Source: Escherichia phage E26. From it: a stretch of 64,000 nt of DNA. The translations under genes and the position numbers were made by a program. Below the pieces are notes generated by a model. That model did no database searches. It was not told the DNA's origin and worked only from the letters and a program-made list of their open reading frames with translations. The stretch lies in the sequence record MN655998.1. One strand, 5' to 3'. Positions 1-64,000 of this stretch are shown one piece after another (within the stretch, counting starts at the first letter, position 1; each line of letters starts with the position of its first letter).

Positions 1-10
1 TAATTCCAAA

Positions 11-39
11 GGGAAGACTCGAAAGGGTCTTCCCTTTTT
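11..39 (+). terminator. Rho-independent terminator, probably ending the upstream late gene
   Basis: Hairpin GGGAAGAC-loop-GTCTTCCC followed by TTTTT. Confidence 0.5.
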
Positions 40-55
40 GCGTATTATATCCCGT

Positions 56-63
56 TATAAATA
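56..63 (+). promoter_or_regulatory. T4-type late promoter motif TATAAATA
   Basis: Exact TATAAATA just after the terminator. Confidence 0.4.
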
Positions 64-423
64 AGGTTGCAAGCCTATATTCTATTGTGAGCGAAAATAG
101 ATACACACAACAAAGACAGGAAGATGCAGAACATCGGTGGGTTGCTAGCCTAAATCCGGTGGCTATGATATGTGATTTCTTTTGATGCTGGATTTATTAA
201 AACACAACAAACAATTCCACCAATTTTCGTAGTAACTGCATGGCAAAGGGACCAATGAATGAAATGAGCGTTCATGTTGATATTGGGTCGGATAGATTTG
301 GTAGATATACAGATCTGGTGTATGCCGACCTTGTTATGACATTCCAGTGTGACGCTAGCGGTATTTTTGGTTTTGGTACGCTGTTCCCTGAATTAACCCA
401 AAATTCTCCATAAGGAGGAATGC

Positions 424-576
424 ATGAGTAAGAAAGAAAACAGCTATGTTATGACTCGTAAGGAATACAACAAATTGATGTTAGCATTAGCTTATGCAAT
501 TATTCGTTCTGATCATGCAATTAATCTGGTAAACAAAGTTAACCGTAGCGTTGATAATGTTTCTAGGAAGAAGTAA
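424..576 (+). CDS. small hypothetical protein (50 aa)
   Basis: Manual translation MSKKENSYVMTRKEY...; strong SD AAGGAGGAA 6 nt upstream; not in ORF track (<60 aa); terminator downstream. Confidence 0.4.
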   Translation: MSKKENSYVMTRKEYNKLMLALAYAIIRSDHAINLVNKVNRSVDNVSRKK

Positions 577-585
577 GTTTATTTT

Positions 586-612
586 GGAATCCTTCGGATT
601 CCTTTTTCTTTT
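586..612 (+). terminator. Rho-independent terminator
   Basis: GGAATCC-TTC-GGATTCC hairpin followed by TTTTTCTTTTT. Confidence 0.55.
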
Positions 613-614
613 TG

Positions 615-622
615 TATAAATA
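615..622 (+). promoter_or_regulatory. T4-type late promoter TATAAATA for gene 24
   Basis: Exact TATAAATA about 37 nt upstream of the gp24 ATG. Confidence 0.55.
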
Positions 623-658
623 TGATATATCCATTAAGCAAATACAGGATTCATAAAC

Positions 659-1900
659 ATGACTCATATTTTTACTGAACTGTTGCGGGAATCTACTTCC
701 TCAGTAGCTAACCAGACAGCGCGACCGCAACTATTATCATTAACTCGCGCGGTAAACAACCTGATTTTCTCTGATCTGGTAGCAATCCAGCCAACGGATC
801 AACCAGTATCTGCATTGTACGGCCTACGTTATCTTAATCGTGATGGTCAGATGACTTTCCGAACTGCTACAACCTACGGTGGCGCGGCTGGTGATCGCAC
901 AGAGATTGAAGAGTTTTCAAAAGAAAAATCTTATGACGAAGGCGCACTGTTCAAATCAGACGATGTTGTATACGAAGTTGTGACCGCTGGTACAGTCGGT
1001 GAAGATGCCGAAACTCCAGAAGCTGCAATCTTTAAAGGCGTAATGACAAACAAAATTCGTTTCTATAGCGATTGTGCATCGGTAGAATACTTTGAAGATA
1101 AAAACACCGAAATTTCGTCTACCTCTATGCAGTTTGATAAATGGCAGGTTAATGTAGGTTCTCGTAAACTGAAAACCTCATTCACGACCGAATTGATGCA
1201 GGATCTTGAGGCAAGCCAAATCAACTCTGAAAACTCTGTAATTGATCTTCTGGCTACGATCGCTTCCGAAGAGATCAACAAAGATATTATTCAGAAGTTG
1301 ATCACTGTATCATCTCGCTATAAAATTAAAGGGATCACCCCTGACGGCGTACTTTCTCTCGTTAGCGTTCAGGATGCACCAGCACAAGCGCGTGAACTTT
1401 ACCGCTATGCTTGCGAAATGAGCAATCAAATGTTGCGGACTTCCTCCTTTGCTGGTACATACGTTTTGGCGTCTTCTCGCGTGGTTGGCCTCCTGCAATC
1501 TTCCGGTTGGATGGAAGAAACCGACAATGCTCTAAGCGAAGGTCGTCTACGTTGCGGTCTGGAAGTGTACGCAGACACGACAACACCTTTCGATTATATG
1601 CTCGTTGGTTGTAAGCACATGATCGGTGATATGGAGAGTGTAGGTTCTCTGTTCTACTCCCCATATACAGAAGCCGACGGCGCTGGCGCGTATAAGAGTG
1701 TAATTGACCCTAATAGCTTCCAGCATCATGTAGCTATTATGAATCGTTATTCACTCTCTGTCAACCCATATACATCAAAAGTTGATCAGGAAGAACACCA
1801 GGTCATCAAGGGTGACGATTGGGGTAAAATGGCTGGACGCTCTGAAATGTCCTACATTTTAGGAATCGAACTGCCACCGCTTGAGATTGACAACGCTTAA
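659..1900 (+). CDS. 24: head vertex protein gp24
   Basis: 413 aa; motifs shared with T4 gp24 (ELLRES, LTRA, INKWQ, SRKLKT, EINKDI.QKLITVS, MAGRS) and gp23-like fold. Confidence 0.9.
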   Translation: MTHIFTELLRESTSSVANQTARPQLLSLTRAVNNLIFSDLVAIQPTDQPVSALYGLRYLNRDGQMTFRTATTYGGAAGDRTEIEEFSKEKSYDEGALFKSDDVVYEVVTAGTVGEDAETPEAAIFKGVMTNKIRFYSDCASVEYFEDKNTEISSTSMQFDKWQVNVGSRKLKTSFTTELMQDLEASQINSENSVIDLLATIASEEINKDIIQKLITVSSRYKIKGITPDGVLSLVSVQDAPAQARELYRYACEMSNQMLRTSSFAGTYVLASSRVVGLLQSSGWMEETDNALSEGRLRCGLEVYADTTTPFDYMLVGCKHMIGDMESVGSLFYSPYTEADGAGAYKSVIDPNSFQHHVAIMNRYSLSVNPYTSKVDQEEHQVIKGDDWGKMAGRSEMSYILGIELPPLEIDNA

Positions 1901-2488
1901 CTAAATATCTAACCAAGACAAGTCAGATCCGCCCAAGATTTTTTCGACGGCGGATCTATTTTCTTGATGATATAAGTTAAAACATGGTATCCCATGTCTA
2001 CGGGCAACATAAACAGCAATTCTAGTTCCTCCCGAAACGATTCCATTAACTTCTTTCGCCCAGAATATCACACAATCTACAGGATCATCAAGTGTCTCAC
2101 CTAAGACTTGAGCAACATTTCTAGAAAACAGATTTTGCATGTATAACGGTATAGAACGAGGATTATCATAAACGTGTTCTAATTCATCCATCGCCAGATT
2201 TTTTTGTTCTAAGGTTTGCCATGCAATCACATCATGACCGTTATGCTTGTGGTCATAAAACTTCCAATTTGGAATGAAAATTTTTCTATAATCTGGATCG
2301 TAATACTTCATGAAAGCATTGTCCATACCGTAAGCCCCTCCAGAATGCGCTACAACGCGATTTTCTGACAATACCCTCCCAATGGTACTAGCCATTATCA
2401 AAATGTCGCTAGGCGCTTTTCTAGAGCCTATTAAAGCACATCTACGAAGTGGTTTTACTCCAAATAGATCTTGTAACTGGTCAAACAT
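1901..2488 (-). CDS. SLOG/DprA-like Rossmann-fold protein, function unknown
   Basis: 195 aa; motifs AHSGGAYGMD and SGGTRIAVYVARRHGIP resemble DprA/Smf-LOG nucleotide-binding folds; occupies the T4 rnlB position but is not an RNA ligase. Confidence 0.5.
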   Translation of the reverse strand: MFDQLQDLFGVKPLRRCALIGSRKAPSDILIMASTIGRVLSENRVVAHSGGAYGMDNAFMKYYDPDYRKIFIPNWKFYDHKHNGHDVIAWQTLEQKNLAMDELEHVYDNPRSIPLYMQNLFSRNVAQVLGETLDDPVDCVIFWAKEVNGIVSGGTRIAVYVARRHGIPCFNLYHQENRSAVEKILGGSDLSWLDI

Positions 2489-2640
2489 AATATTTCCTCC
2501 ATAGAAAGCAATATCATACTACAAGTTAATAACAAATACAAGTATCCGCGTAGCGGAAGCGAGCACAGCGAGCAATAAAACACTTCCAGTAATTGATTAA
2601 TAAATGTTCGAAACAAATTTTTATTATTCTATAAGATAAG

Positions 2641-2666
2641 TCTTCGTTTTGATCATAATTTAATCA
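2641..2666. repeat. 26-bp direct repeat copy 1 (TCTTCGTTTTGATCATAATTTAATCA)
   Basis: Identical copy at 2791-2816 inside a 414-bp ORF-free AT-rich gap. Confidence 0.8.
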
Positions 2667-2790
2667 TACATGTAAAAAACTACACAAAAGGATATCGCTT
2701 CGCGAACTCCTACGGAGTATAACATTTGTGTTACAATATGTAGTGATTAATAATTAACCAAAGATACATTTTCTATGTTCTAAAGATCTT

Positions 2791-2816
2791 TCTTCGTTTT
2801 GATCATAATTTAATCA
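2791..2816. repeat. 26-bp direct repeat copy 2
   Basis: Identical to 2641-2666. Confidence 0.8.
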
Positions 2817-2867
2817 AACAGTATTAATATTGTGCACATGTAAACTAAAATTATGTTAATAACATAT

Positions 2868-2894
2868 ACAAAAAAGCCGCCCCGAAGGACGGCT
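2868..2894 (-). terminator. Rho-independent terminator (minus strand)
   Basis: On minus-strand RNA GCCGUCC-UUCG-GGGCGGC followed by UUUUU; downstream of ORF 2903..3340. Confidence 0.6.
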
Positions 2895-2902
2895 AATGTT
2901 AA

Positions 2903-3340
2903 TTATTTGTTGATAACGATCTGATTTCGGCGAATGGTAACATTACTCTTAGAGATGATCAGATCATCCGGCACTACGTTAGTTTTGTATGGCTGGAAGC
3001 GAACAAGCATCTGATTGCGTTTAGACCCTTCCTTAATCTTGATTTCCATCTGGATATTGTTGCCTACGTGAGCAACCGCAATTTCACCTTTATTCTCATA
3101 GACCAACTTGCTGGTAACGTCTCCTGCAAAAGCCTTAATAACTTGCAATGCTTCGTCGTATGCGGTAGAGCTGTGAACTTTCAGAAGGCCAGCCGTAGCA
3201 AGACGGGAGCAAGTGATCGCCGGAGATTGCCAAACATCAACATTAATTTGCTCAATCAGAGTAACACCGCCCTGATCAACTGCTTTGAATGCTTCAAACA
3301 TTGCCTTTTTCATTGCTACGTGGTTTTTACGGAATTTCAT
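2903..3340 (-). CDS. hypothetical protein
   Basis: ORF track 145 aa; no recognisable motif. Confidence 0.5.
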   Translation of the reverse strand: MKFRKNHVAMKKAMFEAFKAVDQGGVTLIEQINVDVWQSPAITCSRLATAGLLKVHSSTAYDEALQVIKAFAGDVTSKLVYENKGEIAVAHVGNNIQMEIKIKEGSKRNQMLVRFQPYKTNVVPDDLIISKSNVTIRRNQIVINK

Positions 3341-3386
3341 AATTAGTCACCTCTATTGATTAGTTATTCAAAATATTAATTACAAA

Positions 3387-3662
3387 TCAGGACATTGCCC
3401 GTTTGAATGCGTCCATTATAACAGTGTTATTTGGCTTGTCAACACGTTTTTGAACTTTATTTTTAAATTTTTTGTTGATGTGGTGTTTACGATAAACAAC
3501 CTTTTCACGGTTGGCGTAAGCCTCGCGTGCGTCTTTTACCATCAACCATGCCTTAGCCGCATCTTGTCCGCTGATCCCGCCAATCTTCTTAGCAATATCA
3601 ACAAAATTAAGACCGTGGTCTTCGCGTAGCATGTAAACCATTAACGCTGTTTTCTTGTCCAT
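3387..3662 (-). CDS. hypothetical protein (start placed at internal Met MDKKTALM)
   Basis: Track ORF 3387..3770 overlaps upstream ORF by 108 nt in another frame; internal ATG gives a 1-nt overlap with the stop of the 3662..3859 ORF. Confidence 0.4.
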   Translation of the reverse strand: MDKKTALMVYMLREDHGLNFVDIAKKIGGISGQDAAKAWLMVKDAREAYANREKVVYRKHHINKKFKNKVQKRVDKPNNTVIMDAFKRAMS

Positions 3663-3859
3663 CACTTCGCCCCATTGACGATTAACAGGATAGTGATCAG
3701 TACCGGAAACTGGATCATGACAGTACCAAAAAACCGGATAAACGCATTTTCCGACTTCCACACATGACATGCGACTAGCTGATAGACCATTGTTGCAACC
3801 AAAGCCAGAAAATACATCTCGATTGGTGCTTCTTTGATCAATCGTACAATCTCATTCAT
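3662..3859 (-). CDS. small membrane protein
   Basis: 65 aa with two hydrophobic helices. Confidence 0.4.
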   Translation of the reverse strand: MNEIVRLIKEAPIEMYFLALVATMVYQLVACHVWKSENAFIRFFGTVMIQFPVLITILLIVNGAK

Positions 3860-4021
3860 ACTTCACCTCATACATTCATAAACACAACAACGAATAATAC
3901 AGTAACAGTTATCAACGCCATTTTCAACCCCATATTCATAATATTTTCTTCGCCTCACGATGACAGTAGCATGTCGATGCGTGCCATTATAGGCATCTAA
4001 ATCGCTCTGTCAAGCACTAAA

Positions 4022-4050
4022 AACAAAAAAGCCACCCCGAAGGATGGCTG
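4022..4050 (-). terminator. Rho-independent terminator (minus strand) after hoc
   Basis: Minus-strand RNA GCCAUCC-UUCG-GGGUGGC followed by UUUUUU. Confidence 0.6.
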
Positions 4051-4060
4051 ATAGATTTCA

Positions 4061-5275
4061 TTAAGCAGGATGCGTTTCACGAATGCATAGAACTCGCTCT
4101 AACGTATCTCGGTCCAGTTTATGTAAATCTTTGGAATGATACATGAAACCATTGCGAGATTCCATGCAAGTGCAATCACTATATTTTTCTTCCGCTGCCG
4201 CGATTGTCTCCAGATCTTTGGCGTACTTGCTGGTAGAATAAACTTCTCGGTCACGCCACTCTAACCCAGCCTCATTGAATTTAACAATCTCGTCAAATAC
4301 CCACCATCCAATGTAGATAAATGAAGTTTTGCGCCACGGGATCGGGTGTACGTAACGAAACATTTTAACAACTTCCATTGAACATTTTCTACTTGTACTT
4401 GTTGCAACTTCTACTGTTTCATTTTCGATCTGTTGATATAGTTTAGCAACACACCAGAATTTGGCTGTGTCATCGTAAGTAGCACTCTCTTTGAACAGAT
4501 GACCGTCTGGAGTGATAGAAAATCCTTCCTGTGCTTCGCCGACCTCATTACCGATCAGAGTCGGTGACAGTTGCCCTTCGCGCTGCAAATACCAGTTATG
4601 TTTGATCGTCAATTCAGGCATACCGCTAGAATCGCCTACAATGTCCTCTGACACAACATAATTAAGTAAGATCTCATTACCTAGTGCCACGGTCTTTGAT
4701 TCCACCACATCCTGTTCTACGTTCATTGTTGCCAGCATGATTTTAGTCGATGCGCTATTGGCTGAATCTTCCGACTCACCCCACACTTTTACAGTATACA
4801 CGCCGTTTTTATCTGCTGTAAATTTTTGGATTGTAATATCCTGTTTTGTGTCTATAACTTCTTCGCCCTTACTCCAACTATAATGTAGTTCATAGTTGTC
4901 TGATGGAGTCTTCCCACCAGAAAAATTTACTGTTGCATGTAATTCTACGTCTGTTTGTGATGATACGTAGAAATGCTGCGGTTCGGTGATATTTACGATT
5001 AATTCCGCTTCTTCCATGAGGAAAACTTCAGATTCTACTGATGTCGTCGTATCGGTATCTTGTACCGTTACTTTATAGCTACCCGCATTTTCACTTGTTG
5101 CGCCTTCTACAGTTAGCGTAGCTGTGTTATTTTCATGCGGTTGGTCGTCTTTTGTCCATGTATATGTCAAATTGCTGGGTAATGGTTCGTCACCCTCTAC
5201 AGTCGCCGTTAAGGTGAAACCATCGCCAGCAAGAAAACATCTTTTGTCAGATTTAATTGATACTGTGAAAGCCAT
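4061..5275 (-). CDS. hoc: highly immunogenic outer capsid protein Hoc
   Basis: 404 aa; Ig-like N-terminal repeats; C-terminal capsid-binding motifs YVHPIPWR, GWWVFDEIV, ESRNGF matching T4 Hoc. Confidence 0.85.
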   Translation of the reverse strand: MAFTVSIKSDKRCFLAGDGFTLTATVEGDEPLPSNLTYTWTKDDQPHENNTATLTVEGATSENAGSYKVTVQDTDTTTSVESEVFLMEEAELIVNITEPQHFYVSSQTDVELHATVNFSGGKTPSDNYELHYSWSKGEEVIDTKQDITIQKFTADKNGVYTVKVWGESEDSANSASTKIMLATMNVEQDVVESKTVALGNEILLNYVVSEDIVGDSSGMPELTIKHNWYLQREGQLSPTLIGNEVGEAQEGFSITPDGHLFKESATYDDTAKFWCVAKLYQQIENETVEVATSTSRKCSMEVVKMFRYVHPIPWRKTSFIYIGWWVFDEIVKFNEAGLEWRDREVYSTSKYAKDLETIAAAEEKYSDCTCMESRNGFMYHSKDLHKLDRDTLERVLCIRETHPA

Positions 5276-5444
5276 ATAAAGCCACTCCCATCGAAAATCC
5301 GAATTTAATTAATTGAAATAGTTGATTGTCATCAACCAGATAACCATTGCGAGATTCCAATACATGAGTATTAGAATAGTGATGCAACGAGGCCGAAATA
5401 GTATCGATCTCGTCTGGGTATTTGTTCTGTTTGATGTAATACAT
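5253..5444 (-). CDS. small ORF carrying a Hoc C-terminal-like motif (ESRNGY)
   Basis: 63 aa; KYPDEID...ESRNGYLV resembles the Hoc C-terminus; overlaps hoc start by 23 nt. Confidence 0.35.
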   Translation of the reverse strand: MYYIKQNKYPDEIDTISASLHHYSNTHVLESRNGYLVDDNQLFQLIKFGFSMGVALYGFHSIN

Positions 5445-5540
5445 TGATTTTGTTAGACATGTAGTATCCTCTTTTTAATTGCATAACGGAACTACAATTA
5501 AAATTATAACAAATATTTCACAACTTTTATCACCCAAAAA

Positions 5541-6266
5541 TTACTTGAGTGTGTGGAATTGGCTATGTTTAGTCTCTCGCACCTTGACAGACCCATCGCG
5601 TTTGATATAATAGATCAGTGACTTGAGGGTGTCGTGTACATACGCGTGCGGGAAACGCTCTGGATACTTCTTCCAATCTGGAGTATTAACGATCCAGTCG
5701 AAAATCCACCACGGGCAGGAGTAGTAACCACGACCGCCACCGATCAAGCAAATGGTCGGACGGAAGCCAGTAAGATCGCAAAATGAATCAGTGTCATGTG
5801 ATGGGGAACGATGTTCTGCTTCGTCAGAGAAAATGTTTGCTACCGGAGATTTCACTTTAACTTCCGGTGCTTCTTCAACATCTGACTTAACTTCTTCGAC
5901 CACTGGTTCAACTGCTGGAGATTCTTCTTTTGTTTCTTCAATGACGATCTCAGTTTCTTTCATTGCTTCAACCAGAGACGGGTCAACTTCGTCGAATACC
6001 ACTTTATCATCTGCGGTGTCTGCTGCCAGAATAAGATCGTTAATACTGGTTCCTTCTGCCGGAGTTTCTTCTTCCATTTCGGAAGCCAGTTTAGTTAATT
6101 CGGTTTCTACGAACTCGATCATGTTCTCTAGTGATAAAGTCTTTTTGACCTTAATATCAAATTGTTTTGCGTAGTCAGCTAATTCTGTTTTAGCTGTTTT
6201 CTGTGCTTCTTTGTCGTCGGACGCCGCAATAGCGCGGAGTTCTTCGAAATATTCTTTATCAAACAT
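5541..6266 (-). CDS. acidic protein with Hoc-like capsid-binding C-terminal motif; possibly Inh-like by position
   Basis: 241 aa; acidic N-terminal half; C-terminal CPWWIFDWIV...YYIK resembles Hoc GWWVFDEIV; located between hoc and uvsW where T4 has inh. Confidence 0.55.
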   Translation of the reverse strand: MFDKEYFEELRAIAASDDKEAQKTAKTELADYAKQFDIKVKKTLSLENMIEFVETELTKLASEMEEETPAEGTSINDLILAADTADDKVVFDEVDPSLVEAMKETEIVIEETKEESPAVEPVVEEVKSDVEEAPEVKVKSPVANIFSDEAEHRSPSHDTDSFCDLTGFRPTICLIGGGRGYYSCPWWIFDWIVNTPDWKKYPERFPHAYVHDTLKSLIYYIKRDGSVKVRETKHSQFHTLK

Positions 6267-6292
6267 GTTATTCTCCTGATTGGGGGTGTTTG

Positions 6293-6300
6293 TATAAATA
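6293..6300 (+). promoter_or_regulatory. T4-type late promoter TATAAATA for uvsW
   Basis: Exact TATAAATA 22 nt upstream of the uvsW ATG. Confidence 0.5.
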
Positions 6301-6321
6301 TTTGTATACTGTATTTATTGA

Positions 6322-7839
6322 GTGAGGCTATTCGCTATGCAAGATATTAAAATTCACTTTCTGAACTACTCCCATGTTCAAATTGAATGTAGCGATTCAA
6401 TTTTATTAGAAATGCGAGATTATTTTAGTTTTGAAGTCGAGGGAGCGCGGTTCCAAAAAAGATTTAAGTATGGTGGATGGGATGGGCGTATTCGTCTTTT
6501 AGATTACAACGGAAAGCTGCCAATCGGCCTAACTAAAACCGTGGGAATCTTCGCTAAAAATATGGGCTATAGCGTATGGGTAGATCCTCGCTTATTCGAA
6601 AAAGAACAAGTTACAGAAGAAGAAATTACAAAATGGTGTAATGACTTAGAATTATATTCCGGTGCTAACAGGATCACCCCGCACTGGTATCAATCAAAGG
6701 CTGTCTTTGAAGGTATTCATCATAAACGCCGTATGTTAGTTTTGCCTACGTCCGCTGGTAAATCTGCGATTGCTTGTATGTTGTCTCGTTGGTACTTAGA
6801 GAACTACGAAGGGAAAGTGCTGATCATCGTTCCTACCACGTCGCTAGTGCTGCAAATGCGTGATGATTTTGTTGATTATCGCCAGTTTCCTTATGAAGCA
6901 ATTCATACTATCATGAGCGGTACTAGTAAACACGTAGGTGATCGCCTGATCGTTGTTAGTACGTGGCAATCAGCATGTAAACAGCCTCGTGAGTGGTTCC
7001 AACAATTCGGGATGGTTATTGTTGACGAATGTCACAAGGCTACTGCTAAAAACCTGCTAAACATCGTTACTGATATGGATCATTGCCAGTTTAAGATCGG
7101 CATGACTGGTTCCCCTCGTGACGGGAAAGCTAACATGATGCAGTATGTCGGGCTTTTCGGTGATATTTCTAAGATCGTGAGTATTGACCGCCTGATGGAA
7201 GAAGGGCAGGTGACAAAACTGAAAATTAACTGTCTTTTCCTTCGTTATACCGATGAGGAATGTAGCGCGGTTAAGGGTAGAGAATATGCGGAAGAGATCA
7301 AGTATATTACGTCTAACCCACGACGAAATAAGTTTGCTTGTAATTTGGCGCTAAAACTCGCTAAGAAGGGCGAAAACGTATTCCTGATGTTCCGCAATAC
7401 TAAGCACGGAAAACTTATGTATGATGCGTTACAGAAGGTACACGACAAGGTTTATTATATTGACGGTGGAGTTAAGACAGAAGAACGTGATGAATTTAAG
7501 AAAATGGCGGAGGGTGACACCGGGATCATTTGTGTTGCGTCTTATGGTGTGTTCTCTACTGGTGTTTCAATTAAGAATTTGCACCATGTTATTTTCGGTC
7601 ATCCAGTGAAGGAATCAACTATCGTTCGTCAGAGTATCGGTCGTGCATTGCGTAAACATGGTTCTAAGGATATTGCAACGGTCTGGGATCTTATCGATCA
7701 TCTGGCGGTGAAGACAAAGAGCAAGAATGCTAAGAAACAGTTTAGTCACCTTAATTATGCTCTTAAACATGCCCTTGAAAGAATAAAAATTTACAACACC
7801 GATCGATTCGAATATGTCACGAAAACCATCGAGATTTAA
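6322..7839 (+). CDS. uvsW: UvsW RNA-DNA and DNA-DNA helicase
   Basis: 505 aa; near-colinear with T4 UvsW (IKIHF, FRYGxWDGRIRLLDYN, PTSAGKS Walker A, DECH, helicase C motifs). Confidence 0.92.
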   Translation: MRLFAMQDIKIHFLNYSHVQIECSDSILLEMRDYFSFEVEGARFQKRFKYGGWDGRIRLLDYNGKLPIGLTKTVGIFAKNMGYSVWVDPRLFEKEQVTEEEITKWCNDLELYSGANRITPHWYQSKAVFEGIHHKRRMLVLPTSAGKSAIACMLSRWYLENYEGKVLIIVPTTSLVLQMRDDFVDYRQFPYEAIHTIMSGTSKHVGDRLIVVSTWQSACKQPREWFQQFGMVIVDECHKATAKNLLNIVTDMDHCQFKIGMTGSPRDGKANMMQYVGLFGDISKIVSIDRLMEEGQVTKLKINCLFLRYTDEECSAVKGREYAEEIKYITSNPRRNKFACNLALKLAKKGENVFLMFRNTKHGKLMYDALQKVHDKVYYIDGGVKTEERDEFKKMAEGDTGIICVASYGVFSTGVSIKNLHHVIFGHPVKESTIVRQSIGRALRKHGSKDIATVWDLIDHLAVKTKSKNAKKQFSHLNYALKHALERIKIYNTDRFEYVTKTIEI

Positions 7840-7882
7840 TAAATAGGGACTTTAATGTCCCTTTATTCTACGGAGATTAAAA

Positions 7883-8119
7883 ATGATTAGCTTTAAACGT
7901 TTTTTGGTTGAGGCCGCTATTGACGGTTTCATGAGTAAGATTTATTCTTGTAATACTATCGAGGGATTAAATGAACTTGAGGCATATTATGAGAAGCGCA
8001 AGAAAGAAACAGAATTGAAACCTGCTGATGATATTTCGATCCGTGATGCCATCGCTGGACGCCGTAAGCAATTGGAAGCGGACAACGAGCCAGAAGAGGA
8101 GCCGGAAGAGGATTTTTAA
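7883..8119 (+). CDS. uvsW.1: UvsW.1-like small protein
   Basis: 78 aa directly downstream of uvsW, matching T4 uvsW.1 position and size; acidic C-terminus. Confidence 0.65.
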   Translation: MISFKRFLVEAAIDGFMSKIYSCNTIEGLNELEAYYEKRKKETELKPADDISIRDAIAGRRKQLEADNEPEEEPEEDF

Positions 8120-8124
8120 GATAT

Positions 8125-8149
8125 AAAAAAGCCCCATCATTGATGGGGC
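8125..8149 (-). terminator. Stem-loop terminator (minus-strand orientation)
   Basis: GCCCCATCA/TGATGGGGC inverted repeat preceded by A6 on plus strand (U-run on minus). Confidence 0.45.
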
Positions 8150-8182
8150 AAAATAAACCAATTAAAATCGGTTATCAACAAA

Positions 8183-8359
8183 TTACATTAACAGCATTGT
8201 TTGCTCTACGAGTTGTTCTTGTTCTTCGCCGTTCGCATCTTCACTAATCGAACGTTCTGTTACTAGCTGTAAGCAGTAGCCAGTGTGAACAACGCCGTTT
8301 TCTGTCTGGACGGCTAACGCATCCTCGACAGGTTGTTTACAACAAATACAGATTTTCAT
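8183..8359 (-). CDS. small Cys-rich hypothetical protein (58 aa, uvsY.-2 position)
   Basis: Manual translation MKICICCKQPVEDALAVQTENGVVHTGYCLQL...; SD AGGAGG; not in ORF track. Confidence 0.45.
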   Translation of the reverse strand: MKICICCKQPVEDALAVQTENGVVHTGYCLQLVTERSISEDANGEEQEQLVEQTMLLM

Positions 8360-8379
8360 AAAATTCCTCCTGTATGTAT

Positions 8380-8787
8380 TTAGCGACCAGATTCCAGCAT
8401 ACGCAATTCTATAGCATTCTTGATCGCAAATCCACGAGATTTAACGATATCAAGTGCGCGACCAGCGAAATCCATTACCATCTGGTAATATGCAATTTTC
8501 GTATCAAGTGGTAAGATCTCGTCGTCTGCTGCCATGACAACTTTCAATTCTGATTTCTCATACTCAGCGCGACACCAGTCATCACTACGATTAGTGTAAA
8601 AGTCAAGACGATTTTTCATAGCCTTTTTCTTTTTAGCCTCAAGAGCAATCGTCTCTCTTTTCGCCTCGCTGTAAATCCTTAACCACTTTGAGTATACTAC
8701 CGGATTATTCAGCGCCTCCCATTGCAACTTAGTCGCATCGATCTTCATGTCAGCTTCTAATTGTTCTTTCAAATCGTTTAGGTCCAT
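8380..8787 (-). CDS. uvsY: UvsY recombination mediator
   Basis: 135 aa; motifs shared with T4 UvsY (LQWEALNN, YSKWL, RLDFY, YEKSE, IKSRGFAIKN). Confidence 0.9.
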   Translation of the reverse strand: MDLNDLKEQLEADMKIDATKLQWEALNNPVVYSKWLRIYSEAKRETIALEAKKKKAMKNRLDFYTNRSDDWCRAEYEKSELKVVMAADDEILPLDTKIAYYQMVMDFAGRALDIVKSRGFAIKNAIELRMLESGR

Positions 8788-8834
8788 AATATCCCCTTAT
8801 TCACACTAAGACCTATATCATATCACACACAAAA

Positions 8835-9233
8835 TCACTTTGCAAGTCTTATGCGTAGTTGTTCAAGATCATCTGGGTTATCTATTACTGAAAAGTAGAT
8901 TGATACTATGATTGAGTTATCGTCGTACTGCGGAGTTACTTCTACTGTCAGGTTTCGGACCCGTGGTTCATAGTTTCGGATCGCCTCATTGATGTTTTTT
9001 GATAAGGTATCCACTGTCAGTGGGTTCATGTTCTCAAACAGTGATTTATTGAGATCGCATCCAAACAGTGGATCAAATGGACGAGATCCCTTGCGAGTAG
9101 TAACGATCAGTAGAATAGAATCCTTAACCGCTTTAATCCCTATGTTCTTTTTAACGTCGTTATTCCACGATCTGGATATATTGAGATCCAAATCAGTATA
9201 CATCTGATTAATAGTTGCCATGTTATACCTCAA
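8835..9233 (-). CDS. 25: baseplate wedge subunit gp25
   Basis: 132 aa; TTRKGSRPFDPLFGCDL, NYEPR, FSVIDNPDD match T4 gp25. Confidence 0.92.
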   Translation of the reverse strand: MRYNMATINQMYTDLDLNISRSWNNDVKKNIGIKAVKDSILLIVTTRKGSRPFDPLFGCDLNKSLFENMNPLTVDTLSKNINEAIRNYEPRVRNLTVEVTPQYDDNSIIVSIYFSVIDNPDDLEQLRIRLAK

Positions 9234-9859
9234 AGAATTTTAAGGAAACTGGATAGACCTGATAATGAATATACACCAGATTCCCCGCATTCGCACTTGA
9301 TCGGTACTGCCAGCGTGATTTGATTTCTTGTTAGCTCGTCGATCACTTCTTCCACTTTATCCGTGGTAAGCATATCCAGCACGCGGTCAAAGTCCTGTGC
9401 GTTCAGGTCGTCTATATTGAATTGCTGATCGCCGATCACGATATATTCGATACATGCAATTACCATCTGCATAATATCAACATCTTCTGTAAACTTAGGT
9501 TGACGAAACTTGATTTTTACTTGTCCTAAGTCCAGAATATACGGTTCAACTTCTGGTATCTGTGTGCGTGAAACATCAAGAGAATATACTTTCTCTTTAT
9601 TGCATACACCGCATACCCAAGTAGCATCAATTTTCATCTTATTGAGGCTGTGACACCATAAGAGAAGAAAAATATATTCTGCTTCGCATTTCTCTAGCTC
9701 TAATGCATTGATCCCCGTACATTCATGTATGATCTCTATAACAACCTCTGACAGCTTGCCAGTCTCTTTTGCTGCTACCAGTTTTTGAAATTCGCCGAAG
9801 GTGAAAGCACGGGCGTGTATCAACTTTTCGCCTAATTGGATCTTGAAAAAGTATTGCAT
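9230..9859 (-). CDS. 26: baseplate hub subunit gp26
   Basis: 209 aa; position between 25 and 51; overlaps 25 by 4 nt; CxxC pairs. Confidence 0.75.
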   Translation of the reverse strand: MQYFFKIQLGEKLIHARAFTFGEFQKLVAAKETGKLSEVVIEIIHECTGINALELEKCEAEYIFLLLWCHSLNKMKIDATWVCGVCNKEKVYSLDVSRTQIPEVEPYILDLGQVKIKFRQPKFTEDVDIMQMVIACIEYIVIGDQQFNIDDLNAQDFDRVLDMLTTDKVEEVIDELTRNQITLAVPIKCECGESGVYSLSGLSSFLKIL

Positions 9860-9901
9860 AATAAAACACCCTTTATAAACACATAGAATTATTTAGTATT
9901 T

Positions 9902-9909
9902 TATAAATA
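9902..9909 (+). promoter_or_regulatory. T4-type late promoter TATAAATA for gene 51
   Basis: Exact TATAAATA about 21 nt upstream of the gp51 ATG. Confidence 0.55.
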
Positions 9910-9929
9910 CCCGAAAGGGGGATTATACC

Positions 9930-10700
9930 ATGAATATTATCCGAATAAAACTACCGGAAGGTGTGCAGAGATTTAAACCATTCACGGTAAAAGATTATAG
10001 AGATTTCCTTCTGGTGTCAACTGAAATTAAGATGAATCCAGAAGAAGAACAAACGATTCTTGATGAGCTATTAGAAGAAATATATCCAGAAGTAGATCCT
10101 GCATTTCGTGAATATATTTTCCTGAATGTCTTTACTAGTTCAATTGGTAAAACTAAGATACCGCTTTGTTTTACTTGCCCGACTTGCAACAAAGAAAGAA
10201 AAATGTTGCTTAACTTACAGATTGAAGCACTAAAACCAATCGTTCTGGAGGCCGCAGGGCTTAAAATAACTTTCCGGTATGTGAAACCATCAACCGACTA
10301 TGCAAAAACGTTTCTAGATGCGATAGAGCGTGTATCTGATGGTATTAATGATTATCTATGGACTGAATTACCGGAAGAAGTTAGAGAACAGGTTATCGAT
10401 TCAATCTCATTTGCTGAATTTGAAGAAGTTGTTAAGCAGATGCACACGATCAAGATCGAACAAAAGATATCTTGTTGTGAAAGTCATGATCTAAAATACA
10501 TAGGTCTTCTTCCATTATTCAAATTGTTGTTGAATCCAGATGAGTTATTCATCTTTTATCGAATAAACCATCTATTGGCAAAATCAAATTATTCTATCAG
10601 TGATCTTATGGATATGTTACCGATTGAGAGAAACATTGCATTGACACTGGTCGAGAAAGACGTAAAAGAGGCAAACAATGCAAAGAACGGGGTTTCCTAA
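9930..10700 (+). CDS. 51: baseplate hub assembly protein gp51
   Basis: 256 aa; position and size as T4 gp51; shares a CxxC-containing segment with gp26. Confidence 0.75.
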   Translation: MNIIRIKLPEGVQRFKPFTVKDYRDFLLVSTEIKMNPEEEQTILDELLEEIYPEVDPAFREYIFLNVFTSSIGKTKIPLCFTCPTCNKERKMLLNLQIEALKPIVLEAAGLKITFRYVKPSTDYAKTFLDAIERVSDGINDYLWTELPEEVREQVIDSISFAEFEEVVKQMHTIKIEQKISCCESHDLKYIGLLPLFKLLLNPDELFIFYRINHLLAKSNYSISDLMDMLPIERNIALTLVEKDVKEANNAKNGVS

Positions 10701-11787
10701 TGTCTCAATAAAACTTTATCAGGATTATGAGGCGTTTCTAAATCATCGCTTTATAGAGTTGGGTGCTACCTTTGTTACAATGACTCTGCGTGATTCGATC
10801 CGTGGGGTCAATGAAGGATTGTTGCAATTCTATGATAATAAAGCGATGCATACAAAATTAAACGGACGAGAGATTATTCAGATTTCGCTATCCACTGCCA
10901 ACACAGATGAAGTGTTCAACCGAATCTATGGGATCTCTCATAGTAATGTAACTATTGACCAAAAATCTGACAACATTTTAACATTCCAGTTAAAGAGCTA
11001 TCACGAAACACTAAACCTTAAATTTTCTCGCGCATTGACAAATAACGCTGTTAATAACGTAACCAGTATGATTGATGCCATCTATAAGGAAGTTCCTTTA
11101 TGGAAACCTACTATAAAGGGCGATAACGTTGTTATTCCTCGTTGCCCGTGGGTTAGTACCATAAATGACTATATGGATTTTGTTAGGGCATACGGGCAAA
11201 GCGTAGAAACCGAGTCTTTCGTGTATTGCTGGGAAGATTTTGATGGTATAACGATCGCTGGACACGATACAATATTAAAAAATGAGCCAATACCAGCTAT
11301 AATCTGTGAGCCTAGACTCATGGGGCAATTTATTGATATGTCGCCTAATCTGATGGTTTTTAATTTCGAGTGGCAGACTAAGAGCAATGCTAAAGTTAAA
11401 AATTCATTTAGCAATGTGACATACACAACTATTGATTTTGTTACTAAGCAGTATAATAAAATTGTTGTTGGTAATGGGGATAATATTGCACACTTTGCTC
11501 ATGGTGGCGCTTATGGTAATTTAACTTATAAGAATGCGTTTTTGGAAGGTTCTAAACTTGCCATAATAGAACAATATGATTCATATGCTACCGCCGTGTG
11601 TCACGGTAATTTTTCGTTGCGCCCCGGTATGGTTATTCGATTCTTTGATGAGAAACAACAAGCACGCAATGATTTTATTGTTGACGAAGTTGTGCATGAA
11701 ATTAGCCGAGAGCAATCATTAACTCACCTGTATATGATCGGTAACAGCGAAGAATTACAGGAAGTAAAATTTGAAGGTAAGATATAA
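10678..11787 (+). CDS. 27: baseplate hub subunit gp27
   Basis: 369 aa; synteny 51-27-28-29; size close to T4 gp27. Confidence 0.8.
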   Translation: MQRTGFPNVSIKLYQDYEAFLNHRFIELGATFVTMTLRDSIRGVNEGLLQFYDNKAMHTKLNGREIIQISLSTANTDEVFNRIYGISHSNVTIDQKSDNILTFQLKSYHETLNLKFSRALTNNAVNNVTSMIDAIYKEVPLWKPTIKGDNVVIPRCPWVSTINDYMDFVRAYGQSVETESFVYCWEDFDGITIAGHDTILKNEPIPAIICEPRLMGQFIDMSPNLMVFNFEWQTKSNAKVKNSFSNVTYTTIDFVTKQYNKIVVGNGDNIAHFAHGGAYGNLTYKNAFLEGSKLAIIEQYDSYATAVCHGNFSLRPGMVIRFFDEKQQARNDFIVDEVVHEISREQSLTHLYMIGNSEELQEVKFEGKI

Positions 11788-12305
11788 TGACAGAAACTAA
11801 ACCTATGTTAAAATTTGTTGTTCCTGTAAAAAAATTAGAGATAAACGGGAAACATATTAAGATCCCAAAAATGGGGATTAAGCAACATCGATTATTAAAA
11901 GATGTTCGTAGCTGTGATGAAACATTAAAGATTCTTCTTGATTCAATCTGTCCTGGGTTAAACGCTGCCGAGTCTGAATTGGTTATGCTTAACCTTTGTG
12001 CGTTTAATGGTAAGTGTCTGGAAGAAAAAGATGGTCTTAAGCTGTCTGATGTGTATATTTGTACAGAGACCGAATTTACTTTAAATGGTAAAGTCTTTAA
12101 ATTTAAAAATCCAATGTATACTTCTGACCCCATTATCGATGACGCTGATTTCTTGAGTCATCATTATCACGATCCTAGCGTAGACTTCCATGATTTCCCA
12201 GCTTTTATTATGGATTGGGCTACAGGATTAAGAAAAACTATTGCACTGGATACACCGGAAGGTACTATCTATGGTGGAATTAACATATTGGATCGCCTAT
12301 CATGA
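11787..12305 (+). CDS. 28: baseplate hub distal subunit gp28
   Basis: 172 aa; synteny and size as T4 gp28. Confidence 0.75.
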   Translation: MTETKPMLKFVVPVKKLEINGKHIKIPKMGIKQHRLLKDVRSCDETLKILLDSICPGLNAAESELVMLNLCAFNGKCLEEKDGLKLSDVYICTETEFTLNGKVFKFKNPMYTSDPIIDDADFLSHHYHDPSVDFHDFPAFIMDWATGLRKTIALDTPEGTIYGGINILDRLS

Positions 12306-14035
12306 ATGACGCATTAACATCATTTCGCGGGATGCGCAAGGAAGCGGAAGAAAACCCGATTGATAAACTTAACAAATTAGATAAACTTGATTCTATTGAT
12401 AATTTGCAAGCCGCTACCGAATTGGTGGCAGAGACAGTAGAACAAAAATCTAATGAAGTTGTTGGTGCGGTAGAGGATAACACCGCAGCCAATGAATTGA
12501 CGGCAGAGAATACCCAATCTACCGCTGGCAATACCCAAAAAACTTATGAAGAATTGCAAAAACTCAATAATTTCTCTTCTCAGATGAATGAGAAATTACG
12601 TGGTTTTGGTGTTATGATGGAACGTAGATTTGGTGTTGTCAGTAAAATGGCTAGCGGTATTGGTGCGATTGAAGAAGCACTGAAAAAACCGGAACAACCG
12701 CAAACAATGCCATCACCTCAGCCAGTTTTGCCTACTGTACCGGAACAGCCTAATAATGACAACTATCAAGGTCTTCCAAAGAAAAAACCAGATGTTGAGG
12801 AACGGAAGAAAAAGAACGCCGCAGATAAGCGTAATGCGGATTCTATGGAAAATCTTCTTAAAGTTGTTCGTGGAGGATTTAAAGAAACCATAGGCATCTC
12901 TAATAAGGTCTTAGGGATGTTATTTAAGATCACCTTGACCGCTATGGCAGAAGCCGCAAAATGGGGCGCTATTTTGATGGGTATTGTTTTTGCCATCGAT
13001 ACCCTTATGATTCATTTCAGATATTGGAGTGATTTATTCGAAACACAATTCGATGAATTTATGGATAAGGCCGGAGAATGGGCTGGACCAATTAGTGATA
13101 TTCTAACAACTATTCGTCAAGTTCGAGATTATTGGTCTAAAGGTGAATATGGAGAATTAATTAAATCGCTGGTTATGGGTATTGGTGATGCATTCTATAA
13201 AACCTTTATCCAACTTGATCGAATTATCACTACTGGTATTGCTAAAATTCTTCGCATGATCCCTGGTATGGGTGATTATGCCGATAAGTTAGAATATGGT
13301 GCTTTAAAATCTGCTGTCGCTCAAGGCTATACGCCAAATGAAAGAGAACTCGAATTAATGGATAAGGTCGAGTCTGAACACGAAGAGGACAAATACGGGG
13401 AGCGCACAGGGTGGACCGGAAAAGCCCGTGATATTGGCGAAGCTATTGGGGATTCTATTAAGGATAAAGTTAACGAAGGTCTTGTTAGTCTGGGTTGGAG
13501 AGATCAAAAGGATGTTGACGCAGAGAAACGACAAGAAGAGTTAAAGCGCGGGGAATACAAGTCTGTTTCTGCTGAACAACGATCTGCTAGTCGTAAACTT
13601 AAAATTAAAAGCGAGGGAGCGATCAATAATATTAATGAAGTTATGGAGAATTTGAGCGGTGACTATGACAAAGAAAGAATGGGAGAGTTGAAAAAGGATA
13701 TTGATGTTTACCGTGAGAAAGTTCAAGATCCTACATTAGTTGAAAGTGATCGTTCTCAGTTAGAGCGTCTTATTGAAAAATTTGATGAGATGTATGCTGA
13801 TAAAACTAAGGGTGTTGTGCAAACACAGCCAGTTCCGGCAACTGAAACGGAAACAGCAAAACAAGCGGAGCGTACTGAACAAATGCAGAAACAAGCTGCA
13901 ATCCAGCAACAAACGACAAATCAGACCTCAAACGTAAATAATACACAAATTGTAACAAACAATAGAACTATTAAACAGGGTGCACCAACAACTAGAATTG
14001 ATGCCCCCGGTACAATTAATATGGGGAACTTTTAA
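12302..14035 (+). CDS. 29: baseplate hub subunit and tail length determinator gp29
   Basis: 577 aa; tape-measure-like low-complexity helical protein in the T4 gp29 position. Confidence 0.8.
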   Translation: MNDALTSFRGMRKEAEENPIDKLNKLDKLDSIDNLQAATELVAETVEQKSNEVVGAVEDNTAANELTAENTQSTAGNTQKTYEELQKLNNFSSQMNEKLRGFGVMMERRFGVVSKMASGIGAIEEALKKPEQPQTMPSPQPVLPTVPEQPNNDNYQGLPKKKPDVEERKKKNAADKRNADSMENLLKVVRGGFKETIGISNKVLGMLFKITLTAMAEAAKWGAILMGIVFAIDTLMIHFRYWSDLFETQFDEFMDKAGEWAGPISDILTTIRQVRDYWSKGEYGELIKSLVMGIGDAFYKTFIQLDRIITTGIAKILRMIPGMGDYADKLEYGALKSAVAQGYTPNERELELMDKVESEHEEDKYGERTGWTGKARDIGEAIGDSIKDKVNEGLVSLGWRDQKDVDAEKRQEELKRGEYKSVSAEQRSASRKLKIKSEGAINNINEVMENLSGDYDKERMGELKKDIDVYREKVQDPTLVESDRSQLERLIEKFDEMYADKTKGVVQTQPVPATETETAKQAERTEQMQKQAAIQQQTTNQTSNVNNTQIVTNNRTIKQGAPTTRIDAPGTINMGNF

Positions 14036-15093
14036 TGAAAATTAGTGTTATCAATGATGCCGTTGATAGCTTTAAAGCGGGGGTTAAAACCTCCGCTGGT
14101 TTTACCTCAAAAAATAAAGGGAAAACATTAACCGCTCAATTCCCCGCTGAACGTGCTAGCGGTAATGATGCTAGCGGTTATTATATCAACGACTTATATA
14201 ATAATGGTCTGTTATTCACTGCATACGATTATACATCTCGTACTACTGGATCGTTGCGTGATTTCAGGAAAAAGAAAAATGTTGCTAGCGGTTTTGGCGG
14301 TAGCGTTAATATCGCTGGTTTTGATTTAAATTTGGGTGGGAGAAATGCTGCATTTGACCGAGAGGCAATTGCTAATATTCTTCTTCCTCGTAGTCAATCT
14401 GACGTTGACGCTGCTAGCCATAAGTTTAATGATGTTGGTGAATCTGTCATTTCTCGCGGCGGTGGTACTTTAGGCGGTGCTCTTTCTAATATGGCATCTA
14501 CTGCCGTTTTTGGTGGTATCGAAAGTATTACTGGTGGATACCTTGCCGATCACGGTGAACAGATTTATAATACTGCGCGAAGCATGTATGCGGGTGCTGA
14601 CGCACGAACTAAAAACTACGTATGGCATCTAACCCCACGTAGTATTGAAGACCTTCGCAATATTCTGATCATATACGAAACGTTTTTAGAATTGTCTTAT
14701 GGTTCTAGTGGTATTTCCAGCACCGCAAAAGAATTAAAAGCGGAAGTTGATGCGTGGTATAAAAATACACTATTGAGAAAATCCACCCCAGAGGAAGCGA
14801 AGAGAAATGATACTCTGTTTGAAGGGATCACCGATTTTCTATCAAACGCAATTACTGTATCTAACCCGACAATATGGATGATCTCTAACTTCGGTAAGCG
14901 TACATCGTTTGAAGGGCGTAGCGATGTATTTGGTCCCGCTCAGATCTCAAGTGTACGTCTGGACAAGTCGCCTGATGGTAAGTTTAATGGCCTTGCTATT
15001 TCTCCTAACTTGCCGAGTACCTTTGTTCTGGAAGTATCATTTAGAGAGATCTTGACACTTTCCCGTGGTACTATATTTGGGAGTGCGGCATAA
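14035..15093 (+). CDS. 48: baseplate tail tube cap gp48
   Basis: 352 aa; synteny and size as T4 gp48. Confidence 0.8.
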   Translation: MKISVINDAVDSFKAGVKTSAGFTSKNKGKTLTAQFPAERASGNDASGYYINDLYNNGLLFTAYDYTSRTTGSLRDFRKKKNVASGFGGSVNIAGFDLNLGGRNAAFDREAIANILLPRSQSDVDAASHKFNDVGESVISRGGGTLGGALSNMASTAVFGGIESITGGYLADHGEQIYNTARSMYAGADARTKNYVWHLTPRSIEDLRNILIIYETFLELSYGSSGISSTAKELKAEVDAWYKNTLLRKSTPEEAKRNDTLFEGITDFLSNAITVSNPTIWMISNFGKRTSFEGRSDVFGPAQISSVRLDKSPDGKFNGLAISPNLPSTFVLEVSFREILTLSRGTIFGSAA

Positions 15094-16025
15094 TGTTTGA
15101 TTTAAATGACTTTAACGAACAAGCCGCTAACCTTGACTTTCAGCGATCTAACTTATTCAGCGTGGCATTTGCCACCACTCCAAGTAATAAGACACAAGCG
15201 ATCCTAGAAAGTATGGGCGGTGCGGTATATGATATTATACCAAATGCATTAAATGACTATTTCGGGATTACTCGTGGTGATTATACTGACGCATTAACAA
15301 ATCTTGCTGTACAGGGTGTTAGGCGTGCTGTTGATTCATCTGGTGTCAAAAAGTATCTTTTAGGTGCAATGTCATCCCGCGTAGTTCAATCTCTTCTGGG
15401 GCAATTTGATGTTGGTACATATGCGCTTGACTGGTTCAATATGGCATATAAGACAAGCGGTCTTCTGGTGTATGCTGTTAAGGTTCCAGAAAACAGATTG
15501 AATTATGAAATGGACCGTAACCACAATGCGCCAAACATTCGAATTACCGGACGTGATTTCGATCCGCTTGTATTGAGCTTTAGAATGGACTCTAGCGCAT
15601 CAAACTATCGAGCAATGCAGGATTGGGTTAACTCAGTAGAAGACCCCGTTACAGGGCTTCGTGCGCTTCCTGTTGACGTTGAAGCAGATATTCAGGTCAA
15701 CTTACATAACCGAATGGGAGTTCCTCACACGATCATGATGTTTAATGGTTGTGTTCCTGTTGGTGTGAGTGCACCGGAATTAAACTATGAAAACAACAAC
15801 GAAATCACAACATTCGATGTTACTTTCGCATATCGTTCTATGCAAACTGGTGCTGTAGGAGAGCAAGCCGCGCGAGAATGGATTGAGGATAAGGCAATAA
15901 ACGCAATAACAAACACGTTCGGCAATAATTTACTTGATAGTGGGTTATCTGCTGCTGGTAATGCTTTATCGCGTCTAAATGGCGTTGGTGGGCGTGTGGT
16001 GAATACTGTCACTAACTGGTTCTGA
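15093..16025 (+). CDS. 54: baseplate tail tube initiator gp54
   Basis: 310 aa; synteny and size as T4 gp54. Confidence 0.8.
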   Translation: MFDLNDFNEQAANLDFQRSNLFSVAFATTPSNKTQAILESMGGAVYDIIPNALNDYFGITRGDYTDALTNLAVQGVRRAVDSSGVKKYLLGAMSSRVVQSLLGQFDVGTYALDWFNMAYKTSGLLVYAVKVPENRLNYEMDRNHNAPNIRITGRDFDPLVLSFRMDSSASNYRAMQDWVNSVEDPVTGLRALPVDVEADIQVNLHNRMGVPHTIMMFNGCVPVGVSAPELNYENNNEITTFDVTFAYRSMQTGAVGEQAAREWIEDKAINAITNTFGNNLLDSGLSAAGNALSRLNGVGGRVVNTVTNWF

Positions 16026-16035
16026 TAAGCGAAAG

Positions 16036-16060
16036 GCGGGGATAATCCCCGCCTTTTTAT
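16036..16060 (+). terminator. Rho-independent terminator after gene 54
   Basis: GGCGGGGA-TAA-TCCCCGCC hairpin followed by TTTTTATTT. Confidence 0.65.
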
Positions 16061-16569
16061 TTGATTAAATCATCACATTGTTTGCGTAGTTTATAGCGAT
16101 ACTGTTTTGATTGTAGCAATTGAAGTTTTTCATAATCCCCTTCCTCATATGCAGCCGAAAGATCATCTTGATATGCTGCTTCCGTCCCGATTACACATAC
16201 TCCAAATTTTCTACGACGGTCGGCATCTTCCATTGCTTTGCGATTCATTTCTTCAATTGAATTTTCATGACCATAATAATATTCGTAAATGCGTTTCTTC
16301 TCTGCTTCTTTATCTGCCTTAATCTTTGCGATCTGTTCTGCTGATTCCGGTTGACGACCTAAACGCTGTAATGAGGCGTCTTTCTTTTCAAGGTAGTCAA
16401 TCACGCAATCTTCAACGCTATTAAATGGAAAACGTGACTCTTTCTGCCATCGTTCACATGACCGTACAAACTCGTGTGTATTCTTAGATGCAAGTGCCAG
16501 ATCATGCACAGCGCACCCATTAAGCATAGCCACTAAAGCCGCAAGACCAATCAGTTTAATCATTTTCAT
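16057..16569 (-). CDS. predicted lipoprotein
   Basis: 170 aa; signal peptide MKMIKLIGLAALVAMLNGC with lipobox-like LNGC; ATGA start-stop overlap with upstream Alt-like gene. Confidence 0.6.
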   Translation of the reverse strand: MKMIKLIGLAALVAMLNGCAVHDLALASKNTHEFVRSCERWQKESRFPFNSVEDCVIDYLEKKDASLQRLGRQPESAEQIAKIKADKEAEKKRIYEYYYGHENSIEEMNRKAMEDADRRRKFGVCVIGTEAAYQDDLSAAYEEGDYEKLQLLQSKQYRYKLRKQCDDLIK

Positions 16570-17390
16570 TTAGTCACCTCACCGAAAATTGTAAATTGTC
16601 TACGATTCTCATCACCGAAAGATTCTACTACGTCGTTTACCTTGACGCAAGTCCCGCGCGGTAAAATTACTTCACATTCGCAAGGATTCCATGCAATTGA
16701 CCCAACAACAAAACCTTTATGATCTTTTACGTCAATTACCCACGATACATTACAAGAATGTTGCATCTTTCCGGTCATGGATTCATATCGATTCTCACAA
16801 TAAAGGCTAGTGCTGTTTGATAGCCAGCCTCCAAAGATGATCGGTGTCATGCTGGTTGACACAAAGTTTTTAAAGGTAAATTCCTTATCTTCAATAATAC
16901 GCTCTATTGTCTGAATGTCAAGATGTTGACCGCGATAAAGAGTACCGTTTAACTTTTCGGTTTTATCCATGACGCAATCCATCAAATCAACAATCTCTGA
17001 TATCTCATCGGTCATGTCTTCTTCCCCTAAGAGAGCACCATTTACCCATTCGTATTGTTCAGACACATAATCACAGATTGCATTATATTCTGCTGGGGTT
17101 ATGTTGTTATGTTTGTAATGTTTGAATACATTATCTCCAAAGTCTTCGGAGTGTACTTCATACATCACATTAATGATTTTCTTGACAAATCCATAATCTT
17201 GTGTCTCACGCTCAAGGAAGCGGATAACCTTCACATAATCATCAAAGTTAATCTGATCGCTGATCATCTCAGTGATCATGTAACCATTAATCCCCTCAAT
17301 GTCATATGTTTCGATGTAATTATCCATACGTTCCATCATTGATTCGCGTGATTCTTCTGAAAGACGAAAATCCTGTAATTTCTTGAACAT
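16566..17390 (-). CDS. Alt-like ADP-ribosyltransferase paralog (catalytic domain only)
   Basis: 274 aa; R-S-E ART motifs LYRGQHLD, FVSTS, ECEVILPRG, parallel to those in the adjacent Alt. Confidence 0.7.
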   Translation of the reverse strand: MFKKLQDFRLSEESRESMMERMDNYIETYDIEGINGYMITEMISDQINFDDYVKVIRFLERETQDYGFVKKIINVMYEVHSEDFGDNVFKHYKHNNITPAEYNAICDYVSEQYEWVNGALLGEEDMTDEISEIVDLMDCVMDKTEKLNGTLYRGQHLDIQTIERIIEDKEFTFKNFVSTSMTPIIFGGWLSNSTSLYCENRYESMTGKMQHSCNVSWVIDVKDHKGFVVGSIAWNPCECEVILPRGTCVKVNDVVESFGDENRRQFTIFGEVTK

Positions 17391-17409
17391 TTTAAGCCTC
17401 CCATATAAC

Positions 17410-17442
17410 AGAAAACGGGGCTAGTATAAAACTAGTCCCCGT
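17410..17442 (-). terminator. Rho-independent terminator (minus strand) after alt
   Basis: ACGGGGCTAGT/ACTAGTCCCCGT inverted repeat; U-run on minus strand. Confidence 0.55.
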
Positions 17443-17468
17443 TTGAGTCAACCATTATTTCTTAAAAA

Positions 17469-19520
17469 TTACATTTTAAATTTATCTGGCATTGCGTCTA
17501 CAGATACCAGATCAGCGATAAGCTGACGTAGAGTTGCCTTATCTGCTTTCTTACGTTCGGTTTTAGCTTCGCTAATGAAGCTGGAGAAAGACAGGTCAGA
17601 AGCAGGTTTAACAACACCTTCACGGATGAATGCATCACCGTCCGCGATCATCTCGCCAGATTCTTGTAATGCTGCCAGTTCATTTTTGTTCATAATATGT
17701 GCCTCAATGTAATAAGTTTCTTGTGAATCCGTCGATGCCGTAGCACGAGTTACCGTATCAAAGGATAACACAACACCGCGAGGAAGTAAAATCTCGCATT
17801 CTTTGTAAGCAAATGCTTTGTTACCTACTGGCAAGACAGGGATGTTTTCCGCGCCAGCAATGGAGAAAGCAACATTAGCGCCACCTTCACCGCGAGAGCC
17901 AGCCATAGAATCAACACCAGCAACGGCACTAGCCACGTTTGCATTCCAGCCGCCAAAAATGTTAGGTGCAAGGGAAGTGCTCACATAGTTTTTAAAGTAA
18001 AACGCTTTTTGCTTACGTGCAGTTTCCCACATTTGCGACCGGAAGTCCATACCACGATACAGAATAGTACCCGGATCAAGTTTAACTCCATAGTTGGAGA
18101 AGGCATTATCCAGTGCATCGCACATCTTGACCAATTCTTCTGGATCTGCGATGCCTTCAAACTCTTCCAGCTTACGATCAGTTAGGAAGTTGTTCATATT
18201 GATGTATGCTGCATCGGCATATTCGCTCAATACAAAACCTTCCGCGCCAGGCAGATCAAGATCAATATCTGCCATCATTTCACCCATGTTGCTAGCAATT
18301 GCTTCAAACATACCGGAAGCAACATTACGTAGGGCATCGGTTTTAATCTGTGTGATGTGACTACGCAGCATTTCAGCTTTTACATCTGCTGGCATAGACT
18401 GGTCTACTCGATCCATTGCCAGGGCGGTGATCTTGTTTTCGAATACTTCCTCGCTCATGATTTCTTTTAAGCGTTTGATTGATGCTGCGATAACTTCCGC
18501 AGACAACGGATCATATTGATCCTGAACTTTTACCAGTTCGCTTACTGCGTATTTTGCATCGGCTTCGCTTTCAAAAATAGTACGCATGAAACCATAGCGA
18601 GTGATAATATCACTTGTCCAGTCATTCAGAGAACGGGCGGTTGAACGTTCTAAGGCTTGACGATCAATCAGAGTATTAAACTGTTTCTTAGGTTCGGCTT
18701 CGGTGATATCTTCTTCTGGTTTAAGATTAATTTTTTCTGGATGATTCACGTAGTCGCTGTTATATGTCGCTTGAGTTTTCAGCATTTCTTCTTTAGTCAA
18801 ACGAGATTTAGCCGCTACGCGTTGTTCTGCTTCCGCGTTTCGTTCTTCTTCTGACACAAGACTAGCCGCATATGCCTCATCTTTAGTCAGAGATTCACCA
18901 GTAGCCTTAGATACCCAGCGATCACCTAAATCACTTTCTACTTTAGTGAACAAGGATTCATCAAGTTTAATCCCTTTAATCTTATCAATCGCCATCCCGC
19001 GACGCTTGACAACAACTAAAGCGATCTTTTTGCTGGTCATTACTTCCTGCTGGAATACTTCAAACTTCGGTGTACGACGCACCAAACGCTCTATAACGCG
19101 CTTAACCAGTTCGGTCTTACCTTTCATGCGGGATACGTTAAAACGGAACATAACAGCGTCTAATTGCGCTTTACGGGCTGTTTCCATAACCACATCAAAA
19201 GCACTTGCCATAACTGCAATCGGGTTATCGCCTAGACCATTTTTAAGCTGTACAATACGACCGCTTTTGTTCATTTCGCACAGTACAACATGTGCGGTTT
19301 TGTCACCCATACGAATGATTTTAGGTGTTTTGTTGGTGAAGTTACAAAGACGGACAATCACATCTTTATCGCGTGTCTGTACTGCAAAAAGCTGTTTAGG
19401 ATTCTGCTTAGGCTTTAAGCACTGTACCGGAGCAATACTGCCAAAGTTTTCTTCCTCTTCCGTCAACAGCCATTTCTCGAAAGATTCAATCATTAGATCG
19501 TCGATTTCTAAGTTAAACAT
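17469..19520 (-). CDS. alt: Alt ADP-ribosyltransferase
   Basis: 683 aa; ART motifs LYRGMDF, YVSTSL, ECEILLPRG; size and position as T4 Alt. Confidence 0.85.
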   Translation of the reverse strand: MFNLEIDDLMIESFEKWLLTEEEENFGSIAPVQCLKPKQNPKQLFAVQTRDKDVIVRLCNFTNKTPKIIRMGDKTAHVVLCEMNKSGRIVQLKNGLGDNPIAVMASAFDVVMETARKAQLDAVMFRFNVSRMKGKTELVKRVIERLVRRTPKFEVFQQEVMTSKKIALVVVKRRGMAIDKIKGIKLDESLFTKVESDLGDRWVSKATGESLTKDEAYAASLVSEEERNAEAEQRVAAKSRLTKEEMLKTQATYNSDYVNHPEKINLKPEEDITEAEPKKQFNTLIDRQALERSTARSLNDWTSDIITRYGFMRTIFESEADAKYAVSELVKVQDQYDPLSAEVIAASIKRLKEIMSEEVFENKITALAMDRVDQSMPADVKAEMLRSHITQIKTDALRNVASGMFEAIASNMGEMMADIDLDLPGAEGFVLSEYADAAYINMNNFLTDRKLEEFEGIADPEELVKMCDALDNAFSNYGVKLDPGTILYRGMDFRSQMWETARKQKAFYFKNYVSTSLAPNIFGGWNANVASAVAGVDSMAGSRGEGGANVAFSIAGAENIPVLPVGNKAFAYKECEILLPRGVVLSFDTVTRATASTDSQETYYIEAHIMNKNELAALQESGEMIADGDAFIREGVVKPASDLSFSSFISEAKTERKKADKATLRQLIADLVSVDAMPDKFKM

Positions 19521-19560
19521 TTTATATCCTCTAGTTGATAACCTATAAACCTATATTTAT

Positions 19561-19582
19561 GAAAAGGGGGCTTAACGCCCCC
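19561..19582 (-). terminator. Rho-independent terminator (minus strand)
   Basis: GGGGGC-TTAAC-GCCCCC hairpin with U-run on minus strand. Confidence 0.55.
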
Positions 19583-19587
19583 ATTTA

Positions 19588-19800
19588 TTATAATGCACCA
19601 TCGAGCAATTGCTCTAATGTGTATCCTGAATAGTCTTTTTCAATCAGGATATATTTTCCTACTCGTTTAATACAACCGCGCATTTCAACGTATTCTGCGT
19701 AGTTGATGGTGCGAGTTGTTCCATCTTCTAGCAAAGCAGTACCGATTTCGTTAATGCGGTCATAAGTTACGTCGGTAATGATGATTTCGATGTTAGCCAT
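19588..19800 (-). CDS. small hypothetical protein
   Basis: 70 aa; preceded by promoter cassette and SD; N-terminus MANIE shared with ORF 21684..21935. Confidence 0.55.
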   Translation of the reverse strand: MANIEIIITDVTYDRINEIGTALLEDGTTRTINYAEYVEMRGCIKRVGKYILIEKDYSGYTLEQLLDGAL

Positions 19801-19836
19801 TTGATACTCCTTAGTAGTTCGTTTCGGTATGGGTGT

Positions 19837-19865
19837 ATTATGATATACACCCTCTGTTATGTCAA
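19837..19865 (-). promoter_or_regulatory. PeSL-like early promoter cassette 1
   Basis: Minus strand TTGACA-N17-CATAAT; palindrome GGGTGTAT..ATACACCC across the -10. Confidence 0.55.
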
Positions 19866-19871
19866 CAACTT

Positions 19872-20051
19872 TTAGAACATTTTTGAAATTAATTCTGCTT
19901 TGATTTCGCAGAGAACATCTAAAGATTTCTCGTCACCCGCTTTTGCTGCTTCTGATTGCATTTTTGAAATGGCTTCAACGTAAGTGCAATTATAAGCCGC
20001 TTGAACTTTAGCGATTGCGATGATTGCCGATTCGATGGTTAAGTGTTTCAT
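19872..20051 (-). CDS. small hypothetical protein (59 aa)
   Basis: Manual translation MKHLTIESAIIAIAKVQAAY...; SD GGAGAATCAA; not in ORF track. Confidence 0.4.
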   Translation of the reverse strand: MKHLTIESAIIAIAKVQAAYNCTYVEAISKMQSEAAKAGDEKSLDVLCEIKAELISKMF

Positions 20052-20083
20052 GTTTGATTCTCCTTTCGTTTCGGTATGTGTGC

Positions 20084-20112
20084 ATTATAGGGGATCACCG
20101 ATCCCCTGTCAA
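20084..20112 (-). promoter_or_regulatory. PeSL-like early promoter cassette 2
   Basis: TTGACA-GGGGATCGGTGATCCCC-TATAAT; perfect palindromic spacer with two GATC sites. Confidence 0.6.
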
Positions 20113-20676
20113 CAACTTTTTTGAATTATTTTTTAATTGCTCATCTTGTAATAGAGCAATAACATGCTGGCGATGTTCTTCCGATTGAGGCACACCGAAA
20201 AAGTTTGTTTTGTAGAAATATTCTAATCGATCTTCTCGTGTGCTCTCTTCCATCATGATCGCGGGTAGTCCGAGATTTCGGAAACGTCGCTTTTCTGCTG
20301 GCGTAAAATCACTGTAATACAACATAGAATCATCATTACCAGCAATGCTAAACTCATCTTTCATAAAGGAGAATATTGCGTTTAAACGCTGTTTACCGTC
20401 CACGATTTCGATCTCATAGCGAGAGCCATCATCAATCTTAGCCATTGCGATAGCACCAACCGGAAAATCATTAATCAGGTTTTCGATAAACATACGTTTG
20501 TTTTCGGTGTCCCATACCAAAGGACGCTGATAATCTGGGTTCATGTTGATATAGCCATCTTCTAACCACGCCTCATAAACAGAGATGACAAAGTTTTTAG
20601 TATTGGTATAGTAACGGCGTTTAGGCGTTAAACGGTTCATGTTATAGTCTCCTGAATGGATCATCACGTAAATCAA
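20095..20676 (-). CDS. DUF262 (ParB-like / GmrSD N-terminal domain) protein
   Basis: 193 aa; signature motifs PDYQRPLVW and VDGKQRLNAI. Confidence 0.7.
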   Translation of the reverse strand: MIYVMIHSGDYNMNRLTPKRRYYTNTKNFVISVYEAWLEDGYINMNPDYQRPLVWDTENKRMFIENLINDFPVGAIAMAKIDDGSRYEIEIVDGKQRLNAIFSFMKDEFSIAGNDDSMLYYSDFTPAEKRRFRNLGLPAIMMEESTREDRLEYFYKTNFFGVPQSEEHRQHVIALLQDEQLKNNSKKLLTGDR

Positions 20677-20971
20677 TATCTTTTAAGAACTCATCCCATG
20701 AATGGCGGATATTGTTCTTAATTCTCCAGATAAGCGCAGGGATTGAACGCTCTCCCATCTGGAAGTAAGGATCATATGATCCATATGCCCAATATGCTAC
20801 TACAATTCCACAATCAGCGCAATAATATTCTATTTCACTTGCTGGCGACCAAAGTCCATCAATATGATCGGTGATCCTGCTTTCGATGTTATGGCTATGG
20901 CAATCAGGGCAACGGATGCAATGACCTTGTTTATCGTAATTTGACGTTAGCGAATACTTAAACAATCTCAT
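20642..20971 (-). CDS. zinc-ribbon protein
   Basis: 109 aa; CIRCPDCHSH and CADCG Cys pairs; overlaps both neighbours. Confidence 0.5.
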   Translation of the reverse strand: MRLFKYSLTSNYDKQGHCIRCPDCHSHNIESRITDHIDGLWSPASEIEYYCADCGIVVAYWAYGSYDPYFQMGERSIPALIWRIKNNIRHSWDEFLKDIDLRDDPFRRL

Positions 20972-21687
20972 TATAGATCCTTATTTGCTTCAAATACTGC
21001 CTTTGCGAATCCTCGCGGGGTAAGTGACCTTATAGTCTTTGTTTTCGTTCCTTTCCCGCCTAGCTTAGAATGCTGTTTACTGTACCCTTTATTAATCTGC
21101 AACGGTTTCTTTTCTGGCATTATAAAGCCTTGTCCGGTCCATAAGCAAGTCCTTTTCGGGTACATATCACGGGCGGCAATATACTCAGGAAAAGTAGGAT
21201 GTTTATCATCTTCCGGCAAATAACCGCCATATTCCCACGGATGGAACATATAATCAGGCTTACGCCACATGCTAGAGATAACGCTTACAGGATTCTCTAT
21301 CATGTAGGGAACTCCTAGCCATTCACCCAAATAAGCGGTTATTTTAGCTGCCCGTACATCATGAACTTGAATCAATGGTCCTTGCTCTCGTTTCTTTCGT
21401 TCAAAGTGTGCAGCGCCACTAACAGCTAAATTGGTGCACGGTGGGAATGCAAATATAATATCCGGTTTCCCCCATTCAAGGTCCATTGCTCTTTCTAGCC
21501 AGTTCAAATCAATCCATGTGTTTACATATGTAATGTTTGGATGTTCAAATCGGGTATTATATTTTTTGTATGTACCGTGGTCGCCATCGTCAGCATTAAA
21601 GCAGATCACCTTATGACCTGCTTTAGCCCATTCTAACCCCATTATCCCCGATCCGTCAAAGTTGCAGAATATTAATTTTTGTTTCAC
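20971..21687 (-). CDS. minimal C5-cytosine methyltransferase-like protein
   Basis: 238 aa; motif I-like FDGSGIMGLE, motif IV-like FAFPPCTNLAVSGA, motif VI-like MIENPV, motif IX-like RSLTPRGFAKAV in correct order and spacing. Confidence 0.6.
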   Translation of the reverse strand: MKQKLIFCNFDGSGIMGLEWAKAGHKVICFNADDGDHGTYKKYNTRFEHPNITYVNTWIDLNWLERAMDLEWGKPDIIFAFPPCTNLAVSGAAHFERKKREQGPLIQVHDVRAAKITAYLGEWLGVPYMIENPVSVISSMWRKPDYMFHPWEYGGYLPEDDKHPTFPEYIAARDMYPKRTCLWTGQGFIMPEKKPLQINKGYSKQHSKLGGKGTKTKTIRSLTPRGFAKAVFEANKDL

Positions 21688-21935
21688 GCTGCCCCCATTG
21701 GTTTGATAGTAACAGAATCTAAAAGACCTTTGTTAGCCAGTTCGCGGCAAGTTTTCAGATCCGCAACTTCCCAGCCAGCCGCAATCAGGTTATCAATCAG
21801 GCTGTTAGCAATTTCTTCGCTCATGAAAGAGCACTGTTTGCCGATGGTGTAGCGTACACGCTGTAATTTCAGTTTACGGAAGCCTTTAACGTTCAGGTCT
21901 TTAGCGATTTTCTTTGCGGTTTCGATGTTAGCCAT
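21684..21935 (-). CDS. small hypothetical protein
   Basis: 83 aa; preceded by promoter cassette and SD. Confidence 0.55.
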   Translation of the reverse strand: MANIETAKKIAKDLNVKGFRKLKLQRVRYTIGKQCSFMSEEIANSLIDNLIAAGWEVADLKTCRELANKGLLDSVTIKPMGAA

Positions 21936-21975
21936 TGTTTGATTCTCCTAAGTGGTATCTCGTCTTGATGGTTGT

Positions 21976-22004
21976 ATTGTAGGGGAGTTATCCTCCCCTG
22001 TCAA
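21976..22004 (-). promoter_or_regulatory. PeSL-like early promoter cassette 3
   Basis: TTGACA-GGGGAGGATAACTCCCC-TACAAT; palindromic spacer. Confidence 0.55.
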
Positions 22005-22018
22005 CACTTTTTATAAAA

Positions 22019-22186
22019 TTATTTGTTAATTTCCGGTGCGTTGCTTGGATAGTAACCTTCTTTAACTCCGAGGTATTTCGCAACCATCCCTACAATCTTC
22101 TGTGCTACTACAATGTCAAATTTCAGATAATCTTCACCGTAGGTTTCAATGATATATGCTTCACATGCTGCTTTAGTCTCGAACAT
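22019..22186 (-). CDS. small hypothetical protein (55 aa), paralog of 25287..25454
   Basis: Manual translation MFETKAACEAYIIETYGEDYLKFDIVVAQKIVGMVAKYLGVKEGYYPSNAPEINK; not in ORF track. Confidence 0.5.
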   Translation of the reverse strand: MFETKAACEAYIIETYGEDYLKFDIVVAQKIVGMVAKYLGVKEGYYPSNAPEINK

Positions 22187-22219
22187 TTTGATTCTCCTAT
22201 TTCGTTTCGGTATGTGTGT

Positions 22220-22248
22220 ATTATAGGGGATCTCCCGATCCCCGTCAA
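22220..22248 (-). promoter_or_regulatory. PeSL-like early promoter cassette 4
   Basis: TTGACG-GGGATCGGGAGATCCCC-TATAAT; palindrome with GATC sites. Confidence 0.6.
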
Positions 22249-22263
22249 CAACTTTTTTTAAAA

Positions 22264-22545
22264 TTATTCGTGATTAGTTTCGATGTTGTGCATTTTGCAC
22301 CAGTTCAGCCAATCGCCCAGTTCTTGATAGTTGATGCTTTTATCTGCTGCCATCGTTTTTGTCTTGATACCCATATGTGCGTTATGAGTAAGCATTTTTA
22401 CAGTGAACTCGATTTTATCGCCTTTAGCTTTAACATCAACCAGTTTGGTCCACTGGCTACCAGCACCGCGAATGTTCATGCCAACGATGTTTCCGATGTA
22501 TGCTTCTTTGTTTTTCAGGATTTCGGTTGCTTTGATGAATTTCAT
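22264..22545 (-). CDS. small hypothetical protein
   Basis: 93 aa; promoter cassette and SD upstream. Confidence 0.55.
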   Translation of the reverse strand: MKFIKATEILKNKEAYIGNIVGMNIRGAGSQWTKLVDVKAKGDKIEFTVKMLTHNAHMGIKTKTMAADKSINYQELGDWLNWCKMHNIETNHE

Positions 22546-22578
22546 TTTTGATTCTCCAGTTCGTTTCGGTATGGGTGT

Positions 22579-22607
22579 ATTATGCTATGTTCTTACTTTG
22601 GTGTCAA
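22579..22607 (-). promoter_or_regulatory. PeSL-like early promoter cassette 5
   Basis: TTGACA-N17-CATAAT. Confidence 0.5.
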
Positions 22608-22615
22608 CAACTTTT

Positions 22616-22885
22616 TTAGATATTTTCAGAAATAAATTTTAAAACTTGACGTAAATGTTTCTCATCTTTGATAGTCGCCGGAAGTTCTTCTTTTACTTCC
22701 TGTGCAAGATAGATATTTCCGTTCCAAGTGAAAGATCCGTCTTCGTTTACGCGATAGCTGAACATCCACTCGCAATCATTTTCGATTTCATATACACACA
22801 GAAGAGTGTAATCTTCAAAGCTATTGAGTTCAAGGTCGAAGCCGTGACGTTTTGCAAAGTTGGTAGTGGTTTTAGTCAGTGCCAT
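22616..22885 (-). CDS. small hypothetical protein
   Basis: 89 aa; promoter cassette and SD upstream. Confidence 0.55.
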   Translation of the reverse strand: MALTKTTTNFAKRHGFDLELNSFEDYTLLCVYEIENDCEWMFSYRVNEDGSFTWNGNIYLAQEVKEELPATIKDEKHLRQVLKFISENI

Positions 22886-22925
22886 TGTTTGATTCTCCTA
22901 AGTGGTATCTCGTTTCGATGTGTGT

Positions 22926-22954
22926 ATTATGCTATAGGCGTGTTCTGGTGTCAA
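22926..22954 (-). promoter_or_regulatory. PeSL-like early promoter cassette 6
   Basis: TTGACA-N17-CATAAT. Confidence 0.5.
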
Positions 22955-22978
22955 TTCTTTTTTTAAAATTTTATGCAA

Positions 22979-23004
22979 TAAAAAAGCCGACGCTAAGGTC
23001 GGCT
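22979..23004 (-). terminator. Rho-independent terminator (minus strand)
   Basis: AGCCGAC-GCTAAG-GTCGGCT hairpin; U-run on minus strand. Confidence 0.55.
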
Positions 23005-23011
23005 AATAAAA

Positions 23012-23320
23012 TCATTTAGACAAATAATCATTCTGTGCAATCCGGTCAGCATGTTCCGGCGTTACGTCAATTGCAATCACTTTAACGCGTGCTTTCTTGC
23101 GACCTGGGTTTTCTCGTAGCCAGTGCGTGTGACCGTACAAATTTTTATACTTTGATGCTTCTTCGAAGGTACGGATCGGACCTGGGTAATCAGCGTAAAG
23201 GATCTCTAGATCTTCGGTGATGTAAAAATATACATCGTAATTGCTGTTCTCTAGCTTAAGCAGAGACTTTCGGAACATTGGGAGATTTTCGCGGGTAAAT
23301 TCAAAGATATTATCTTTCAT
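23012..23320 (-). CDS. HxHW-AVDV family protein, copy A
   Basis: 102 aa from internal Met MKDNIFEF; motifs VYFYITEDL, HTHW, IAIDV; track N-terminus reads through the terminator hairpin. Confidence 0.55.
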   Translation of the reverse strand: MKDNIFEFTRENLPMFRKSLLKLENSNYDVYFYITEDLEILYADYPGPIRTFEEASKYKNLYGHTHWLRENPGRKKARVKVIAIDVTPEHADRIAQNDYLSK

Positions 23321-23343
23321 AGTATTATCCTCAATAGTTGGAT

Positions 23344-23366
23344 GAAAAGGGGGGCTTAACGCCCCC
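23344..23366 (-). terminator. Rho-independent terminator (minus strand)
   Basis: GGGGGGC-TTAAC-GCCCCC hairpin. Confidence 0.5.
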
Positions 23367-23371
23367 ATATA

Positions 23372-23659
23372 TTAAAACAGTCCTTCCTGTACACCGTAAT
23401 AGAGTTCGTCGCTGATAATTTCATTAATGCGACGGTGTGCATATTCCTGATTTGCGAAGTTGTCAGCAAGTTCTACTTTAGTTTCTCCGTCATGAGTCCA
23501 TTTAGTGATAACTTTACCATCTGCAAATTTGAAGTTGAACTCTTTAGCTACCGCATCGCGTACCAGACGTGCAAACTTATTGTTGCGGATTGCATTGTCG
23601 GTTTCGTGTGCAGCGTGAGCGAATTTGTTAACTTTCAGAGTGATAGTAATGTATGCCAT
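23372..23659 (-). CDS. small hypothetical protein (AKEFN motif)
   Basis: 95 aa; shares AKEFN-containing segment with ORF 26672..26983. Confidence 0.55.
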   Translation of the reverse strand: MAYITITLKVNKFAHAAHETDNAIRNNKFARLVRDAVAKEFNFKFADGKVITKWTHDGETKVELADNFANQEYAHRRINEIISDELYYGVQEGLF

Positions 23660-23705
23660 AATTTGATTCTCCTAGTTAGAAAGTGTATCTCGTTTCGATG
23701 GGTGT

Positions 23706-23734
23706 ATTATGCTATACACCCGACCTTATGTCAA
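23706..23734 (-). promoter_or_regulatory. PeSL-like early promoter cassette 7
   Basis: TTGACA-N17-CATAAT; palindrome GGGTGTAT..ATACACCC across -10. Confidence 0.55.
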
Positions 23735-23740
23735 CACTTT

Positions 23741-24019
23741 TTATAAAATAATTTTTTGATATTTTTCTATGATGTTCGTGTAAGTCACATCAACCGCTAG
23801 CACCGTTGCTTCGAATCCACCGTTTAGCCAATGGCTATGGTCATGATCGTGAAAGAAACCAAGACCAGTACGAAGACCTTCTTTATATTCTGCGCGTACA
23901 TTTAGATCATCATCGATAAACAGATAAAACCATGAATTTTTACTAGGATTGATGATACAACCTTTCAGATTAGGGAGAATATCACGACTAAGAATAAACT
24001 TATCACCTACTTTGAACAT
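23741..24019 (-). CDS. HxHW-AVDV family protein, copy B
   Basis: 92 aa from internal Met MFKVGDKF (SD GAGGA); motifs WFYLFIDDDL, HDHDHSHW, LAVDV. Confidence 0.55.
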   Translation of the reverse strand: MFKVGDKFILSRDILPNLKGCIINPSKNSWFYLFIDDDLNVRAEYKEGLRTGLGFFHDHDHSHWLNGGFEATVLAVDVTYTNIIEKYQKIIL

Positions 24020-24033
24020 AATATTTTCCTCAC

Positions 24034-24342
24034 TTATAAAGTTTGACCGTTGTTTTTCGCGTAATGCTGAATGCGTGCTTGATCTGCTTCCGCTGGTGAT
24101 AGATTCCATGCAACCACTACAACTTCTGACGCATCGTCATCCGTTTTTGATACCCAATGATTATGATTCATACAATTGTTTGCTATCGCGTGAGCAAATG
24201 ATTTCATCACTGGAGATGTATAATCATAGTAACGGATTTTCAGATTTTCATCAACATACAAGTAGATCGTATAAGGTTTATATTCAGTAACCAGTAACAG
24301 ACAGTTACGCAATTCTGGGAAAATCTTTTTAGTTAATTTCAT
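24034..24342 (-). CDS. HxHW-AVDV family protein, copy C (divergent)
   Basis: 102 aa from internal Met MKLTKKIF (SD GAGGA); motifs YLYVDENL, NHNHW. Confidence 0.5.
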   Translation of the reverse strand: MKLTKKIFPELRNCLLLVTEYKPYTIYLYVDENLKIRYYDYTSPVMKSFAHAIANNCMNHNHWVSKTDDDASEVVVVAWNLSPAEADQARIQHYAKNNGQTL

Positions 24343-24343
24343 T

Positions 24344-24565
24344 TTATAATCCTCGGTCGCGGCTATAGTACACGGTACGCCATACAATTTCATGTTTCGT
24401 GTCGCTCCAGCACACGATCTCATTTACTCTTAAATCTTTGTTATCAACAAAAGATGAACATTGTGACGTTTCTTTCATCATTTTATCTGCTGTTTTCTCA
24501 TCAAATACAGCACAGATTTCTTTATACACTCGATAATCTTTAAACTTGCTCATAATTAACACCAA
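24344..24565 (-). CDS. small hypothetical protein (MSKFKDY family)
   Basis: 73 aa; tandem paralog of 24556..24765; start may be the internal MSKFKDY Met. Confidence 0.5.
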   Translation of the reverse strand: MVLIMSKFKDYRVYKEICAVFDEKTADKMMKETSQCSSFVDNKDLRVNEIVCWSDTKHEIVWRTVYYSRDRGL

Positions 24566-24765
24566 TCAAGAGTTTTTGAAAACACATCTATCCATTGTTG
24601 AGTATATGCGGTTTCTTTCCATGATACAATACCGGTAGAATAATGGTTTTTGTTTCCAGAAAAGGACGGGCATTTTGATGCATCTTCCATCATCTTTTCG
24701 GCGAACTCTGGTTCGTATACTCGCAAGATCTGTTGATATGCTTTGTAGTCTTTAAATTTGCTCAT
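24556..24765 (-). CDS. small hypothetical protein (MSKFKDY family)
   Basis: 69 aa; MSKFKDYKAY...MMEDASKCPSF parallel to neighbour. Confidence 0.5.
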   Translation of the reverse strand: MSKFKDYKAYQQILRVYEPEFAEKMMEDASKCPSFSGNKNHYSTGIVSWKETAYTQQWIDVFSKTLDWC

Positions 24766-25030
24766 AATCGTTAACTACCTTATCAGCTTCTTTTATTGTT
24801 TTTACATCAACTGCGATAACCCGTAAAGGTTCGTCGTGGTTCCACCAATGATCGTGAATATCAGCTTGTGATTTATCACCAAAGGAATCACGAATATCAT
24901 TTTTACATTTATAGCTAATGTGACCGTCATAGTCAACATAAAGGTAATTATCGAAAATCGGCGTTTTTAAGATCATACCGAAAAATCTTTCTTTGTGTGT
25001 CTTATCCAGCGTTGCAGTAATTCGCATCAT
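24752..25030 (-). CDS. HxHW-AVDV family protein, copy D
   Basis: 92 aa; motifs YLYVDYDG, HDHWW, IAVDV. Confidence 0.55.
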   Translation of the reverse strand: MMRITATLDKTHKERFFGMILKTPIFDNYLYVDYDGHISYKCKNDIRDSFGDKSQADIHDHWWNHDEPLRVIAVDVKTIKEADKVVNDYEQI

Positions 25031-25042
25031 AATATATTCCTC

Positions 25043-25222
25043 TTAGAAAGGGATGGTCATTTCTTGAGCTTGTACATTCTCGTTAGGATTAAACTTCATC
25101 CAACCGATATTGTCTACCAGCATATGTACATTTTTATCATACCCTACGTGAGTAGTCAACACTAAATGTGCTTTACCTTCAACGATGATTTCCATGTACT
25201 TCTGAACTTCGATAGCTTTCAT
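25043..25222 (-). CDS. small hypothetical protein (59 aa)
   Basis: Manual translation MKAIEVQKYMEIIVEGKAHLV...; SD GGAGAATCAA; not in ORF track. Confidence 0.4.
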   Translation of the reverse strand: MKAIEVQKYMEIIVEGKAHLVLTTHVGYDKNVHMLVDNIGWMKFNPNENVQAQEMTIPF

Positions 25223-25254
25223 TTTGATTCTCCGTTTGTTGTCTTGATGGGAGT

Positions 25255-25283
25255 ATCTTACTACTCCCTTTAATCATTGTCAA
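25255..25283 (-). promoter_or_regulatory. PeSL-like early promoter cassette 8
   Basis: TTGACA-N17-TAAGAT; palindrome GGGAGTA..TACTCCC across -10. Confidence 0.5.
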
Positions 25284-25286
25284 CTA

Positions 25287-25454
25287 TTATTTGTTAATTT
25301 CCGGTGCGTTGCTTGGATAGTAACCTTCTTTAACACCCAGATATTTTGCAACCATTCCGGTGATCTTCTGTGCTACTACGATATCGAATTTCAGGTAGTC
25401 TTCACCGTGGGTTGCTACAATGTATGCTTCGCATTCTGCTTTAGTCTGGAACAT
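25287..25454 (-). CDS. small hypothetical protein (55 aa), paralog of 22019..22186
   Basis: Manual translation MFQTKAECEAYIVATHGEDYLKFDIVVAQKITGMVAKYLGVKEGYYPSNAPEINK; not in ORF track. Confidence 0.5.
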   Translation of the reverse strand: MFQTKAECEAYIVATHGEDYLKFDIVVAQKITGMVAKYLGVKEGYYPSNAPEINK

Positions 25455-25488
25455 TTTTGATTCTCCTATATCTCGTTGGTATGTGTGT

Positions 25489-25518
25489 ATTATAGGGGAT
25501 CTCCCGATCCCCTGTCAA
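25489..25518 (-). promoter_or_regulatory. PeSL-like early promoter cassette 9
   Basis: TTGACA-GGGGATCGGGAGATCCCC-TATAAT (18-nt palindromic spacer with GATC sites). Confidence 0.6.
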
Positions 25519-25526
25519 CAACTTTT

Positions 25527-25835
25527 TTATTCTTCATCTTCATTTTTATCTTTATATGCGTACTTCATAAATTTGTCTGCTACTTTGTCCGCGTTTTCAG
25601 GTTCTACGTCTGACGCTAGGACAACAGCTAGTTCGGTTTTGTCGTTTCCATCATACCAATGATTATGAGTGTCGTTTTCTTTGATATAAAACGAATCATT
25701 TGGAGTTGTGCGACAATATACGTCTAAATTCCCATCGATATAAAAGATCCAATCCGAATACAAAATGATTGTTTTAGCCAGATTTTTATTGTCTCTTACA
25801 AAAGGTTCCGCGACAAATAGCTTAGTTTGTTCCAT
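25527..25835 (-). CDS. HxHW-AVDV family protein, copy E
   Basis: 102 aa from internal Met MEQTKLFV (SD GAGGAAA); motifs IFYIDGNL, THNHW, LAVVLASDV. Confidence 0.55.
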   Translation of the reverse strand: MEQTKLFVAEPFVRDNKNLAKTIILYSDWIFYIDGNLDVYCRTTPNDSFYIKENDTHNHWYDGNDKTELAVVLASDVEPENADKVADKFMKYAYKDKNEDEE

Positions 25836-25851
25836 AGTAATTTCCTCAAAA

Positions 25852-26043
25852 TTATACAGCTTCGTAAACTTCCCAATGTCCAACACCAGCACGCTTAACG
25901 AAAAGGTTTTCTTTGATGTTATTCATAAACGTCTGGATGGATTTAATGCGGTTGGAAGGTTTCCAGTCTTCGTTAGCATTGCGGCGATACATTATAACAT
26001 TACCAGATCGCTTATATTCAGCAACCATTTTAAGACCACACAT
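25852..26043 (-). CDS. small hypothetical protein
   Basis: 63 aa; SD GAGGA upstream. Confidence 0.45.
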   Translation of the reverse strand: MCGLKMVAEYKRSGNVIMYRRNANEDWKPSNRIKSIQTFMNNIKENLFVKRAGVGHWEVYEAV

Positions 26044-26099
26044 AATAATATCCTCAATTTGTGGGAGAGTATTACCCTCCCAATTATTGTTATACTACA

Positions 26100-26402
26100 T
26101 TACGCAAAATGGCGTGTCAATGCTTCTTTTGCTGTTCCGCTAAGATTCTCGATCTCTCCTGGCATAACATCAACCGCCAGAACTTCTACAACATCCTCTG
26201 ATCCTAACCAGTGAGTATGACCTTTGTAGAACTTGATATCCCATTTAACGCTATCGCTAGCCCACCACACATCACCGTCGATAAAGTTGATGTAAAGCAC
26301 ACTACGACACATTGAATTAATTACTTTCAATACTGCGCCTTTCATCTCTTCCACGGTATGGTCTTCCATTTTGAAGACCTCACCTACCTGAACTTTTGCC
26401 AT
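26100..26402 (-). CDS. HxHW-AVDV family protein, copy F
   Basis: 100 aa; motifs LYINFIDGDV, HTHW, LAVDV; SD AGAGGTG. Confidence 0.55.
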   Translation of the reverse strand: MAKVQVGEVFKMEDHTVEEMKGAVLKVINSMCRSVLYINFIDGDVWWASDSVKWDIKFYKGHTHWLGSEDVVEVLAVDVMPGEIENLSGTAKEALTRHFA

Positions 26403-26419
26403 TTAGTCACCTCTCTTTA

Positions 26420-26599
26420 TTACATAACAATCACGCCAGCCGTTGAAAGTTGATGTTTCAACTGAGCATTTTCTGCTACCGTCAAATCAATGATTTCTTG
26501 TGACGCTGCAATCATATAGCCATTGGTGATATTGTTTTGCATCAGTTCAATGGTTTCTTCGTTGTAGCGGATTTTAGCGATGATTTCGTTGAAGTTCAT
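26420..26599 (-). CDS. small hypothetical protein (59 aa)
   Basis: Manual translation MNFNEIIAKIRYNEETIELMQNN...; not in ORF track. Confidence 0.4.
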   Translation of the reverse strand: MNFNEIIAKIRYNEETIELMQNNITNGYMIAASQEIIDLTVAENAQLKHQLSTAGVIVM

Positions 26600-26633
26600 A
26601 ATTGATTCTCCTAGTTCGTTTCGGTATGTGTGT

Positions 26634-26663
26634 ATTATAGGGGAGTTTAGCCTCCCCTGTCAA
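26634..26663 (-). promoter_or_regulatory. PeSL-like early promoter cassette 10
   Basis: TTGACA-GGGGAGGCTAAACTCCCC-TATAAT; palindromic spacer. Confidence 0.55.
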
Positions 26664-26671
26664 CAACTTTT

Positions 26672-26983
26672 TTAAAGTTTTTCCATGATAACGGTCATAA
26701 TTACATCTTCTGCGCGAGCGGTCAGATTATCAGCGTCAGCATGTGGGCGGTTGGTTGTTACAGAGATAACACCGTTGCGCACTGGTTTGATATTGATATC
26801 AAGATGATCCGCGAAACGTTCGCCAGTTACAGAATGAATTTTGGTGTTAAATTCTTTTGCCAGTGCCTTGCGAACTTCACGAATCAGGATAGCGTTTTTC
26901 AGTTGGTTCTCCGCGCTCATGGTCTTCTGGGTGTTCATGGTTCCGTCGAAGTCAATCATTGGCAGCGTTACGATGTATTTCAT
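26672..26983 (-). CDS. small hypothetical protein (AKEFN motif)
   Basis: 103 aa; paralogous segment with 23372..23659. Confidence 0.55.
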   Translation of the reverse strand: MKYIVTLPMIDFDGTMNTQKTMSAENQLKNAILIREVRKALAKEFNTKIHSVTGERFADHLDINIKPVRNGVISVTTNRPHADADNLTARAEDVIMTVIMEKL

Positions 26984-27028
26984 TTTTGATTCTCCGTTTA
27001 AGAAAGTGTGTTTCGTTTTGATGTGTGT

Positions 27029-27057
27029 AGTATAGGGGATCGGTGATCCCCTGTCAA
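27029..27057 (-). promoter_or_regulatory. PeSL-like early promoter cassette 11
   Basis: TTGACA-GGGGATCACCGATCCCC-TATACT. Confidence 0.55.
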
Positions 27058-27070
27058 CAACTTTTTTGAA

Positions 27071-27415
27071 TTATTTTTTCATGAGCTTAATTGCTTCTTC
27101 CATAGCCAACACATTTCGATAGTTAGGGTATCGTGTTAGATCGTCATACATTCGCTTAAGGGTGGAAACTTCCTCAAACTCTGGGTTTTCTAGATACAGT
27201 TGAACAAATTGTTTCTCTATCATCTCTGCTTTTAGCTTGTCTGCTTGTTCCTGTTCATATGATTTAGTTGGACCCAACACCAACAAAATGATAAAGGTGA
27301 TCAACGGGCTAATGATCAACGATAGGATAACATAACCGATAACGCTACGGTTTAAACGGCTTGCATACATGCCTACCAGGAAAACAAAAAGGATATAGAT
27401 AAACAGAAAGAACAT
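27071..27415 (-). CDS. membrane protein
   Basis: 114 aa; two N-terminal transmembrane helices. Confidence 0.5.
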   Translation of the reverse strand: MFFLFIYILFVFLVGMYASRLNRSVIGYVILSLIISPLITFIILLVLGPTKSYEQEQADKLKAEMIEKQFVQLYLENPEFEEVSTLKRMYDDLTRYPNYRNVLAMEEAIKLMKK

Positions 27416-27422
27416 ATAATGG

Positions 27423-27896
27423 TTACTCCTTATTTTCGCGCTCGTACTTTTCGAAATAAAATTCTACTGGCTGGTCATTAATTGACAGCAAGCCAAAGCG
27501 TTTAGCCGCTCGCAATCCCATATTGCGCTGAATGTACTTCTGGAAGTTCTCGCGTATACACTTACGCCAGTATTCTAAGCCCATACAGCTTTTATAAAGA
27601 TTGCATTGCACACACGCCGGATTCATGTTATCAAGTATATCATGTTCCGGTTTATGCATTCCTACAACCTTATACTTCCACGATCCATCATCATTACGGG
27701 CAATTCGTCCATTTTCATCATAGACTACCTTTGAGCGTCGCAATACTGGTTTGATGTGGTCTGCGTGCCAGCGATCCCCTAGTTCCTCGCCACAATAGGC
27801 ACAACGTCCACCATATTTCATTTTCAGGATCTGGCGTTGCTCTTTCTTTGACAATTTTTTAGGTTTAGGGGCTTTTGCCCCTTCATTATCACACAT
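27423..27896 (-). CDS. HNH endonuclease (freestanding, homing-endonuclease-like)
   Basis: 157 aa; CAYCGEEL...WHADHIKP HNH core and second Cys pair CVQCN; start overlaps end of ligase gene. Confidence 0.75.
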   Translation of the reverse strand: MCDNEGAKAPKPKKLSKKEQRQILKMKYGGRCAYCGEELGDRWHADHIKPVLRRSKVVYDENGRIARNDDGSWKYKVVGMHKPEHDILDNMNPACVQCNLYKSCMGLEYWRKCIRENFQKYIQRNMGLRAAKRFGLLSINDQPVEFYFEKYERENKE

Positions 27897-29391
27897 CGAA
27901 TACCTCTTTTACTGTATTTGCAGTGGTCTTGTCGTAGCGAATACGTTTGATGATTGGGAGAAATAAAGAGAACTCCGGTTCATCTTCTTTACGTGATTTG
28001 CTGCGGATATACCCGTTGCATGTCATCTCAATGACTTTTCCAATCAGGTTATGACGATCAGCCCATAACATTTCTCGGTCGAGTTCATTTCTACGATCGA
28101 ACGGAATTACACGTTCAATACCATCATCACCTTTTTCGGTTGTAGTGTCGGTTAATCCAGATCCGGTGTTAGTCATCATTCGTCCGCACGCACTACGGAC
28201 AGTAAAACCGCCTACCTTATTGGGGTCTTTACTATGCGGATATACATCAACAATTTCCGCGTCGAAGTCAATCACTTCTTTAAATTTAACCTGATCTTTA
28301 CTACGGCGATCTTCAAATACACCATGTAAATTTTTAAGGATAATACCTTCTAAGCCCATGTTTACATAGCGATGATATACTTCGCGAGCTTCGTCTATAT
28401 TGTTAACTACAGTGTTTTCGATTATCTGAACACGAGGATCGTTAAGTTCTTCAACAATCTGTTTTAGTTCTTCGAATCGATCTTTATATTGCTTCGTTGC
28501 TTTCTCGTTTCCGTAATACACATCACGGTCGATAACATCCCAGACAGTGTAAACAATACATTGGGCTTCTTCTTTTGGAATAGTTCCTTTCAGTGATTTG
28601 TTGAGGATACCATTTCCGGTCTGACGATCTGCAACAACGGATTCTTTTACTGCTTCCGCTACTGGAGTTAATGGCATTTCCTCTTCTTCAAATATCCATG
28701 ACAGAGTACCATCATAAACGCTCTCAACGAAGTTCTGCGCTGGTGTTTGTGAAAGGGTAGGCATATATACCAATTCGCCATCTAGAACAATTCCACGGCC
28801 TCGTAGACGCTCTAAAACCGCAAACAAATCATCAAGCCCTTGATAGGTATTACCTGAGCGGGTATAGATTGCTAATGTTTCCCCGTCAATATCAGCCATA
28901 CCACGAGCGCCATCGCTTTTAAGTTGTGCATACGCCGGATATTTGATATTGGCAATAGTCTTATCAGAACATGACGATGCAAGGTGGCACGGTTGCTGAG
29001 GAATCAGTTTCTTCCATACCTTGTTTGCAGTGGTAGCGGAACAGCCGCATTCCAGATCACGATTCAGGACCATCATCGCAACTTTAGCATCATCCTCTGA
29101 CAAGCAAGTCAGAGTATCGGTAACTAGCTGTAATGCTGCATTACCAGTTACTTGACGCGTGGCAAGTTTATTTTTAAAGACCTGTAATGCACCGGATAAA
29201 GACAATACAGACGAATAGCGAGATGGTTTATCGTATTTCTTTACGCCAAACGTAACCTGTTTGCAATATGCCAGATAAAAGCATTCTTTCAGCGTTTCAT
29301 TGCTCGCGGATTCTTTCAGGATCTTTTCTTTCAGCGATGTTTTGTCGGTTGCTGCAAGCTGATTAATGATATTAAGAATTGACATTTTCAC
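27889..29391 (-). CDS. 30: ATP-dependent DNA ligase gp30
   Basis: 500 aa; KADGAR adenylation motif, DGELV, EGIILK, near-colinear with T4 DNA ligase. Confidence 0.92.
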   Translation of the reverse strand: MKMSILNIINQLAATDKTSLKEKILKESASNETLKECFYLAYCKQVTFGVKKYDKPSRYSSVLSLSGALQVFKNKLATRQVTGNAALQLVTDTLTCLSEDDAKVAMMVLNRDLECGCSATTANKVWKKLIPQQPCHLASSCSDKTIANIKYPAYAQLKSDGARGMADIDGETLAIYTRSGNTYQGLDDLFAVLERLRGRGIVLDGELVYMPTLSQTPAQNFVESVYDGTLSWIFEEEEMPLTPVAEAVKESVVADRQTGNGILNKSLKGTIPKEEAQCIVYTVWDVIDRDVYYGNEKATKQYKDRFEELKQIVEELNDPRVQIIENTVVNNIDEAREVYHRYVNMGLEGIILKNLHGVFEDRRSKDQVKFKEVIDFDAEIVDVYPHSKDPNKVGGFTVRSACGRMMTNTGSGLTDTTTEKGDDGIERVIPFDRRNELDREMLWADRHNLIGKVIEMTCNGYIRSKSRKEDEPEFSLFLPIIKRIRYDKTTANTVKEVFDV

Positions 29392-29851
29392 CTCGTTTTG
29401 TTAAACGTTCACGAATATCATTGAGGATACTACAAAATTCCGATTCAGTCAATATAGTCTTTAACGGATCAGTTCCACCTATACTATGACGTAATTTCTT
29501 ATTTCCGGTCGAGAGTAATGCTTTACAAAATTCTGGGTTATTCCGTGCCATCGTAACAAATGCCAGATGTACCAGTCTGTAATAATGCTCACTCATTCGA
29601 TGAATCGGGCGACCCTGAAAATATAACATGTGATTCTCAATCTTTTCAGTTCTTCCGGTTCTTTTTGCTTTGCCACCATGCATCAAAAAGATTTCTCTTT
29701 GTCTCTGAGGGTTCTTAAATCTTAGCCCCTGTAAAAATCCTTCTGTGCTGTTAATATCGCAACCAAATAGACGGAATGGTCTTTTATTGAAATTACTCAA
29801 TTCACCAGATGGATAAGGTCCACCCGCATAGATATCAATTTCAGAAGTCAT
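29372..29851 (-). CDS. NADAR / YbiA-like (DUF1768) protein
   Basis: 159 aa; N-terminal GELSNF...PF...EGFLQGLRF pattern typical of YbiA/NADAR. Confidence 0.55.
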   Translation of the reverse strand: MTSEIDIYAGGPYPSGELSNFNKRPFRLFGCDINSTEGFLQGLRFKNPQRQREIFLMHGGKAKRTGRTEKIENHMLYFQGRPIHRMSEHYYRLVHLAFVTMARNNPEFCKALLSTGNKKLRHSIGGTDPLKTILTESEFCSILNDIRERLTKRGENVNS

Positions 29852-30005
29852 TGAAACTAATCTCGCTAATCAGAGAGAACGGATCATAATCGTCATGAGG
29901 AATATCGACAGTAATCGAATGAGGATTTACCCATACACCAAACTGGTCTTCTTCGGTGAATACTTCGGTATGGATTTCGTGGATGTTTACATTCATAGTT
30001 TTCAT
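29841..30005 (-). CDS. small hypothetical protein (54 aa)
   Basis: Manual translation MKTMNVNIHEIHTEVFTEEDQFGVWVNPHS...; SD AAGGAA; overlaps next gene by 11 nt. Confidence 0.4.
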   Translation of the reverse strand: MKTMNVNIHEIHTEVFTEEDQFGVWVNPHSITVDIPHDDYDPFSLISEISFNDF

Positions 30006-30087
30006 AATAAAATTCCTTAATAATCAATAACTTACAAAATCATATAGCCAAAATATAGGCGGGATTATTTCCCGCCGTTTAAAATCA

Positions 30088-30411
30088 TTAACCGTAAACT
30101 ACCACAATATTCTGTTTGTGCGTTACAGTCCATTTCAGGTCGATCTCTTCTTCCTTCTTAACGCCGTTAATAACGTCTGGATGAGGAACTTTATTAAGTT
30201 TCCCATGAGGAAGCAATACAGTCTTGCCCAGCAATTCTTTATCAACGTTATCACCGATATCAATAATCTTACCGACTAAAGGAATCTCTCCCATAGTTCG
30301 TTTTTGCTCGATGATAATACCAAAATCGCTCTTTACTTCGGTCCCTGCGCTTTCCGCTTTAGCTTCAATGATCACATAGTCACCAAGTGCTTTAGGAGTT
30401 TTAACGGTCAT
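30088..30411 (-). CDS. 31: co-chaperonin GroES homolog gp31
   Basis: 107 aa; position after gene 30 region; GroES-like pattern GDYVIIEAKAESAG...G.IIE...GEIPLVGKIIDIG. Confidence 0.75.
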   Translation of the reverse strand: MTVKTPKALGDYVIIEAKAESAGTEVKSDFGIIIEQKRTMGEIPLVGKIIDIGDNVDKELLGKTVLLPHGKLNKVPHPDVINGVKKEEEIDLKWTVTHKQNIVVVYG

Positions 30412-30447
30412 AATTTTCTTACCTCTTCAATTCATCTCAATAGTAAA

Positions 30448-31065
30448 TTATTTATATTTCGCGACCTTTGGATTTCTCCGCAGACCGGAATGTATTTGCG
30501 CTATACAACAATAAGAAACATTAAACATATCAGCTATAATTTGCTTCTTAACTTTTCCTTTAAGCCGCATTATTTCTTCGACTTGCGCATTTGTCAGTTT
30601 TGCCCGTGAGTGGTTTTCACCGACATTGTTATTGAGTCCAGTTCTAAATGAATGTCTCATATTTTCTAGTAAGGTTACTATTTCTAGATTCCACACATAA
30701 TTGCAGGTTTTTACACCATTGATGTGATTAACCTCAAGTCCGGTAACGTCTCCTAGAAATGCATTTGCTACAAGTCGATGTATCTTTTCGGCTTTAACTG
30801 AGATTTTACCATTGTCTTTTTGTTTTGACAATGTTGAATAATAATATCCATATCGGTCTAAAATTGGTTTTATTATTTTACCAGCACGTTTTTGTTTTAC
30901 GAGCTTAATATTACCGGGAGAAACTTCTCTATAAAATTCGATACTTCGGTCAATAGATCTCAATCTACCATAATTAGAGATTTCATACCACGGATAACCT
31001 ACAGCTTGTCTCCATTCTTCCGGCGCTGGTAATACGATATTATCATCTTTTGTTTCCATTGTCAA
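30448..31065 (-). CDS. HNH homing endonuclease with NUMOD4-like N-terminus
   Basis: 205 aa; WYEISNYGRLRS (NUMOD4-like) and HRLVANAF...EVNHINGVKTCNYVWNLE (HNH_3). Confidence 0.75.
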   Translation of the reverse strand: MTMETKDDNIVLPAPEEWRQAVGYPWYEISNYGRLRSIDRSIEFYREVSPGNIKLVKQKRAGKIIKPILDRYGYYYSTLSKQKDNGKISVKAEKIHRLVANAFLGDVTGLEVNHINGVKTCNYVWNLEIVTLLENMRHSFRTGLNNNVGENHSRAKLTNAQVEEIMRLKGKVKKQIIADMFNVSYCCIAQIHSGLRRNPKVAKYK

Positions 31066-31388
31066 CTGCCACCGTAAATTTCGACGATCTGCGCTGGAGT
31101 CAGCCCGTCTACATTAATCAGACTATCAAGCCCAAAACTACGGAAACCTTCAACTGCAATTTCATATACTGGCAAAGATGTTTCTGAGTCTTTACGCGGT
31201 TTTTCAACATTCGGAACTAACCACTTTTCGTATGTTTCGAAAGGCATCAGTGCCGGATCTCGCGTGGCGATCATCTCACGGACAGTACCATCTTTCTTAG
31301 TAAACTGCAAAGAGTGAGTACCGACCGAAAACATTTTCTTTAGTGCTTCACGAAGTGCGATATTATCAACTTGTTCAGTCATTATCAA
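31062..31388 (-). CDS. hypothetical protein
   Basis: ORF track 108 aa. Confidence 0.5.
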   Translation of the reverse strand: MIMTEQVDNIALREALKKMFSVGTHSLQFTKKDGTVREMIATRDPALMPFETYEKWLVPNVEKPRKDSETSLPVYEIAVEGFRSFGLDSLINVDGLTPAQIVEIYGGS

Positions 31389-31881
31389 TACCCTTCAAAT
31401 CAGTCAATAATGCTTTTGGAATACGCGTGATCGTAATATCTGCATTATTCAGAATATCAGCCCAATCACGCCCACCATTTCGATCATATGTGTCGCAATA
31501 GTATAGATGTTTAATTCCACTGTTTGCAATTGCTTTAGCGCAATCTGGACACGGTGAAGCAGTACACCACATACTAGCGCCTTCAATCGATACACCGCTA
31601 CGGGCAGCAAACAAAATAGCATTTAATTCAGCGTGGATCTCGTTTTTCTGTGACCATGCACTATGCTCTGGTCGTTTTTCTGGGATCATTTTGCCGTCAT
31701 CATCCAGCCAACCGTTTTTATGTGCATGACAGCTACAATTTACTTGCCCTGCTGGAGTTCCGTTAAATCCAGTAGAAATGATTCGCCCGTCTTTTTCGAT
31801 CAGTGCGCCTACCTTCCACGAAACACATTTAGAGTTCTTTGCGATCAGATAGGCGATCTGCATGTAAGTTTGTGACAACAT
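31375..31881 (-). CDS. cd: dCMP deaminase
   Basis: 168 aa; zinc-binding deaminase motifs HAELNAI and PCPDCA. Confidence 0.88.
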   Translation of the reverse strand: MLSQTYMQIAYLIAKNSKCVSWKVGALIEKDGRIISTGFNGTPAGQVNCSCHAHKNGWLDDDGKMIPEKRPEHSAWSQKNEIHAELNAILFAARSGVSIEGASMWCTASPCPDCAKAIANSGIKHLYYCDTYDRNGGRDWADILNNADITITRIPKALLTDLKGIDND

Positions 31882-31902
31882 AATATAATCCTCACATATT
31901 AA

Positions 31903-32106
31903 TTAACCGTATACGCGAAAGTATTCTACTGACCCGTCGCTATACTGTTTTACATTGAATGTATTCACACCATGATTATTTCTCATGATGACATATACAC
32001 TACGACGTTCATCGCTAAACGGCATAACTGGTGCGGGTTCAATATCAACATTAAAACCACGTTTAGCAAGTGCTTCGCCCAATTTCTTGATTTTATCGGT
32101 AAACAT
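31903..32106 (-). CDS. small hypothetical protein
   Basis: ORF track 67 aa. Confidence 0.45.
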   Translation of the reverse strand: MFTDKIKKLGEALAKRGFNVDIEPAPVMPFSDERRSVYVIMRNNHGVNTFNVKQYSDGSVEYFRVYG

Positions 32107-33005
32107 TAAAAGTCTCCGTAGTTAACCTGAAAACATTCTACACCAATTGAGCGGTACATGTCAACCACTTGATCACGATCATCTACTGCCAACACAACAT
32201 GATAACGTGGTGCAATTTCAGAGAAGAAAATCTCTTTCTTCACTTCATGATCAGGACGACGATCATTAGTTTCACGTTGAAAGTGATCACTCGGTTCAAT
32301 ACCCTGTTCACGCAACCATTGCAGAGTATCTTCTTCGCAAACATCCTCACGCCCTGAGCATGTAATGATACGATAACCATTATCACGATACAGTTTAAGC
32401 ATTTCGATAACTTGCGGACGCGGTTTATCTTCTTTGACCTTTGTCCAGTCAAACGGATGACGACCGCCCTTATCCGCTAATGTTCCATCAATATCAAAGA
32501 TCACTGCCTTCGGCAGCATGGTATTCGGTTTGTATACTTCTTGACCCATATATTCCTGCATCAGATAAAATTGGTTACGCAAATGAGAAAGTGGAATTGC
32601 TTTCTCGCCTCGATAGAAATTACGTTTCTTTAGTGTCTCAAATGATTCATTGAACACTTGTTCAGTATACACCGCGTTAAATTCTTTTGCAAGTTCTTTG
32701 TAGAATACACGATGTTTTTCTTTCAGGTTGGTATCGGAGATAATGATACTCAATCCGCGTGATAGAGTCTCGCGAGCAATCATTCTCTGAATAGACTCTA
32801 CCAGCTTTTCCTTTTCCTTAGTATATTTGTATTTCAAAGGTGAGTCAACACCAAACAACATAAGACGAAGATCATCACGATTCACATTACGATAATTACT
32901 AAACCGTTTACATGTTTCCATAGCCCATGTAGTTTTACCGGACCCAGAACAACCAACGGTTAAAATCACTTCACATTTCGGCATTATTTCTCCTTCGGTT
33001 TGCAC
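32106..33005 (-). CDS. pseT: polynucleotide 5'-kinase / 3'-phosphatase
   Basis: 299 aa; Walker A GCSGSGKTTWA, HAD motif VIFDIDGTLA, LAVDDRDQVV; colinear with T4 Pnk. Confidence 0.92.
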   Translation of the reverse strand: MQTEGEIMPKCEVILTVGCSGSGKTTWAMETCKRFSNYRNVNRDDLRLMLFGVDSPLKYKYTKEKEKLVESIQRMIARETLSRGLSIIISDTNLKEKHRVFYKELAKEFNAVYTEQVFNESFETLKKRNFYRGEKAIPLSHLRNQFYLMQEYMGQEVYKPNTMLPKAVIFDIDGTLADKGGRHPFDWTKVKEDKPRPQVIEMLKLYRDNGYRIITCSGREDVCEEDTLQWLREQGIEPSDHFQRETNDRRPDHEVKKEIFFSEIAPRYHVVLAVDDRDQVVDMYRSIGVECFQVNYGDF

Positions 33006-33436
33006 CGTTCCTCATTAAGTTCTTTGCGATAATAACACAGGATCAACTTACTTTCAAGTGTATATCTCTTAATATCAGCCAACCAGACTCTAAATTTTTG
33101 GGAGTCCTCCCACGACATAGAAACTCTAGGTTTACCGTCTATTGTATCCACTTTCAGGTCAATGTCAACTTTTTCTATTGGTGCTGGTAGTGGAGGATGT
33201 AATTTCGGTTCCTGTGAATAATGGTCCATTGTACACGAAGAAAGAGCAAATACAATAGGCACAGCGAAGACATGGATTATGGCGGTCTGAAAATTCTTAT
33301 GTGCTTTCTTAAACATCCAGTGTATCACGAAAATTGAAAACACCATCAGGATAATAATGCTTGCACCTATCCACAGATAATCAACCAGATTAAAATTGCT
33401 TATCTGCTCTTGTGTAGGCAATATTTCTATGCTCAT
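32984..33436 (-). CDS. membrane protein
   Basis: 150 aa; N-terminal transmembrane helices. Confidence 0.5.
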   Translation of the reverse strand: MSIEILPTQEQISNFNLVDYLWIGASIIILMVFSIFVIHWMFKKAHKNFQTAIIHVFAVPIVFALSSCTMDHYSQEPKLHPPLPAPIEKVDIDLKVDTIDGKPRVSMSWEDSQKFRVWLADIKRYTLESKLILCYYRKELNEERCKPKEK

Positions 33437-33756
33437 TTAGTAGCCTCCTTTAATTCTTCGGTAAACTCCTTAAATGAGTCATTAAGCTGTTTCTCTACCA
33501 ACCTGGGTTTTTGTGCTACTACATAGCCTCGTGTAGCGTCTTTCATTGCTTTGTTTTGTTCTTCTGCAAACTTAGTTCTTATTCCGTACATCTCTTTTTG
33601 CAGCGAGTCTACGACCTTCATCTTTTCATCTGTCTTTTTCTTATACTCTGTAAATTCCTGATTCAGTCGATCTACCTCCTTTTTATTTTCCCACCACATA
33701 TTGCCACCGACCCCCAGCAATACAGAGATGATAACAATGTATATCAGCTTTGACAT
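33433..33756 (-). CDS. membrane-anchored coiled-coil protein (start at internal Met MSKLIYIV)
   Basis: Track ORF start 33807 lies upstream of the terminator hairpin; internal start is after the terminator. Confidence 0.45.
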   Translation of the reverse strand: MSKLIYIVIISVLLGVGGNMWWENKKEVDRLNQEFTEYKKKTDEKMKVVDSLQKEMYGIRTKFAEEQNKAMKDATRGYVVAQKPRLVEKQLNDSFKEFTEELKEATK

Positions 33757-33769
33757 ATTACCCCCAACG

Positions 33770-33794
33770 ACAAAAGGCGGGGAACTAGCCCCGC
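33770..33794 (-). terminator. Rho-independent terminator (minus strand) after rnlA
   Basis: GCGGGG-AACTA-GCCCCGC hairpin; U-run on minus strand. Confidence 0.55.
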
Positions 33795-33800
33795 TTATTA

Positions 33801-34970
33801 TTACCAATCAATCTTATCAGCCGGAATCAGTTTCTTATAATTCCGTAGATAGTAAGTTTTCATTGAATCCAGAATACGGTCATAATCAAGACCATCAAAT
33901 GCAATCATCAGACACATGAAAATATATGCTTGTGCATCACCATGTTTACGCGATTCGATAGTCGCATTGGATGCATATGTCTTTCTATCTTCTCCCGCGT
34001 GTGCGTTATAAAACTCTGTTGCTGTCGTAAAGGCATTGCGAAGAATAGACCTGAATGCTTCCTCGAATAGCTCGATTCGTTCCAGTGCTTCCGGTTCGCC
34101 TTCATATGCAGCACGCAAATCATCGGTTTCGCTTTCTACGACATAGTAGATCAGGTTATTAGGAAACATCGATGTGTTTTTAATGTTATGCACACCAATA
34201 TACCATTCACTCTTCACTTTGAACATTTGACCGTCTTTAGTGCGTGCAACAATTCCTTCGATGCCTTCTGCGATCCGAACTTCATCAAGAATATTGCTAA
34301 AACGCGCTGAATCAACCTGTAACGCATTTACCAGATGAGGACGTAGGATTGCGTCCGCAAATAGCATTTGATGCGGTACGTACTCTCCTGTGACGTTATG
34401 GCGTACATTCAGAAGTGTTAGCGACGGTTCAGAATATTCTACAACAATTCGGTTGCTGGGCGCTGTATATTCAAAGTTGAAAGTATAATCAGACCCAATA
34501 TCAGCAATCTTAGCGCGTAGATCCGCATACTTCTCTGAATACAGAAGACCGTTTGCTCTCTCTGCCTGGCTTGAGTACAAGGCCGCTTTAGACTTCAACT
34601 GAACATAGCCGTTATCAATGTATGTGCTTACTAGACTACCGTCCATTTTGTCCATGACCATTTCCACATCTTCCGGCTTAAAGCGAGCGCGATCATTCTC
34701 ACCCAAATTAAAAAACTTCTCCATAGGACGAGATGCGATGCGGACCGGACGACCTTTATCGTCAATTTCAAACATGATCCCGCGACACTCTAACGCATCT
34801 GGTTTATTCCACATTTCAGGTTTGCTCAAGTACATATAGCTAAAAATGCGCATACGGGTTTGCATCGCCGTAATTTCATCTTTGTAATAGAACGTATCAG
34901 ATCCGTCACACAGTGCCATAAGATTTTTGAACAATGCTAAAACTTTTTTGTTGTTTTCTTTTGTTGACAT
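33801..34970 (-). CDS. rnlA: RNA ligase 1
   Basis: 389 aa; ALECRGIMFE, RIASRPMEKFFNL, KMDGSLVS (lysine-adenylate motif), KDGQMFKVKSEWY; colinear with T4 RnlA. Confidence 0.92.
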   Translation of the reverse strand: MSTKENNKKVLALFKNLMALCDGSDTFYYKDEITAMQTRMRIFSYMYLSKPEMWNKPDALECRGIMFEIDDKGRPVRIASRPMEKFFNLGENDRARFKPEDVEMVMDKMDGSLVSTYIDNGYVQLKSKAALYSSQAERANGLLYSEKYADLRAKIADIGSDYTFNFEYTAPSNRIVVEYSEPSLTLLNVRHNVTGEYVPHQMLFADAILRPHLVNALQVDSARFSNILDEVRIAEGIEGIVARTKDGQMFKVKSEWYIGVHNIKNTSMFPNNLIYYVVESETDDLRAAYEGEPEALERIELFEEAFRSILRNAFTTATEFYNAHAGEDRKTYASNATIESRKHGDAQAYIFMCLMIAFDGLDYDRILDSMKTYYLRNYKKLIPADKIDW

Positions 34971-35367
34971 AATTTGTGTTCCATTCTGGTTTAAATTTGG
35001 TGATCAAAACAGGTTCTTCGATATCGGCAGTGCTTATAATATCCTTACCCGTTGGATTCTCGATGTACAACTCAAAGCACTGGCGGTAATAGAATGTTAC
35101 TGTCTTACCTTCCTCTAGCGCCTTATGAATATTCTTACTCTTGCGAGTATCCGCTGTTGGTGTTTGTCTGTTAATGCTAGTCCGGTAATAATTGATCCGC
35201 TTTCTGAGATTGACAGTCTGACCAATATATACCAGTTCATCATCAACCGCAATAGCGTAAAGAACATTTAAACGGTTCTTCTGAGGCGGCAGAATCACAT
35301 CACCATCTTTACACTCTAAACATGAATATTTAACGAATCCATAGTTTTCTATTAGCTCATTAATCAT
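34906..35367 (-). CDS. denA: endonuclease II (GIY-YIG family)
   Basis: 153 aa; VLYAIAVDDELVYIGQTVNLRKRINYYRT closely matches T4 DenA. Confidence 0.88.
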   Translation of the reverse strand: MINELIENYGFVKYSCLECKDGDVILPPQKNRLNVLYAIAVDDELVYIGQTVNLRKRINYYRTSINRQTPTADTRKSKNIHKALEEGKTVTFYYRQCFELYIENPTGKDIISTADIEEPVLITKFKPEWNTNYVNKRKQQKSFSIVQKSYGTV

Positions 35368-35384
35368 TATCCTTTCCTCACGTC

Positions 35385-35410
35385 ACAACAAAGGCGGGAT
35401 TTCTCCCGCC
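35385..35410 (-). terminator. Rho-independent terminator (minus strand)
   Basis: GGCGGGA-TTTC-TCCCGCC hairpin; U-run on minus strand. Confidence 0.55.
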
Positions 35411-35417
35411 CACCTTA

Positions 35418-35816
35418 TTAACTTTCCAGAATATCGCGAGCTTCGTTACGCTCCTTGATGATTTTCAGGACAAATTCCAGTTTTTCTTTGTTCAGCGTTC
35501 CATTTTCCATTGCTTCTTTGACGGTAAACACTCCGCCACCTTGCCCGTATACAGTGACAGTGATTTCACCTAACATCGTGGTATGAAAACCGCCAATTTT
35601 CGGTGATTCGAAAGAAACAATTACCTCGCGGACAGTATTACCGTCGTTGATTTCTGAGAGGGTAATGTCGTTTTTGTAGGCGGTTGCTTTAACCATACGG
35701 ATCAGCATAGTCTGATCTGGGGAGATGGTCATTTTGTCCATTGCATGTTGCAATGCAGCGTAACCGAAAACTTTAACGAAGTCCAGAACGTCTTTGCGAG
35801 TTTGAAATTTAATCAT
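35418..35816 (-). CDS. hypothetical protein
   Basis: ORF track 132 aa; promoter cassette upstream. Confidence 0.5.
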   Translation of the reverse strand: MIKFQTRKDVLDFVKVFGYAALQHAMDKMTISPDQTMLIRMVKATAYKNDITLSEINDGNTVREVIVSFESPKIGGFHTTMLGEITVTVYGQGGGVFTVKEAMENGTLNKEKLEFVLKIIKERNEARDILES

Positions 35817-35849
35817 CTTGATACTCCTTAGTTGTTTTGGTATGGGAGT

Positions 35850-35878
35850 ATCTTACTACTCCCGTGATATGCTGTCAA
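35850..35878 (-). promoter_or_regulatory. PeSL-like early promoter cassette 12
   Basis: TTGACA-N17-TAAGAT; palindrome GGGAGTA..TACTCCC. Confidence 0.5.
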
Positions 35879-35886
35879 CTGCTTTT

Positions 35887-36036
35887 TTATGCAACCGCAA
35901 ACATCAACATTTGAACATTCTTGGCTGTCTGGCTTTCAAAGTTCTGACATTCTTTGATAATGTCCTCTACTTTCTCGCCGGAGATCTCCGCGTAAGTTTC
36001 GATTGCCATTTTCAGTACCGCGTCAAAGTTGTTCAT
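35887..36036 (-). CDS. small hypothetical protein (49 aa)
   Basis: Manual translation MNNFDAVLKMAIETYAEISGEKVEDIIKECQNF...; not in ORF track. Confidence 0.4.
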   Translation of the reverse strand: MNNFDAVLKMAIETYAEISGEKVEDIIKECQNFESQTAKNVQMLMFAVA

Positions 36037-36074
36037 TTGATTCTCCTTAAAGTGTATTTCGTTTCGATGGGGGT

Positions 36075-36103
36075 ATATTACTACCCCCGTTATTCAGTGT
36101 CAA
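36075..36103 (-). promoter_or_regulatory. PeSL-like early promoter cassette 13
   Basis: TTGACA-N17-TAATAT; palindrome GGGGGTA..TACCCCC. Confidence 0.5.
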
Positions 36104-36322
36104 CTACTTTTTAATGACAAGTTCGAATTTTGCTACCTTGCGTCCTCGTTTATTGAAAGCAACCCACGGACGGTTTTCAATGTAGAACAATTCTTCGCCA
36201 ATAATGAATACTGGCTGATTGTAAAGGCGACCCATCAGGTCACGCTGGCGAATGGTAGTAGATTCGTATACTTCTCCTACTACAAAGTGCTTGCTGATAG
36301 AGTCGGTGCAAGTAAATTTCAT
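36104..36322 (-). CDS. small hypothetical protein (72 aa from internal Met MKFTCTD)
   Basis: Track N-terminal extension is read-through of the promoter cassette leader. Confidence 0.45.
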   Translation of the reverse strand: MKFTCTDSISKHFVVGEVYESTTIRQRDLMGRLYNQPVFIIGEELFYIENRPWVAFNKRGRKVAKFELVIKK

Positions 36323-36353
36323 TTTGATTCTCCTTTGTTTTCTTGATGGGAGT

Positions 36354-36382
36354 ATTATGCAATACCCCCTAATGTGTGTCAA
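36354..36382 (-). promoter_or_regulatory. PeSL-like early promoter cassette 14
   Basis: TTGACA-N17-CATAAT. Confidence 0.5.
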
Positions 36383-36546
36383 CTGCCTTTTTGAAAGTTT
36401 TCTGCTTTTCTTAGGTGAAATTTCGAGGAATAAAATTTAAAGTCTTCCTCTTTCACGATACTAATTGACGTTGCAAGGTTTTCGTCCCAATGGTTGATGA
36501 TATAGAGATTTCCTTCCGCTCTAAAATACCAACGTTGTGCTTTCAT
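36379..36546 (-). CDS. small hypothetical protein (about 55 aa)
   Basis: Manual translation MKAQRWYFRAEGNLYIINHWDENL...; SD AAGAGGTG; 3' end overlaps promoter cassette; low confidence. Confidence 0.3.
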   Translation of the reverse strand: MKAQRWYFRAEGNLYIINHWDENLATSISIVKEEDFKFYSSKFHLRKAENFQKGS

Positions 36547-36555
36547 GTTCACCTC

Positions 36556-36723
36556 TTAGCTAAACCAGATTTTACCATCGTTAGATACTTCGCAGATCAG
36601 GCGATTGCGCCATGTGCAGAAGTAAACACGTCCGAATTTACCTTCACCTGCATCGTGCTCGAAAGTAACGCCTTTGTTTTTCTTAGCCATGTTGCAAGCC
36701 TGACGATAAGTTAAAGTTTTCAT
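36556..36723 (-). CDS. small hypothetical protein (55 aa)
   Basis: Manual translation MKTLTYRQACNMAKKNKGVTFEHDAGEGKFGRVYFCTWRN...; not in ORF track. Confidence 0.4.
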   Translation of the reverse strand: MKTLTYRQACNMAKKNKGVTFEHDAGEGKFGRVYFCTWRNRLICEVSNDGKIWFS

Positions 36724-36756
36724 TTGATTCTCCTTAAAGTGTGTTTCGATGGGTGC

Positions 36757-36785
36757 ATTATGCTATACCCCGATCCGATTGTCAA
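36757..36785 (-). promoter_or_regulatory. PeSL-like early promoter cassette 15
   Basis: TTGACA-N17-CATAAT; GATC in spacer. Confidence 0.5.
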
Positions 36786-36832
36786 CACCCAATAACAAAA
36801 AAGTCGCCACTATGGGCGACTTTGAACAAACA

Positions 36833-37309
36833 TTAATCATGACCGTGATTTGCAATATCCGCGCGTGTCTTATCTTTGTGGTTCCCTACATCAAAGACAC
36901 GATAGCCGTTTTCTCTGAGAACTTTAATCACTTCTGGGTTATCCTCAAAGACTCCCACTACTTCATCTTTATCAAAGGATTTAATTACCTCTAATTTGAT
37001 GTGATAGTCTTTACGGGAATCGGTACGGCCTCTCATAAAGATTTTATCAAAACACACCCCGTTAGAAATTAACCAATCAATTGTTTCCATGTAAGCATGT
37101 GAACTTCGTCCGGTGAGGATGTAAATCAAATGCCCGTTGTCGGAAAGAGCATTAATAACACGAATTACATCGTAAATGGGGGAATCTCCCCCACATGCCT
37201 TGTTATATTCGATCCATGACTCTACTTTATCAAGATTTTCGGTTGGCATCTTTGCTAGTCGATGTGTTGGATCTGTGATCGTAAAATCTAAATCAACAAA
37301 ATATATCAT
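36833..37309 (-). CDS. HAD-superfamily phosphatase-like protein
   Basis: 158 aa; N-terminal DLDFTITD (DxD motif I), later ILTGRS and FEDNPE motifs. Confidence 0.55.
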   Translation of the reverse strand: MIYFVDLDFTITDPTHRLAKMPTENLDKVESWIEYNKACGGDSPIYDVIRVINALSDNGHLIYILTGRSSHAYMETIDWLISNGVCFDKIFMRGRTDSRKDYHIKLEVIKSFDKDEVVGVFEDNPEVIKVLRENGYRVFDVGNHKDKTRADIANHGHD

Positions 37310-38466
37310 AGATATTTCCCGAATCGGTTGTAGTCATCGTCTGTTAAATCGGTATTAACCTGAGATACCAGATACATGATCTCTACTTCTTGCGCCGCGT
37401 TTTGAACTTCGTCAGAGTTCAACCATTTACGCATCCACGGTAAAGGATGACGACGAACACTAAACGGGCTTTTCAGTCCGGCAGCACGCATACGGGAATC
37501 TGCCAGGTATTCTACATAGGTTTTCAGAATTTCCGGTGACAGGTTAGGAATTGCCCCCATTGCGAATAGGTGGTCTACCCATTCTTTTTCTTGCTCGACA
37601 ACATCCAGAAAGATTTTCGTTGCTTCGCCTTCAAGTTCTTCCGCAATCTGTTTCCACTCATCACCATCAACCCCCGTTTGCCATTGACGAATAATGTATT
37701 GTGTGCCTTTTAAGTGAAGTTGTTCATCACGCGCAATAAATTTCATGATCTTCGCGTTACCTTCCAGTAAACCACGTTCGGCAAAGCTGAAAGTACATGC
37801 AAAGGACACATAAAAACGAATTGCTTCCAAAGCATTAACGCAGTGTGCACACAGATAAATCGAAGCCATCAGATCTCGTTTTGTATCTTCAAAAAATCTT
37901 CTTGCATCATCTAATGCTGCCTGGTCGTCTCGTTCTTCCCAATAGCGGAGATCTTCTTTTGCATTCTCATACTTACGAATCCAATAAAGAACATCATCAT
38001 AATATTTCCCGATAGATTCCGCTCGCTTCATGATAGCAGGGTTATCGATGATCTGGTCGAACTCACTAGCCGGATCAATAAAACAGTTACGCATAATGTG
38101 AGTATAACTGCGGCTATGAATCGTTTCGCTGAATGTCCATGTTTGTAACCATGTATCGAGAGTTGGATCAGATACAATTGGACCAAATGCTGCGGACGGT
38201 GCGCGACCTTGAATAGAATCAAGTAATGTCTGATACTTCAAGTTTTCGGTAAAGAAACGCTTTTCAACGTCACCCATATTAAGATATTGAATGCGGTCGG
38301 TTGCAAGTGAAATCTCTTCTGGACGCCAGAAAAATGACAATTGCTTTTCGATTAGTTCTTCAAATACTTGATGACGCTGAATATCATAGCGAGCGATACC
38401 CAACCCACTACCCAGAAACATCGGTTCGTTCATAATATCAACATGTTCGCGGTTAAATACGCTCAT
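37306..38466 (-). CDS. nrdB: ribonucleotide reductase small subunit
   Basis: 386 aa; di-iron R2 motifs (EAIRFYVSFA, ERGLLEGN); no intron interruption. Confidence 0.9.
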   Translation of the reverse strand: MSVFNREHVDIMNEPMFLGSGLGIARYDIQRHQVFEELIEKQLSFFWRPEEISLATDRIQYLNMGDVEKRFFTENLKYQTLLDSIQGRAPSAAFGPIVSDPTLDTWLQTWTFSETIHSRSYTHIMRNCFIDPASEFDQIIDNPAIMKRAESIGKYYDDVLYWIRKYENAKEDLRYWEERDDQAALDDARRFFEDTKRDLMASIYLCAHCVNALEAIRFYVSFACTFSFAERGLLEGNAKIMKFIARDEQLHLKGTQYIIRQWQTGVDGDEWKQIAEELEGEATKIFLDVVEQEKEWVDHLFAMGAIPNLSPEILKTYVEYLADSRMRAAGLKSPFSVRRHPLPWMRKWLNSDEVQNAAQEVEIMYLVSQVNTDLTDDDYNRFGKYL

Positions 38467-38481
38467 TAATTCACCTCACTA

Positions 38482-38649
38482 TCACTTTTTAACACAAAAG
38501 AACTTAGTATTTCTGTTTATTTCGCTATCCTGTTGTAGTTCCCGCAAAGCCTCAAAACAACTTTGATGAGATGTAAACTCTACACCAGTGACCGTGCCTT
38601 TATTATACACACCAACACTAACGGAAAGCAATAACCATATTGTAGCCAT
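38482..38649 (-). CDS. small signal-peptide/membrane protein (55 aa), tandem paralog
   Basis: Manual translation MATIWLLLSVSVGVYNKGT...; TAATG stop-start overlap. Confidence 0.4.
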   Translation of the reverse strand: MATIWLLLSVSVGVYNKGTVTGVEFTSHQSCFEALRELQQDSEINRNTKFFCVKK

Positions 38650-38822
38650 TAGTTCACCTTCTGCTTTTCAACACAGTACAGATTCATAAAGCGTTTATTG
38701 TCTTCGCGGATAATCTCGCGAGCTTTAACGCAATCCTGCTTTGTGGAAAATTCAATGCTTGACATATTTCCGTAATTATACATTGAATTGCTTATTGCAA
38801 TCAATAACCATACAGTAGCCAT
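38649..38822 (-). CDS. small signal-peptide/membrane protein (57 aa), tandem paralog
   Basis: Manual translation MATVWLLIAISNSMYNYGN...; TAATG overlap with upstream ORF. Confidence 0.4.
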   Translation of the reverse strand: MATVWLLIAISNSMYNYGNMSSIEFSTKQDCVKAREIIREDNKRFMNLYCVEKQKVN

Positions 38823-38989
38823 TATCCGACAACCTCAAAACATTTATCATCAGGAAGAATAGCCCATTCTACGCCGTATTCATCCTTAACGTAGTAGCAA
38901 GTCCCATCATGTCGAGCATCATATTCATCACCGACAACAAAGCTATCAGCTAGCTCAAAATCTACCGCAACACATTTTAATTTTGCCAT
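38822..38989 (-). CDS. small hypothetical protein (55 aa from internal Met MAKLKCVAVDF)
   Basis: Track start 39052 lies inside the promoter cassette; internal ATG has SD GAGGA. Confidence 0.45.
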   Translation of the reverse strand: MAKLKCVAVDFELADSFVVGDEYDARHDGTCYYVKDEYGVEWAILPDDKCFEVVG

Positions 38990-39020
38990 AATAAAATCCT
39001 CATTTGTTTTTGATGGTTGA

Positions 39021-39049
39021 ATTATAGCGGGGATTTCTCCCCGCGTCAA
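39021..39049 (-). promoter_or_regulatory. PeSL-like early promoter cassette 16
   Basis: TTGACG-CGGGGAGAAATCCCCGC-TATAAT; palindromic spacer. Confidence 0.6.
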
Positions 39050-39057
39050 CACTTATT

Positions 39058-41301
39058 TTACAGCTTGCAAGATGAGCACTCGCTAGCGTCTTCCGTACCA
39101 TCTGCACCATCACGCACGTTAGCGTAATACAGTGTCTTGAGGCCGTAATATTGAGCAAACAACATATCATCTAATACATCAGCAATATCGACTTTACCAG
39201 TCTTATAAGTGCTTGGATCGTAGGATGTGTTGGAACTAATCGCCTGATCTACAAACTTCTGCATGATCGCTGCCAGTGTCAGATAAGGCTTGTTACCTTT
39301 CTTGATCAGTGTCCAAAGCAGGTCAATAACATCAGCATTATTCTCTACGTTCGGAATAACCTGATTAAATTGCCCTTCTTTCGATCCTTTAACCGATACA
39401 ATCCCGCGAGGCGGTTCAATACCGTTTGTGCTGTTAGACACCTGAGAAGACGACTCACAAGGCATCAGAGCCGAAAGCGTACTGTTACGAATGCCATATT
39501 TTTTCAGGTCTTCGCGCAGTTCTTCCCAATCCATCTCATACACCGGATCAACCAGTTCATCTACTGTCTTTTTGTACCAGTCAATAGGAAGTTCACCGCG
39601 ACCATAACGTGTTTCGTGCATCAGTTCGCAAGCGCCCTTCTCTTTAGCCAGTTGCACACTAGCTTTAATCAGAGCATATTGCAAGCGTTCAAACGTTTTA
39701 TGCGTAAACTCGTTAGCGTCTTCATATGTGAAGAAATTATCCGCAAGATATGATGCAAAGTTAGTCACGCCAACACCCAGAGAGCGACGTTTTTTGGCTG
39801 TCAGAGCTTGTTCTACTGGATAATCCTGGTAATCTAACAAGTTGTCAAGCGCACGCACCATAACCATAGCAATGCGTTCTACTTCTTCCATGTTTTCGAT
39901 ATCGAAATTACCTAAAACATATGCTGCCAAAGTGCATAGACTGATCTCTGAATCATCACGACCCATCGGTTTTGTCGGCAGAGCAATTTCACAACACAGG
40001 TTAGATTGTTTAATCGGTGCTACATTACGAATAAACGCCCCGTGATTGTTCATGTTGTCTGTGAACGCTGGATAGATTCGACCAGTGTTAAAACGTTCAA
40101 TTGCCACCGCTAAAAACAGGTCTTCGGCTTTAACACGAGTTTTACGAACACTCGGATCTTTTTCCAGTTTTTCGTAAAGCTGACGGAATCCTTCCTCATC
40201 TCGGAAGTACAGATCCCACAACAAGCCACCCGCAACATCTGGACTAAACAGAGTAATGTAATCCCGTTTAAGGAATCGCTCTACCATCAGGTTATTAATC
40301 TGTACGCCGTAATCAAGATGACGAATGCGGTTATCTTCTACCCCTTTGTTGTTCTTCAACACAATAAGACTTTCAAACTCTAAATGCCACATTGGGTAAT
40401 AGAGAGTCGCCGCTCCGCCACGAATACCGCCTTGCGAGCATGACTTAACAGCAGTCTGAAAATGTTTCCAGAATGGGATAACGCCAGTATGACGAACTTC
40501 ACCATGTCCGATCTTAGATCCTTCCGCGCGAATCATACCAGCATTGATACCGATACCAGCACGCTTACTAATATACTTGATGATTGCATTTGCTGTTTCA
40601 TTGATGCCCTGCAATGAGTCATCACTTTCAATCACCACACACGAACTAAATTGTCGTGTTGGAGTACGCACACCCGCCATAATCGGAGTAGGCAGAGAAA
40701 TTTGCTTATTCGCAACAGCATTATAAAAATCAATCACATGTTCAAGTCGATTTTCTGTCTCTTCTTGATGTAAGCACATACCGATCAGCATATAAGCAAA
40801 TTGCGGTGTTTCAATGATTTTCTTAGTGCTGCGATCCTGAACAAGATATTTCTCTTTTAACTGCATCGCACCAGCGTAGGTCATTTTAAAATCAAGTTTA
40901 TGATCGATGAATTTCTCCAGATATTCCACTTCTTCACGGGAATACTTTTGCAGAATTTCGCGATCATATTTTCCGGTTGCAATATTACGCTCAATATGGC
41001 TATAAAAATCAATCGGTTGGAATTGACCGTATACTGATTTACGAAGCGCGAACATTGCAAGGTTACTTGCTACATATTGATAATCAGGTGTTTCTACAGT
41101 AATGTTATCTGCGGCGACCTTAATCAATACTTTCTGGATATCATTGGTAGACATACCTTCTGTCAGAAGTGGTTCAACCATATCAAACAATTCATATGGA
41201 TCAACGTTATGACCTTCGGCTGCCGCTTCCAGAATTTTCATTACTTTTTCTTTTTCAAACGGAACAGTCAGACCGGAAGACTTAACAACATTTTTAATCA
41301 T
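39058..41301 (-). CDS. nrdA: ribonucleotide reductase large subunit
   Basis: 747 aa; ATP-cone N-terminus, class Ia R1 catalytic motifs, C-terminal CSSCKL. Confidence 0.92.
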   Translation of the reverse strand: MIKNVVKSSGLTVPFEKEKVMKILEAAAEGHNVDPYELFDMVEPLLTEGMSTNDIQKVLIKVAADNITVETPDYQYVASNLAMFALRKSVYGQFQPIDFYSHIERNIATGKYDREILQKYSREEVEYLEKFIDHKLDFKMTYAGAMQLKEKYLVQDRSTKKIIETPQFAYMLIGMCLHQEETENRLEHVIDFYNAVANKQISLPTPIMAGVRTPTRQFSSCVVIESDDSLQGINETANAIIKYISKRAGIGINAGMIRAEGSKIGHGEVRHTGVIPFWKHFQTAVKSCSQGGIRGGAATLYYPMWHLEFESLIVLKNNKGVEDNRIRHLDYGVQINNLMVERFLKRDYITLFSPDVAGGLLWDLYFRDEEGFRQLYEKLEKDPSVRKTRVKAEDLFLAVAIERFNTGRIYPAFTDNMNNHGAFIRNVAPIKQSNLCCEIALPTKPMGRDDSEISLCTLAAYVLGNFDIENMEEVERIAMVMVRALDNLLDYQDYPVEQALTAKKRRSLGVGVTNFASYLADNFFTYEDANEFTHKTFERLQYALIKASVQLAKEKGACELMHETRYGRGELPIDWYKKTVDELVDPVYEMDWEELREDLKKYGIRNSTLSALMPCESSSQVSNSTNGIEPPRGIVSVKGSKEGQFNQVIPNVENNADVIDLLWTLIKKGNKPYLTLAAIMQKFVDQAISSNTSYDPSTYKTGKVDIADVLDDMLFAQYYGLKTLYYANVRDGADGTEDASECSSCKL

Positions 41302-41312
41302 ATTACCTCACT

Positions 41313-41615
41313 TCATATATCAAGCGTATTTTCTGGAGTATCGCCGAAAACTCTATTAACGAGATCCGCCAATACTTCACCGTGGCATTTCTTAGGGTAG
41401 CAAGTACAACCTAAGCGCATATGTCTTAATACTTCTAAATGCGCTCGTGTTATCTCACCATTTCGAATCTTATTATACAACCACTCTTTGTATAATGCAA
41501 TAGCTTTCTCGCGTCCGTATTCTTTGGCGGTGTATGGATTTCCCCACATAGTACCACGCTGAATATTAACATCAAAATCGCTATTGTACTTGTTTACAAC
41601 GCGGCATATTTTCAT
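41313..41615 (-). CDS. DUF4326-like protein
   Basis: 100 aa; N-terminal pattern KIxxVVNK...FDVNIQRGTMWGNPY. Confidence 0.45.
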   Translation of the reverse strand: MKICRVVNKYNSDFDVNIQRGTMWGNPYTAKEYGREKAIALYKEWLYNKIRNGEITRAHLEVLRHMRLGCTCYPKKCHGEVLADLVNRVFGDTPENTLDI

Positions 41616-41650
41616 TTGATACTCCTGGCGGGGATTTCTCCCCGCCTTTG

Positions 41651-42871
41651 TTAGACTGCCATTTGAGCGGTGATCGCTGGATGGCTTTGATAGTTGTGAA
41701 TTTTAAAGTCTTTCGGAGTTTTTGTCAATACCTCCTCTAAAGATTTAAATTCCGGCAACTCAATTGTTGGTTTATCAAACGGAACACGGTTTAATTGCTC
41801 CATAACTTGATCAAAATGGTTTTTGTAAATGTGAGTATCTCCACCAGAGAAAATCAGTTCTCCTACCTCAAGATCACACATTTTCGCTATGATGTGAGTT
41901 AACAGCGCATAGCTGGCGACGTTAAAGGGCAAGCCCAAAAAGCTGTCTACGCTTCGCTGAAACCACATACAAGACAGTTTACCTTCATTGACGTAGAATT
42001 GCACGAAAGGATGACATACACCTAATACAGCATTATGTGTTCCTTGTACGTTCCATGAGTCAATAATGATCCGGCGATCCGTTGGATTGTTTTTAATTTG
42101 TTCAATCACGTTTTGTAACTGGTCTTCCCAAATCTTCGGGCGATAGACATATTCTTCATCGTCTTTAGTGCTTGATGTGTCTACGTCCATACTAACAAAC
42201 ATCGTGGTATCCGGTGCTAAAATGTCGCCACCCAGATAATCACTATCAAGCAGATAATCGAAATAACCACTATCTACCCATTCCTGGAATCCCCACAAGC
42301 AATATGCATCATTAACAAAATTAGATTGAGTCTTCCAGTGGTCTGCTACCAGAATACAATCAAACTCTTCATAAATCATACCACGCCAGATAGCACATAA
42401 ACGGTCTTCTGTTTCATTGGTTGGCGTAAAGTCTTCTACCCACGGGTGTTTAAATGTATGTGTATATTTGCTCTTAACACGCTTAATTTTGATCTCACCG
42501 TGTGGATGAATCGGTTTGCGTCGCCATGCCATGCCATACATATTCCCAACATTATAACCATTGAATCGCAAAGGATTCTTTTCTTTCATATCAAGACAGT
42601 TGCCGCGCCAAATGTCGAAGGCTTCTTCGTCAAACTTACCGCGTGTAATTTCCTGTAAGCGACGGCGGTCAAGTGATCCCTCCATAAACCATAGCAATTC
42701 GCCAATTACAGAGGCTGTAGCCATCTTTTTAGTGGTAAGTAAGGGGAAACCCTTGCTTAAGTCAATTCGCATTTCTGTACCGAATTTAGAGAGCGTACCT
42801 ACCCCAGTTCGGTCGTCACGAGGCCAACCATTATCAAGAACATCACGCAATAGTTTCAAATATTCTTTCAT
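41651..42871 (-). CDS. td: thymidylate synthase with large in-frame insertion
   Basis: 406 aa versus about 286 in T4 Td; conserved ThyA blocks flank an extra segment of about 115 aa. Confidence 0.85.
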   Translation of the reverse strand: MKEYLKLLRDVLDNGWPRDDRTGVGTLSKFGTEMRIDLSKGFPLLTTKKMATASVIGELLWFMEGSLDRRRLQEITRGKFDEEAFDIWRGNCLDMKEKNPLRFNGYNVGNMYGMAWRRKPIHPHGEIKIKRVKSKYTHTFKHPWVEDFTPTNETEDRLCAIWRGMIYEEFDCILVADHWKTQSNFVNDAYCLWGFQEWVDSGYFDYLLDSDYLGGDILAPDTTMFVSMDVDTSSTKDDEEYVYRPKIWEDQLQNVIEQIKNNPTDRRIIIDSWNVQGTHNAVLGVCHPFVQFYVNEGKLSCMWFQRSVDSFLGLPFNVASYALLTHIIAKMCDLEVGELIFSGGDTHIYKNHFDQVMEQLNRVPFDKPTIELPEFKSLEEVLTKTPKDFKIHNYQSHPAITAQMAV

Positions 42872-43205
42872 CCCACATCACCTTTTTCTTGTTGATTGCT
42901 TTCTTACGCAGTTTTGCTACTGTCTCGTCAATATCGATAAAGACAACGCCACGGTCGAATACAGTTGCAGGTCTTGAGATATCGCTATTTTCTTGCACAG
43001 GAAGCCATGATGCGCTCGCTTCATCATAGAGATATTGTAAACCGTAATAATCTACGGCTACTGCGTAGTTTTCACTGGTAGCTGACCATAATTGAATAAT
43101 ACCGACTTTCATTATTGTTCCCGTCCGCAATGTAAGCACCGGACTACCAGCAAACATCAAAGATTCACCACAATGTTTGCACTCATAATCTGTCAGAATT
43201 TTCAT
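42843..43205 (-). CDS. hypothetical protein
   Basis: ORF track 120 aa; N-terminal CKHCG. Confidence 0.5.
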   Translation of the reverse strand: MKILTDYECKHCGESLMFAGSPVLTLRTGTIMKVGIIQLWSATSENYAVAVDYYGLQYLYDEASASWLPVQENSDISRPATVFDRGVVFIDIDETVAKLRKKAINKKKVMWDERIFETIA

Positions 43206-43206
43206 G

Positions 43207-43806
43207 TTACGCCTTCTTACGTTCTAAAATTTGTTCGCTGATCAGGTAATCATCAAGGAAGTAATTATGTTCTTCTTTTGTTGCAAAGTCAAAATATAAT
43301 TCCTGAATCATTTCCTTAGAGATACCAACATCATATTCAAATGGATCGTTGATCCCTGAACGTTGAACATACGTTAACACAATACGGTCCGCAAAGTCAA
43401 CTGCTTTTTCAATCAGGGAAGGTCCACCGATAACGCTTACCATACCTTGCAATTTCTCTATGACTTCCAATAAATCCTTCAAACCACCATCATTAGTAAT
43501 CGCGGTATACACATCAGGATGTTCGCCGTTTTTTGCTTTCGGTGCTGGCTTACTGGTATCGGTGCTAACAACCACATTCACACGACCTTCCAGTGCTTTA
43601 GGGAGACTTTCAAAGGTATTACGTCCCATTACAACCGCCGCAAGATCAACATCTCCCATAGTGCGCATTTTAAAGTTTTCCATGTCCTTTTTGATTGGAC
43701 GTCCCCACGGTAAGCCGCCTTTAAAACCAAACGCCCAATTTTCATCCGACATTTTAGTGTCACCAATCGCAAATACACATTGAATCATAATATAATCTCC
43801 TGTCAA
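43207..43806 (-). CDS. frd: dihydrofolate reductase
   Basis: 199 aa; DHFR motifs FAIGD, GLPWGRP, VIGGPSL; start may be the internal Met at 43788. Confidence 0.82.
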   Translation of the reverse strand: MTGDYIMIQCVFAIGDTKMSDENWAFGFKGGLPWGRPIKKDMENFKMRTMGDVDLAAVVMGRNTFESLPKALEGRVNVVVSTDTSKPAPKAKNGEHPDVYTAITNDGGLKDLLEVIEKLQGMVSVIGGPSLIEKAVDFADRIVLTYVQRSGINDPFEYDVGISKEMIQELYFDFATKEEHNYFLDDYLISEQILERKKA

Positions 43807-44132
43807 ATCAGTTTAAAGAAGTTTTCGTTTACATTTTCTTCGGTGATTGCTGTCTTAAATTCTTGACCGTTATCCGGTGTGATGAAATAACGGTCAGAAT
43901 AATCACGAAAACGTTTTAAGTGAGATAACCCAACATTAACACCATTTTCCCAAAAACGAAAGGTAATCATTTTTGGTTCATATCGATAGTCGCTGGTTAA
44001 CACAGTACCATCACCGCGACGGGCTTCATAAACCGTAATACATTCACGATTAGCGGCTTTAAGGCATTCTTCAATAGTGCCACACGAGATAATACTTACT
44101 TTTTCATCTACGATTTGCTCTACAGTCCACAT
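43803..44132 (-). CDS. hypothetical protein
   Basis: ORF track 109 aa. Confidence 0.5.
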   Translation of the reverse strand: MWTVEQIVDEKVSIISCGTIEECLKAANRECITVYEARRGDGTVLTSDYRYEPKMITFRFWENGVNVGLSHLKRFRDYSDRYFITPDNGQEFKTAITEENVNENFFKLI

Positions 44133-44162
44133 AATATAATCCTCTCTTCGTTTCGATGTTTG

Positions 44163-44191
44163 TATTATACATCATCTGTGTTCGGCGTCAA
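44163..44191 (-). promoter_or_regulatory. PeSL-like early promoter cassette 17
   Basis: TTGACG-N16/17-TATAAT. Confidence 0.5.
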
Positions 44192-44517
44192 CCTTTTTGT
44201 TCCATGAAAAGCGGTGCTGTTTCTTCTTTCAGTTTAATAACTAGCGCGGAAACTTCATCAAGAAAATCTTTTTCCATATGAGCAAGCATTGATTTAGAAT
44301 CTTTGATGACTTTCAAAGAATATTCACTTAGATTTCCGTTTCCTAACAATAATGCAGGATACACACTATGTGGGATCTCGATTTCATGATATTCGCTCAT
44401 AGTATAATATTTGTGAATTTTTAAATCTATATTTCTTCGTTGTACGTCCACATCAGCAATGACATACAGAAGTTCGATTTTATCGCTTTTCTGGGAAAGG
44501 GTAGCATTCAAAAACAT
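44188..44517 (-). CDS. hypothetical protein
   Basis: ORF track 109 aa. Confidence 0.5.
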   Translation of the reverse strand: MFLNATLSQKSDKIELLYVIADVDVQRRNIDLKIHKYYTMSEYHEIEIPHSVYPALLLGNGNLSEYSLKVIKDSKSMLAHMEKDFLDEVSALVIKLKEETAPLFMEQKG

Positions 44518-44546
44518 TGTTAATCCTCCATTGTTTCGATGTGTGC

Positions 44547-44574
44547 ATTATACATTACCACATAAGCATGTCAA
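44547..44574 (-). promoter_or_regulatory. PeSL-like early promoter cassette 18
   Basis: TTGACA-N16-TATAAT. Confidence 0.5.
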
Positions 44575-44599
44575 CATCTTTTCATAAATTTTTAGGCAA

Positions 44600-44626
44600 T
44601 AAAAAAGCCTCCCCGAAGGAAGGCTT
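44600..44626 (-). terminator. Rho-independent terminator (minus strand) after gene 32
   Basis: Minus-strand RNA GCCUUCC-UUCG-GGGAGGC followed by UUUUUU. Confidence 0.6.
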
Positions 44627-44635
44627 TAAAATTCA

Positions 44636-45610
44636 TTACATCCCTAACAGAGCGTCAAGATCATCCAGATCAGAAGCGGAGGAAGTACCGCCACCCAGGT
44701 CCAGAGATGCCATCAGGTCATCAGCGGAAGAATCTAACGCCGTGCTAGCTGCGTTAATACCAACTACAGTGCTAGCTGCGGTCATACCAGAATCGAATGC
44801 ATTCATCTGTGCGTCAAAATCGTCAAGCTGGCTGTTAATCGCTGCCGCAGCACTGGAAGCCGCAGCACCAGCTACCATAGAAACGCCCATAGTTTTCTTA
44901 AATTTGGTTTCCAGTTCATCGAACGGTTTAAACTGGCTAGGCGCTACAATCTCACTCAGATCAACCATGTTTTCCATCAGATATTTCTGATATGCTTCGT
45001 CTTCAATTTTCGGAAGCTGTGATTGCTGCATGAAACGAGAATCATCATAGTTCTGGTGTTTATCAACCTTCTTAGCTTTCAGGAGGAAGTTAGCACCGGA
45101 GAACACACAAGTTACATCTACCGGAACTTCGCCCATATCGGTATTCACGTTCACCATCGCAACGATCTTATCATAAATTTTCTGACCGAAGCGGAATTTG
45201 AATACCTTACCTTCGTTTTCTGGTGCTTGAGGATCTTTCAGTACCAGAATATTTGCGTAGTAAGACGCTTTACGTTTAATCAGTTGCCATTCGGTTTTAT
45301 CGGTATTGTACAGATCTTTTTCGTTAATATATTTGCACACCGGGCAAGAATCAAAATCACCGTGGGTGCTGGAGCAGTTTTCCCAATACCATTTTCCATT
45401 AACTTTGAAGGAATGGTTTACCAGTTTCACAATCGGCAGACCGTCTTCTGTCTTAGACGGCAGGAAGCGAATCAGGGCTTCACCGTTACCCGCTGCATCA
45501 GTCTTAATCTTCCACTCTTTCGGATCTTCTTTGGAGAAACCGTTGCCACCTTTCAGTGCGGCCAGTTGAGCTTGCAGTTTGGAGCTATCTTGACGTTTAA
45601 ACATATTCAC
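44636..45610 (-). CDS. 32: single-stranded DNA-binding protein gp32
   Basis: 324 aa; [20 protein letters not shown] zinc site, [12 protein letters not shown]; colinear with T4 gp32. Confidence 0.92.
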
Positions 45611-45657
45611 TATTCCTTCTTTTGATTAATTTACTAGACTATTATACAGATTTAAAT

Positions 45658-46251
45658 TTACTTGTCAAATACTTTATTAATTATATCTAACAACTTTGGT
45701 TTTCTATTTTCAAATTCTAACATTTCTTCGGGAGAAATGTCAACTACTTCTGTTTTATGAAAGAAATCAGGATCTATTGCATCGGCAACAAAGTTTCTAG
45801 CTAACGCAGCGGCCTTTTCGTAATCATAAAGACCTAGATACAAAAGTTTCCCTCTATCAACCTGAATACATGCTTTATATTTACCATCTCGTTTATAAAA
45901 ACTTACTCCGATATACTCAGACGTCTTACCTTTTTGCTTTCCAACATTTCTTGAGTTTTGTTGGTCGGTCGCATCTCTCAAGTTTTCAATCCGATTATCG
46001 GTTATAACTCTGTTTACATGGTCAACACATTTTGGCATATATCCATGATGCATGAAGAAAATTATTCTATGCTCTTTGTGCAATCGACCATCAAACTTAA
46101 CTACTCTATATCCAGTTCTTGGATTTACATAGCCCGCTCTAGATCCGACTTTATGCTTTCGGTTTGTCGATATCTTGCGAATCAGCTTACCGTTATCATA
46201 TTTAAAGAGTTCATGACAACGAGCATACAATTCAGGGTCATATGTTTTCAC
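45658..46251 (-). CDS. HNH endonuclease with AP2-like DNA-binding domain (freestanding)
   Basis: 197 aa; HVNRVITDNRIENLRDATDQQNSRN (HNH_3) plus SEYIGVSFYKRDGKYKACIQ (AP2-like). Confidence 0.7.
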   Translation of the reverse strand: MKTYDPELYARCHELFKYDNGKLIRKISTNRKHKVGSRAGYVNPRTGYRVVKFDGRLHKEHRIIFFMHHGYMPKCVDHVNRVITDNRIENLRDATDQQNSRNVGKQKGKTSEYIGVSFYKRDGKYKACIQVDRGKLLYLGLYDYEKAAALARNFVADAIDPDFFHKTEVVDISPEEMLEFENRKPKLLDIINKVFDK

Positions 46252-46915
46252 CTTTTAACCTCGATATTTCTTTACACTCTTTAACTACTTTAACAAATAA
46301 TGCTCTTGCTTTTGCGGCGTCAATAACAAGTAGTTTCTTGTACGCCTTCATTTTAACACTATAAGTTTGCCAAATCAAGTCTTTGGCTACCTTGTCGTGT
46401 TCGTCGATTATATTTAGAAAGCTATCTAACAACATAAACGACTCAAACGATATAATCCGATTTTGCAGTAGTTTAAAGATACCGCTTGTTTCGGTTGCGG
46501 GATTGTATGTAATTAGCTCTTTAAGAGTAACCCCGCGTTTCTCGGAGAAGTATACCAGACTTTTAATGTCATCGTCAAATCGTGTTGCTGCATCGGTTAT
46601 CTTTCCTATGTATTCCATATAAAAGCCGTATGCGTCAACATCAGTGATTTCACCTACCCATGCATCGGTATTGGCTACCAGATTGCTTAGGAATAGGAAG
46701 TATAATTCTCTTAGATTGTACTTTTCCGCTAATTTTGCGAAATAATACTTATCTCTGCGTTTATTGAATGCGGCATCAGACAACCGCATCCTCCAATTGT
46801 ATTTTACGCAATCATAACGCCCGTTCATATGAGCTTTCATCATGCAATATAACATATACACAGATTTAGCATTAATTCGCATATCTGGATCTGGAGGAAG
46901 ACGGTTTCTGATCAT
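46238..46915 (-). CDS. 59: gp59 helicase loader
   Basis: 225 aa; NGRYDCVKYNWRMRLSDAAFNKRRDKY, LVANTDAW, FKLLQNRIISFESFMLLDSFLNIID match T4 gp59. Confidence 0.9.
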   Translation of the reverse strand: MIRNRLPPDPDMRINAKSVYMLYCMMKAHMNGRYDCVKYNWRMRLSDAAFNKRRDKYYFAKLAEKYNLRELYFLFLSNLVANTDAWVGEITDVDAYGFYMEYIGKITDAATRFDDDIKSLVYFSEKRGVTLKELITYNPATETSGIFKLLQNRIISFESFMLLDSFLNIIDEHDKVAKDLIWQTYSVKMKAYKKLLVIDAAKARALFVKVVKECKEISRLKGENI

Positions 46916-46924
46916 ACATACCCC

Positions 46925-47194
46925 TTAAATATCGAGAGTGTTGGTCGGTTCGTCGATCACTCCCTTCCTGAGCGTTCTATTTACTATACATTCTTGTGTG
47001 ATCTTGTCAATAATGGACACCGGAATATACTTCTGATAGTGACCATATTCTATAGAGTTTTCCTCTACAAACTGAGTGGTCGCTTCAAGATAAGTCAATC
47101 CCTCTTCAACAACCAGTTTTTCGATTGCAAGACCGTTTGCTGTTTTGTTCGCGGCTTTTACCGCATGTTCATTAAGCATTGAACACCCGATCAT
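46925..47194 (-). CDS. 33: late transcription co-activator gp33
   Basis: 89 aa; segment TYLEATTQFVEENSI resembles T4 gp33; synteny 59-33-dsbA. Confidence 0.65.
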   Translation of the reverse strand: MIGCSMLNEHAVKAANKTANGLAIEKLVVEEGLTYLEATTQFVEENSIEYGHYQKYIPVSIIDKITQECIVNRTLRKGVIDEPTNTLDI

Positions 47195-47447
47195 AGAGTT
47201 CTACTGCTTCATCGCGTTCTGCTTCGAAGGTTTCGCGCTGTTGCTGGTGATACAGTTTAAACAGAATGCCCCACATTTTACCATCTACGCCTAATTCTTC
47301 TTTAGCACGCTGTTTGATCTCTTTGATCTTATCGCCATATGCTTCTTGAATGGTTTTCTGATCGCTGGCTTCTTTAATCAGTTGTGCCAGGGTATTTCCG
47401 TGCACTGCTTCGTCAAATACTACTTTTTCTTTTTTCTGTTCAGTCAT
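47172..47447 (-). CDS. dsbA: dsDNA-binding late transcription protein DsbA
   Basis: 91 aa; LFKLYHQQQRETFEAE resembles T4 DsbA; synteny. Confidence 0.65.
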   Translation of the reverse strand: MTEQKKEKVVFDEAVHGNTLAQLIKEASDQKTIQEAYGDKIKEIKQRAKEELGVDGKMWGILFKLYHQQQRETFEAERDEAVELYDRVFNA

Positions 47448-47451
47448 AATA

Positions 47452-48048
47452 TTAACCCTCTTTAGTCATTAATTGAAAACCACGTTCAGCTTTTGAAATT
47501 TCGCTAGGACTTAAATCGTCACCAACATATTCTAGCATCATTTCTCGGATAATGTCAAGTGCTTTTTCATCACCTGATTTTAACTCGAACTCAAGTTCAT
47601 AGTGAGCCTCTCCCATTCTTTCGCCGACTTTACAATAATAGAAAGTGTCTTTGCACATTTCCACTATAGCACACTCAAAGTCAAGTGTCAATGACTTGCG
47701 GTATGTCATTACTTGCAATAAAGGAACGATAAGGTCGGAGTTTACGCCTAGACTATCAACATAGTGATAGAAATCATCCGTTGTTGAAAAAGTAATTTCT
47801 TCTCGGTTGAATAGTCCAGATTCACTATCACCTATTTTGACCATGATCAATGATCTGTTAACGTCAAGTCGAGCATAAATTCCTTTTCGACGCAGTGCAT
47901 GATCTTCGGTATCATAATAAAATTCGTGTTTTAATATGTTATATCGATCGACGAGATTGTACCCGTCATACATTGCTACCCACAAATCACAGATGGTTTC
48001 GACGCCAATTGGTGATTGTGCATAGTATTTTAATTCAAGTTCTTTCAT
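47452..48048 (-). CDS. CYTH-like (triphosphate tunnel metalloenzyme) protein
   Basis: 198 aa; N-terminal ELELKY (ExExK) and C-terminal HYELEFELK acidic motifs typical of CYTH domains. Confidence 0.5.
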   Translation of the reverse strand: MKELELKYYAQSPIGVETICDLWVAMYDGYNLVDRYNILKHEFYYDTEDHALRRKGIYARLDVNRSLIMVKIGDSESGLFNREEITFSTTDDFYHYVDSLGVNSDLIVPLLQVMTYRKSLTLDFECAIVEMCKDTFYYCKVGERMGEAHYELEFELKSGDEKALDIIREMMLEYVGDDLSPSEISKAERGFQLMTKEG

Positions 48049-48058
48049 ATGTCAACCC

Positions 48059-49006
48059 TTAGAACTCACCAATTTTCTGCAACATTTTAACTAACGCATT
48101 TGTTACAAAATAGTTATAAATTTTACCGCGTGGTGCTGGTTTAGATTTTTCCCATGCTAACAAAATTTCATATTCGATGTTATCAGGAATAAATTCAAAA
48201 TCAATAAGTTCGCGGTTTTCGTCAAAGCGTCGTGCTTCTTCCTCTGTCATCAAAGACTTTGGATCTTCGGCATCGAAAATTTGCTCTAACCATTTGGTTG
48301 CAATTGGTTTAGCTCGTTCACCTTCCAGCCGTGAGATAATGAAATCACTACGGCACTTGATAGAAGCTACACCGTCTTTTGCGTCACCCTTAACACATTT
48401 TACCATAAGGTCTTTGTAAGGACTACCATATTTGCATTTCTTCCATGCTTTCTGTACTGGTGCCCACTGTTTCACATTTTTGTATTTGTGCAACTGTGTG
48501 TAGTCACCATCGCCGGAGTTGATTAGCACCTGGCGACCTTCTACAGAAAACTTTTTAGTTAATACAGCGATTATATCATCTGCTTCAACTTTGTCAACCT
48601 TAATAACGTGATAAGGCATGTTCTCTTTAAACTCTTCGGTGATCTTATTGATCGCAGCAAAGATCATCTCCCAATCACGCGGATCTGCGTCTCGTTTTTC
48701 CTTACGGTTGCGTTTATAGTAAGATGCGATATCACGTCGCCAGTAACCTTTGCTTGAATCAAAGGCAAGTACCGTAATTGGGTATTGCTCTTTGAATTTT
48801 GTCATATTATAACGCATGGTGTCAAGGATAAGATGACGGATCATGCCTTCATTAATAGGATCTTCCGGTTTAAAGGTATGCGAGATAGTAGCAATCATAA
48901 GCTGCGACATATCAATCAAATGCACACCGTCCGGTAGTTTATCTTCTGGATCATCGAAGAAATCATTAAGTGTAGCGGTAGTTTTTGTAAACGGGTTATA
49001 AGTCAT
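48059..49006 (-). CDS. rnh: RNase H (5'-3' exonuclease)
   Basis: 315 aa; GYWRRD, KVDKVEADDIIAVL, SGDGDYTQLHKY, PRGKIYNYF; colinear with T4 Rnh. Confidence 0.92.
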   Translation of the reverse strand: MTYNPFTKTTATLNDFFDDPEDKLPDGVHLIDMSQLMIATISHTFKPEDPINEGMIRHLILDTMRYNMTKFKEQYPITVLAFDSSKGYWRRDIASYYKRNRKEKRDADPRDWEMIFAAINKITEEFKENMPYHVIKVDKVEADDIIAVLTKKFSVEGRQVLINSGDGDYTQLHKYKNVKQWAPVQKAWKKCKYGSPYKDLMVKCVKGDAKDGVASIKCRSDFIISRLEGERAKPIATKWLEQIFDAEDPKSLMTEEEARRFDENRELIDFEFIPDNIEYEILLAWEKSKPAPRGKIYNYFVTNALVKMLQKIGEF

Positions 49007-49008
49007 AA

Positions 49009-49194
49009 TTAAGTTCTCTCCACTCTCACAACAACATATTCACCAAACGAGTTAGATACTTCACGGTCATACCCGTACTTCTCCATAACTCGCAGAATTG
49101 CATTGTTTAATTCGGCACGGAAATAATTATAATCCTTATCAGGGATTCTGTCAACTACCCATTTTGCACCGTCTGACAAATCAAATTTAACCAT
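49009..49194 (-). CDS. small hypothetical protein
   Basis: ORF track 61 aa. Confidence 0.45.
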   Translation of the reverse strand: MVKFDLSDGAKWVVDRIPDKDYNYFRAELNNAILRVMEKYGYDREVSNSFGEYVVVRVERT

Positions 49195-49232
49195 AATATA
49201 TCATCCTCTTTTGTTTCTATCAAGCCTTATTT

Positions 49233-49240
49233 TATAAATA
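49233..49240 (+). promoter_or_regulatory. T4-type late promoter TATAAATA for gene 34
   Basis: Exact TATAAATA 29 nt upstream of the gp34 ATG. Confidence 0.55.
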
Positions 49241-49268
49241 TGAACATACTATAAAAGGAGACCCAATA

Positions 49269-52200
49269 ATGGCAGATTTTTCTCAACATTTCAAGGCCAC
49301 GTTTGGCTTTGACGCTGGTAATGAAAAGGTCGTCAATGTAGCATTGGCTGATAAGAATGTCAACACCGATGCGGTCAACGTTGAATTTTTCAATTACCAT
49401 AATGGTATTACTCAGTATGACACAACTCGCGGTTATGATCAATACGGAACTACAATCTATCAAAACCGTCCGTATTATGCAAAAGAAGATATCACAAAAC
49501 CGGCAGGTGATTTTGACCCGACTAAATGGCAAGCACTGCGCACGGACCCACGTTGGGATTATATTGCAGCAACTTCCGGTGATACTCCTTTAAAGTCTGG
49601 TGATTATATCGCAGCAGATGGTCAATTTGCAAACTTGACTTTCTCTATGCCAACTAAACCAGCAGAGGGAGACACTATAACAGTAAAAGATATCGGTGGC
49701 AAGTGTGGTGTTAACGAATTATCGTTCTTGAGTTCAGGACATGAGTTTTACCATAACGGTAATGTGTATAACCGAAAATGGTATTGCACTACCCCGTATG
49801 CAATGAACTATTTCATCTTTGTTCGTAATCGTTGGCATGTTTATCAGACAGGAACAGAGCCACGCGGTGTGTACGCACAGCCAGCGATTGATGCTATTCA
49901 AATGCAGAATGGTGACCAGGTATTTCGTCGTAGTTCGTTGGGTAATATTACCTTAGTGCTTCCTAAGTTTGCCAACAATGGCGACATGATCCAGACTACA
50001 GACCTTGACGGATTAACCGCAACCAACCACGTTACGGTTAAAGTTCATGAGCACGCAGAAGAACAATCAATTGGCACGTCCGGTCTAAAAGAGATTATCG
50101 GTAAGCGTAGCGGTCATGGTGTATTCATCTTTGACAAGACGGAAAACTTATGGCGTTTGTGGGATGGTGATCAGTCTGTTCGTCTTAAACCGATCATCGA
50201 TGACACTCGCTTGCAACCTAATAGCTATGTTGCTGTATTTGGTGATCGTGATGTTACTCTGACGCTGCCGACCAATGTCGAGCCGGGTGATCGTATTCAA
50301 GTTTCTATGCAGTATATGCACGGAAACCAGAATTGCCGTATTATCACCGCCACAGAGGATACAAAAATCCTTATGTCGAAAAACATGGTTCAGTTTCCGA
50401 AGCGTAGCGAGTACCCATTCAACGGGACCGACACATGGAAGGAAGTGTCTGAATTGTCGTTCAATGCGGCTAGTGATTATGTACCTTATCTGGAGTTCTC
50501 TTATTCAGAAGGTGATGATGGTAAGAAACATTGGCTGGTAGCACACTCTCATCCGATCGTCGAACGAGTAGACCCTACTCGTAAAGAGCGTGTTGGTGTA
50601 ATTGCACTGGCTACCCAAACTGAAACGAATAAAAACCATGAAGAGAATCCTAGCGACGAAGTTGCAGTAACACCAAAAATGCTGGCTAATAAAACCGCCA
50701 ACGAAACTCGACGCGGTATTGCTCGCATTGCGACTCAAGCGGAAACGCATCAAGATACTGGTTCTAACTTCCTGGATGATGTTATCGTTACGCCTAAAAA
50801 GTTAAATGACTGTGTTGCTACCGAAGCCCGTCGTGGTGTGATGGAAATTGCAACTCAACATGAAACCAATGAAGGTTTAGACGATACCCGCGCTATTACT
50901 CCTAAGAAATTAGAAGAACGTCGCGCTTCCGAAGATCTCGCTGGCATTGCTGAAATTGTTCAGGCTGGCGGTAGTGCTGCCGCTCGACGTGGCGAAGCTG
51001 GTACAGGGATCTATAACATCAACGACCATGCTAAAATTGTTACGCCACAAAACATCAACGAAGTCAAGGCGACCGAAACTTCCCGTGGTGTTGGCTATCT
51101 GGCAACTGACGCGGAAGTGCAAGGGGCTACAGAATCAACCCCGCAAGATGCTTTACTAATCACGACTCGCACGCTAACGAAACGTACTGCTACCGAATCG
51201 CGCACTGGTATCGCTGAAATTGCAACTCAGGAAGAAACAAACTTAGGTCAAAGTGATAACCATATCATCACGCCTAAAAAGCTGCATGGCAAAAAAGCCA
51301 CCGAAGGTAAAGAAGGTATTATCCGAGTTGGTACTCAAGCCGAAACCGTGGCTGGTACACTGGCTAATGTAGCAATTTCTCCGAAGAACTTCAAATATGT
51401 TGTTCAGACAGAGGATACATGGAAAGCAACAGAAGCGCGTCGTGGATTCTTGAAAGTTGCTACTCAGGAAAACTGTTTTGTTGGTGATAATCTGCAAGGT
51501 TCTACTCAAGAACTAGGAAACTACCAGCATGACGGAATTGCTGTTACCCCTAAAGGATTAAACTACGCACTTGCTAATTTCTTACCTAAGATGGCAACCG
51601 CTCAGAATAGTTTGAAATTGGGTAACGTAGAGGCCGCTAAATGGGCGCGTAGAGACATTGACCAGACCATAGAGAGCAATTACACGTTTAATAAAAAAGT
51701 TAACGTGAAGGGCGATTTAGAGTGCTTAAAATCAGGTTCCTTTGAAACTCTGTATGTGACTAAGAACTCTACTGATGATCCGAGTAATGGTCATCTGGTG
51801 TTGGGTGAGCGTGGAGTTGACGGTCACACCGGAATTACTCTGCATGGCACAACCGCATCGGAAGGCATGAAAAACTCCTGGTCTATTATCGTTGGTGGTA
51901 CTGGAACGGCGCAAGCAGTTAATAGTGGCGCTATCGCTTTCGGTCAAATCAATGATGGTGGAGTCGTCGAGCATTACGCCTTTGCTATGGAACACACTGG
52001 CGACGCGACAGCATATAGAAACTTAATGGCAGGTCGTAACCTGTATGCAAAACAAGGCGGTTTATACATTGTTGACCTGTCTAATCCGGCAATGACTCGT
52101 TCCTCAGATGGTATGCTGAATATCGGTCACGGTGGAAGTGTTAACATCAAGGCAGGTTATCAGAATCTGACTACAGAGATCGCCGGACAGAAATATCAGA

Positions 52201-52703
52201 TCGTACACACAGGAAACGCTGACGAAGTTCTTAACCGTCAGTTTGTTAAGAATGCTGGCGATACAATGGTCGGTAAGCTGACTATGGATAATGCGCCTAT
52301 TGTTTCTGTTAAGCATGAAGCTAGCGCGGCAACCGCCCCAGCAATCGGTAACATCGGTTTCTGGAATATGCGAGTTACTACCCAGAACATCAAAGAAACT
52401 TATCCAGAGAAGAAAAACGGTACTCTGATGCAATGGGGTACTGACGCGGACGGGCTTACCCAGCTTTGGTCCCCTGATGGTACTCATAAACATTATATCC
52501 GTTCCGGTACTGGTGGTCAATGGACCGCATGGGGTGAAATTTACACCAAACAGAATAAGCCTACCGCTCAGGAAATCGGGGCAGTAGTTGCAGAAGGTGG
52601 TTTAATGAACTCTATGACGGTTCGTGATTGGATCAAAGTTGGTAATGTTAAAATCATCGCCAATAATCTGACTCGTACCGTAGACTTTATCTGGGAAGAC
52701 TAA
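49269..52703 (+). CDS. 34: long tail fibre proximal subunit gp34
   Basis: 1144 aa; MADFSQHFKA N-terminus and repeated GIAEIATQ.ET.. motifs as in T4 gp34. Confidence 0.88.
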   Translation: MADFSQHFKATFGFDAGNEKVVNVALADKNVNTDAVNVEFFNYHNGITQYDTTRGYDQYGTTIYQNRPYYAKEDITKPAGDFDPTKWQALRTDPRWDYIAATSGDTPLKSGDYIAADGQFANLTFSMPTKPAEGDTITVKDIGGKCGVNELSFLSSGHEFYHNGNVYNRKWYCTTPYAMNYFIFVRNRWHVYQTGTEPRGVYAQPAIDAIQMQNGDQVFRRSSLGNITLVLPKFANNGDMIQTTDLDGLTATNHVTVKVHEHAEEQSIGTSGLKEIIGKRSGHGVFIFDKTENLWRLWDGDQSVRLKPIIDDTRLQPNSYVAVFGDRDVTLTLPTNVEPGDRIQVSMQYMHGNQNCRIITATEDTKILMSKNMVQFPKRSEYPFNGTDTWKEVSELSFNAASDYVPYLEFSYSEGDDGKKHWLVAHSHPIVERVDPTRKERVGVIALATQTETNKNHEENPSDEVAVTPKMLANKTANETRRGIARIATQAETHQDTGSNFLDDVIVTPKKLNDCVATEARRGVMEIATQHETNEGLDDTRAITPKKLEERRASEDLAGIAEIVQAGGSAAARRGEAGTGIYNINDHAKIVTPQNINEVKATETSRGVGYLATDAEVQGATESTPQDALLITTRTLTKRTATESRTGIAEIATQEETNLGQSDNHIITPKKLHGKKATEGKEGIIRVGTQAETVAGTLANVAISPKNFKYVVQTEDTWKATEARRGFLKVATQENCFVGDNLQGSTQELGNYQHDGIAVTPKGLNYALANFLPKMATAQNSLKLGNVEAAKWARRDIDQTIESNYTFNKKVNVKGDLECLKSGSFETLYVTKNSTDDPSNGHLVLGERGVDGHTGITLHGTTASEGMKNSWSIIVGGTGTAQAVNSGAIAFGQINDGGVVEHYAFAMEHTGDATAYRNLMAGRNLYAKQGGLYIVDLSNPAMTRSSDGMLNIGHGGSVNIKAGYQNLTTEIAGQKYQIVHTGNADEVLNRQFVKNAGDTMVGKLTMDNAPIVSVKHEASAATAPAIGNIGFWNMRVTTQNIKETYPEKKNGTLMQWGTDADGLTQLWSPDGTHKHYIRSGTGGQWTAWGEIYTKQNKPTAQEIGAVVAEGGLMNSMTVRDWIKVGNVKIIANNLTRTVDFIWED

Positions 52704-52736
52704 TTAAAGGGGGCGAAAGCCCCCTATGGGGTTATT

Positions 52737-53876
52737 ATGACACAAGAGATAGAATTACGCAACACTGGAATTAGGTTTGCGCATTTCGACGAAGACTCTG
52801 CGACATTTACCAGCATTTCAGAAAATAACTCTGTGATGTATAAGCTGGAAGTGCGCGGATCTAATGCGGATTCTACCAAACCAGCAAGGATTAGATTTAA
52901 TGGAGTGGAGATCGTTGGCACTGGCTATGAAAATGGCCTAAATTTTAAAGTTCTTACTCCAACTGGACAATTACACGAAGAAAAGGTATTCTATGGTCGC
53001 GGTGCTGTTTTGGCAATGCGTGATTATCTTTCTTTGCTGAAAGGTGACTATATCATTGCGATGGCAACGCATGGAGAATTGTTTGCAGATCCGGTAAGTG
53101 ATGTTGTATTTTCTAAGCTGGGATCTGTATCATTCCCGAATCACATTTTGTTACAGCAAATGCCTCGTGTATCATATGCAGCAATTTATTCTACTAAAAT
53201 GGGTAAAATTGTGTGCGAAGGGATGCAAGCAACTCACGGGGAAGGACAAGATTCATCTATACAAATTGAGAAAGTCTATGATACTATAGATGATCTTGCT
53301 ATAACAGGAACACCACAACGATTTTTAGATTATCCGGTTGAGTATGTTAGCGAAGATGCCGAACATTTCGAGCTAATACAATGGCCTCACGATGAGATCA
53401 GCGCCCCACTTGAGGATTTTAACATAAAGGCAGGTGACAAACTATCAATATCCTTTGAATTGTTCCGTGATAGTGCCGCAGCCGCAGCCAACGTAACCGC
53501 GCGTTTCTATCACAACTACTTCACCGATGGACAATATCAAACTGGTGTTCGATACAATGCCAGCAAAAAAGATCAATGGGAAAAGTTTGAAGCAGTCTAT
53601 ACCGTACCGGAAGGTGTCGATAGTGTAGTAACTGGTTGTATCAGATATCCAACCAACTCAAATGAAGGTATTGTTAAAATTAGAAACATACTAATAACGC
53701 CGATCAGTGGAGTCGTCAAAACTACTGGTCCTACTTCATTTGGTGTTAATGGTGTTAGAACAACTCATATTCAGGATAACGGTGATTTTACTAACCCTGT
53801 AATGAGTCTTCTTAAACTGCCTAGAGATAATAAACACATCACATCCAACAACTTTAAAGAGTTCGATGTTGATTAA
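52737..53876 (+). CDS. 35: long tail fibre hinge gp35
   Basis: 379 aa; synteny between 34 and 36. Confidence 0.75.
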   Translation: MTQEIELRNTGIRFAHFDEDSATFTSISENNSVMYKLEVRGSNADSTKPARIRFNGVEIVGTGYENGLNFKVLTPTGQLHEEKVFYGRGAVLAMRDYLSLLKGDYIIAMATHGELFADPVSDVVFSKLGSVSFPNHILLQQMPRVSYAAIYSTKMGKIVCEGMQATHGEGQDSSIQIEKVYDTIDDLAITGTPQRFLDYPVEYVSEDAEHFELIQWPHDEISAPLEDFNIKAGDKLSISFELFRDSAAAAANVTARFYHNYFTDGQYQTGVRYNASKKDQWEKFEAVYTVPEGVDSVVTGCIRYPTNSNEGIVKIRNILITPISGVVKTTGPTSFGVNGVRTTHIQDNGDFTNPVMSLLKLPRDNKHITSNNFKEFDVD

Positions 53877-53887
53877 CATTTTTAACA

Positions 53888-53917
53888 AGCCGATCCATGT
53901 GGTCGGCTTTATTTTTA
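53888..53917 (+). terminator. Rho-independent terminator after gene 35
   Basis: GCCGATC-CATGT-GGTCGGC hairpin followed by TTTATTTTTAT. Confidence 0.6.
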
Positions 53918-54037
53918 TACAGTTGGTTAAATTGTAACCAAAACGAAGAAAGATCTTTAGAATAATAGAAAATTTGTTTCGGTTAAAAATTAGTCAGTGC
54001 CTACGGCACGTCGCGAAGCGATATTTTGTTAACATTC

Positions 54038-54045
54038 TATAAATA
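54038..54045 (+). promoter_or_regulatory. T4-type late promoter TATAAATA for gene 36
   Basis: Exact TATAAATA 34 nt upstream of the gp36 ATG. Confidence 0.55.
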
Positions 54046-54078
54046 CTCGGAACTATAACTAATTTTTGAGGTTACTTT

Positions 54079-55569
54079 ATGGCAGATTTGAAATATGGAT
54101 CTACTGTAGGCGGATCTCCCATTTGGACGCAAGGAAACTTGACGATCCAGCCAGCGGGGGATCAGCTTTTCTACAAAGGTCATAAAATCTATACCGCTTT
54201 TGATAGACCTTCGGCTACCGATTTTGATGCTGTTAGTGCATCCGAAGGTGGCACATTTCAAAAGCAAGTTCATTTCGAGGAAGGTTTAAGCGTAGGTAGC
54301 GCATCGGCTGGAGAAACCAAAAAGAATGGTATCTTTAAAGGCCAGAGTGATGCCGCTAATTTTGACGGCGTAAGCTGGGGTTTGCATTCATGGAAGTCAA
54401 TCGGCTTTGTTAATGCCCGTGATGGCGTTATTATGGCGTATATTGACACCACAACGGGCGAATTTAAGTCTAAAGGGACTATCGAAGGGACAACCATTAA
54501 AGACACAGGTCAACGCGTCTATAGCCCTGTTAATAAACCAACGAATAATGATTTAGATTTGGTATCTCGTCGCGGTGATACTCTCACAGGAACATATAAT
54601 TTAAACACTGTCACTGTTAAACTATCGGTTGATTCGAAATTAATTGCAAGGGAACGTGATTTAATTAATTTTGATGCGACTAAGATCTATTATGGTAACG
54701 TTCTTGATACGTTGGTATTCCGAAGTAAAGATGAGCCTACCATTTTTGTTAATGGCAGAGAAGGTCGTTTTTATCACACCAACAATAAACCAACTAAAGC
54801 CGATGTTGGGCTAGGCAATGTCACCAATGATGCACAGGTTAAACGTGCTGGTGATATTATGGAAGGTAACTTGCAAGCGCCTAGAATGTTGGCGACAAAC
54901 GATCCTGCTGGTCCTAATGAATTGGTTCGTTTGAGCTACTTTGAGAGAAAATCAATGGTAGCAAATCCAACCATCATTGGAAACGTTGATTGGAACACTC
55001 TTATTAATCGCGGTATCTATCGTGTGGAAAATGCTGGGTCGGGTACTAATAAACCGTCTGATAGTTATTATAACGGCGTTTTAATGGTATATCGCCCAGA
55101 AGATGCGGTCGGTACTCGTCGAATTGTTCAGGTGTATTATCCTGAATCTATTGACCATCCGATGTGCTGGCGTTCGTGTTCTAATGAATCATGGACTGCA
55201 TGGAACTATGTAGATCACCGTAAATTGGCTGATATTCGCTATGTTAACGTCACCGGCGATACCATGACAGGACCGTTAACTGTTCCGGCTGCAAACGGTG
55301 TTAGAACGGCTAGAGGTGCATATAATGGTGATAACTACTATGCCGGGTTAAATAGTGCTGATGGTACTGCTATGATTCACCGCATTAGTGATATTAAAGG
55401 GACCGAAAAGCTGGGGATCACCCACGACTCAAAGGTCGTGTTTTTCCGTTCTAGAAACAATACTCAAACCCTGGACCGCTATCAGCTTTATCATGAAGGT
55501 AATAAACCTACTCCGGCTGATGTTGGAGCGGTTCCACTTAATGCGGTGATTGATTTTGGTACTTTCTAA
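54079..55569 (+). CDS. 36: long tail fibre distal subunit gp36 (enlarged)
   Basis: 496 aa; N-terminus MADLKYGSTVGGSPIWTQGNL...PAGD matches T4 gp36, which is about 221 aa. Confidence 0.8.
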   Translation: MADLKYGSTVGGSPIWTQGNLTIQPAGDQLFYKGHKIYTAFDRPSATDFDAVSASEGGTFQKQVHFEEGLSVGSASAGETKKNGIFKGQSDAANFDGVSWGLHSWKSIGFVNARDGVIMAYIDTTTGEFKSKGTIEGTTIKDTGQRVYSPVNKPTNNDLDLVSRRGDTLTGTYNLNTVTVKLSVDSKLIARERDLINFDATKIYYGNVLDTLVFRSKDEPTIFVNGREGRFYHTNNKPTKADVGLGNVTNDAQVKRAGDIMEGNLQAPRMLATNDPAGPNELVRLSYFERKSMVANPTIIGNVDWNTLINRGIYRVENAGSGTNKPSDSYYNGVLMVYRPEDAVGTRRIVQVYYPESIDHPMCWRSCSNESWTAWNYVDHRKLADIRYVNVTGDTMTGPLTVPAANGVRTARGAYNGDNYYAGLNSADGTAMIHRISDIKGTEKLGITHDSKVVFFRSRNNTQTLDRYQLYHEGNKPTPADVGAVPLNAVIDFGTF

Positions 55570-55575
55570 TTTTAG

Positions 55576-55599
55576 CGGGGAGACAATCCCCGCTTTTCT
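55576..55599 (+). terminator. Rho-independent terminator after gene 36
   Basis: GCGGGGA-GACAA-TCCCCGC hairpin followed by TTTTCT. Confidence 0.5.
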
Positions 55600-55639
55600 A
55601 AATAATGTTATTCTAATAACCGTTTAAGGATTTTATAAA

Positions 55640-58585
55640 ATGGCAGATTTAAGCAGAATCCAATTTAAACGCACTAGCACTAAAGGTCGTCGACCGGATG
55701 CTAGTACGATGAATCCGGGGGAATTGGCAATCAACCTTGCGGATCAATATCTTCTTACTAAAAATGATTCCGGTGCTATTATCAATTTAAGTTGTCCTCC
55801 GGTTTATGACCGTGACGTTACAATGGCGGGTAAAGTTAAAGGTAATAATTATATCTTAAGTAAAACCGCTAACTATCTGGAAGATCAGACAGCGCGAGAT
55901 CTTAACTACTTTGGCGCTTTCCGTACCAATGGTCTTGATGGTTTTCTAGAACTAACGCTAAACGTTCCTCATCCTACTGGTGTTCAGCATGGTCGAGGAT
56001 TTACTTTCCAGTATGGACACACTGGATCGCGTGTAGAAACTTATGGCTATAATAAAGAAGGTCAAAAAGCATTTAGCTATAAAATGTATCATGAAGGTGA
56101 TAAACCAACTCCAGGAGAATTGAACGTTTATAGCAAACAAGAAGTAGATAGAATGTTTGTTAAGAACGTTAAACTTGCTACATCTCCTAGTGATATCGTT
56201 GAAGGCTATTTTAAATTAGCAACTGCAATGATTCCACAAAACGGTCTTAGCGTATTTTTCCGTATTCATGGTGGTAACGGATATAACGTTACTGCATACG
56301 ATCAAGTTGATATTGTAGAAATTGTTATTCGCAGTGGAAATGGTCGCCCTAAAGGTGTTAACGTTATTGCATATCGCCGAAATACAAACAAATCATTTGA
56401 TGTTTTGGCTGTTAATACTTCTGGTGATAACTATGATATCTATGTGAAATATCAGCGTTACACTGATAACGTTATTGTTGAATTTGGTAAAAGTGTTGGT
56501 GTTAATCTGGTAGTTCATGACGTTCCAGACTTTGTTGTTGATCGTCCTGTTGGTGATAATGTTATTGGCGGTCGCGCGGTAACTCTTTTTAACACCGAAA
56601 ACAAACGAGGTGTGTTGAGTTTTGACGATAACACACAAAATAGTTATGATATTGTTCACTTGAGTAATGATAAAGGTACTGGAAGGAAATATATTCGTAA
56701 ATTCCGTAGTAACTATAATGAAATGATCTGGCATGAGACTGTTCAAGGTTCTACTTATCGACTCGCCACGGGTAGTACAGATGCTCAGGAGATTCTATCC
56801 GTTGAATCTAGTAGCTCTATTGCTGGGACTCATAAAGGTAATATTCTTTCTGGTCGAATGATGTTAGGTGGCGGTAGTAATGTTATTACCTTGCGGCGTC
56901 CTGCTGGTCAATCCAACCATATTGCGTTTCAAGATAATCGGACTGGAGCTATTACCCGTCAAGGGTGGATCGGTTATGGTAATGCTGATACTAACGTTTT
57001 TGAATGGTATAGTGATGTAGGTGGTAGTTCTATTCGTCACCACATCGACGGACAGATCGAACTTGCAACCGGTAACACAAAACGCGTTTATACTAACGCT
57101 CAATTCATCTCAATGAATAGCGACGCCTACCGCATGCTCTACGGTAATTATGGTGCATTCTGGCGTAATGACGGCGTTAAAGTTTATCTTCTTTCTACTG
57201 CCGAAAATGATACAATGGGCGGATGGAATGCCTATCGTCCATTCATTTATGATTTAACTTCCGGTAACGTTCAATTAGGCGGTGATGGTAACGAAGAAGC
57301 ATTAACGTTAGAACGTGCTTCTCGTGCCGCTCGCTTTAGTAATGACGTTTACATTAAGAAAGGGCTTTTGACTTTCGACGCTGGTCGCTCTGGATCTCGC
57401 GATTATATTCGATTTAATCATTGGGGTGATAGTAATAATGCCCGTGATAACGTTTTGTACATAGAAGATAGTCAAGGCCGACATTTTAGCACAGAACGTG
57501 CGATGGGTACTGGTGCTCTTAAAGCATACTTCTTAGGCGATCTTGAAGTCGGTGGTAAGTTTACTTGGGGTAAAAATACAGCTACATCTAGCTTTAATAT
57601 TCGTGCATGGGGTAATGATTCCCGTAAACAAGTATTAGAATGCGCGGATGAAAGTGGTTGGCATTGGTATACCCAACGTCCAGGCGGTCCGGGAACAAAT
57701 GAGATTATATTCAATGTTAACGGGAAAGTTCAATCTCAGGGTTTTGAGACTTCTGGTAATATTAAGATAACTGGACCAGACATTGAGTTTCGTCGCACTG
57801 GCAATAAGCACATCTGGTTTAGAGATCCTGACGGCTTAGAATTGGGTTTGATTTATTGTGACGACAACGGCGTTATTCGTTTCCGTGGTCAAAAACAAAC
57901 TCAAGATTGGATATTTGGCAATAAGACGATCCAATTAGGAACTAGTGCTACTGTTAGTGGATCTGGTAACGGTTTGATTCGCGGACAAGTTCAAGGTGGT
58001 GCTTGGACACAATGGAGAGATCGTGCTGCTGGCTTATTGGTTGATTGTCAGAATACCGAAAACTCTGCACATAACGTGTGGAAAGCGACACATTGGGGCA
58101 AATTCCACATTGCAGCTATGGGTATTCACGTTTCAGGTGGAAATATAGCAAACGCATTGGCGCGTCTACATGTTAATGATGCAACTTTTGACCATAGTGC
58201 GAGCGGTGACTTCCAGGCAAGCCGTAATGGTAGCTTTAACGATGTTTATATTCGTTCTGATGCTCGCCTTAAAATCAATAAGGAAGAGTATAAAGAGAAT
58301 GCCACAGATAAAGTTAATCGCTTGACGGTATACACCTATGACAAGGTTAAATCTTTAACCGACCGTACTGTCATTGCTCATGAAGTTGGTATTATTGCAC
58401 AGGATCTTGAAAAAGAATTGCCGGAAGCAGTAACAACTTCTAAGGTCGGCGATCCTGATAAGCCAGAAGAGATCTTAACAATTTCTAACTCTGCTGTCAA
58501 CGCTCTTTTAATTAAGGCGTTTCAGGAAATGAGCGAAGAATTGAAAGCCGTTAAAGCTGAACTAGCGGAACTTAAAAAGAATTAA
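55640..58585 (+). CDS. 37: long tail fibre distal subunit gp37 with C-terminal intramolecular-chaperone-like domain
   Basis: 981 aa; N-terminus MADLSRIQFKRTS...PGELAINL as T4 gp37; C-terminus SDARLKINKEEY...IAHEVGIIAQDLEKELPEAV resembles peptidase S74 chaperone domains. Confidence 0.85.
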   Translation: MADLSRIQFKRTSTKGRRPDASTMNPGELAINLADQYLLTKNDSGAIINLSCPPVYDRDVTMAGKVKGNNYILSKTANYLEDQTARDLNYFGAFRTNGLDGFLELTLNVPHPTGVQHGRGFTFQYGHTGSRVETYGYNKEGQKAFSYKMYHEGDKPTPGELNVYSKQEVDRMFVKNVKLATSPSDIVEGYFKLATAMIPQNGLSVFFRIHGGNGYNVTAYDQVDIVEIVIRSGNGRPKGVNVIAYRRNTNKSFDVLAVNTSGDNYDIYVKYQRYTDNVIVEFGKSVGVNLVVHDVPDFVVDRPVGDNVIGGRAVTLFNTENKRGVLSFDDNTQNSYDIVHLSNDKGTGRKYIRKFRSNYNEMIWHETVQGSTYRLATGSTDAQEILSVESSSSIAGTHKGNILSGRMMLGGGSNVITLRRPAGQSNHIAFQDNRTGAITRQGWIGYGNADTNVFEWYSDVGGSSIRHHIDGQIELATGNTKRVYTNAQFISMNSDAYRMLYGNYGAFWRNDGVKVYLLSTAENDTMGGWNAYRPFIYDLTSGNVQLGGDGNEEALTLERASRAARFSNDVYIKKGLLTFDAGRSGSRDYIRFNHWGDSNNARDNVLYIEDSQGRHFSTERAMGTGALKAYFLGDLEVGGKFTWGKNTATSSFNIRAWGNDSRKQVLECADESGWHWYTQRPGGPGTNEIIFNVNGKVQSQGFETSGNIKITGPDIEFRRTGNKHIWFRDPDGLELGLIYCDDNGVIRFRGQKQTQDWIFGNKTIQLGTSATVSGSGNGLIRGQVQGGAWTQWRDRAAGLLVDCQNTENSAHNVWKATHWGKFHIAAMGIHVSGGNIANALARLHVNDATFDHSASGDFQASRNGSFNDVYIRSDARLKINKEEYKENATDKVNRLTVYTYDKVKSLTDRTVIAHEVGIIAQDLEKELPEAVTTSKVGDPDKPEEILTISNSAVNALLIKAFQEMSEELKAVKAELAELKKN

Positions 58586-58625
58586 GGAAACTCCCAGGGA
58601 AGGGAACTACTAAGGAGAAACGGCT

Positions 58626-58865
58626 ATGGTCTATAATATCGTCATTGGTGCTTTGTCTAATTTCGGAATGAAATTATTGTCAAAGTTAATTAGTGAAAAG
58701 ATGCTCACTAAAATTTTCTTCTATTGCGCTCGTCGTCTTGCGGCTTATACCAATACGCCAATTGATGACCGTTTCGTGGAAGAACTTTATAAGGAGTTTA
58801 ATAAAGATCAGTCAGAAGATAGTAACGAGCAAGATAAACCTAGTGATAGTCAACTACCTAAATAA
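58626..58865 (+). CDS. small membrane protein
   Basis: 79 aa; N-terminal hydrophobic helix, acidic C-terminus; occupies the gene 38 position without resembling gp38. Confidence 0.4.
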   Translation: MVYNIVIGALSNFGMKLLSKLISEKMLTKIFFYCARRLAAYTNTPIDDRFVEELYKEFNKDQSEDSNEQDKPSDSQLPK

Positions 58866-58898
58866 GAGTACACTGTCATAGTTATCTTAGGGCATTAT

Positions 58899-59555
58899 AT
58901 GCAAGTTTCTGAAAAAGGGAAAGACTTTGCTATCTCAAATGTCCTGCGCGCTATTTTCACAACTAAAAGCACGGAGTTGCTCGTACTTCGTGTTTTTGCT
59001 GCCGTCGTGTTGTCCATATTGGCATTTGTCGTTTATAGTAAAAACGAGTTATTTGCGCTTTATAAAGAGACTCGTTATGAGACTTATGCTCACATTCTCC
59101 AGGTAGAGAAAGACCGCAATTTTGATAATGCAGCACAGGAGCAGTTACAGATAGTTCATGTGTCGGCTGATGCCGATTTTTCTGCTGTTTTTAGTTTTCG
59201 TCCGAAAAACCTAAACTATTTTGTTGATTTGGTGGCATATGAAGGAAAGCTACCGCACACAATCGATGAAAAAAATTTAGGCGGATTCCCTATCAATAAA
59301 ACGAGTGAAGAATATCGTAGGCATCTTTTAGGTAAATCATATTTTACCGATAAAGATTTCCAGTATATTCCATCAAGAGAAAAGAAATTAGAGAATATCG
59401 ATATAGGTTTCATGTATTCTTGTCCTATATTCAATCTCGATAATGTCTATTCTGGTAGTATCGCCATTTCATGGAAGAATAAACCGGATATTGACATTGA
59501 GAATTTAGATACTCTTTGCAATCAATCTGCCAGAATCCTCGGAAGGATTAGATAA
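58899..59555 (+). CDS. t: holin T
   Basis: 218 aa; QLQIVHVSADADFSAVFSFRPKNLNYFVDLVAYEGKLP, MYSCPIFNLDN, ARILGR match T4 holin. Confidence 0.9.
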   Translation: MQVSEKGKDFAISNVLRAIFTTKSTELLVLRVFAAVVLSILAFVVYSKNELFALYKETRYETYAHILQVEKDRNFDNAAQEQLQIVHVSADADFSAVFSFRPKNLNYFVDLVAYEGKLPHTIDEKNLGGFPINKTSEEYRRHLLGKSYFTDKDFQYIPSREKKLENIDIGFMYSCPIFNLDNVYSGSIAISWKNKPDIDIENLDTLCNQSARILGRIR

Positions 59556-59561
59556 CTTAAA

Positions 59562-59596
59562 GGGGAAGCCTTTCGGCCTCCCCTTCTTTTTATTGA
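59562..59596 (+). terminator. Probable terminator after t
   Basis: GGGGAAGCC-TTTC-GGCCTCCCC imperfect hairpin followed by TTCTTTTTATT. Confidence 0.45.
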
Positions 59597-59838
59597 CGCA
59601 TAGACGCGCCTGAATCACATTTTGACGCTGTATGATGAAAACATGTAGCGTACCAGTCATCGGCTTGTTTGTCTTCGTCAGAAAACGCGTAATTTCGTTG
59701 TATGCCGTTTTCTACTTTGACCAGTGCAATAGCTGTTTCTGGAAGATCAATCAATCGGACAAAATCACCATCTTCCCACTCTACACGAGCAATATCATAG
59801 CCCATCTCAAAGTATACAATCGCTTGTTCTAATTTCAT
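59590..59838 (-). CDS. hypothetical protein
   Basis: ORF track 82 aa. Confidence 0.45.
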   Translation of the reverse strand: MKLEQAIVYFEMGYDIARVEWEDGDFVRLIDLPETAIALVKVENGIQRNYAFSDEDKQADDWYATCFHHTASKCDSGASMRQ

Positions 59839-60164
59839 TCTGGAAACTTCCCGTAAACATTCTCTGCCAGCTTACGTGCATCTTTTACAATATCTTTCAT
59901 GTAATGACTATAATTTTTAGCTAGATCAATGATGCAATCAACAAAGAAGTAATAGCGTCGCAGTGCTACCAGCTCAACATCTTCAAGATGACCATTTTCT
60001 CCAATCGCTGAAATATGTTTAAATTCCTTTCGGATCGCGTCCATCGCTACATTAACTTCTTTTATAATATCTTTCGTATTATATGCACCTCGACTAATCA
60101 AAATTTTGGTTAGGTCTTCTGCTTTTTCGTGAAAGTTGTCAATTTCAAACTCGATCATAATCAC
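59835..60164 (-). CDS. hypothetical protein (tandem paralog pair with 60273..60605)
   Basis: 109 aa; C-terminus AENVYGKFPE parallels ENIFGKF of neighbour. Confidence 0.5.
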   Translation of the reverse strand: MIMIEFEIDNFHEKAEDLTKILISRGAYNTKDIIKEVNVAMDAIRKEFKHISAIGENGHLEDVELVALRRYYFFVDCIIDLAKNYSHYMKDIVKDARKLAENVYGKFPE

Positions 60165-60272
60165 CTCTCATAATTTCACGCTGTTGTTTCAACATTTTTT
60201 CGTGGTTTGCTAATTCTATACCTTGTAATAGCATAACCAGTGCAATTTTCAATGATTCATCATCTTTCATAA

Positions 60273-60605
60273 TCAAAATTTACCGAAAATATTCTCTGTC
60301 ATAATTCTTGCTTCGTCGATTATTTTCGTCATGTTCATGGTGTAGTTATGATCATTTAGTGCTTTAATGACAACGAGCAAGGAATCTAAAAACACTCGAT
60401 AACGGGTATATTCTACACTATTTGTGAATACCGATGTTTTCTCTACTTTATCGATCAGATAGCCTAAAACCGATAGCGCCTCGTTTACTTCCCTTGTTAC
60501 TTTATCGGCGCTAAACAGTACCGGATAAAGACGCGGTGTGATTAACCGCGCTGCCTCTTTCAATTCTGTCGCTTTCCATGATTCATATTTGTCATAGTTA
60601 AACAT
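60273..60605 (-). CDS. hypothetical protein (tandem paralog)
   Basis: 110 aa. Confidence 0.5.
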   Translation of the reverse strand: MFNYDKYESWKATELKEAARLITPRLYPVLFSADKVTREVNEALSVLGYLIDKVEKTSVFTNSVEYTRYRVFLDSLLVVIKALNDHNYTMNMTKIIDEARIMTENIFGKF

Positions 60606-60617
60606 TGTATAATCACC

Positions 60618-60962
60618 TTACAGATGAAAACCTGTTACGATCACCGCATCGATCATACCGCTAGGAATAAACGGTTCGCCCTCTTTTATTTCAACTTTGA
60701 ATTGATGCCATTTCGCTAATACTTCTTCCGGTACACCCAGCGATTCGGCGTCTGCTTTAGTTTCATCCATAATCCAACTAGGCTGCATGAGAGCATAGTT
60801 TACATAGTCCATTTCTGGGGTCATGTCATCAATGTTAATATATTTGCAGTTGACACGTTTCAGAATTTCAAATTCTTTATCGTCAACTTGTACCATATAC
60901 AATTCGGTAGTTTCTGGTATCAGTTCCCACACAATCAGTACATTTTTCATAGTTAACCTCAC
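60618..60962 (-). CDS. hypothetical protein
   Basis: ORF track 114 aa. Confidence 0.5.
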   Translation of the reverse strand: MRLTMKNVLIVWELIPETTELYMVQVDDKEFEILKRVNCKYINIDDMTPEMDYVNYALMQPSWIMDETKADAESLGVPEEVLAKWHQFKVEIKEGEPFIPSGMIDAVIVTGFHL

Positions 60963-61327
60963 TTAACAAAGATTTTCTTTAATGCTTTCAGGATCGTTGC
61001 TTCCGGCGCTTCTTCCGGTGGAGGAAGCAATTCTACAACTTCCTCTTCCAACTCGATATAGTCTACCAGATATTCTACATAGAATGCAAGTGCTTCCATG
61101 AAATTAGATGCTACATCCGATTCGCCACACGCGCCCACATGCATTGTATAAACATCACTGCGATCAAGTTTGTGGATGCTTCCCAGATAGTTTCGGTTAT
61201 ACCAAACTTCCCACACTTTCAGTTTTCCGGTTTTGGTTGCGGTTTTATAGTCTGTTTCGTAGTGATGCAATTGACGTTGCAAATCATTGATAATAACACA
61301 TTTTTCGTAATTGTTTTGAATTTCCAT
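60959..61327 (-). CDS. hypothetical protein
   Basis: ORF track 122 aa; 4-nt overlap with downstream gene. Confidence 0.5.
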   Translation of the reverse strand: MEIQNNYEKCVIINDLQRQLHHYETDYKTATKTGKLKVWEVWYNRNYLGSIHKLDRSDVYTMHVGACGESDVASNFMEALAFYVEYLVDYIELEEEVVELLPPPEEAPEATILKALKKIFVK

Positions 61328-61337
61328 GATTTAATCC

Positions 61338-61529
61338 TCACTTATCGTTAAGAAGTTCTAAAACTTTCTGTCGTACTTTGTCAATATCGGTTGATTCAAA
61401 AACTGTACGGTATCCCCAGCTTTGACCGTATGAGCGGTTGCAATCTCCATATCCCCATTGTTCAACCTGGTAGTATTCAAGGAATTGGTGCTGCCGAACT
61501 ATGATACCATCGCGATTAAAAATTACCAT
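61338..61529 (-). CDS. small hypothetical protein
   Basis: ORF track 63 aa. Confidence 0.45.
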   Translation of the reverse strand: MVIFNRDGIIVRQHQFLEYYQVEQWGYGDCNRSYGQSWGYRTVFESTDIDKVRQKVLELLNDK

Positions 61530-61551
61530 GATATAATCCTCACGTCAAAAC

Positions 61552-61830
61552 TTATCTTCGGTTGTACTTCTGCCACTTTCGGTAATACTGCTTGTAATGT
61601 TGTTTAATGTTTGTTGGTTCGTCACTATACATGTTATCAACCATCATGTCAATAAGACCTTCCGGTGTTTGATAGTTACCCGCTCGAATGAGTTCCTTAA
61701 TCAAAAGATCTTGTGTCGCTTTATACTTGACAATAACAATTGTCTTTTCTGCCTTTCCAATTCCGATCCGGTCGTTAGCTCTCATAGCATCCCACCAATC
61801 TTTTTTAAACTTCATGTTGTTAAATTTCAT
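61552..61830 (-). CDS. hypothetical protein
   Basis: ORF track 92 aa. Confidence 0.45.
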   Translation of the reverse strand: MKFNNMKFKKDWWDAMRANDRIGIGKAEKTIVIVKYKATQDLLIKELIRAGNYQTPEGLIDMMVDNMYSDEPTNIKQHYKQYYRKWQKYNRR

Positions 61831-61833
61831 AAT

Positions 61834-62634
61834 TTAACCCTTCTTATATTCGCAAACATATTGAGTACCATAATCATAGCTAATGCGACCTTTCTCGATG
61901 ACTTCAAAGCGGATTTCATCGTTTTCCCCTACCCACATTTTGTACTCGTTGAAGTATCCTGCTACATCCGGTTTGCTCATACCAACAACCATATTTTTAT
62001 ATTGTTTGCTGCGTGTCAGATTTGATTTAAACACTTCGCGCTCATCAACATATACGAAAGAAGACAATTCACCTTCGGTCATGGTCATTTTCAGCTTGCC
62101 GCCCTTGTTGCCATAAGTAGAGTTGCCATACAATGGATCTTTGCGGCTGTCTGTTTCAATACCATCAATGATTTTCCATGTAAATTTTGCAATGCACTGA
62201 TAAGTGATAGATCCAGAGATTTTCTCTTCTTTCTTCTGTTCTTCCACCACTTTTTCTTCCTGTTTCGGTTGTTCTTCGTCAACCTTCACAGAAGTCTCTG
62301 AATCGCTTTCTGATGCGGTTTCTTCTTTAGGTAATACATTCATCAAGTTTTGGATTTGAGCGTTATATACAGCCTCCAGTGGCTGGATCTGCCCGATATT
62401 GATCATTGTATCACGAACAGTTTTATTCCAGTTGCGTTGCTCTTGTTTAAGAGACGGATCAATCTTAACAGCCTTAACATACACTTCATGAAGTTTAGAA
62501 TCCAGTGCGGAGATTGACTCATTAGCACAAATAAACTTCTCTGATTTGGTAGTAGCTTTAGCGCAATCGAAGGAAGCAGCATTAGCACCGAAAGCAGTAG
62601 CAGAAAGAACGATAGCAGCGATAATGTTTTTCAT
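61834..62634 (-). CDS. secreted DUF1311/LprI-like protein
   Basis: 266 aa; signal peptide MKNIIAAIVLSATAFGANA; FDCAKATTKSEKFICANESISALDSKLHEVY...QRNW pattern typical of DUF1311. Confidence 0.55.
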   Translation of the reverse strand: MKNIIAAIVLSATAFGANAASFDCAKATTKSEKFICANESISALDSKLHEVYVKAVKIDPSLKQEQRNWNKTVRDTMINIGQIQPLEAVYNAQIQNLMNVLPKEETASESDSETSVKVDEEQPKQEEKVVEEQKKEEKISGSITYQCIAKFTWKIIDGIETDSRKDPLYGNSTYGNKGGKLKMTMTEGELSSFVYVDEREVFKSNLTRSKQYKNMVVGMSKPDVAGYFNEYKMWVGENDEIRFEVIEKGRISYDYGTQYVCEYKKG

Positions 62635-62667
62635 AATATATTCCTCAATGTTTTTCTTGATGGGAGT

Positions 62668-62696
62668 ATCTTACTACTCCCTTAATCCGGTGTCAA
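62668..62696 (-). promoter_or_regulatory. PeSL-like early promoter cassette 19
   Basis: TTGACA-N17-TAAGAT; palindrome GGGAGTA..TACTCCC. Confidence 0.5.
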
Positions 62697-62703
62697 CTAC
62701 TTT

Positions 62704-62859
62704 TTAAATTTCTTCTACAGTAAAGTCTTCAATGTTGTTGTGCTCGGAGAACGTTGCTAGACCAGCATCCCATGCATCATCCTCAGAGAAGAATACACCG
62801 TAACGTTCATATCCTTTAGCGCCTTCAAATTTAACCATTAATTTGTGAGTATGTTTCAT
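62704..62859 (-). CDS. small hypothetical protein (51 aa from internal Met MKHTHKLM)
   Basis: Track N-terminus is read-through of the promoter cassette leader. Confidence 0.4.
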   Translation of the reverse strand: MKHTHKLMVKFEGAKGYERYGVFFSEDDAWDAGLATFSEHNNIEDFTVEEI

Positions 62860-62890
62860 TTTGATTCTCCTTCGTTGTCTTGATGAGTTT

Positions 62891-62919
62891 AGTATAGGGG
62901 ATCGCCGATCCCCTGTCAA
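62891..62919 (-). promoter_or_regulatory. PeSL-like early promoter cassette 20
   Basis: TTGACA-GGGGATCGGCGATCCCC-TATACT. Confidence 0.55.
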
Positions 62920-62931
62920 CTATTTTTTAAA

Positions 62932-63192
62932 TTATTTTCGCCATTCACCGGAAACAATGAAGTTTGTAAAGTGATTGTGGTCCGTGATAATGTCATTAAG
63001 TACCATATGCGGATATGCTTTAGTGTAATCACGTTTACGATCAGTCATCCAGCCAACGAAAGTCGGTGCAAAGTACGGCACACCGTCAGACGATGCCATA
63101 TTAAACCCTTTATCAACCATAAATGCAGCCGCCCGAAGATTTTTAATTGAAGTAGTGCGACTAATTTCAAAAACTTTATCGGTAAAATTCAT
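62932..63192 (-). CDS. hypothetical protein
   Basis: ORF track 86 aa. Confidence 0.45.
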   Translation of the reverse strand: MNFTDKVFEISRTTSIKNLRAAAFMVDKGFNMASSDGVPYFAPTFVGWMTDRKRDYTKAYPHMVLNDIITDHNHFTNFIVSGEWRK

Positions 63193-63404
63193 TTTAAGCC
63201 CCCCGCTCGTGCATTAATACGCATTTTCTGCATAGCCATAATCTGGCGTACTGCTTCTTCTTTGCGTTCTTGTGTGATAACGTGACCAGATTCCGCAAAC
63301 TCTCCAGCGACCTCTTCCACGATCTCGCGAACTTGAGAACGTCCAAAGATGCGGTTTCCTTCGTAGCTCATAAATTCAGTCACTACTTGCTCAATAGATT
63401 TCAT
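63189..63404 (-). CDS. hypothetical protein
   Basis: ORF track 71 aa; SD GGAGAATCAC. Confidence 0.5.
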   Translation of the reverse strand: MKSIEQVVTEFMSYEGNRIFGRSQVREIVEEVAGEFAESGHVITQERKEEAVRQIMAMQKMRINARAGGLK

Positions 63405-63433
63405 GTGATTCTCCTTTCGTCTGGTATGGGAGT

Positions 63434-63462
63434 ATATTACTACTCCCGTTTCTTTACGTCAA
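63434..63462 (-). promoter_or_regulatory. PeSL-like early promoter cassette 21
   Basis: TTGACG-N17-TAATAT; palindrome GGGAGTA..TACTCCC. Confidence 0.5.
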
Positions 63463-63469
63463 CTGGTTT

Positions 63470-63712
63470 TTAGAAATTTTTCGCTTCTTCTTCGGTCATC
63501 ATAACCGCGCATTCGTGCATAACTTTGAAAACCGGATCAATCATGTCGAATGCTTCGCGAGACAGTTTACGAGAAGCGATTTTGATTGCTTCAACGTCTT
63601 CTACTACAGGAACAAAAACAGTTTTCAGTTCATCGAGCACGGCAGCTTCTTTTTCATTCAGGAAGATTCCAGCGTCGTACAGTGCAACTTCGATAACATT
63701 AACTTTAACCAT
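63470..63712 (-). CDS. hypothetical protein (start at internal Met MVKVNVIEV)
   Basis: Track N-terminal extension overlaps the promoter cassette. Confidence 0.45.
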   Translation of the reverse strand: MVKVNVIEVALYDAGIFLNEKEAAVLDELKTVFVPVVEDVEAIKIASRKLSREAFDMIDPVFKVMHECAVMMTEEEAKNF

Positions 63713-63746
63713 TTTTATTTCCTCCAGTTCGCTTCGGTATGTTAGT

Positions 63747-63775
63747 ATAATACTACCGATGACCTTTGGTGTCAA
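63747..63775 (-). promoter_or_regulatory. PeSL-like early promoter cassette 22
   Basis: TTGACA-N17-TATTAT. Confidence 0.45.
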
Positions 63776-63985
63776 CTAGTTTTTGTTATTTTCGTGAAAA
63801 TTTTTCGTCTCCTCTAGGTTCTTTTCGACCTTCATCCATTCCGCGTATTCTTGCGCGGCTACTTTCGGATTTAGTCCGTCTTCGTACATTGCTTCAAGTA
63901 ATTCTTCGTCGGTGGGCTTATACCCTAGATAAGCCTCCACCTGATTTTTCCAAATTTTATACCAGTTCATATTATCACCAATCAA
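63776..63985 (-). CDS. small hypothetical protein
   Basis: ORF track 69 aa; its upstream region runs off the window. Confidence 0.4.
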   Translation of the reverse strand: MIGDNMNWYKIWKNQVEAYLGYKPTDEELLEAMYEDGLNPKVAAQEYAEWMKVEKNLEETKNFHENNKN

Positions 63986-64000
63986 GAGCGCGTGTCTCTG

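Follow-up and report, generated by a model that had tools for sequence, protein, structure and literature searches.

The 159-codon open reading frame immediately upstream of the DNA ligase gene in Escherichia phage E26 is, judged by its sequence, the form that T4 gene 30.3 (adfN) takes in Krischvirus, an orthologue encoding a phage NADAR of the T4 type. Its product most likely strips ADP-ribose from guanines of the phage DNA, allowing the phage to escape DarTG1-type defence. A preliminary description of the window (the whole 64,000-nucleotide stretch of DNA that was analysed) had proposed a NADAR/YbiA-fold protein acting in counter-defence against DNA ADP-ribosylating toxins. This core claim is supported: the function has been shown experimentally for T4 gp30.3/AdfN (PMC11825919; PMC11125620; HIDEN-SEQ preprint), and orthology, fold and profile homology back it here. 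Our own basis is homology together with the fold, the conservation of key residues, purifying selection and the arrangement of the genes, while enzymatic activity and anti-DarTG1 function are established for the T4 protein only. The observation holds but is not new, the function of the T4 orthologue having been published in 2024-25. The sole new element that we see in the sequence is a natural lysine-to-arginine change at a catalytic position.

Identity and family membership

The listing of open reading frames in the window gives a minus-strand frame with an ATG start (Table 1), and its translation contains the GELSNF, PF and EGFLQGLRF pattern quoted in the preliminary description, as G16-ELSNF21, P25-F26 and E37-GFLQGLRF45. 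Over the surrounding 3.3 kb, 59 E. coli phages of the RB49-like genus Krischvirus are 97-99% identical to the window. The same 480-nt CDS is annotated as gene 30.3 in the reference record of RB49, whose copy differs from that of the window at five nucleotides and one residue. BLASTP aligned the product with T4 gp30.3 from end to end (38% identity, E=6e-30).

Table 1. Features in and around gene 30.3, in window coordinates
Feature	Position	Strand	Remarks
ART-domain protein, 274 aa	16566..17390		
Alt homologue, 683 aa, ADP-ribosyltransferase domain	17469..19520		
Gene 30, ATP-dependent DNA ligase, downstream neighbour	27889..29385	-	PF01068 E=2.8e-22; 41% identical to T4 ligase, E=7e-113
Overlap of 14 nt, end of 30.3 and start of ligase	29372..29385	-	Stop TAA 29372-29374; ligase ATG 29383-29385
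Gene 30.3 (adfN orthologue)	29372..29851	-	159-aa single-domain phage-type NADAR, predicted DNA guanine-ADP-ribose glycohydrolase
C-terminal alpha-helix, residues 136-157	29378..29446	-	DSSP of structure model; BLASTP alignment reaches last T4 gp30.3 residue
Codon CAT, H122, last-strand histidine marking phage gp30.3-type NADARs	29486..29488	-	Equivalent to T4 H123, YbiA E125 (hhalign)
Codon AGA, R44, at the phosphate-coordinating catalytic lysine position	29720..29722	-	Equivalent to T4 K43, C7 K95, Phytophthora K50, YbiA K55
Codon GAA, E37, catalytic glutamate	29741..29743	-	Equivalent to T4 E36, E. coli C7 NADAR E88, Phytophthora NADAR E43, YbiA E48 (alignments)
Upstream ORF, 54 aa, function unassigned	29841..30005	-	PHROG 15277 E=1.6e-41; AAGGA Shine-Dalgarno
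Terminator-like GC-rich hairpin and T-run, between gene 31 and 54-aa ORF	30058..30076	-	Consensus match only; site number not above shuffled controls

The HMM search suggested as a check on the NADAR assignment gave a divided answer. The product matched Pfam PF08010 (Phage_30_3) with 130.1 bits against a gathering cutoff of 36 (E=6.5e-38), in an alignment spanning profile positions 2-138 of 138, and PHROG 652 was matched at E=9e-45. In contrast, the Pfam NADAR model PF08719 scored 15.6 bits and stayed below its cutoff of 35.1 (E=0.02). Missing this threshold does not exclude the NADAR superfamily, because Pfam keeps the phage group as a family of its own. The preliminary description had named the lack of a NADAR profile match, or of the catalytic residues, as grounds for refutation; taken literally the outcome is borderline, with the Pfam NADAR score sub-threshold and one catalytic residue altered from Lys to Arg (R44).

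Towards E. coli YbiA a plain HMM search was merely marginal (E=0.028), whereas hhalign of a 138-sequence non-redundant family profile against YbiA gave a probability of 94.7% over 109 columns (E=6.3e-8). The product also has the YbiA fold, a helical core with flanking small sheets, and its membership of the NADAR superfamily is well supported. Family matches were found by tblastn in 1509 phage records, mostly of Straboviridae and from many host genera, and an exhaustive profile search returned 1631 cluster representatives. The NCBIfam search of the product yielded only a weak hit to NF053876 (14.3 bits, cutoff 240), and no PADLOC model matched it. Two further candidates were set aside. The ligase DltA, picked up by single-sequence phmmer against the PDB (E=7e-4), is spurious, as neither the fold nor the profile search agrees. 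Deoxyribonucleotidase structures were matched by the profile from one alignment in which a fused NT5C domain dominates, a match that speaks to the fusions only.

Within the superfamily the protein is not classed with the YbiA family, and the earlier label 'YbiA-like' was dropped: the last-strand column that carries the conserved YbiA glutamate holds His122, and Arg44 stands where YbiA (PDB 2b3w) has its lysine. E. coli YbiA is itself a housekeeping N-glycosidase encoded in a LexA-controlled operon (PMC11125620; annotation). Nor is the product classed with the DarG1 antitoxins of E. coli C7 and Geobacter lovleyi (PDB 8bat), which have an N-terminal extension, an aspartate in the last strand and a toxin gene next door. 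The window protein is instead a bare core domain of 159 residues, aligned from residue 3, with histidine in place of the aspartate and with no toxin or other ART gene adjoining it. The published types are told apart by this last-strand residue in the same manner: His marks phage NADARs, Glu the YbiA family and Asp the DarG1 type (PMC11825919; PMC11125620; PMC12945103).

Relation to T4 AdfN and proposed mechanism

T4 gene 30.3 has been renamed adfN (anti-DarT factor NADAR). The gene is both required and sufficient for T-even phages to resist DarTG1; its protein, once purified, takes ADP-ribose off DarT1-modified DNA, and the mutants E36A and K43A are impaired (PMC11825919). T4 AdfN has no effect on DarTG2, and its full activity requires an additional T-even factor (PMC11825919). 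Hydrolysis of guanosine-ADPr by T4 gp30.3 in vitro has been reported independently (PMC11125620; PMC12945103), and in a transposon screen 30.3/adfN was dispensable on K-12 and indispensable in the presence of DarTG1 (HIDEN-SEQ preprint). A literature search for Krischvirus or RB49 in connection with DarT returned nothing relevant.

The window protein is a full-length, single-domain orthologue of T4 AdfN that shares its glutamate, its phage-type histidine and an intact C-terminal helix, and its gene occupies the same general genome region between genes 31 and 30. It differs in carrying Arg for T4 K43 and in a C-terminus that is seven residues longer, and the internal 30.3' ORF of T4 has no counterpart in the window. 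[quoted passage not shown] AdfA (T4 gp61.2) and the macrodomain protein AdfM (T4 Tk.4) share the purpose of DarTG escape but are unrelated proteins, AdfM targeting the thymidine-ADPr made by DarTG2 (HIDEN-SEQ preprint). We did not detect AdfA in the window or in RB49 at 1-50 kb, the 50-121 kb portion of RB49 having been examined in part, and the syntenic RB49 genes dc1 and dc2 have no similarity to it. The RB49 annotation lists an orthologue of tk.4 (AdfM), which lies beyond the region studied.

In the mechanism that we propose, gp30.3 would act as a minimal, single-domain N-glycosidase of the NADAR fold. In a DarTG1 host, the toxin DarT1 ADP-ribosylates guanine in phage DNA at the N2 position, and replication is blocked; the phage enzyme would then bind the ADP-ribose and hydrolyse the ribose-guanine bond, restoring normal DNA. 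R44 would coordinate the pyrophosphate, in the place that Lys takes in other family members, with E37 and H122 flanking the distal ribose. This explanation as a whole, a Krischvirus AdfN orthologue working as a DNA guanine-ADPr N-glycosidase against DarTG1, is one that we hold with fairly good confidence. That the RB49-type protein, in which Arg takes the place of the catalytic Lys, functions as T4 AdfN does is inferred.

Catalytic positions and the lysine-to-arginine change

Two of the three diagnostic positions are conventional. Glutamate occupies the E37 column in 269 of 273 family sequences, and the last-strand column is histidine in 264 of the 273. At the catalytic lysine column the same set contains K in 265 sequences, R in six and T in one, and here the window protein has R44. 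The arginine is shared by the window protein, by the cluster 98% identical to it and by one 68%-identical relative; it recurs in three further sequences that are just 31-44% identical to the window protein. R44 lies seven residues beyond the catalytic Glu, the spacing seen in every characterized NADAR, and all remaining near-invariant positions of the family are kept. In place of the lysine of T4 AdfN the protein presents a residue that is still basic, with the charge retained.

Arginine at this position has a precedent. The K95R variant of the E. coli C7 NADAR hydrolyses guanine-ADPr in vitro, yet does not rescue cells from DarT1 in vivo. Because this exchange leaves activity in vitro while failing in vivo, R44 may lower the efficiency of the phage enzyme in vivo or shift its specificity. 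In a solved complex the residue at the lysine position touches the pyrophosphate and the adenine of ADP-ribose and not the modified base. R44 makes it less certain that the protein is fully equivalent to T4 AdfN in function and leaves the homology untouched; it is the sole real uncertainty about the function of the 30.3 product. The C-terminal helix is intact in both the alignment and the model. For comparison, the RB69 allele of gp30.3 is missing its last 15 residues, and with them the corresponding helix, and has reduced activity (PMC11825919).

Gene layout

According to the preliminary description the frame overlaps the ligase gene at its 3' end, but this is the wrong end. Both genes are on the minus strand, with 30.3 upstream, and it is the ligase start that the last 14 nt of 30.3 overlap. 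The ligase Shine-Dalgarno sequence GAGG (29391-29394) is located within 30.3. An alternative GTG start for the ligase at 29391, listed by the ORF finder, would extend the overlap to 20 nt. At its other end, the start codon of 30.3 is overlapped by the last 11 nt of the upstream 54-aa ORF. Both overlaps are kept unchanged in RB49 and in the 68%-identical relative (L006).

Gene 30.3 stands in a dense minus-strand series of overlapping genes of the early region, made up of the 54-aa ORF, 30.3, the ligase gene and an HNH gene. Its translation is probably coupled to that of the 54-aa ORF, and the ligase start lies inside its own 3' end. Translational coupling of 30.3 with the ligase is plausible from the layout, because of the tight gene overlaps. 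The hairpin listed in Table 1 may delimit a transcription unit 54aa-30.3-30-HNH. Inspection of the sequence between this hairpin and the 54-aa ORF revealed no clear promoter, and sigma-70 promoter-like sites were not enriched (13, against 11.9 expected in shuffled sequence).

These tight overlaps indicate gene packing and not a functional tie to the ligase. When the neighbourhoods of other phage genera were compared, adjacency of 30.3 and the ligase gene proved to be specific to Krischvirus and not kept across the family; therefore no functional tie is implied, and the ligase gene is a neighbour only, with no part in NADAR function. In T4, 30.2 and 30.1 separate 30.3 from the ligase gene, whereas in the window the two genes overlap directly since 30.1 and 30.2 are absent; homologues of T4 30.1, 30.2 and 30.4 were not found in the window. 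An Acinetobacter phage has 30.2 in between, the tRNA region houses 30.3 in Edwardsiella phage PEi20, and the gene overlaps one for a deoxyribonucleotidase in Vibrio phage VH7D.

Alternative functions

The readings that turn on R44 concern how well, or on what, the enzyme works. Krischvirus has fixed a Lys-to-Arg change that uncouples in vitro activity from DarT1 rescue in a bacterial antitoxin, and for this reason the RB49-type enzyme might be a functionally distinct AdfN variant, either ineffective against canonical DarTG1, leaving the phages sensitive, or retuned to another ADP-ribosylating defence; we regard this as unlikely. A narrower version, which we find improbable, retains the fold and the chemistry and has R44 tuned to an ADP-ribosylated nucleic acid other than the one that E. 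coli C7 DarT1 canonically makes; guanosine-ADPr in RNA, cytidine-ADPr, or what a DarT1 variant or a different guanine-directed toxin produces would be examples. The rarity of R44 and its stability across a clade diverged to 68% identity suggest selection over tolerated damage, NADARs of several families act on RNA G-ADPr too and some on C-ADPr (PMC12945103), and C7 K95R splits activity in vitro from rescue in vivo. Base specificity is unlikely to hinge on R44, however, since exchanging Lys for Arg keeps a basic side chain and this position contacts pyrophosphate and adenine, and His-type phage NADARs, like those of the Asp type, are described as guanosine-only (PMC12945103). The altered catalytic residue could also mark a decaying or crippled copy, retained merely because its 3' end bears the ribosome-binding site and start codon of the ligase, both of which do lie within the frame. 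That constraint would cover just the last ~25 nt, whereas dN/dS for the whole gene was ~0.11 in comparison with L006, close to the values for ligase (0.12) and dCMP deaminase (0.08), all of them approximate as dS is saturated in this 68%-identity comparison. The length of 159 aa is unchanged in the same relative, and with the other near-invariant positions kept there is scarcely any room for decay; by these sequence measures the gene is maintained.

Two other readings leave R44 aside and change the substrate altogether. The protein might be an N-glycosidase of nucleotide pools or metabolites, engaged in YbiA-like 'damage control' alongside enzymes of nucleotide metabolism and not acting on polymeric DNA. 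E. coli YbiA is annotated as acting on riboflavin intermediates as an N-glycosidase, many Bacteroidales proteins join a gp30.3-type domain to 5'(3')-deoxyribonucleotidase, the gene that 30.3 overlaps in VH7D encodes such a 5'(3')-deoxyribonucleotidase, and in the window the surroundings of 30.3 include genes for enzymes that work on nucleotides and nucleic acids (cd, pseT, ligase). Fusion or adjacency of this kind hints that part of the gp30.3 family acts on nucleotides, not DNA. For the window protein we consider it very unlikely: histidine replaces the glutamate of the YbiA family, the neighbourhood of 30.3 varies among phage genera, and the sole known phenotype of the T4 orthologue, which acts on DNA, is specific to DarTG1 (PMC11825919; HIDEN-SEQ preprint). 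The preliminary description had also offered a role in ADP-ribosylation homeostasis, pointing to the phage's own Alt-type transferases. In such a role 30.3 would remove off-target ADP-ribose left by Alt-like or ModB enzymes. The description rightly counted two ADP-ribosyltransferases in the window, both of which we found (Table 1); they lie 10-13 kb from 30.3, RB49 also has modB, and an Alt gene is near the ligase gene and 30.3 in T4 and in one Acinetobacter phage. The T4 and RB49 records nevertheless state that Alt, ModA and ModB modify proteins (RNA polymerase, S1, EF-Tu), while all reported NADAR activities are on nucleic-acid bases (PMC11125620; PMC12945103); a test of NADAR action on arginine-ADP-ribose was not found in the paper searched. 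We found no support for the homeostasis proposal, as T4 can do without 30.3 on plain K-12 and requires it only with DarTG1, 30.3 mutants growing normally otherwise (PMC11825919; HIDEN-SEQ preprint). A self-homeostasis role is unlikely, and we give it hardly any weight.

Relevance for phage annotation and use

Should the arginine change how efficiently the Krischvirus enzyme acts, or on which substrate, this would bear on the choice of phages against E. coli carrying DarTG1. RB49 gene 30.3 has been annotated since publication of the genome, and the NADAR affiliation appeared in papers of 2023-24. About 1,500 phage records with the gene, in most of which it is entered as 'hypothetical protein', could take the label AdfN-like. 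The annotation of an Acinetobacter phage record already reads 'Member of NADAR superfamily'.

Phage-type NADARs and deoxyribonucleotidases

The closest non-phage homologues of 30.3, the AdfN orthologue, are in the majority NADAR-NT5C fusions of ~322 aa from gut Bacteroidales (P0009-P0123; loci L010-L012), in which a gp30.3-type NADAR domain forms the N-terminal part and a 5'(3')-deoxyribonucleotidase (PF06941) the C-terminal part. In Vibrio phage VH7D a separate 5'(3')-deoxyribonucleotidase-type gene overlaps 30.3 by 14 nt (L008:3007-3958). Because the two are fused in one lineage and adjoin in another, the arrangement suggests that the gp30.3-type NADAR clade is functionally tied to deoxynucleotide dephosphorylation.

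The Bacteroidales fusion gene lies within a conserved gene cluster (L010, L011 and L012; see table) that includes SIR2 and an ARH-type ADP-ribosylglycohydrolase, on contigs of up to 2.59 Mb. Therefore the 'phage' NADARs with a His in the last strand are chromosomal too, and are found inside an NAD/ADP-ribose-themed operon.

Anti-DarT factors

The macrodomain protein encoded by T4 tk.4, lately named AdfM, acts against DarTG2 (HIDEN-SEQ preprint). RB49 possesses a tk.4 orthologue (L014:40-495), but the place of T4 adfA (61.2) is occupied by dc1 and dc2 (L005:11585-12628), which are unrelated to adfA. Accordingly, the anti-DarT set of Krischvirus appears to consist of AdfM and the AdfN carrying Arg at the position of the catalytic Lys (R44), without AdfA.

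One in vitro result for T4 gp30.3 was reported for a 'NADAR (gp30.3)' construct given as residues 1-208 (Toxins 2024, PMC11125620), whereas annotated T4 gp30.3 comprises 152 aa (L001:6308-6766), a mismatch that bears on how far this result can be relied on. The length of T4 gp61.2/AdfA is 208 aa (L003:7133-7759). The published range may be a typographical slip.

Genes surrounding 30.3

Four genes overlap in succession: a conserved 54-aa ORF, 30.3, ligase and an HNH endonuclease ORF. The position of the 54-aa ORF and its overlap with 30.3 are unchanged in a relative where the identity of the ORF is only 48%. Since full activity of T4 AdfN requires an additional phage cofactor (PMC11825919), this small, probably co-translated neighbour is a candidate AdfN cofactor. 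The HNH ORF follows ligase directly, sharing 8 nt with the 3' end of the ligase gene, and RB49 carries this ORF too.

Features in the window and in the Bacteroidales cluster
Feature	Coordinates	Strand	Domain or match
274-aa protein, similar only to Alt catalytic region	16566-17390	-	PF03496
Alt homologue, full-length	17469-19520	-	PF03496; 27% identity to T4 Alt, E=2e-58
193-aa ORF, TTG start	20095-20676	-	GmrSD N-terminal (DUF262) domain, PF03235, E=3.4e-20
157-aa HNH endonuclease ORF	27423-27896	-	PF01844
Conserved 54-aa ORF, overlaps 30.3 start	29841-30005	-	PHROG 15277, E=1.6e-41
205-aa homing-endonuclease ORF	30448-31065	-	NUMOD4 + HNH_3
Bacteroidales cluster, in order: SIR2, three small uncharacterised ORFs, ARH-type ADP-ribosylglycohydrolase, fusion gene, 223-aa uncharacterised ORF	L010:2846-7661		PF03747 (ARH)

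Elsewhere in the window, the two ORFs with an ADP-ribosyltransferase domain form a tandem pair, and the ORF with the GmrSD N-terminal domain is found just upstream of these Alt-like genes. The usual home of this domain is in restriction enzymes directed against modified DNA.

The homing-endonuclease ORF is placed between genes 31 and 31.1 and appears to be a mobile insertion whose presence is polymorphic in the genus. It is spanned by only ~11 of 59 related phage records, and it is missing from both RB49 and the diverged relative L006, where homology ends at ~30434.

Follow-up and report, generated by a model that had tools for sequence, protein, structure and literature searches.

A putative free-standing HNH homing endonuclease gene beside gene 31 of Krischvirus phages, and a divergent gene 31 tract linked to it on one side

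What is the ORF that lies directly upstream of the co-chaperonin gene 31 in Escherichia phage E26, how did it come to occupy this position, and where in the genome might its product act? These questions were addressed in a stretch of 64,000 nucleotides (record MN655998.1), hereafter the window, which is Krischvirus DNA (RB49/JSE/ECD7-like) and to which phage PHB13 is 99.2 % identical across the stretch compared (megablast). A preliminary description had interpreted the ORF as a Mob-type endonuclease with NUMOD4 and HNH_3 motifs, at an intergenic position between gene 31 and cd that is empty in T4. Our analysis indicates that the ORF is very probably a free-standing HNH homing endonuclease gene (HEG) of the I-HmuI type, with homing and read-through expression of the kind proposed below.

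The gene, its neighbours and its protein

The HEG and the genes discussed with it have the following positions in the window:

30448..31065, minus strand: HEG ORF, 205 aa when read from TTG (ORF list)
30448..31059, minus strand: HEG ORF when read from ATG, 203 aa plus stop, 612 nt
30088..30411, minus strand: gene 31, GroES-like co-chaperonin, the downstream neighbour (PHROG 931, E=4.7e-36; PDB 1G31, E=1.1e-11)
31062..31382, minus strand: 31.1-like gene, WYL_2/SH3 barrel (Pfam WYL_2, 37.6 bits)
31375-31881, minus strand: dCMP deaminase gene cd
27889-29391, minus strand: DNA ligase gp30

The minus-strand order is gp30, a 30.3 homologue, a 54-aa ORF, gene 31, the HEG, the 31.1-like gene, cd, a cd.2-like ORF and pseT, and the flanking ORFs are contiguous and complete around the HEG. 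The gene therefore does adjoin gene 31, as had been described, but the 31.1-like gene intervenes before cd. The TGA stop codon of the 31.1-like gene (31064-31062) precedes the HEG ATG by 2 nt (TGACAATG). The ATG at 31059, two codons inside the TTG start, is used by all GenBank annotations of the identical gene (612 nt / 203 aa), and is more likely to be the HEG start than the TTG at 31065; residue numbers such as N111 and H112 refer to the 203-aa protein. No Rfam family was found anywhere in the window, and as this includes intron RNAs, we regard the HEG as free-standing rather than intron-encoded. The window also contains no tRNA and, by tblastn, no paralogue of the HEG. The gene is slightly AT-richer than its surroundings (GC 0.34-0.36 vs 0.38-0.44), a difference too mild for base composition to be decisive as a sign of foreign origin.

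Both motif strings given in the preliminary description, GYPWYEISNYGRLRS and LEVNHINGVKTCNYVWNLE, are present in the ORF at 30448..31065, and an HMM search placed both Pfam profiles above their cut-offs. The domains of the protein, all encoded on the minus strand, are:

30829..31020, minus strand: NUMOD4 (PF07463), aa 16-79 of the 205-aa reading, 44.2 bits (Pfam cut-off 23.4)
30655..30786, minus strand: HNH_3 nuclease core (PF13392), aa 94-137 of the 205-aa reading, 35.4 bits (cut-off 24.8)
30487..30591, minus strand: predicted C-terminal three-helix (HTH-like) module, helices 157-165, 172-179 and 183-191 of the 203-aa protein, block pLDDT 75-92

The HNH profile match on which the preliminary description had staked its reading was thus found, and it covers positions 2-46 of the 46 in the HNH_3 profile, with NUMOD4 lying N-terminal to the nuclease. 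The ORF also matches PHROG 59 'HNH endonuclease' (E=1.2e-35). All residues that are invariant among 18 homologues (N111, H112, I113, G115, K117, N120, N124, L125 and N133) are present, together with H136, which is nearly invariant in the same alignment. The segment KTCNYVWNLE departs from the family consensus KTDNRVENLE, leaving the His and Asn positions unaffected; at the position equivalent to the consensus Asp, I-HmuI has Asn.

The AlphaFold (AF2) model of the protein (mean pLDDT 81.6) contains an N-terminal beta-sheet (strands 16-92, the NUMOD4 region), a beta-beta-alpha core, of the beta-beta-alpha-metal nuclease type, at residues 109-140 and a lower-confidence linker that leads into the three-helix module. 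This module shows weak local matches to LuxR/DeoR DNA-binding domains (Foldseek) and is predicted to bind DNA. Searched against the PDB with Foldseek, the model has a sole significant match, which spans its whole length, I-HmuI of the Bacillus phage SPO1 (1u3e; E=1.4e-6, prob 1.00, 195 columns). The TM score to 1u3e is only 0.45-0.52, as might be expected of an elongated multi-domain protein modelled without DNA. I-HmuI was likewise the only hit of phmmer against PDB sequences (E=1.4e-3). On the predicted structure, the HEG protein belongs with the I-HmuI-type HNH enzymes.

I-HmuI (PDB 1U3E) is the only significant match in both sequence and fold among solved structures, and shares with the HEG protein the order of an N-terminal beta-sheet, an HNH/N core, a helical linker and a C-terminal HTH. 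H112, N124 and N133 align with I-HmuI H75, N87 and N96, so that the catalytic His and two Asn correspond, although overall identity is only 22 %. In the H-N-N motif the His serves as general base and the Asn residues have structural and metal-binding roles. The two differ in other respects: I-HmuI is encoded in a group I intron of a Bacillus phage, whereas the HEG is free-standing in a T4-like phage of a Gram-negative host; the catalytic His is preceded by NH in the HEG protein, the norm of its subfamily, and by DH in I-HmuI; and the beta-hairpins at aa 41-60 and 80-90 are longer in the HEG protein. Nicking of one strand is the chemistry that we expect of the protein, since both I-HmuI-type and Mob HNH homing enzymes act in this way; MobA, MobE and I-HmuI are reviewed as single-strand nickases by Edgell, Gibb & Belfort (2010, PMC2988022).

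The comparison with the Mob endonucleases of T4 holds for lifestyle and fails for family. Like the Mob genes, and MobE in particular, the HEG is a free-standing HNH gene between conserved genes, apparently promoter-less, with a start that abuts the upstream stop codon, a putative promoter of the downstream gene towards its 3' end and, by expectation, a target in a neighbouring essential gene (PMC2988022). T4 MobB-E, however, carry a PF01844 HNH domain at aa ~21-50 (HHIIPR..GG.DD..NL) and never NUMOD4 or HNH_3; their nuclease lies at the extreme N-terminus, so the domain order is reversed relative to the HEG protein. Comparison of the HEG ORF with T4 MobA-E and I-TevIII by phmmer and blastp gave no significant match (phmmer at most 0.4 bits).

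Relatives of the HEG protein occur in 1129 phage records. A word-index-limited search of 5.8 billion proteins returned one near-identical cluster (98 %), all other matches being at most 44 % identical. Within the genus, other free-standing NUMOD4-HNH_3 HEGs, such as those of TB34, Cognac, Whisky and KMB43, have the same architecture and are also sporadic, but they are only ~36 % identical to the window HEG and lie at another locus. That Krischviruses differ in their number of HNH genes has been reported, with no functional study attached (PMC11611945), and the Krischvirus literature that we searched holds no functional data on this HEG. The gene itself is an ordinary, uncharacterized member of a well-known kind, already annotated in databases: it is labelled 'HNH_2: HNH homing endonuclease' in ECD7, 'HNH homing endonuclease' in ELT4, 'HNH endonuclease' in KFS-EC (RefSeq) and 'protein with NUMOD4 motif' in G37-3.

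A sporadic insert and the gene 31 tract linked to it

The preliminary description had taken T4 as the empty reference. The T4 order is 31, 31.1, 31.2, cd, so that the interval between 31 and cd is occupied and only the 56-nt spacer between 31 and 31.1 is free of ORFs. Given that the window is Krischvirus, the informative empty sites are those of its sister genomes. Among 59 related GenBank (Krischvirus) records, 11 contain the insert and 48 are empty, matching the locus in two pieces without the ~0.6 kb; this presence/absence pattern is as expected of a HEG. The prevalence is about one in five RB49-like coliphages, and the insert always lies at the same fixed position with identical sharp junctions. 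We aligned 10 occupied alleles, the window included, with 11 empty ones, which yielded 620 insert-only columns. The segments defined by this comparison are:

30455..31074, minus strand: 620-bp insert absent from the empty alleles (allele alignment)
30196..30447, minus strand: HEG-linked divergent tract of ~250 bp, comprising the leader of gene 31 and its first ~72 codons
30289-30355, minus strand: core of the tract, gp31 residues ~19-41, reading ..KSDFGIIIEQKRTMG.. in carriers and ..KSSMGIIIEQKRTMG.. in empty alleles

Immediately upstream of gene 31, the insert splits the penultimate codon of the 31.1-like gene, and the term 'intergenic' consequently does not describe it fully. On the coding strand the 31.1-like gene of an empty allele ends in ...GAA ATT TAT AAA TAA, and the occupied allele reads ...GAA ATT TA/C GGT GGC AGT TGA CA ATG ... 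GCG AAA TA/T AAA TAA, with slashes at the junctions. Both sides share ...AAAT(T/A)TA, which leaves each junction ambiguous by ~2 nt. The insert remodels the C-terminus of the 31.1-like protein from ...EIYK to ...EIYGGS, and the HEG ORF runs into the former ..YK-stop of the 31.1-like gene. The spacer right downstream of TATAAATAATT is wholly different between occupied and empty alleles.

Purifying selection acts on the HEG ORF: the window and phiS, the two intact copies that diverge most, differ by 17 synonymous and 3 non-synonymous changes (omega 0.045). Eight of the 10 compared carriers have an intact gene; the other two carry a frameshift that falls on the HNH motif or shortly ahead of it. 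At codon 118, G37-3 lacks 1 nt of an A5 run, and at codon 106 FL20 has gained 1 nt. These two copies reflect decay, as expected late in the life cycle of a HEG, or else errors of sequencing; the latter could hold for the frameshift in the A5 run.

On the gene 31 side of the insert, carriers and non-carriers differ sharply. Within the tract, dxy between occupied and empty alleles is 0.17 against a background of 0.02, while pi among occupied alleles is 0.0095. In successive 100-bp steps across 30199-30489, dxy is 0.19, 0.14 and 0.12 (elsewhere 0.01-0.03) and carrier diversity 0.008-0.017. The 26 fixed differences that separate occupied from empty alleles all fall within 30244-30445, a segment of gene 31 with its leader; on the 31.1/cd side, comparison of the 10 and 11 alleles gave no fixed difference even beside the junction. 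When the same genomes were divided at random into groups of 10 and 11, none of 2000 trials produced a fixed difference. The association extends to all 59 records: tract identity is at least 98.1 % in 11/11 carriers and 83-92.5 % in 48/48 non-carriers.

The carriers do not form a clade. The nearest neighbour in flanking sequence is HEG-less for 7 of 10 carriers on the left and 8 of 10 on the right, and in both flanks the diversity within carriers, the diversity within non-carriers and the divergence between them are equal, at about 0.02. From these flank values and nearest neighbours it follows that a single near-invariant cassette (pi 0.012) is found on backbones whose diversity equals that of the population as a whole. 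Most of the divergence in the gene 31 tract is synonymous, with whole-gene dS 0.65-0.70 and dN 0.03, and it comprises five amino-acid changes in gp31 (S29D, M30F, E54D, T55N and M72L). This pattern points to a functional gene 31 segment acquired from a much more distant lineage. A blastn search for the donor (11-nt words) returned only the 59 Krischvirus records, and we therefore consider that lineage to be unsampled.

Two HEG-less genomes are mosaics within the tract. JK32 has carrier-type alleles only at 30196-30226, and UPWr_E1 has them at ~30200-30285 and ~30360-30400, with empty-type sequence between. That these genomes took up carrier-type segments on either side of the core indicates that recombination occurs within the tract. 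The only segments never found without the HEG are the core at 30289-30355 and the spacer at 30418-30445. The mosaics narrow the linked core to ~65 bp, in which ~12 mostly synonymous differences are concentrated in some 45 bp. On T4 gp31 (1G31), the core falls on SGLIIGKRVQGE, a loop segment that is the GroEL-binding mobile loop.

Candidate target and competing explanations

The free-standing HEGs of T4 cut hundreds of bp away from their insertion point, in neighbouring and often functionally critical sequence, and co-convert the flanks (PMC2988022). This distant cutting, together with the strict one-sidedness of the tract, makes the gene 31 core the best candidate for the target. We hypothesize that the core at 30289-30355 is the recognition and cleavage site in empty alleles and that the changes in carriers confer immunity, a proposal drawn from natural sequence variation to which we give roughly even chances. 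Cleavage activity, the choice between a nick and a double-strand break, and the target site of the protein are all properties that we infer here. In a mixed infection, the enzyme would nick or cut the HEG-less genome at a site displaced from the insertion point, most likely the gene 31 segment for the GroEL-binding loop, and carriers would be immune through the ~12 changes. Recombinational repair, with the HEG-carrying genome as template, would then transfer both HEG and tract to the genome that was cut.

The closest parallels to this arrangement are SegF and SegG of T4, which are inherited with a stretch of an adjacent essential gene (56 or 32 in T4; 31 here) and whose cleavage is displaced from the insertion site, with marker exclusion (PMC2988022). 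SegF and SegG are GIY-YIG enzymes for which cleavage and co-conversion were shown experimentally, whereas the HEG is of the HNH type and both properties are deduced from natural variation.

A different active enzyme might account for much of the same pattern, namely one whose cut falls on the empty 31.1/31 junction or directly beside it, so that insertion destroys the site and the gene 31 tract is a mere hitchhiker. The closest structural relative, I-HmuI, is intron-encoded, and enzymes of that kind cut no more than ~25 bp from the insertion (PMC2988022). The complete difference between alleles in the spacer right after TATAAATAATT fits such a site, and the tract is only ~250 bp long, so its tight linkage requires no selection; the one-sided tract could indeed be plain hitchhiking of donor DNA beside the insert and no immunity determinant. 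However, a cut at the junction should leave traces of co-conversion on both sides, and fixed differences are confined to the gene 31 side. UPWr_E1 and JK32 carry carrier-type segments around the core but never the core itself, and cutting at a distance is characteristic of the free-standing HEGs of T4 (PMC2988022). We regard cleavage at the junction as somewhat unlikely, though the main competitor for the position of the target.

It is also conceivable that the gene is an inactive relic, which entered once from a distant phage by illegitimate recombination and is now spread and lost by ordinary recombination, with no homing. Frameshifts in 2 of the 10 compared carrier alleles, presence in only 11 of the 59 records, the off-consensus motif KTCNYVWNLE and the lack of relatives more than 44 % identical beyond the near-identical cluster could all be read in this way. 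Yet omega of 0.045 between the two most divergent intact copies (17 synonymous vs 3 non-synonymous changes) speaks against a relic. All catalytic positions are kept, 8 of 10 copies are intact, and the cassette is near-identical (pi 0.012) on backbones as diverse as the whole population. We consider this explanation improbable.

Transfer without homing, by PeSL-mediated shuffling, with the HNH protein serving another role such as nicking of competitor or host DNA or marker exclusion, is the least probable account and in our judgement very improbable: PeSL cassettes account for many insertions and deletions between RB49 and phi1 (Arbiol et al. 2010, PMC2839356), and a sigma70-like TTGACA-17-TAATAT lies exactly at the 5' junction (31065-31037), but no G/C-rich stem-loop accompanies this promoter-like site (z = +0.89) or flanks the 3' side, the empty alleles have no PeSL-like element at the site but only a late-promoter box TATAAATA, the locus belongs to the conserved core block lig-31-cd-pseT and not to a hyperplastic region, and the sporadic distribution speaks against a needed function. 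The notion of a PeSL + ORF cassette, in which PeSL elements (a sigma70 early promoter with a G/C-rich stem-loop) flank the ORF and occur as one copy at the empty site, was accordingly rejected, as it comes down to a hexamer pair at the 5' junction, with no stable stem-loop and no PeSL at the empty site.

Expression of the insert and significance of the locus

Two elements of the locus bear on how the HEG and gene 31 would be transcribed:

30449..30456, minus strand: TATAAATA box, overlapping the end of the HEG, its final codons and stop (..TAT AAA TAA)
30058..30076, minus strand: hairpin resembling an intrinsic terminator, downstream of gene 31; the records of G37-3, G2494 and G2248 annotate it too

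TATAAATA is the T4-type late-promoter consensus. The box lies 37 nt upstream of the gene 31 ATG in occupied alleles and 42-46 nt upstream in empty alleles, where it overlaps the final codons of the 31.1-like gene instead. The copy at 30449-30456 is the sole one on the minus strand of the 64-kb window, in which the total count of 7 against 5.6 expected is not significant. There is no canonical TATAAATA in the T4 31.1/31 spacer, and T4 consequently lends no support to a late promoter here; the case is drawn solely from the conservation of the box in both Krischvirus alleles. On this basis the box at 30449..30456 is a candidate promoter of gene 31. By insertion, the original box would have been displaced, and the last codons of the HEG would re-supply it ahead of gene 31. 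Promoters of downstream genes are known to become embedded in the coding regions of free-standing HEGs (PMC2988022).

The free-standing HEGs of T4 are often promoter-less cassettes that overlap upstream stop codons (PMC2988022). At the present locus, the hairpin after gene 31 is the sole terminator-like structure found in 29950-32150, from which cd, the 31.1-like gene, the HEG and gene 31 appear to be co-transcribed. The sigma70-like TTGACA-17-TAATAT at the 5' junction has an extended -10 element. We propose that the HEG is a cassette without a promoter of its own that would be read through from the cd/31.1 transcript. Its only Shine-Dalgarno-like element is a weak GGTGG 9 nt upstream, and its translation is probably coupled to that of the 31.1-like gene via TGACAATG. 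A hairpin that sequesters the ribosome-binding site, as in T4 mobE, segB and I-TevI, was considered and rejected, the fold of 31010-31130 showing no structure (z = +0.89).

HNH HEGs are very common in phages, and the HEG by itself matters little. The interest of the locus lies in the natural example that it offers, in which sharp junctions, a one-sided 250-bp tract, two mosaics and two apparently decayed copies lead to a precise prediction of the target. Within the literature searched, the one-sided gene 31 tract and the target that it implies have not been described previously, and gene 31 is absent from the known T4-family HEG targets listed in PMC2988022. Should the prediction prove true, gene 31 would join the essential genes of the T4 family that are hit by free-standing endonucleases.

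A more speculative consequence concerns the host. The tract replaces Ser-Met by Asp-Phe beside the Ile-Ile-Ile contact of the gp31 loop, and homing might drag this variant loop through the Krischvirus population, a suggestion that we hold to be improbable. If it were true, a selfish nuclease would be spreading a chaperonin-interaction allele, the host GroEL variants usable by the phage could change, and the locus would constitute a new HEG/target pair with a possible side effect on host range. For the genomics of Krischvirus phages in phage therapy, the HEG accounts for a 0.6-kb indel that turns up repeatedly and for the aberrant local divergence seen in gene 31.

A promoter-like site at the 5' junction

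A sequence resembling a sigma70 promoter begins precisely where the insert that carries the free-standing homing endonuclease gene (HEG) has its 5' border:

31037-31065, minus strand: sigma70-like promoter (TTGACA, 17 nt, TAATAT; 10/12), with a TG upstream of the -10 element

Initiation from this site would fall within the HEG ORF, downstream of the HEG ATG. The region contained 13 sigma70-like sites, compared with 7.2 +/- 2.7 expected. The site may represent an early promoter for gene 31 (the GroES-like co-chaperonin gene) that was imported with the cassette, or it may be a chance match in AT-rich DNA.

Identity and integrity of the 31.1-like gene

The gene whose penultimate codon contains the insert was identified as follows:

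31062-31382, minus strand: 31.1-like gene; its product is of the WYL_2 / SH3 beta-barrel type (Pfam score 37.6 bits)

The T4 31.1 annotation reads 'SH3 beta-barrel fold-containing', and many Krischvirus GenBank records label the 31.1-like gene 'tail fiber(s) protein'. This label looks like a propagated misannotation, as the match to PHROG 10657 is weak (3.7e-08) in comparison with that to PHROG 1086 (3.5e-34). In phage ELT4 (locus sequence L011), a 16-bp deletion at the window equivalent of 31260-31275 splits the 31.1-like gene into two annotated CDSs; therefore, either the gene is dispensable or the ELT4 assembly is faulty.

Other HNH genes and RNA elements

A second NUMOD4-HNH gene, 36 % identical and at a different locus, occurs sporadically among other Krischvirus records, including Whisky, SAP and KMB43 as well as:

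TB34, 98215-98748: second NUMOD4-HNH gene
Cognac, 11068-11601: second NUMOD4-HNH gene

No copy was found in the window. RB49 ORF040 has likewise been reported as a novel HNH HEG (PMC2839356). Across the whole 64-kb window (1-64000), neither a tRNA gene nor an Rfam family reaching the gathering threshold was found, and this part of the genome therefore lacks group I introns.

Frameshifted HEGs and variation at the empty site

Two HEG copies are each split into two CDSs by a single-base frameshift (coordinates of the locus sequences):

G37-3 (L007), 2154-2758: -1 nt at codon 118, in a run of five A residues within the HNH motif
FL20 (L008), 2149-2761: +1 nt at codon 106

These frameshifts could reflect true decay or homopolymer sequencing error.

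At the empty site, the spacer (equivalent to window position ~30435) varies in length among phages, with an additional ATAC in RB49 (L003) and TB34 (L018) (ATACATACAG versus ATACAG). Gene 31 is mosaic, and in part carrier-type, in two HEG-less phages:

UPWr_E1 (L022), 2490-2800 (window equivalent 30196-30411): mosaic gene 31 allele
JK32 (L017), 1880-2190 (window equivalent 30196-30411): mosaic gene 31 allele

The UPWr_E1 allele combines an empty-type core with carrier-type sequence on each side. In both phages, the mosaic may have been left behind by loss of the HEG or by partial co-conversion events.

Follow-up and report, generated by a model that had tools for sequence, protein, structure and literature searches.

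The window analysed here is the whole 64,000-nucleotide stretch of Escherichia phage E26 DNA (MN655998.1), and it derives from a Krischvirus, that is, an RB49/Phi1-like, T4-related coliphage. At the end of its nrdB gene lies a small open reading frame (ORF) whose product belongs to the haloacid dehalogenase-like (HAD) phosphatases. The gene and the features around it are as follows.

36833-37309, minus strand: HAD phosphatase ORF, stand-alone, of DxDxT type, 158 aa with an ATG start (ORF listing and direct translation)
37306-38466, minus strand: nrdB, small subunit of class Ia ribonucleotide reductase (RNR), the partner gene 5′ of the HAD ORF (PF00268, 1.3e-43)
37306-37309, minus strand: ATGA overlap of 4 nt between the nrdB stop codon and the HAD ORF start codon, a putative site of translational coupling
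36790-36823, minus strand: intrinsic-terminator-like hairpin with a T-run, 10 nt past the HAD ORF stop; 9-bp GC-rich stem with 5 GC pairs
36785-36757: strong sigma-70-like promoter match, beyond the terminator-like hairpin
32106-33005: bifunctional PseT, with kinase and phosphatase domains both intact (AAA_33 at 1.7e-18; T4 alignment)

The nrdB-linked gene and its distribution

The nrdB TGA occupies positions 37306-37308 and the ATG of the HAD ORF positions 37307-37309, in agreement with the overlap reported in the first-pass annotation. That annotation had also placed the gene upstream of nrdB, which holds in window coordinates only: both genes are on the minus strand, and in terms of transcription the HAD ORF is the downstream gene, which the overlap with the nrdB stop given in that annotation itself entails. 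Co-transcription with nrdB, likewise proposed, is supported by the overlap, by the hairpin and T-run that follow the stop codon, and by the location of the next promoter-like site beyond them. Other Krischvirus genomes are annotated with this layout as well. For instance, the ATGA overlap at the end of nrdB is recorded in Phi1, PTE-Eco09 and Makalu_003, and a terminator is annotated in Ec_Makalu_003 at the position equivalent to the hairpin. Judging by this arrangement, the HAD ORF is translationally coupled to the end of nrdB, and the hairpin and T-run are predicted to close the nrdB-HAD transcription unit. Since the ORF overlaps nrdB, is followed by the hairpin and T-run, and is separated by these from the next promoter, it would be the last cistron of a unit that reads three small ORFs following nrdA, then nrdB, then the HAD gene. 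On a larger scale, the gene sits within a nucleotide-metabolism block of the window (frd-td-nrdA-nrdB...denA...cd), with rnlA and pseT located 2-4 kb downstream.

The 3.1-kb region around the ORF is 96.5% identical to vB_EcoM_011D4 and 95.7% identical to Phi1 over the 88% that aligns. The protein sequence itself is identical to RB49 AAQ15454.1 and to Phi1 ORF229 (ABR24739.1). In a tblastn search, matches of at least 95% identity were found in 58 phage records, those seen at that level being Krischvirus or RB49-like, and the remaining phage matches all fell below 60% identity. A word-indexed protein search returned only three matches, all near-identical. T4 carries no gene between nrdB and denA, and the HAD gene is therefore a lineage-specific insertion. 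It looks like an accessory gene that was gained horizontally, with its nearest relatives in T1-like siphophages, and that entered the Krischvirus lineage between nrdB and denA. It is a real, intact gene for a small phosphatase, and at the same time an ordinary accessory gene that is already catalogued in dozens of genomes. No published characterisation was found for the RB49-like HAD protein or for its T1-like relatives.

Family, fold and catalytic residues

The first-pass annotation had called for a profile search against HAD-like families. That search yields a single Pfam family above threshold, PF25109 (HAD_PNKP, Pnkp-type phosphatase), at 50.6 bits against a cut-off of 27.6 (E = 2.9e-13). 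The match spans residues 37-142 only, and motif I lies outside it because of an insertion. By comparison, the phrog_415 profile covers nearly the full length of the protein (residues 1-157, E = 2.9e-51). The class B acid phosphatase profile PF03767 scores 26.4 bits, just under its cut-off of 27, the profile of the 5′(3′)-deoxyribonucleotidase NT5C (PF06941) gives no match at E ≤ 0.1, and no NCBIfam model comes near its cut-off.

An exhaustive search of 1.84 billion representatives retrieved 4539 related clusters at E < 1e-3. The best 150 of these 4539 are mostly stand-alone proteins of 140-170 aa, while 13 of the 150 are kinase-phosphatase fusions (~300 aa); the phosphatase domains of the fusion proteins are 31-41% identical to the query. 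A BLASTP comparison with the window's own PseT gives E = 7e-11, and a sequence search of the PDB yields a marginal match to Pnkp1 alone (E = 0.011). Structural comparison is more productive. The AF2 model of the ORF product has a pLDDT of 93.5 and a pTM of 0.89, and Foldseek finds 59 matches in the PDB at E ≤ 0.001, the best 50 of which are all HAD-superfamily domains. Heading the list are the phosphatase domains of Pnkp1 (4xrp; E = 6.6e-8, TM 0.73) and T4 Pnkp (5uj0, E = 3.5e-7; also 1ltq), followed by class B/C acid phosphatases at E values of 1e-5 to 1e-4. The ORF product, with its Rossmann-like alpha/beta core, thus clearly belongs to both the HAD superfamily and the Pnkp-type phosphatase family.

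The catalytic motifs are distributed along the ORF as follows.

37280-37294, minus strand: motif I, D6-L-D8-F-T10, with the nucleophile Asp and the general acid/base Asp; aligned to T4 Pnkp D165/D167/T169 and, at D6, to T5 Dmp D22
37103-37120, minus strand: motif II region ILTGRS, with T66 (= T4 S211) and R68 (= T4 R213), from translation and T4 alignment
36995-36997, minus strand: motif III, Lys105 (= T4 K258), invariant, within DYHIKLE at 36989-37009
36941-36946, minus strand: motif IV, E122-D123 (= T4 D277-D278), D123 invariant, within FEDNP at 36935-36949
Remaining pairs of query and T4 PseT residues, from the alignment: R17 = R176, D42 = D187 and D101 = D254

The catalytic roles of D165, D167, S211, K258 and D278 in T4 Pnkp have been described (PMC3592404). 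All three motifs picked out in the first-pass annotation are confirmed, namely the DxD of DLDFTITD by translation (DLDFT), the Thr/Ser candidate in ILTGRS by the position of T66 opposite T4 S211, and the C-terminal acidic motif by that of E122-D123 opposite T4 D277-D278. The HAD assignment had been made to depend on the aspartates of motif I, and it survives: the catalytic Asp165 and Asp167 of T4 Pnkp have D6 and D8 as their counterparts in the alignment, and D22 of T5 Dmp lies opposite D6. In the AF2 model, motif I is found where expected of the fold, at the end of strand 1 (residues 2-6).

Conservation across the family follows these motifs. Among 71 stand-alone homologues, D6, D42, R93, K105 and D123 are invariant, and D8, T10, R17, W32, R68 and W79 are at least 90% conserved. 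The Pnkp-family residues outside the catalytic core, R17, D42, R68 and D101 (T4 R176, D187, R213 and D254), are invariant in alignment A2. A Glu in place of Asp at the first position of motif IV is common in the family, and the consensus of alignment A2 at this point is FEDR.

Records for the protein carry names as varied as "hypothetical protein", "3′-phosphatase", "polynucleotide kinase" and "5′-kinase and 3′-phosphatase". The bifunctional polynucleotide 5′-kinase/3′-phosphatase implied by UniRef and several GenBank records has these database names as its sole basis and virtually no chance of being correct. All 158 residues make up the phosphatase fold in the AF2 model, and the protein has neither a Walker A motif nor a P-loop kinase match in Pfam, whereas the real PseT of the same window has a clear AAA_33 domain. 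The kinase half of the "polynucleotide kinase" name is ruled out by the lack of a kinase domain, and such names are transitive annotation errors. Similarly, gp09 of phage TLS has been called a kinase (PMC11447400), a name that would be unsupported if gp09 is the HAD gene. The public names are wrong on the kinase for the HAD protein as well as for its T1-like relatives, and they are probably misleading on the pathway too.

Relatives, context and the probable substrate

Genomic context was surveyed in 79 related IMG/VR loci, which form 33 clusters at 60% identity and in which the HAD proteins are all stand-alone. The 28 loci nearest to the query come from T1-like siphophages, with HAD proteins of 35-43% identity; as these are related phages that largely share one conserved synteny block, the counts that follow are not independent observations. 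A dNMP kinase of phrog_139 lies just downstream of the HAD gene, within 1.6 kb, in 20 of the 28 (abutting or overlapping it in 15), and a MazZ-like dATP/dGTP pyrophosphohydrolase lies just downstream in the other eight, abutting it in every case. Direct abutment of the HAD gene and a nucleotide-enzyme gene is therefore seen in 23 of 28 loci, for example in L015, where the HAD gene spans 5989-6477 and the kinase gene 6474-7055. A phrog_704 exonuclease gene is located directly upstream in 18 of the 28. No Rnl1 or other ligase and no Pnk kinase was found within 6 kb in any of these 28 loci. The closest relative outside the Krischvirus group, that of phage Kalemo (47.7% identity), belongs to a genome with no RNA ligase and no Pnk kinase anywhere. 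A T1-like dNMP kinase of the phrog_139 kind is functional and triggers the Kongming defence system.

A linkage to nrd genes conserved across the family was considered and rejected, as nrdA and nrdB are absent within 6 kb of the HAD gene in all 79 related viral loci. The coupling to nrdB is for this reason specific to Krischvirus. Overall, the HAD subclade directly abuts three deoxynucleotide enzymes in different phages: dNMP kinase, MazZ-like pyrophosphatase and NrdB. In one protein (P0021), this HAD is even fused to a MazZ-like domain (PF18909, 2.9e-29), an architecture that suggests consecutive steps from dNTP to dNMP to nucleoside (dN).

More distant relatives occur in a different setting. 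An Rnl1-type RNA ligase is encoded within ~2 kb of the HAD gene in three of the 33 clusters (13 loci), and DNA ligase neighbours are seen in two of the 33. The members with a ligase context are 28-35% identical to the query, the pairing with Rnl being confined to relatives at or below 35%. Locus L051 is an example, with the order rnl1, a kinase-only gene (AAA_33, 1.1e-17), a HAD-only gene and a second RNA ligase; this cassette represents a Pnkp split in two genes. The query scores 161 bits with an HMM of the nucleotide-context group as opposed to 92 bits with that of the RNA-ligase-context group. The motif II residue also differs: 97% of the nucleotide-context group have Thr there, as do the query and T5 Dmp, while 89% of the members that are fused to a kinase or have a ligase context have Ser. 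Domain net charge and pI do not separate the nucleotide-context group from the RNA-repair-context group.

The only biochemically characterised phrog_415 protein found is T5 Dmp (T5.001), a dNMP phosphatase. Dmp is a proven 5′-dNMPase and an anti-Kongming factor, and its D22A mutant loses both dAMP phosphatase activity and the anti-Kongming function (bioRxiv 10.1101/2024.12.20.629578). Its homologues are reported to co-occur with a phage dNMP kinase (bioRxiv 10.1101/2024.12.20.629578), and the Krischvirus Phi1 encodes such a kinase as gp1. The 244-aa Dmp matches phrog_415 over its full length (residues 1-244, 3.6e-57), and T1-like homologues (1.3e-66) and P1 Pap (3.1e-56) also fall in this family. 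Direct comparison is less clear-cut: BLASTP aligns query and Dmp at 27% identity over 131 aa (E = 0.002), with D6 opposite D22, and a profile of the 71 sequences matches Dmp in hhalign with a probability of 81% (E = 1.2e-5, 138 columns). HMMs of every subgroup give Dmp only 10-14 bits, about equally, so that it is not placeable beside the query. Dmp has no Pfam match and is not among the best 50 BFVD structural matches of the query, and the query has a higher sequence similarity to true Pnkp phosphatase domains, with 38-41% identity to those of kinase-fused proteins, than it has to Dmp. The non-core residues that the query shares with T4 Pnkp (R17, D42, R68 and D101) are present in Dmp too and, being conserved there as well, do not discriminate between a polynucleotide and a dNMP substrate.

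Taken together, the HAD ORF would most likely encode a deoxynucleotide (dNMP) phosphatase related to T5 Dmp, a reading held tentatively at a probability of about 0.45 and favoured over that of a polynucleotide 3′-phosphatase. The product would be a small, Mg2+-dependent DxDxT phosphomonoesterase with no kinase domain, made early from the NrdB mRNA through translational coupling. Catalysis would proceed via an aspartyl-phosphate on D6, with D8 as general acid/base, the phosphate being held by T66 and K105 and the metal by D123 with E122. Its task may be to convert dNMP to deoxynucleoside and Pi, as T5 Dmp does, and thereby to cut back the dNMP/dNTP pool or restore its balance at a time when it is being rebuilt by the phage's RNR, thymidylate synthase, dCMP deaminase and dNMP kinase. 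Gene, motifs, fold, operon layout and family relations can be read from the data described above; the substrate, the position of the phosphate (5′ or 3′) and the physiological role are what we infer from them. Confidence in the dNMP reading is limited because the similarity to Dmp is weak, Dmp cannot be placed beside the query's subclade, the supporting loci are related to one another, and the shared residues are undiscriminating. The nucleotidase shaping dNMP or dNTP pools that the first-pass annotation had suggested is accordingly upheld in part: the context of relatives and the distant Dmp homology favour it, while the nearest matches in sequence and structure are polynucleotide 3′-phosphatase domains.

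Those matches underlie the main rival, a stand-alone polynucleotide 3′-phosphatase for end healing, like the C-terminal domain of T4 Pnkp, which is a real if somewhat unlikely possibility. Such an enzyme would remove a 3′-phosphate, 2′-phosphate or 2′,3′-cyclic phosphate from broken RNA or DNA ends. It would either supplement PseT and RnlA with a second, or more specialised, healing activity or serve to clean DNA ends. It is consistent with PF25109 being the only Pfam family above threshold, with the Pnkp1 and T4 Pnkp phosphatase domains being the best solved structures, and with the retention of all T4 residues checked by alignment, R176, D187, R213 and D254 included. The fusions among the best 150 representative matches, the distant stand-alone members in RNA-repair cassettes such as L051, and the presence of rnlA and pseT a few kilobases downstream point the same way. 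However, the bifunctional PseT of this phage is complete and its phosphatase domain intact, so that another enzyme for healing 3′ ends would be superfluous, and the HAD gene is coupled to nrdB, with a terminator parting it from the following denA, rnlA and pseT. Its 28 closest relatives adjoin dNMP kinase or MazZ-like genes instead of ligase or Pnk kinase genes, both of which Kalemo lacks altogether. A pure "second Pnkp phosphatase" is thus downgraded on account of these neighbours and of the membership of Dmp in phrog_415.

HAD phosphatases switch substrate easily, and a phosphatase acting on some other small molecule, for host takeover or counter-defence and not for bulk dNTP supply, has also to be weighed, improbable as it is. 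Candidate substrates would be a 2′/3′-phosphorylated cofactor (NADP, pAp), a sugar phosphate, or a nucleotide-derived immune signal or its precursor. In its favour, the structural neighbours next after Pnkp are the broad-specificity enzymes AphA and e(P4), with NMN, 5′-AMP or 2′-AMP bound, the PF03767 score is just under its cut-off, and the gene is an accessory insertion that is confined to the lineage and that T4 lacks. T4 Pnkp, moreover, has 2′-phosphatase activity (PMC3592404), and T5 Dmp demonstrates that counter-defence is possible in the family (bioRxiv 10.1101/2024.12.20.629578). Neither context nor sequence gives any sign of such a substrate, however, and the informative neighbours and fusions are all deoxynucleotide or nucleic-acid enzymes.

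For the favoured dNMP phosphatase, the position of the phosphate deserves separate mention. The phosphatase of T4 Pnkp hydrolyses 3′-dNMPs well in vitro, at 24 s-1 on 3′-dTMP (PMC3592404), so a mononucleotide phosphatase could be 3′-specific. A broad 5′-dNMPase beside a dNMP kinase, in turn, would seem to work to no purpose. Kongming apparently still senses those T1-like phages in which the HAD gene occurs together with a dNMP kinase that triggers it, which argues against a strong general dAMPase in the T1-like clade. A lead to the dTMP phosphohydrolase of PBS2/PBS1 was also followed; its gene is not named in the literature found, and the first 50 kb of PBS1 hold no annotated candidate.

The dNMP reading gains interest from bacterial immune systems that read dNMP/dNTP levels. 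For example, Kongming senses the products of phage dNMP kinases and is blocked by Dmp, and escape mutants of T5-like phages selected by the Clover defence map to dmp and to nrdA/nrdB (PMC12265719). Given such immune sensing, a Dmp-like enzyme that a T4-like phage makes by translational coupling to nrdB is a simple candidate for pool tuning or immune evasion. In a more speculative scenario, to which only an outside chance is given, a Dmp-type dNMP phosphatase was taken over from T1-like phages, had its expression linked to that of RNR, and acts as a counter-defence or immune-evasion device against nucleotide-sensing systems. If so, dAMP might be drained, so that the gp1 dNMP kinase would not feed dITP synthesis by Kongming, or, alternatively, the dTTP/dGTP signals read by Clover-type dNTPases might be shaped. 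This would be the first such function in a T4-like phage.

Comparison with known systems

The best structural match is to T4 Pnkp/PseT (PF25109; PDB 1LTQ, 2IA5, 5UJ0) and Capnocytophaga Pnkp1 (4XRP), which have the same DxDxT fold. All catalytic residues of T4 Pnkp have counterparts in the query, as do R176, D187, R213, R246, D250, R252 and D254. In contrast to T4 Pnkp, the query has no fused kinase domain, is only 22-27% identical to T4-type PseT, and has ~13 extra residues after motif I (R17...W32). Its motif IV reads E-D instead of D-D and its motif II has Thr instead of Ser, T4 E292 is not kept, with R137 in the query, and its gene is coupled to nrdB and not to an RNA ligase.

Class B/C acid phosphatases (AphA, e(P4); HAD-IIIB, PF03767) and NT5C (PF06941) are HAD nucleotidases that act on nucleoside monophosphates. 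They differ from the query in being larger, with other caps and aromatic clamps, and share 13-17% identity with it.

The closest homologues are encoded by the "polynucleotide kinase" genes of T1-like phages (Drexlerviridae), for example JK06 JK_61, TLS gp09 and Kalemo CDS0010, at 37-48% identity, and P1 Pap follows at ~32%. The T1-like proteins and P1 Pap share the query's length class, its C-terminal ...HG tail and its PHROG. The T1-like genes differ in their surroundings, as they come after an exonuclease gene and abut a dNMP kinase or MazZ-like pyrophosphatase gene, whereas the query gene abuts nrdB.

T5 Dmp is set apart from the query by ~25-29% identity with weak pairwise statistics, by internal insertions and by a ~65-aa C-terminal extension that the query does not have. 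Furthermore, dmp is a pre-early gene beside the A1 nuclease gene, whereas the query gene is tied to nrdB by coupling. Dmp has a demonstrated activity, whereas that of the query is predicted from sequence. Nevertheless, both are stand-alone HAD proteins of phrog_415 with the signature D-L-D-x-T-I...H-R...N-L-D...A-C-x-x-D...T-x-R in common, and T5, too, encodes its own RNR and dNMP kinase.

Reading frames in and near the HAD gene

The stand-alone HAD phosphatase gene next to nrdB encodes a 158-aa product whose tail ends in ...ANHGHD, while the T1-like relatives end in ...SHGE or ...SHGVE. The "HG" tail is conserved, and T4-type PseT (the bifunctional polynucleotide kinase-phosphatase, Pnkp) lacks it. 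The 90%-identity cluster that holds this protein also includes 72-aa proteins, such as AAQ15453.1, an RB49 accession adjacent to that of the 158-aa protein; their presence looks like a clustering artefact of the protein collection. The features of the window referred to in this section are as follows.

36833-36880, minus: C-terminal tail of the HAD product (residues 143-158), pLDDT about 67
38482-38649, minus: small ORF of 55 aa, between nrdA and nrdB
38649-38822, minus: small ORF of 57 aa, between nrdA and nrdB
33801-34970, minus: rnlA ORF
34906-35367, minus: longest denA ORF

The two small ORFs lie in tandem and are clearly paralogues. Each starts with MAT[IV]WLL, has a hydrophobic N-terminus, and carries a Cys close to its C-terminus. 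Their counterparts in Phi1 are ORF231 and ORF232.

On the minus strand at 32106-35367, the gene order is pseT, pseT.2/pseT.3 (spanins), rnlA, and denA. Here pseT.3 and rnlA are not separated by an alc gene, which sets the arrangement apart from that of T4. The rnlA and longest denA ORFs overlap by 65 nt, and an identical overlap is found in the Phi1 annotation.

Fusions, a split Pnkp, and database names

Unusual fusions of the phosphatase domain are found among homologous proteins.

P0021: HAD plus a MazZ-like dATP/dGTP diphosphohydrolase domain
P0144: PrimPol plus HAD
P0046: double HAD, in tandem

In an RNA-repair cassette of the viral locus L051 (IMG/VR UViG_3300034021_000712; 4345-7748), Pnkp is split into separate kinase-only and HAD-only genes, which overlap each other and are flanked by two ligases.

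4345-5532: Rnl1-type ligase
5499-6011: kinase-only gene
5965-6435: HAD-only gene
6705-7748: second ligase (PF09414 plus PHA02142 OB domain)

The dmp gene of T5 (L095:124-858) encodes a biochemically proven HAD dNMP phosphatase, for which no Pfam-A match was found at E ≤ 0.001. The PHROG that contains it, phrog_415, bears the label "polynucleotide kinase". This label looks misleading, and so do the names that GenBank gives to the tblastn matches of this HAD, which cover about 1,200 phage records.

Exonuclease-HAD-kinase blocks

T1-like phages possess a conserved three-gene block in which a phrog_704 "DNA repair exonuclease" is followed by HAD and then a dNMP kinase (L015:4821-7055; related loci L016-L022, L025-L030, L038, and L050), with the HAD stop overlapping the kinase start. 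In a sister group, a MazZ-like pyrophosphohydrolase takes the place of the dNMP kinase. The block is reminiscent of the T5 pre-early region, where the A1 nuclease is paired with Dmp.

Follow-up and report, generated by a model that had tools for sequence, protein, structure and literature searches.

Three TAATG-linked small genes between nrdA and nrdB of an RB49-like phage: a PeSL-type promoter and two members of a two-cysteine phage protein family

The gap between the ribonucleotide reductase (RNR) genes nrdA and nrdB of Escherichia phage E26 was found to contain three small genes, designated orfA, orfB and orfC, which are almost certainly real coding genes. They were studied in a window of 64,000 nt (the whole stretch of DNA analysed, from record MN655998.1). 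The locus as a whole probably represents a set of dispensable, translationally coupled early genes driven by a PeSL element, in which orfB and orfC encode soluble two-cysteine proteins with a beta-beta-alpha-beta fold that would bind a host or phage partner, probably as dimers. The three genes are not new; they have already been annotated, they already belong to a phage family, and they lie behind an element of an already described type.

Gene anatomy, earlier annotation and selection

The window derives from a Krischvirus, that is, an RB49-like phage of the T4 type, and the region is 92-97% identical to those of RB49-like coliphages. The features of the locus, in the order of transcription, are as follows.

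39058..41301, minus strand: nrdA, large subunit of class Ia ribonucleotide reductase; 747-aa ORF, annotated as nrdA in RB49, ECD7 and others (94-96% DNA identity)
39021..39049, minus strand: PeSL element, TTGACG-17 nt-TATAAT, with the hairpin GCGGGGAgaaaTCCCCGC at 39027..39044 in the spacer
38997..39001, minus strand: Shine-Dalgarno (SD) sequence GAGGA of orfA, 7 nt 5' of the ATG at 38989; the annotation of Makalu_003 has a ribosome-binding site here
38822..38989, minus strand: orfA, 55 aa, equivalent to RB49ORF233c; PHROG 16302
38649..38822, minus strand: orfB, 57 aa, equivalent to RB49ORF232c; PHROG 5579
38482..38649, minus strand: orfC, 55 aa, equivalent to RB49ORF231c; PHROG 5579
37306..38466, minus strand: nrdB, ribonucleotide reductase small subunit; 386-aa ORF with the SD sequence GAGGTGA, annotated as nrdB in relatives

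An earlier note, made from the sequence alone, had described three minus-strand ORFs linked by TAATG overlaps at this place, and its coordinates agreed with those determined here. orfA follows nrdA after a gap of 68 nt. It shares one base with orfB at 38822, and orfB shares one base with orfC at 38649, which gives the TAATG junctions GGATAATGG and AACTAATGG. The stop codon of orfC (TGA) is located at 38482-38484, and nrdB starts 12 nt further on. Each of the three genes has an SD sequence of its own, that of orfB being GAGG, 10 nt upstream of the start, and that of orfC AAGGTG, 5 nt upstream. The earlier reading of the locus as three real genes, in a layout suited to translational coupling, was upheld. 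The N-termini quoted for orfB and orfC, MATVWLLIAISNSMYNYGN and MATIWLLLSVSVGVYNKGT, were exact, and the C-termini said to be of the CV(E/K)K type were found as CVEK (followed by QKVN) and CVKK.

It had also been claimed that the ORF track supplied with the sequence missed two of the three genes and over-extended the first one, orfA. This was correct, since a mechanical ORF list with the default cut-off of 60 aa contained only 38822..39052, a version of orfA with a GTG start and 76 aa. This GTG coincides with the -35 hexamer of the PeSL promoter. Among the relatives inspected, RB49, ECD7, Makalu_003, phiS and G5211 were annotated with the ATG at 38989 or its equivalent.

In RB49 (AY343333), RB49ORF233c, RB49ORF232c and RB49ORF231c have been annotated between nrdA and nrdB as hypothetical proteins since 2003. 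These genes and their orthologs in approximately 55 Krischvirus genomes had the same order, the same gap and the same TAATG junctions as the genes of the window. The proteins were 87-100% identical, and the few amino acid differences were mostly in orfC.

Selection was analysed in an alignment of nine Krischvirus genomes as the mean pairwise dN/dS. The numbers of variable sites at codon positions 1, 2 and 3 were 4, 2 and 11 in orfA, 4, 0 and 10 in orfB, and 9, 5 and 20 in orfC. The dN/dS values were 0.13, 0.05 and 0.14, respectively, compared with 0.011 at the end of nrdA and 0.031 at the start of nrdB. orfA, orfB and orfC are thus under purifying selection, which is less tight than that on the flanking enzymes. 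The earlier note had named a lack of frame conservation in related phages as grounds for refutation. The outcome was favourable to the genes and exceeded chance; the variable sites were biased to the third codon position, and both TAATG junctions were invariant in all nine related phages.

Family, fold and predicted location of the orfB and orfC products

orfB and orfC matched the PHROG 5579 profile (E=5.5e-24 over residues 2-53 of 57 and E=1.8e-21 over residues 2-55 of 55, respectively), which distant family members also matched. orfA matched a different family, PHROG 16302, and is an ORFan confined to Krischvirus; its product is acidic (13 D/E versus 5 K/R) and has 3 Cys. A word-indexed search of 5.8 billion proteins returned 17 clusters only, all of them Krischvirus-like. 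The family is a rare one; when 1.84 billion representatives were searched exhaustively with a profile, approximately 70 members were obtained at E<=1e-3, nearly all of which were 52-70 aa long. The family alignment was characterized by two invariant Cys and by a conserved N-terminal W-L-L-I (at least 90% of the family) followed by x-G-x-Y-N-x-G. Exactly two Cys were present in 90 of the 92 distinct family members, at a spacing of 15-24 residues, and the Cys of orfB (C31/C50) and of orfC (C31/C52) both fit this signature. Scans of the three proteins against Pfam, NCBIfam and PADLOC gave no match above noise. A profile search of the PDB gave one match only, at chance level, and no solved structure for PHROG 5579.

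The orfB/orfC pair had been attributed to a tandem duplication. The homology of the two was upheld; in BLASTP the proteins aligned over the full length (E=1e-15, 36% identity), they share membership of PHROG 5579, and no further paralog was found within the 64-kb window. Duplication in place is unproven, as orfB was closer to its homologs from T7-like phages (50-52% identity in the MAFFT alignment) than to orfC (39%). orfC was 59% identical in the MAFFT alignment, and 53% in a pairwise local alignment, to the single-copy gene of L010, a diverged metagenomic phage. In L010 and in another diverged Krischvirus-like lineage, L024, one family member was located directly upstream of nrdB; these members were 53% and 47% identical to orfC, whereas NrdB was 89-93% identical. 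They clustered with orfC in a neighbour-joining tree, a weak one built from short sequences, in which orfB and orfC were not each other's closest relatives. Within Krischvirus, the identities to RB49 were 98% for orfB, 87% for orfC and 99.5% for NrdB. Because the single members of L010 and L024 grouped with orfC and had diverged so much further than NrdB, it appears that the orfC-type gene is an old, fast-evolving resident of this slot. orfB may be an old diverged duplicate or a gene acquired from another phage, and on the sequence comparisons these two origins, duplication in place and separate acquisition, are equally plausible.

Outside Krischvirus, PHROG 5579 was represented by a single copy at the loci examined, in contrast to the pair found here. 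Homologs were located between the helicase and DNA polymerase genes of T7-like phages (L003 and L019) and, in L004, a member of the Drexlerviridae, after the gene for polynucleotide kinase. L020 had its copy in a nin-like region, L021 close to an integrase gene, L022 within a sugar-biosynthesis cluster and L023 beside a Dam methylase gene. The surroundings in these unrelated phages are small genes of the early or accessory kind. A neighbour common to the distant family members was looked for at these loci and was not found, so the context gave no functional hint. One metagenomic protein of 44 aa (P0016) consisted of the first 29 residues of orfB joined to the last 15 of orfC, without the helix and the first Cys; it probably arose through an out-of-register deletion and is likely non-functional.

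AlphaFold2 predicted strands at residues 4-11, 20-25 and 46-53 and a helix at residues 28-41 for orfB (shallow alignment, pLDDT 78). For orfC, modelled with 58 diverse homologs, the same beta-beta-alpha-beta topology was predicted with a pLDDT of 91 (86 for the N-terminal block and 91-94 for the later blocks). Given this topology in both proteins, the hydrophobic N-terminus is predicted to belong, as a strand, to the core of a small globular domain, with residues 5-11 forming a high-confidence strand that is built into the sheet at a pLDDT of approximately 86-92. The fold resembled many uncharacterized phage proteins of 50-65 aa (TM 0.7-0.84). Matches to small binding proteins of the alpha/beta sandwich type, namely the periplasmic domain of MzrA (4pwu), ClpS and the anti-CRISPR proteins AcrIC8 and AcrIIC3, were obtained at 6-13% identity and with no common motif, and they were no better than those to many unrelated ferredoxin-like domains. 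This likeness of the predicted models suggests a binding module and does not assign a function.

The earlier note had taken orfB and orfC for small membrane or secreted peptides and had proposed signal peptide and transmembrane prediction as a check. The question was approached by Kyte-Doolittle hydropathy, with a 19-residue mean of approximately 1.6 as the threshold for a membrane span, and by the charge of the n-region. The best means were 0.61 for orfB and 1.11 for orfC; the family median was 0.98, and a value of at least 1.6 was reached by only 4 of the 92 members. orfB and orfC begin with MAT and have no K/R before the hydrophobic run. As no membrane span and no positively charged n-region were found, and the N-terminus is predicted to be a core strand, the membrane or secreted reading was not sustained. 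It is likely, on the strength of the hydropathy and the predicted fold, that both proteins are soluble and cytoplasmic rather than exported.

The alternative that orfB and orfC are exported or membrane-anchored, with a signal peptide cleaved after S-x-G and a periplasmic disulfide (serving, for example, superinfection exclusion or envelope signalling), is unlikely. It could explain the small residues at -3/-1 (S-x-G/S) past the hydrophobic stretch, which are conserved in at least 70% of the members, although the same motif also fits the turn between strands 1 and 2. The presence of exactly two invariant Cys is odd for a cytoplasmic mini-protein and would suit an exported disulfide. However, K/R before the hydrophobic run was present in only 10 members and absent from 82 of the 92, and the strictly hydrophobic run had a median length of 7 and a maximum of 9 residues. 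Moreover, W-L-L-I is conserved as a sequence, unlike signal peptides, and this segment was placed in the sheet of the AlphaFold2 models with the confidence given above.

Promoter element and plasticity of the gap

The promoter upstream of orfA (TTGACG-17-TATAAT) matched the sigma-70 consensus at 11 of 12 positions, and its -35 hexamer begins 9 nt past the stop codon of nrdA. The spacer is filled by the hairpin GCGGGGA-gaaa-TCCCCGC, which formed seven pairs in the minimum-free-energy fold with a folding z-score of -2.7. The site was present in all nine relatives, with TATAAT in eight of them and TATACT in Makalu_003. It was identical in L010, of which NrdA and NrdB are 86-89% identical at the protein level, and the annotation of GEC-3S has a promoter at this position. 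An Rfam scan of the region gave no RNA family.

Elements of this kind are known as PeSLs, the promoter-early stem-loop cassettes of RB49/phi1-type phages (PMC2839356, PMC4122927). In reporter assays, PeSLs acted both as strong sigma-70 promoters and as terminator-like attenuators, and the exchange of cassettes is mediated by them; promoters with a hairpin in the spacer are the commonest subclass in RB49 and phi1 (PMC2839356). The nrdA-orfA copy shares with the described PeSLs a consensus sigma-70 promoter right past the upstream stop codon, with a hexamer spacing within 16-18 nt and a stable G/C-rich stem-loop; downstream of it come an SD sequence and the first codons of a small ORFan. The nrdA-nrdB gap, the nrd genes and these ORFs are not mentioned in either PMC2839356 (Arbiol et al. 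2010) or PMC4122927 (Comeau et al. 2014), and a literature search on Krischvirus transcriptomics gave nothing relevant. By analogy with the described elements, this PeSL probably attenuates read-through from nrdA and starts an orfA-orfB-orfC-nrdB transcript early in infection. Because the promoter is present and the stretch from orfA to nrdB was found to be free of terminator-like sites, the early transcript would likely cover these four genes and the overlapping downstream phosphatase-like gene.

Two other sites were observed on the minus strand. A sigma-70-like site within orfB (38775-38804; TTGATT-18 nt-TATAAT, a 10/12 match) coincides with the codons of the conserved residues L7-I8 and Y15-N16, which make up its hexamers, and the L010 homolog has the same layout; it could be a promoter for orfC-nrdB or a mere by-product of the protein motif. 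The 18-nt hairpin GCGGGGAGAAATCCCCGC occurs twice in identical form, at 39027-39044 in the PeSL after nrdA and at 41628-41645. The latter copy lies between the thymidylate synthase gene and a DUF4326-type ORF, has no -35 or -10 hexamers around it, and may be a bare attenuator or a PeSL remnant. The thymidylate synthase ORF itself (41651-42871, minus strand) has 406 aa and is similarly long in RB49, JSE and L010. Typical ThyA proteins have approximately 265-290 aa, and the middle part of the 406-aa protein appears to be an insertion.

The content of the gap varied among relatives. JSE retained orfA without orfB and orfC, and the stop codon of orfA was joined directly to the nrdB leader, followed by a homing endonuclease gene; judged by the extent of the matches, AV108 and FL15 likewise kept orfA and lacked orfB and orfC. 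FL20 and G37-3 had one chimeric copy, the first 21 nt of which corresponded to orfB and the remainder to orfC, as expected of unequal recombination within the near-identical 5' ends of the two genes. orfA was broken by a frameshift in FL20 (L006, 1572-1737) and by an in-frame stop codon in G37-3 (L007, ~1572-1739), and it was split or truncated in the records of AV108, FL37, FL04 and kaaroe. The breaks may reflect decay of orfA in part of the genus, or sequencing errors in some of the records. In view of the losses, breaks and chimeras across relatives, each of the three genes is dispensable in at least some phages.

The gap had also gained genes. Endonuclease genes were located between orfC and nrdB in phiS and G5211. 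In KMB43 (L009), a cytosine methyltransferase gene was located between nrdA and orfA, with two identical PeSL copies at 1604-1640 and 2504-2540; judging from this arrangement, it is a clear case of PeSL-mediated cassette insertion. In the same record orfC was present and unannotated. L010 had no orfA and only a single PHROG 5579 gene, and its nrdA was split into two ORFs by a gene inserted at 3260-3973, which has a faint I-HmuI/NUMOD-like match and is probably a homing endonuclease. The nrdA-nrdB gap of T4 contains the homing endonuclease gene mobE and nrdB.1, at the same landing site as the endonucleases of JSE, phiS and G5211, and differs from the gap studied here in having no PHROG 5579 member. 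T4 NrdB.1 (83 aa) was considered as a small-ORF counterpart and was rejected, since comparison by eye revealed no motif in common with orfA, orfB or orfC.

Possible function

Under the preferred reading of the locus, the PeSL would act as an early promoter and drive the orfA-orfB-orfC-nrdB transcript straight after infection, while its spacer hairpin would damp read-through from nrdA. Ribosomes ending one ORF would restart on the next, so that the products would be made in near-equal amounts. As soluble cytoplasmic mini-proteins, orfB and orfC would form dimers, either each with itself or the two with each other, or they would dock on a host protein. Pairing or docking is proposed because all residues of W-L-L-I are conserved and both faces of the predicted sheet are hydrophobic, whereas the single helix covers only one of them. 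The two proteins would then be dispensable, fast-changing early modulators of the host take-over or counter-defence type and not parts of ribonucleotide reductase. A role as binders or modulators is proposed tentatively on the basis of the models, and the best guess at their function is that they bind a host protein as dimers.

Two other explanations of the locus were considered, both of them very unlikely. The small proteins might be accessory factors of RNR that participate in NrdB assembly, reduction or regulation, which would account for their constant position in the nrdA-nrdB gap. Every Krischvirus-like lineage sampled, the diverged L010 and L024 among them, had a family member immediately upstream of nrdB; co-transcription with nrdB is probable, and the Cys pair could perform redox chemistry or bind a metal across a dimer. 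On the other hand, JSE, AV108 and FL15 retained nrdA and nrdB in the absence of orfB and orfC, and homologs in T7-like, lambdoid and Drexlerviridae phages had no adjacent RNR genes; deletions of the JSE type and homologs away from RNR genes thus weaken this explanation. The small protein was only 47-53% identical where NrdB was 89-93% identical. There was also no match to NrdI, NrdH or YfaE, nor to a family in Pfam or NCBIfam; orfB and orfC have only two Cys, 19-21 residues apart and without CxxC, and a ferredoxin-type cluster needs more than two per chain. A connection with nrdB of some kind is still conceivable, since a family member is always located just upstream of this gene in Krischvirus-like phages.

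It might alternatively be supposed that the protein sequences are irrelevant, the ORFs being either cargo without function in a mobile PeSL cassette or no more than a leader whose translation tunes nrdB. The high plasticity of the gap would agree with this, as would the PeSL-flanked cargo inserted in KMB43, the broken orfA of several phages and the absence of orfB and orfC from others. Nevertheless, the dN/dS values of 0.05-0.14 and the strong third-position bias point to selection on the proteins, and the predicted fold and the Cys pair appear to be kept among family members from unrelated phages whose identity has fallen to 25-50%. Purifying selection and family-wide conservation therefore contradict such an explanation.

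A bolder extension of the binder proposal may also be put forward, although it is rather unlikely in its full form. PHROG 5579 might be an unrecognized, widespread class of two-Cys beta-beta-alpha-beta dimers, represented in Krischvirus by an orfB/orfC heterodimer, that block a specific host factor, for instance a defence or stress-response protein. The slot on the nrdB side would then be an arms-race locus, in which alleles are swapped by PeSL-mediated and paralog-mediated recombination.

The importance of the locus is modest, because the three genes have been in public annotation as hypothetical proteins for two decades and the regulatory element is of a described type. The present analysis corrects the membrane or secreted reading of orfB and orfC and adds a confident predicted fold together with a family signature of two invariant Cys and the W-L-L-I strand. 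It also presents the nrdA-nrdB gap as a minor hot spot where genes are gained, lost and fused, and in which the gene adjoining nrdB changes much faster than its neighbours. If a target of the family is found later, the orfB/orfC pair would be a handy test case for the diversification of phage mini-proteins.
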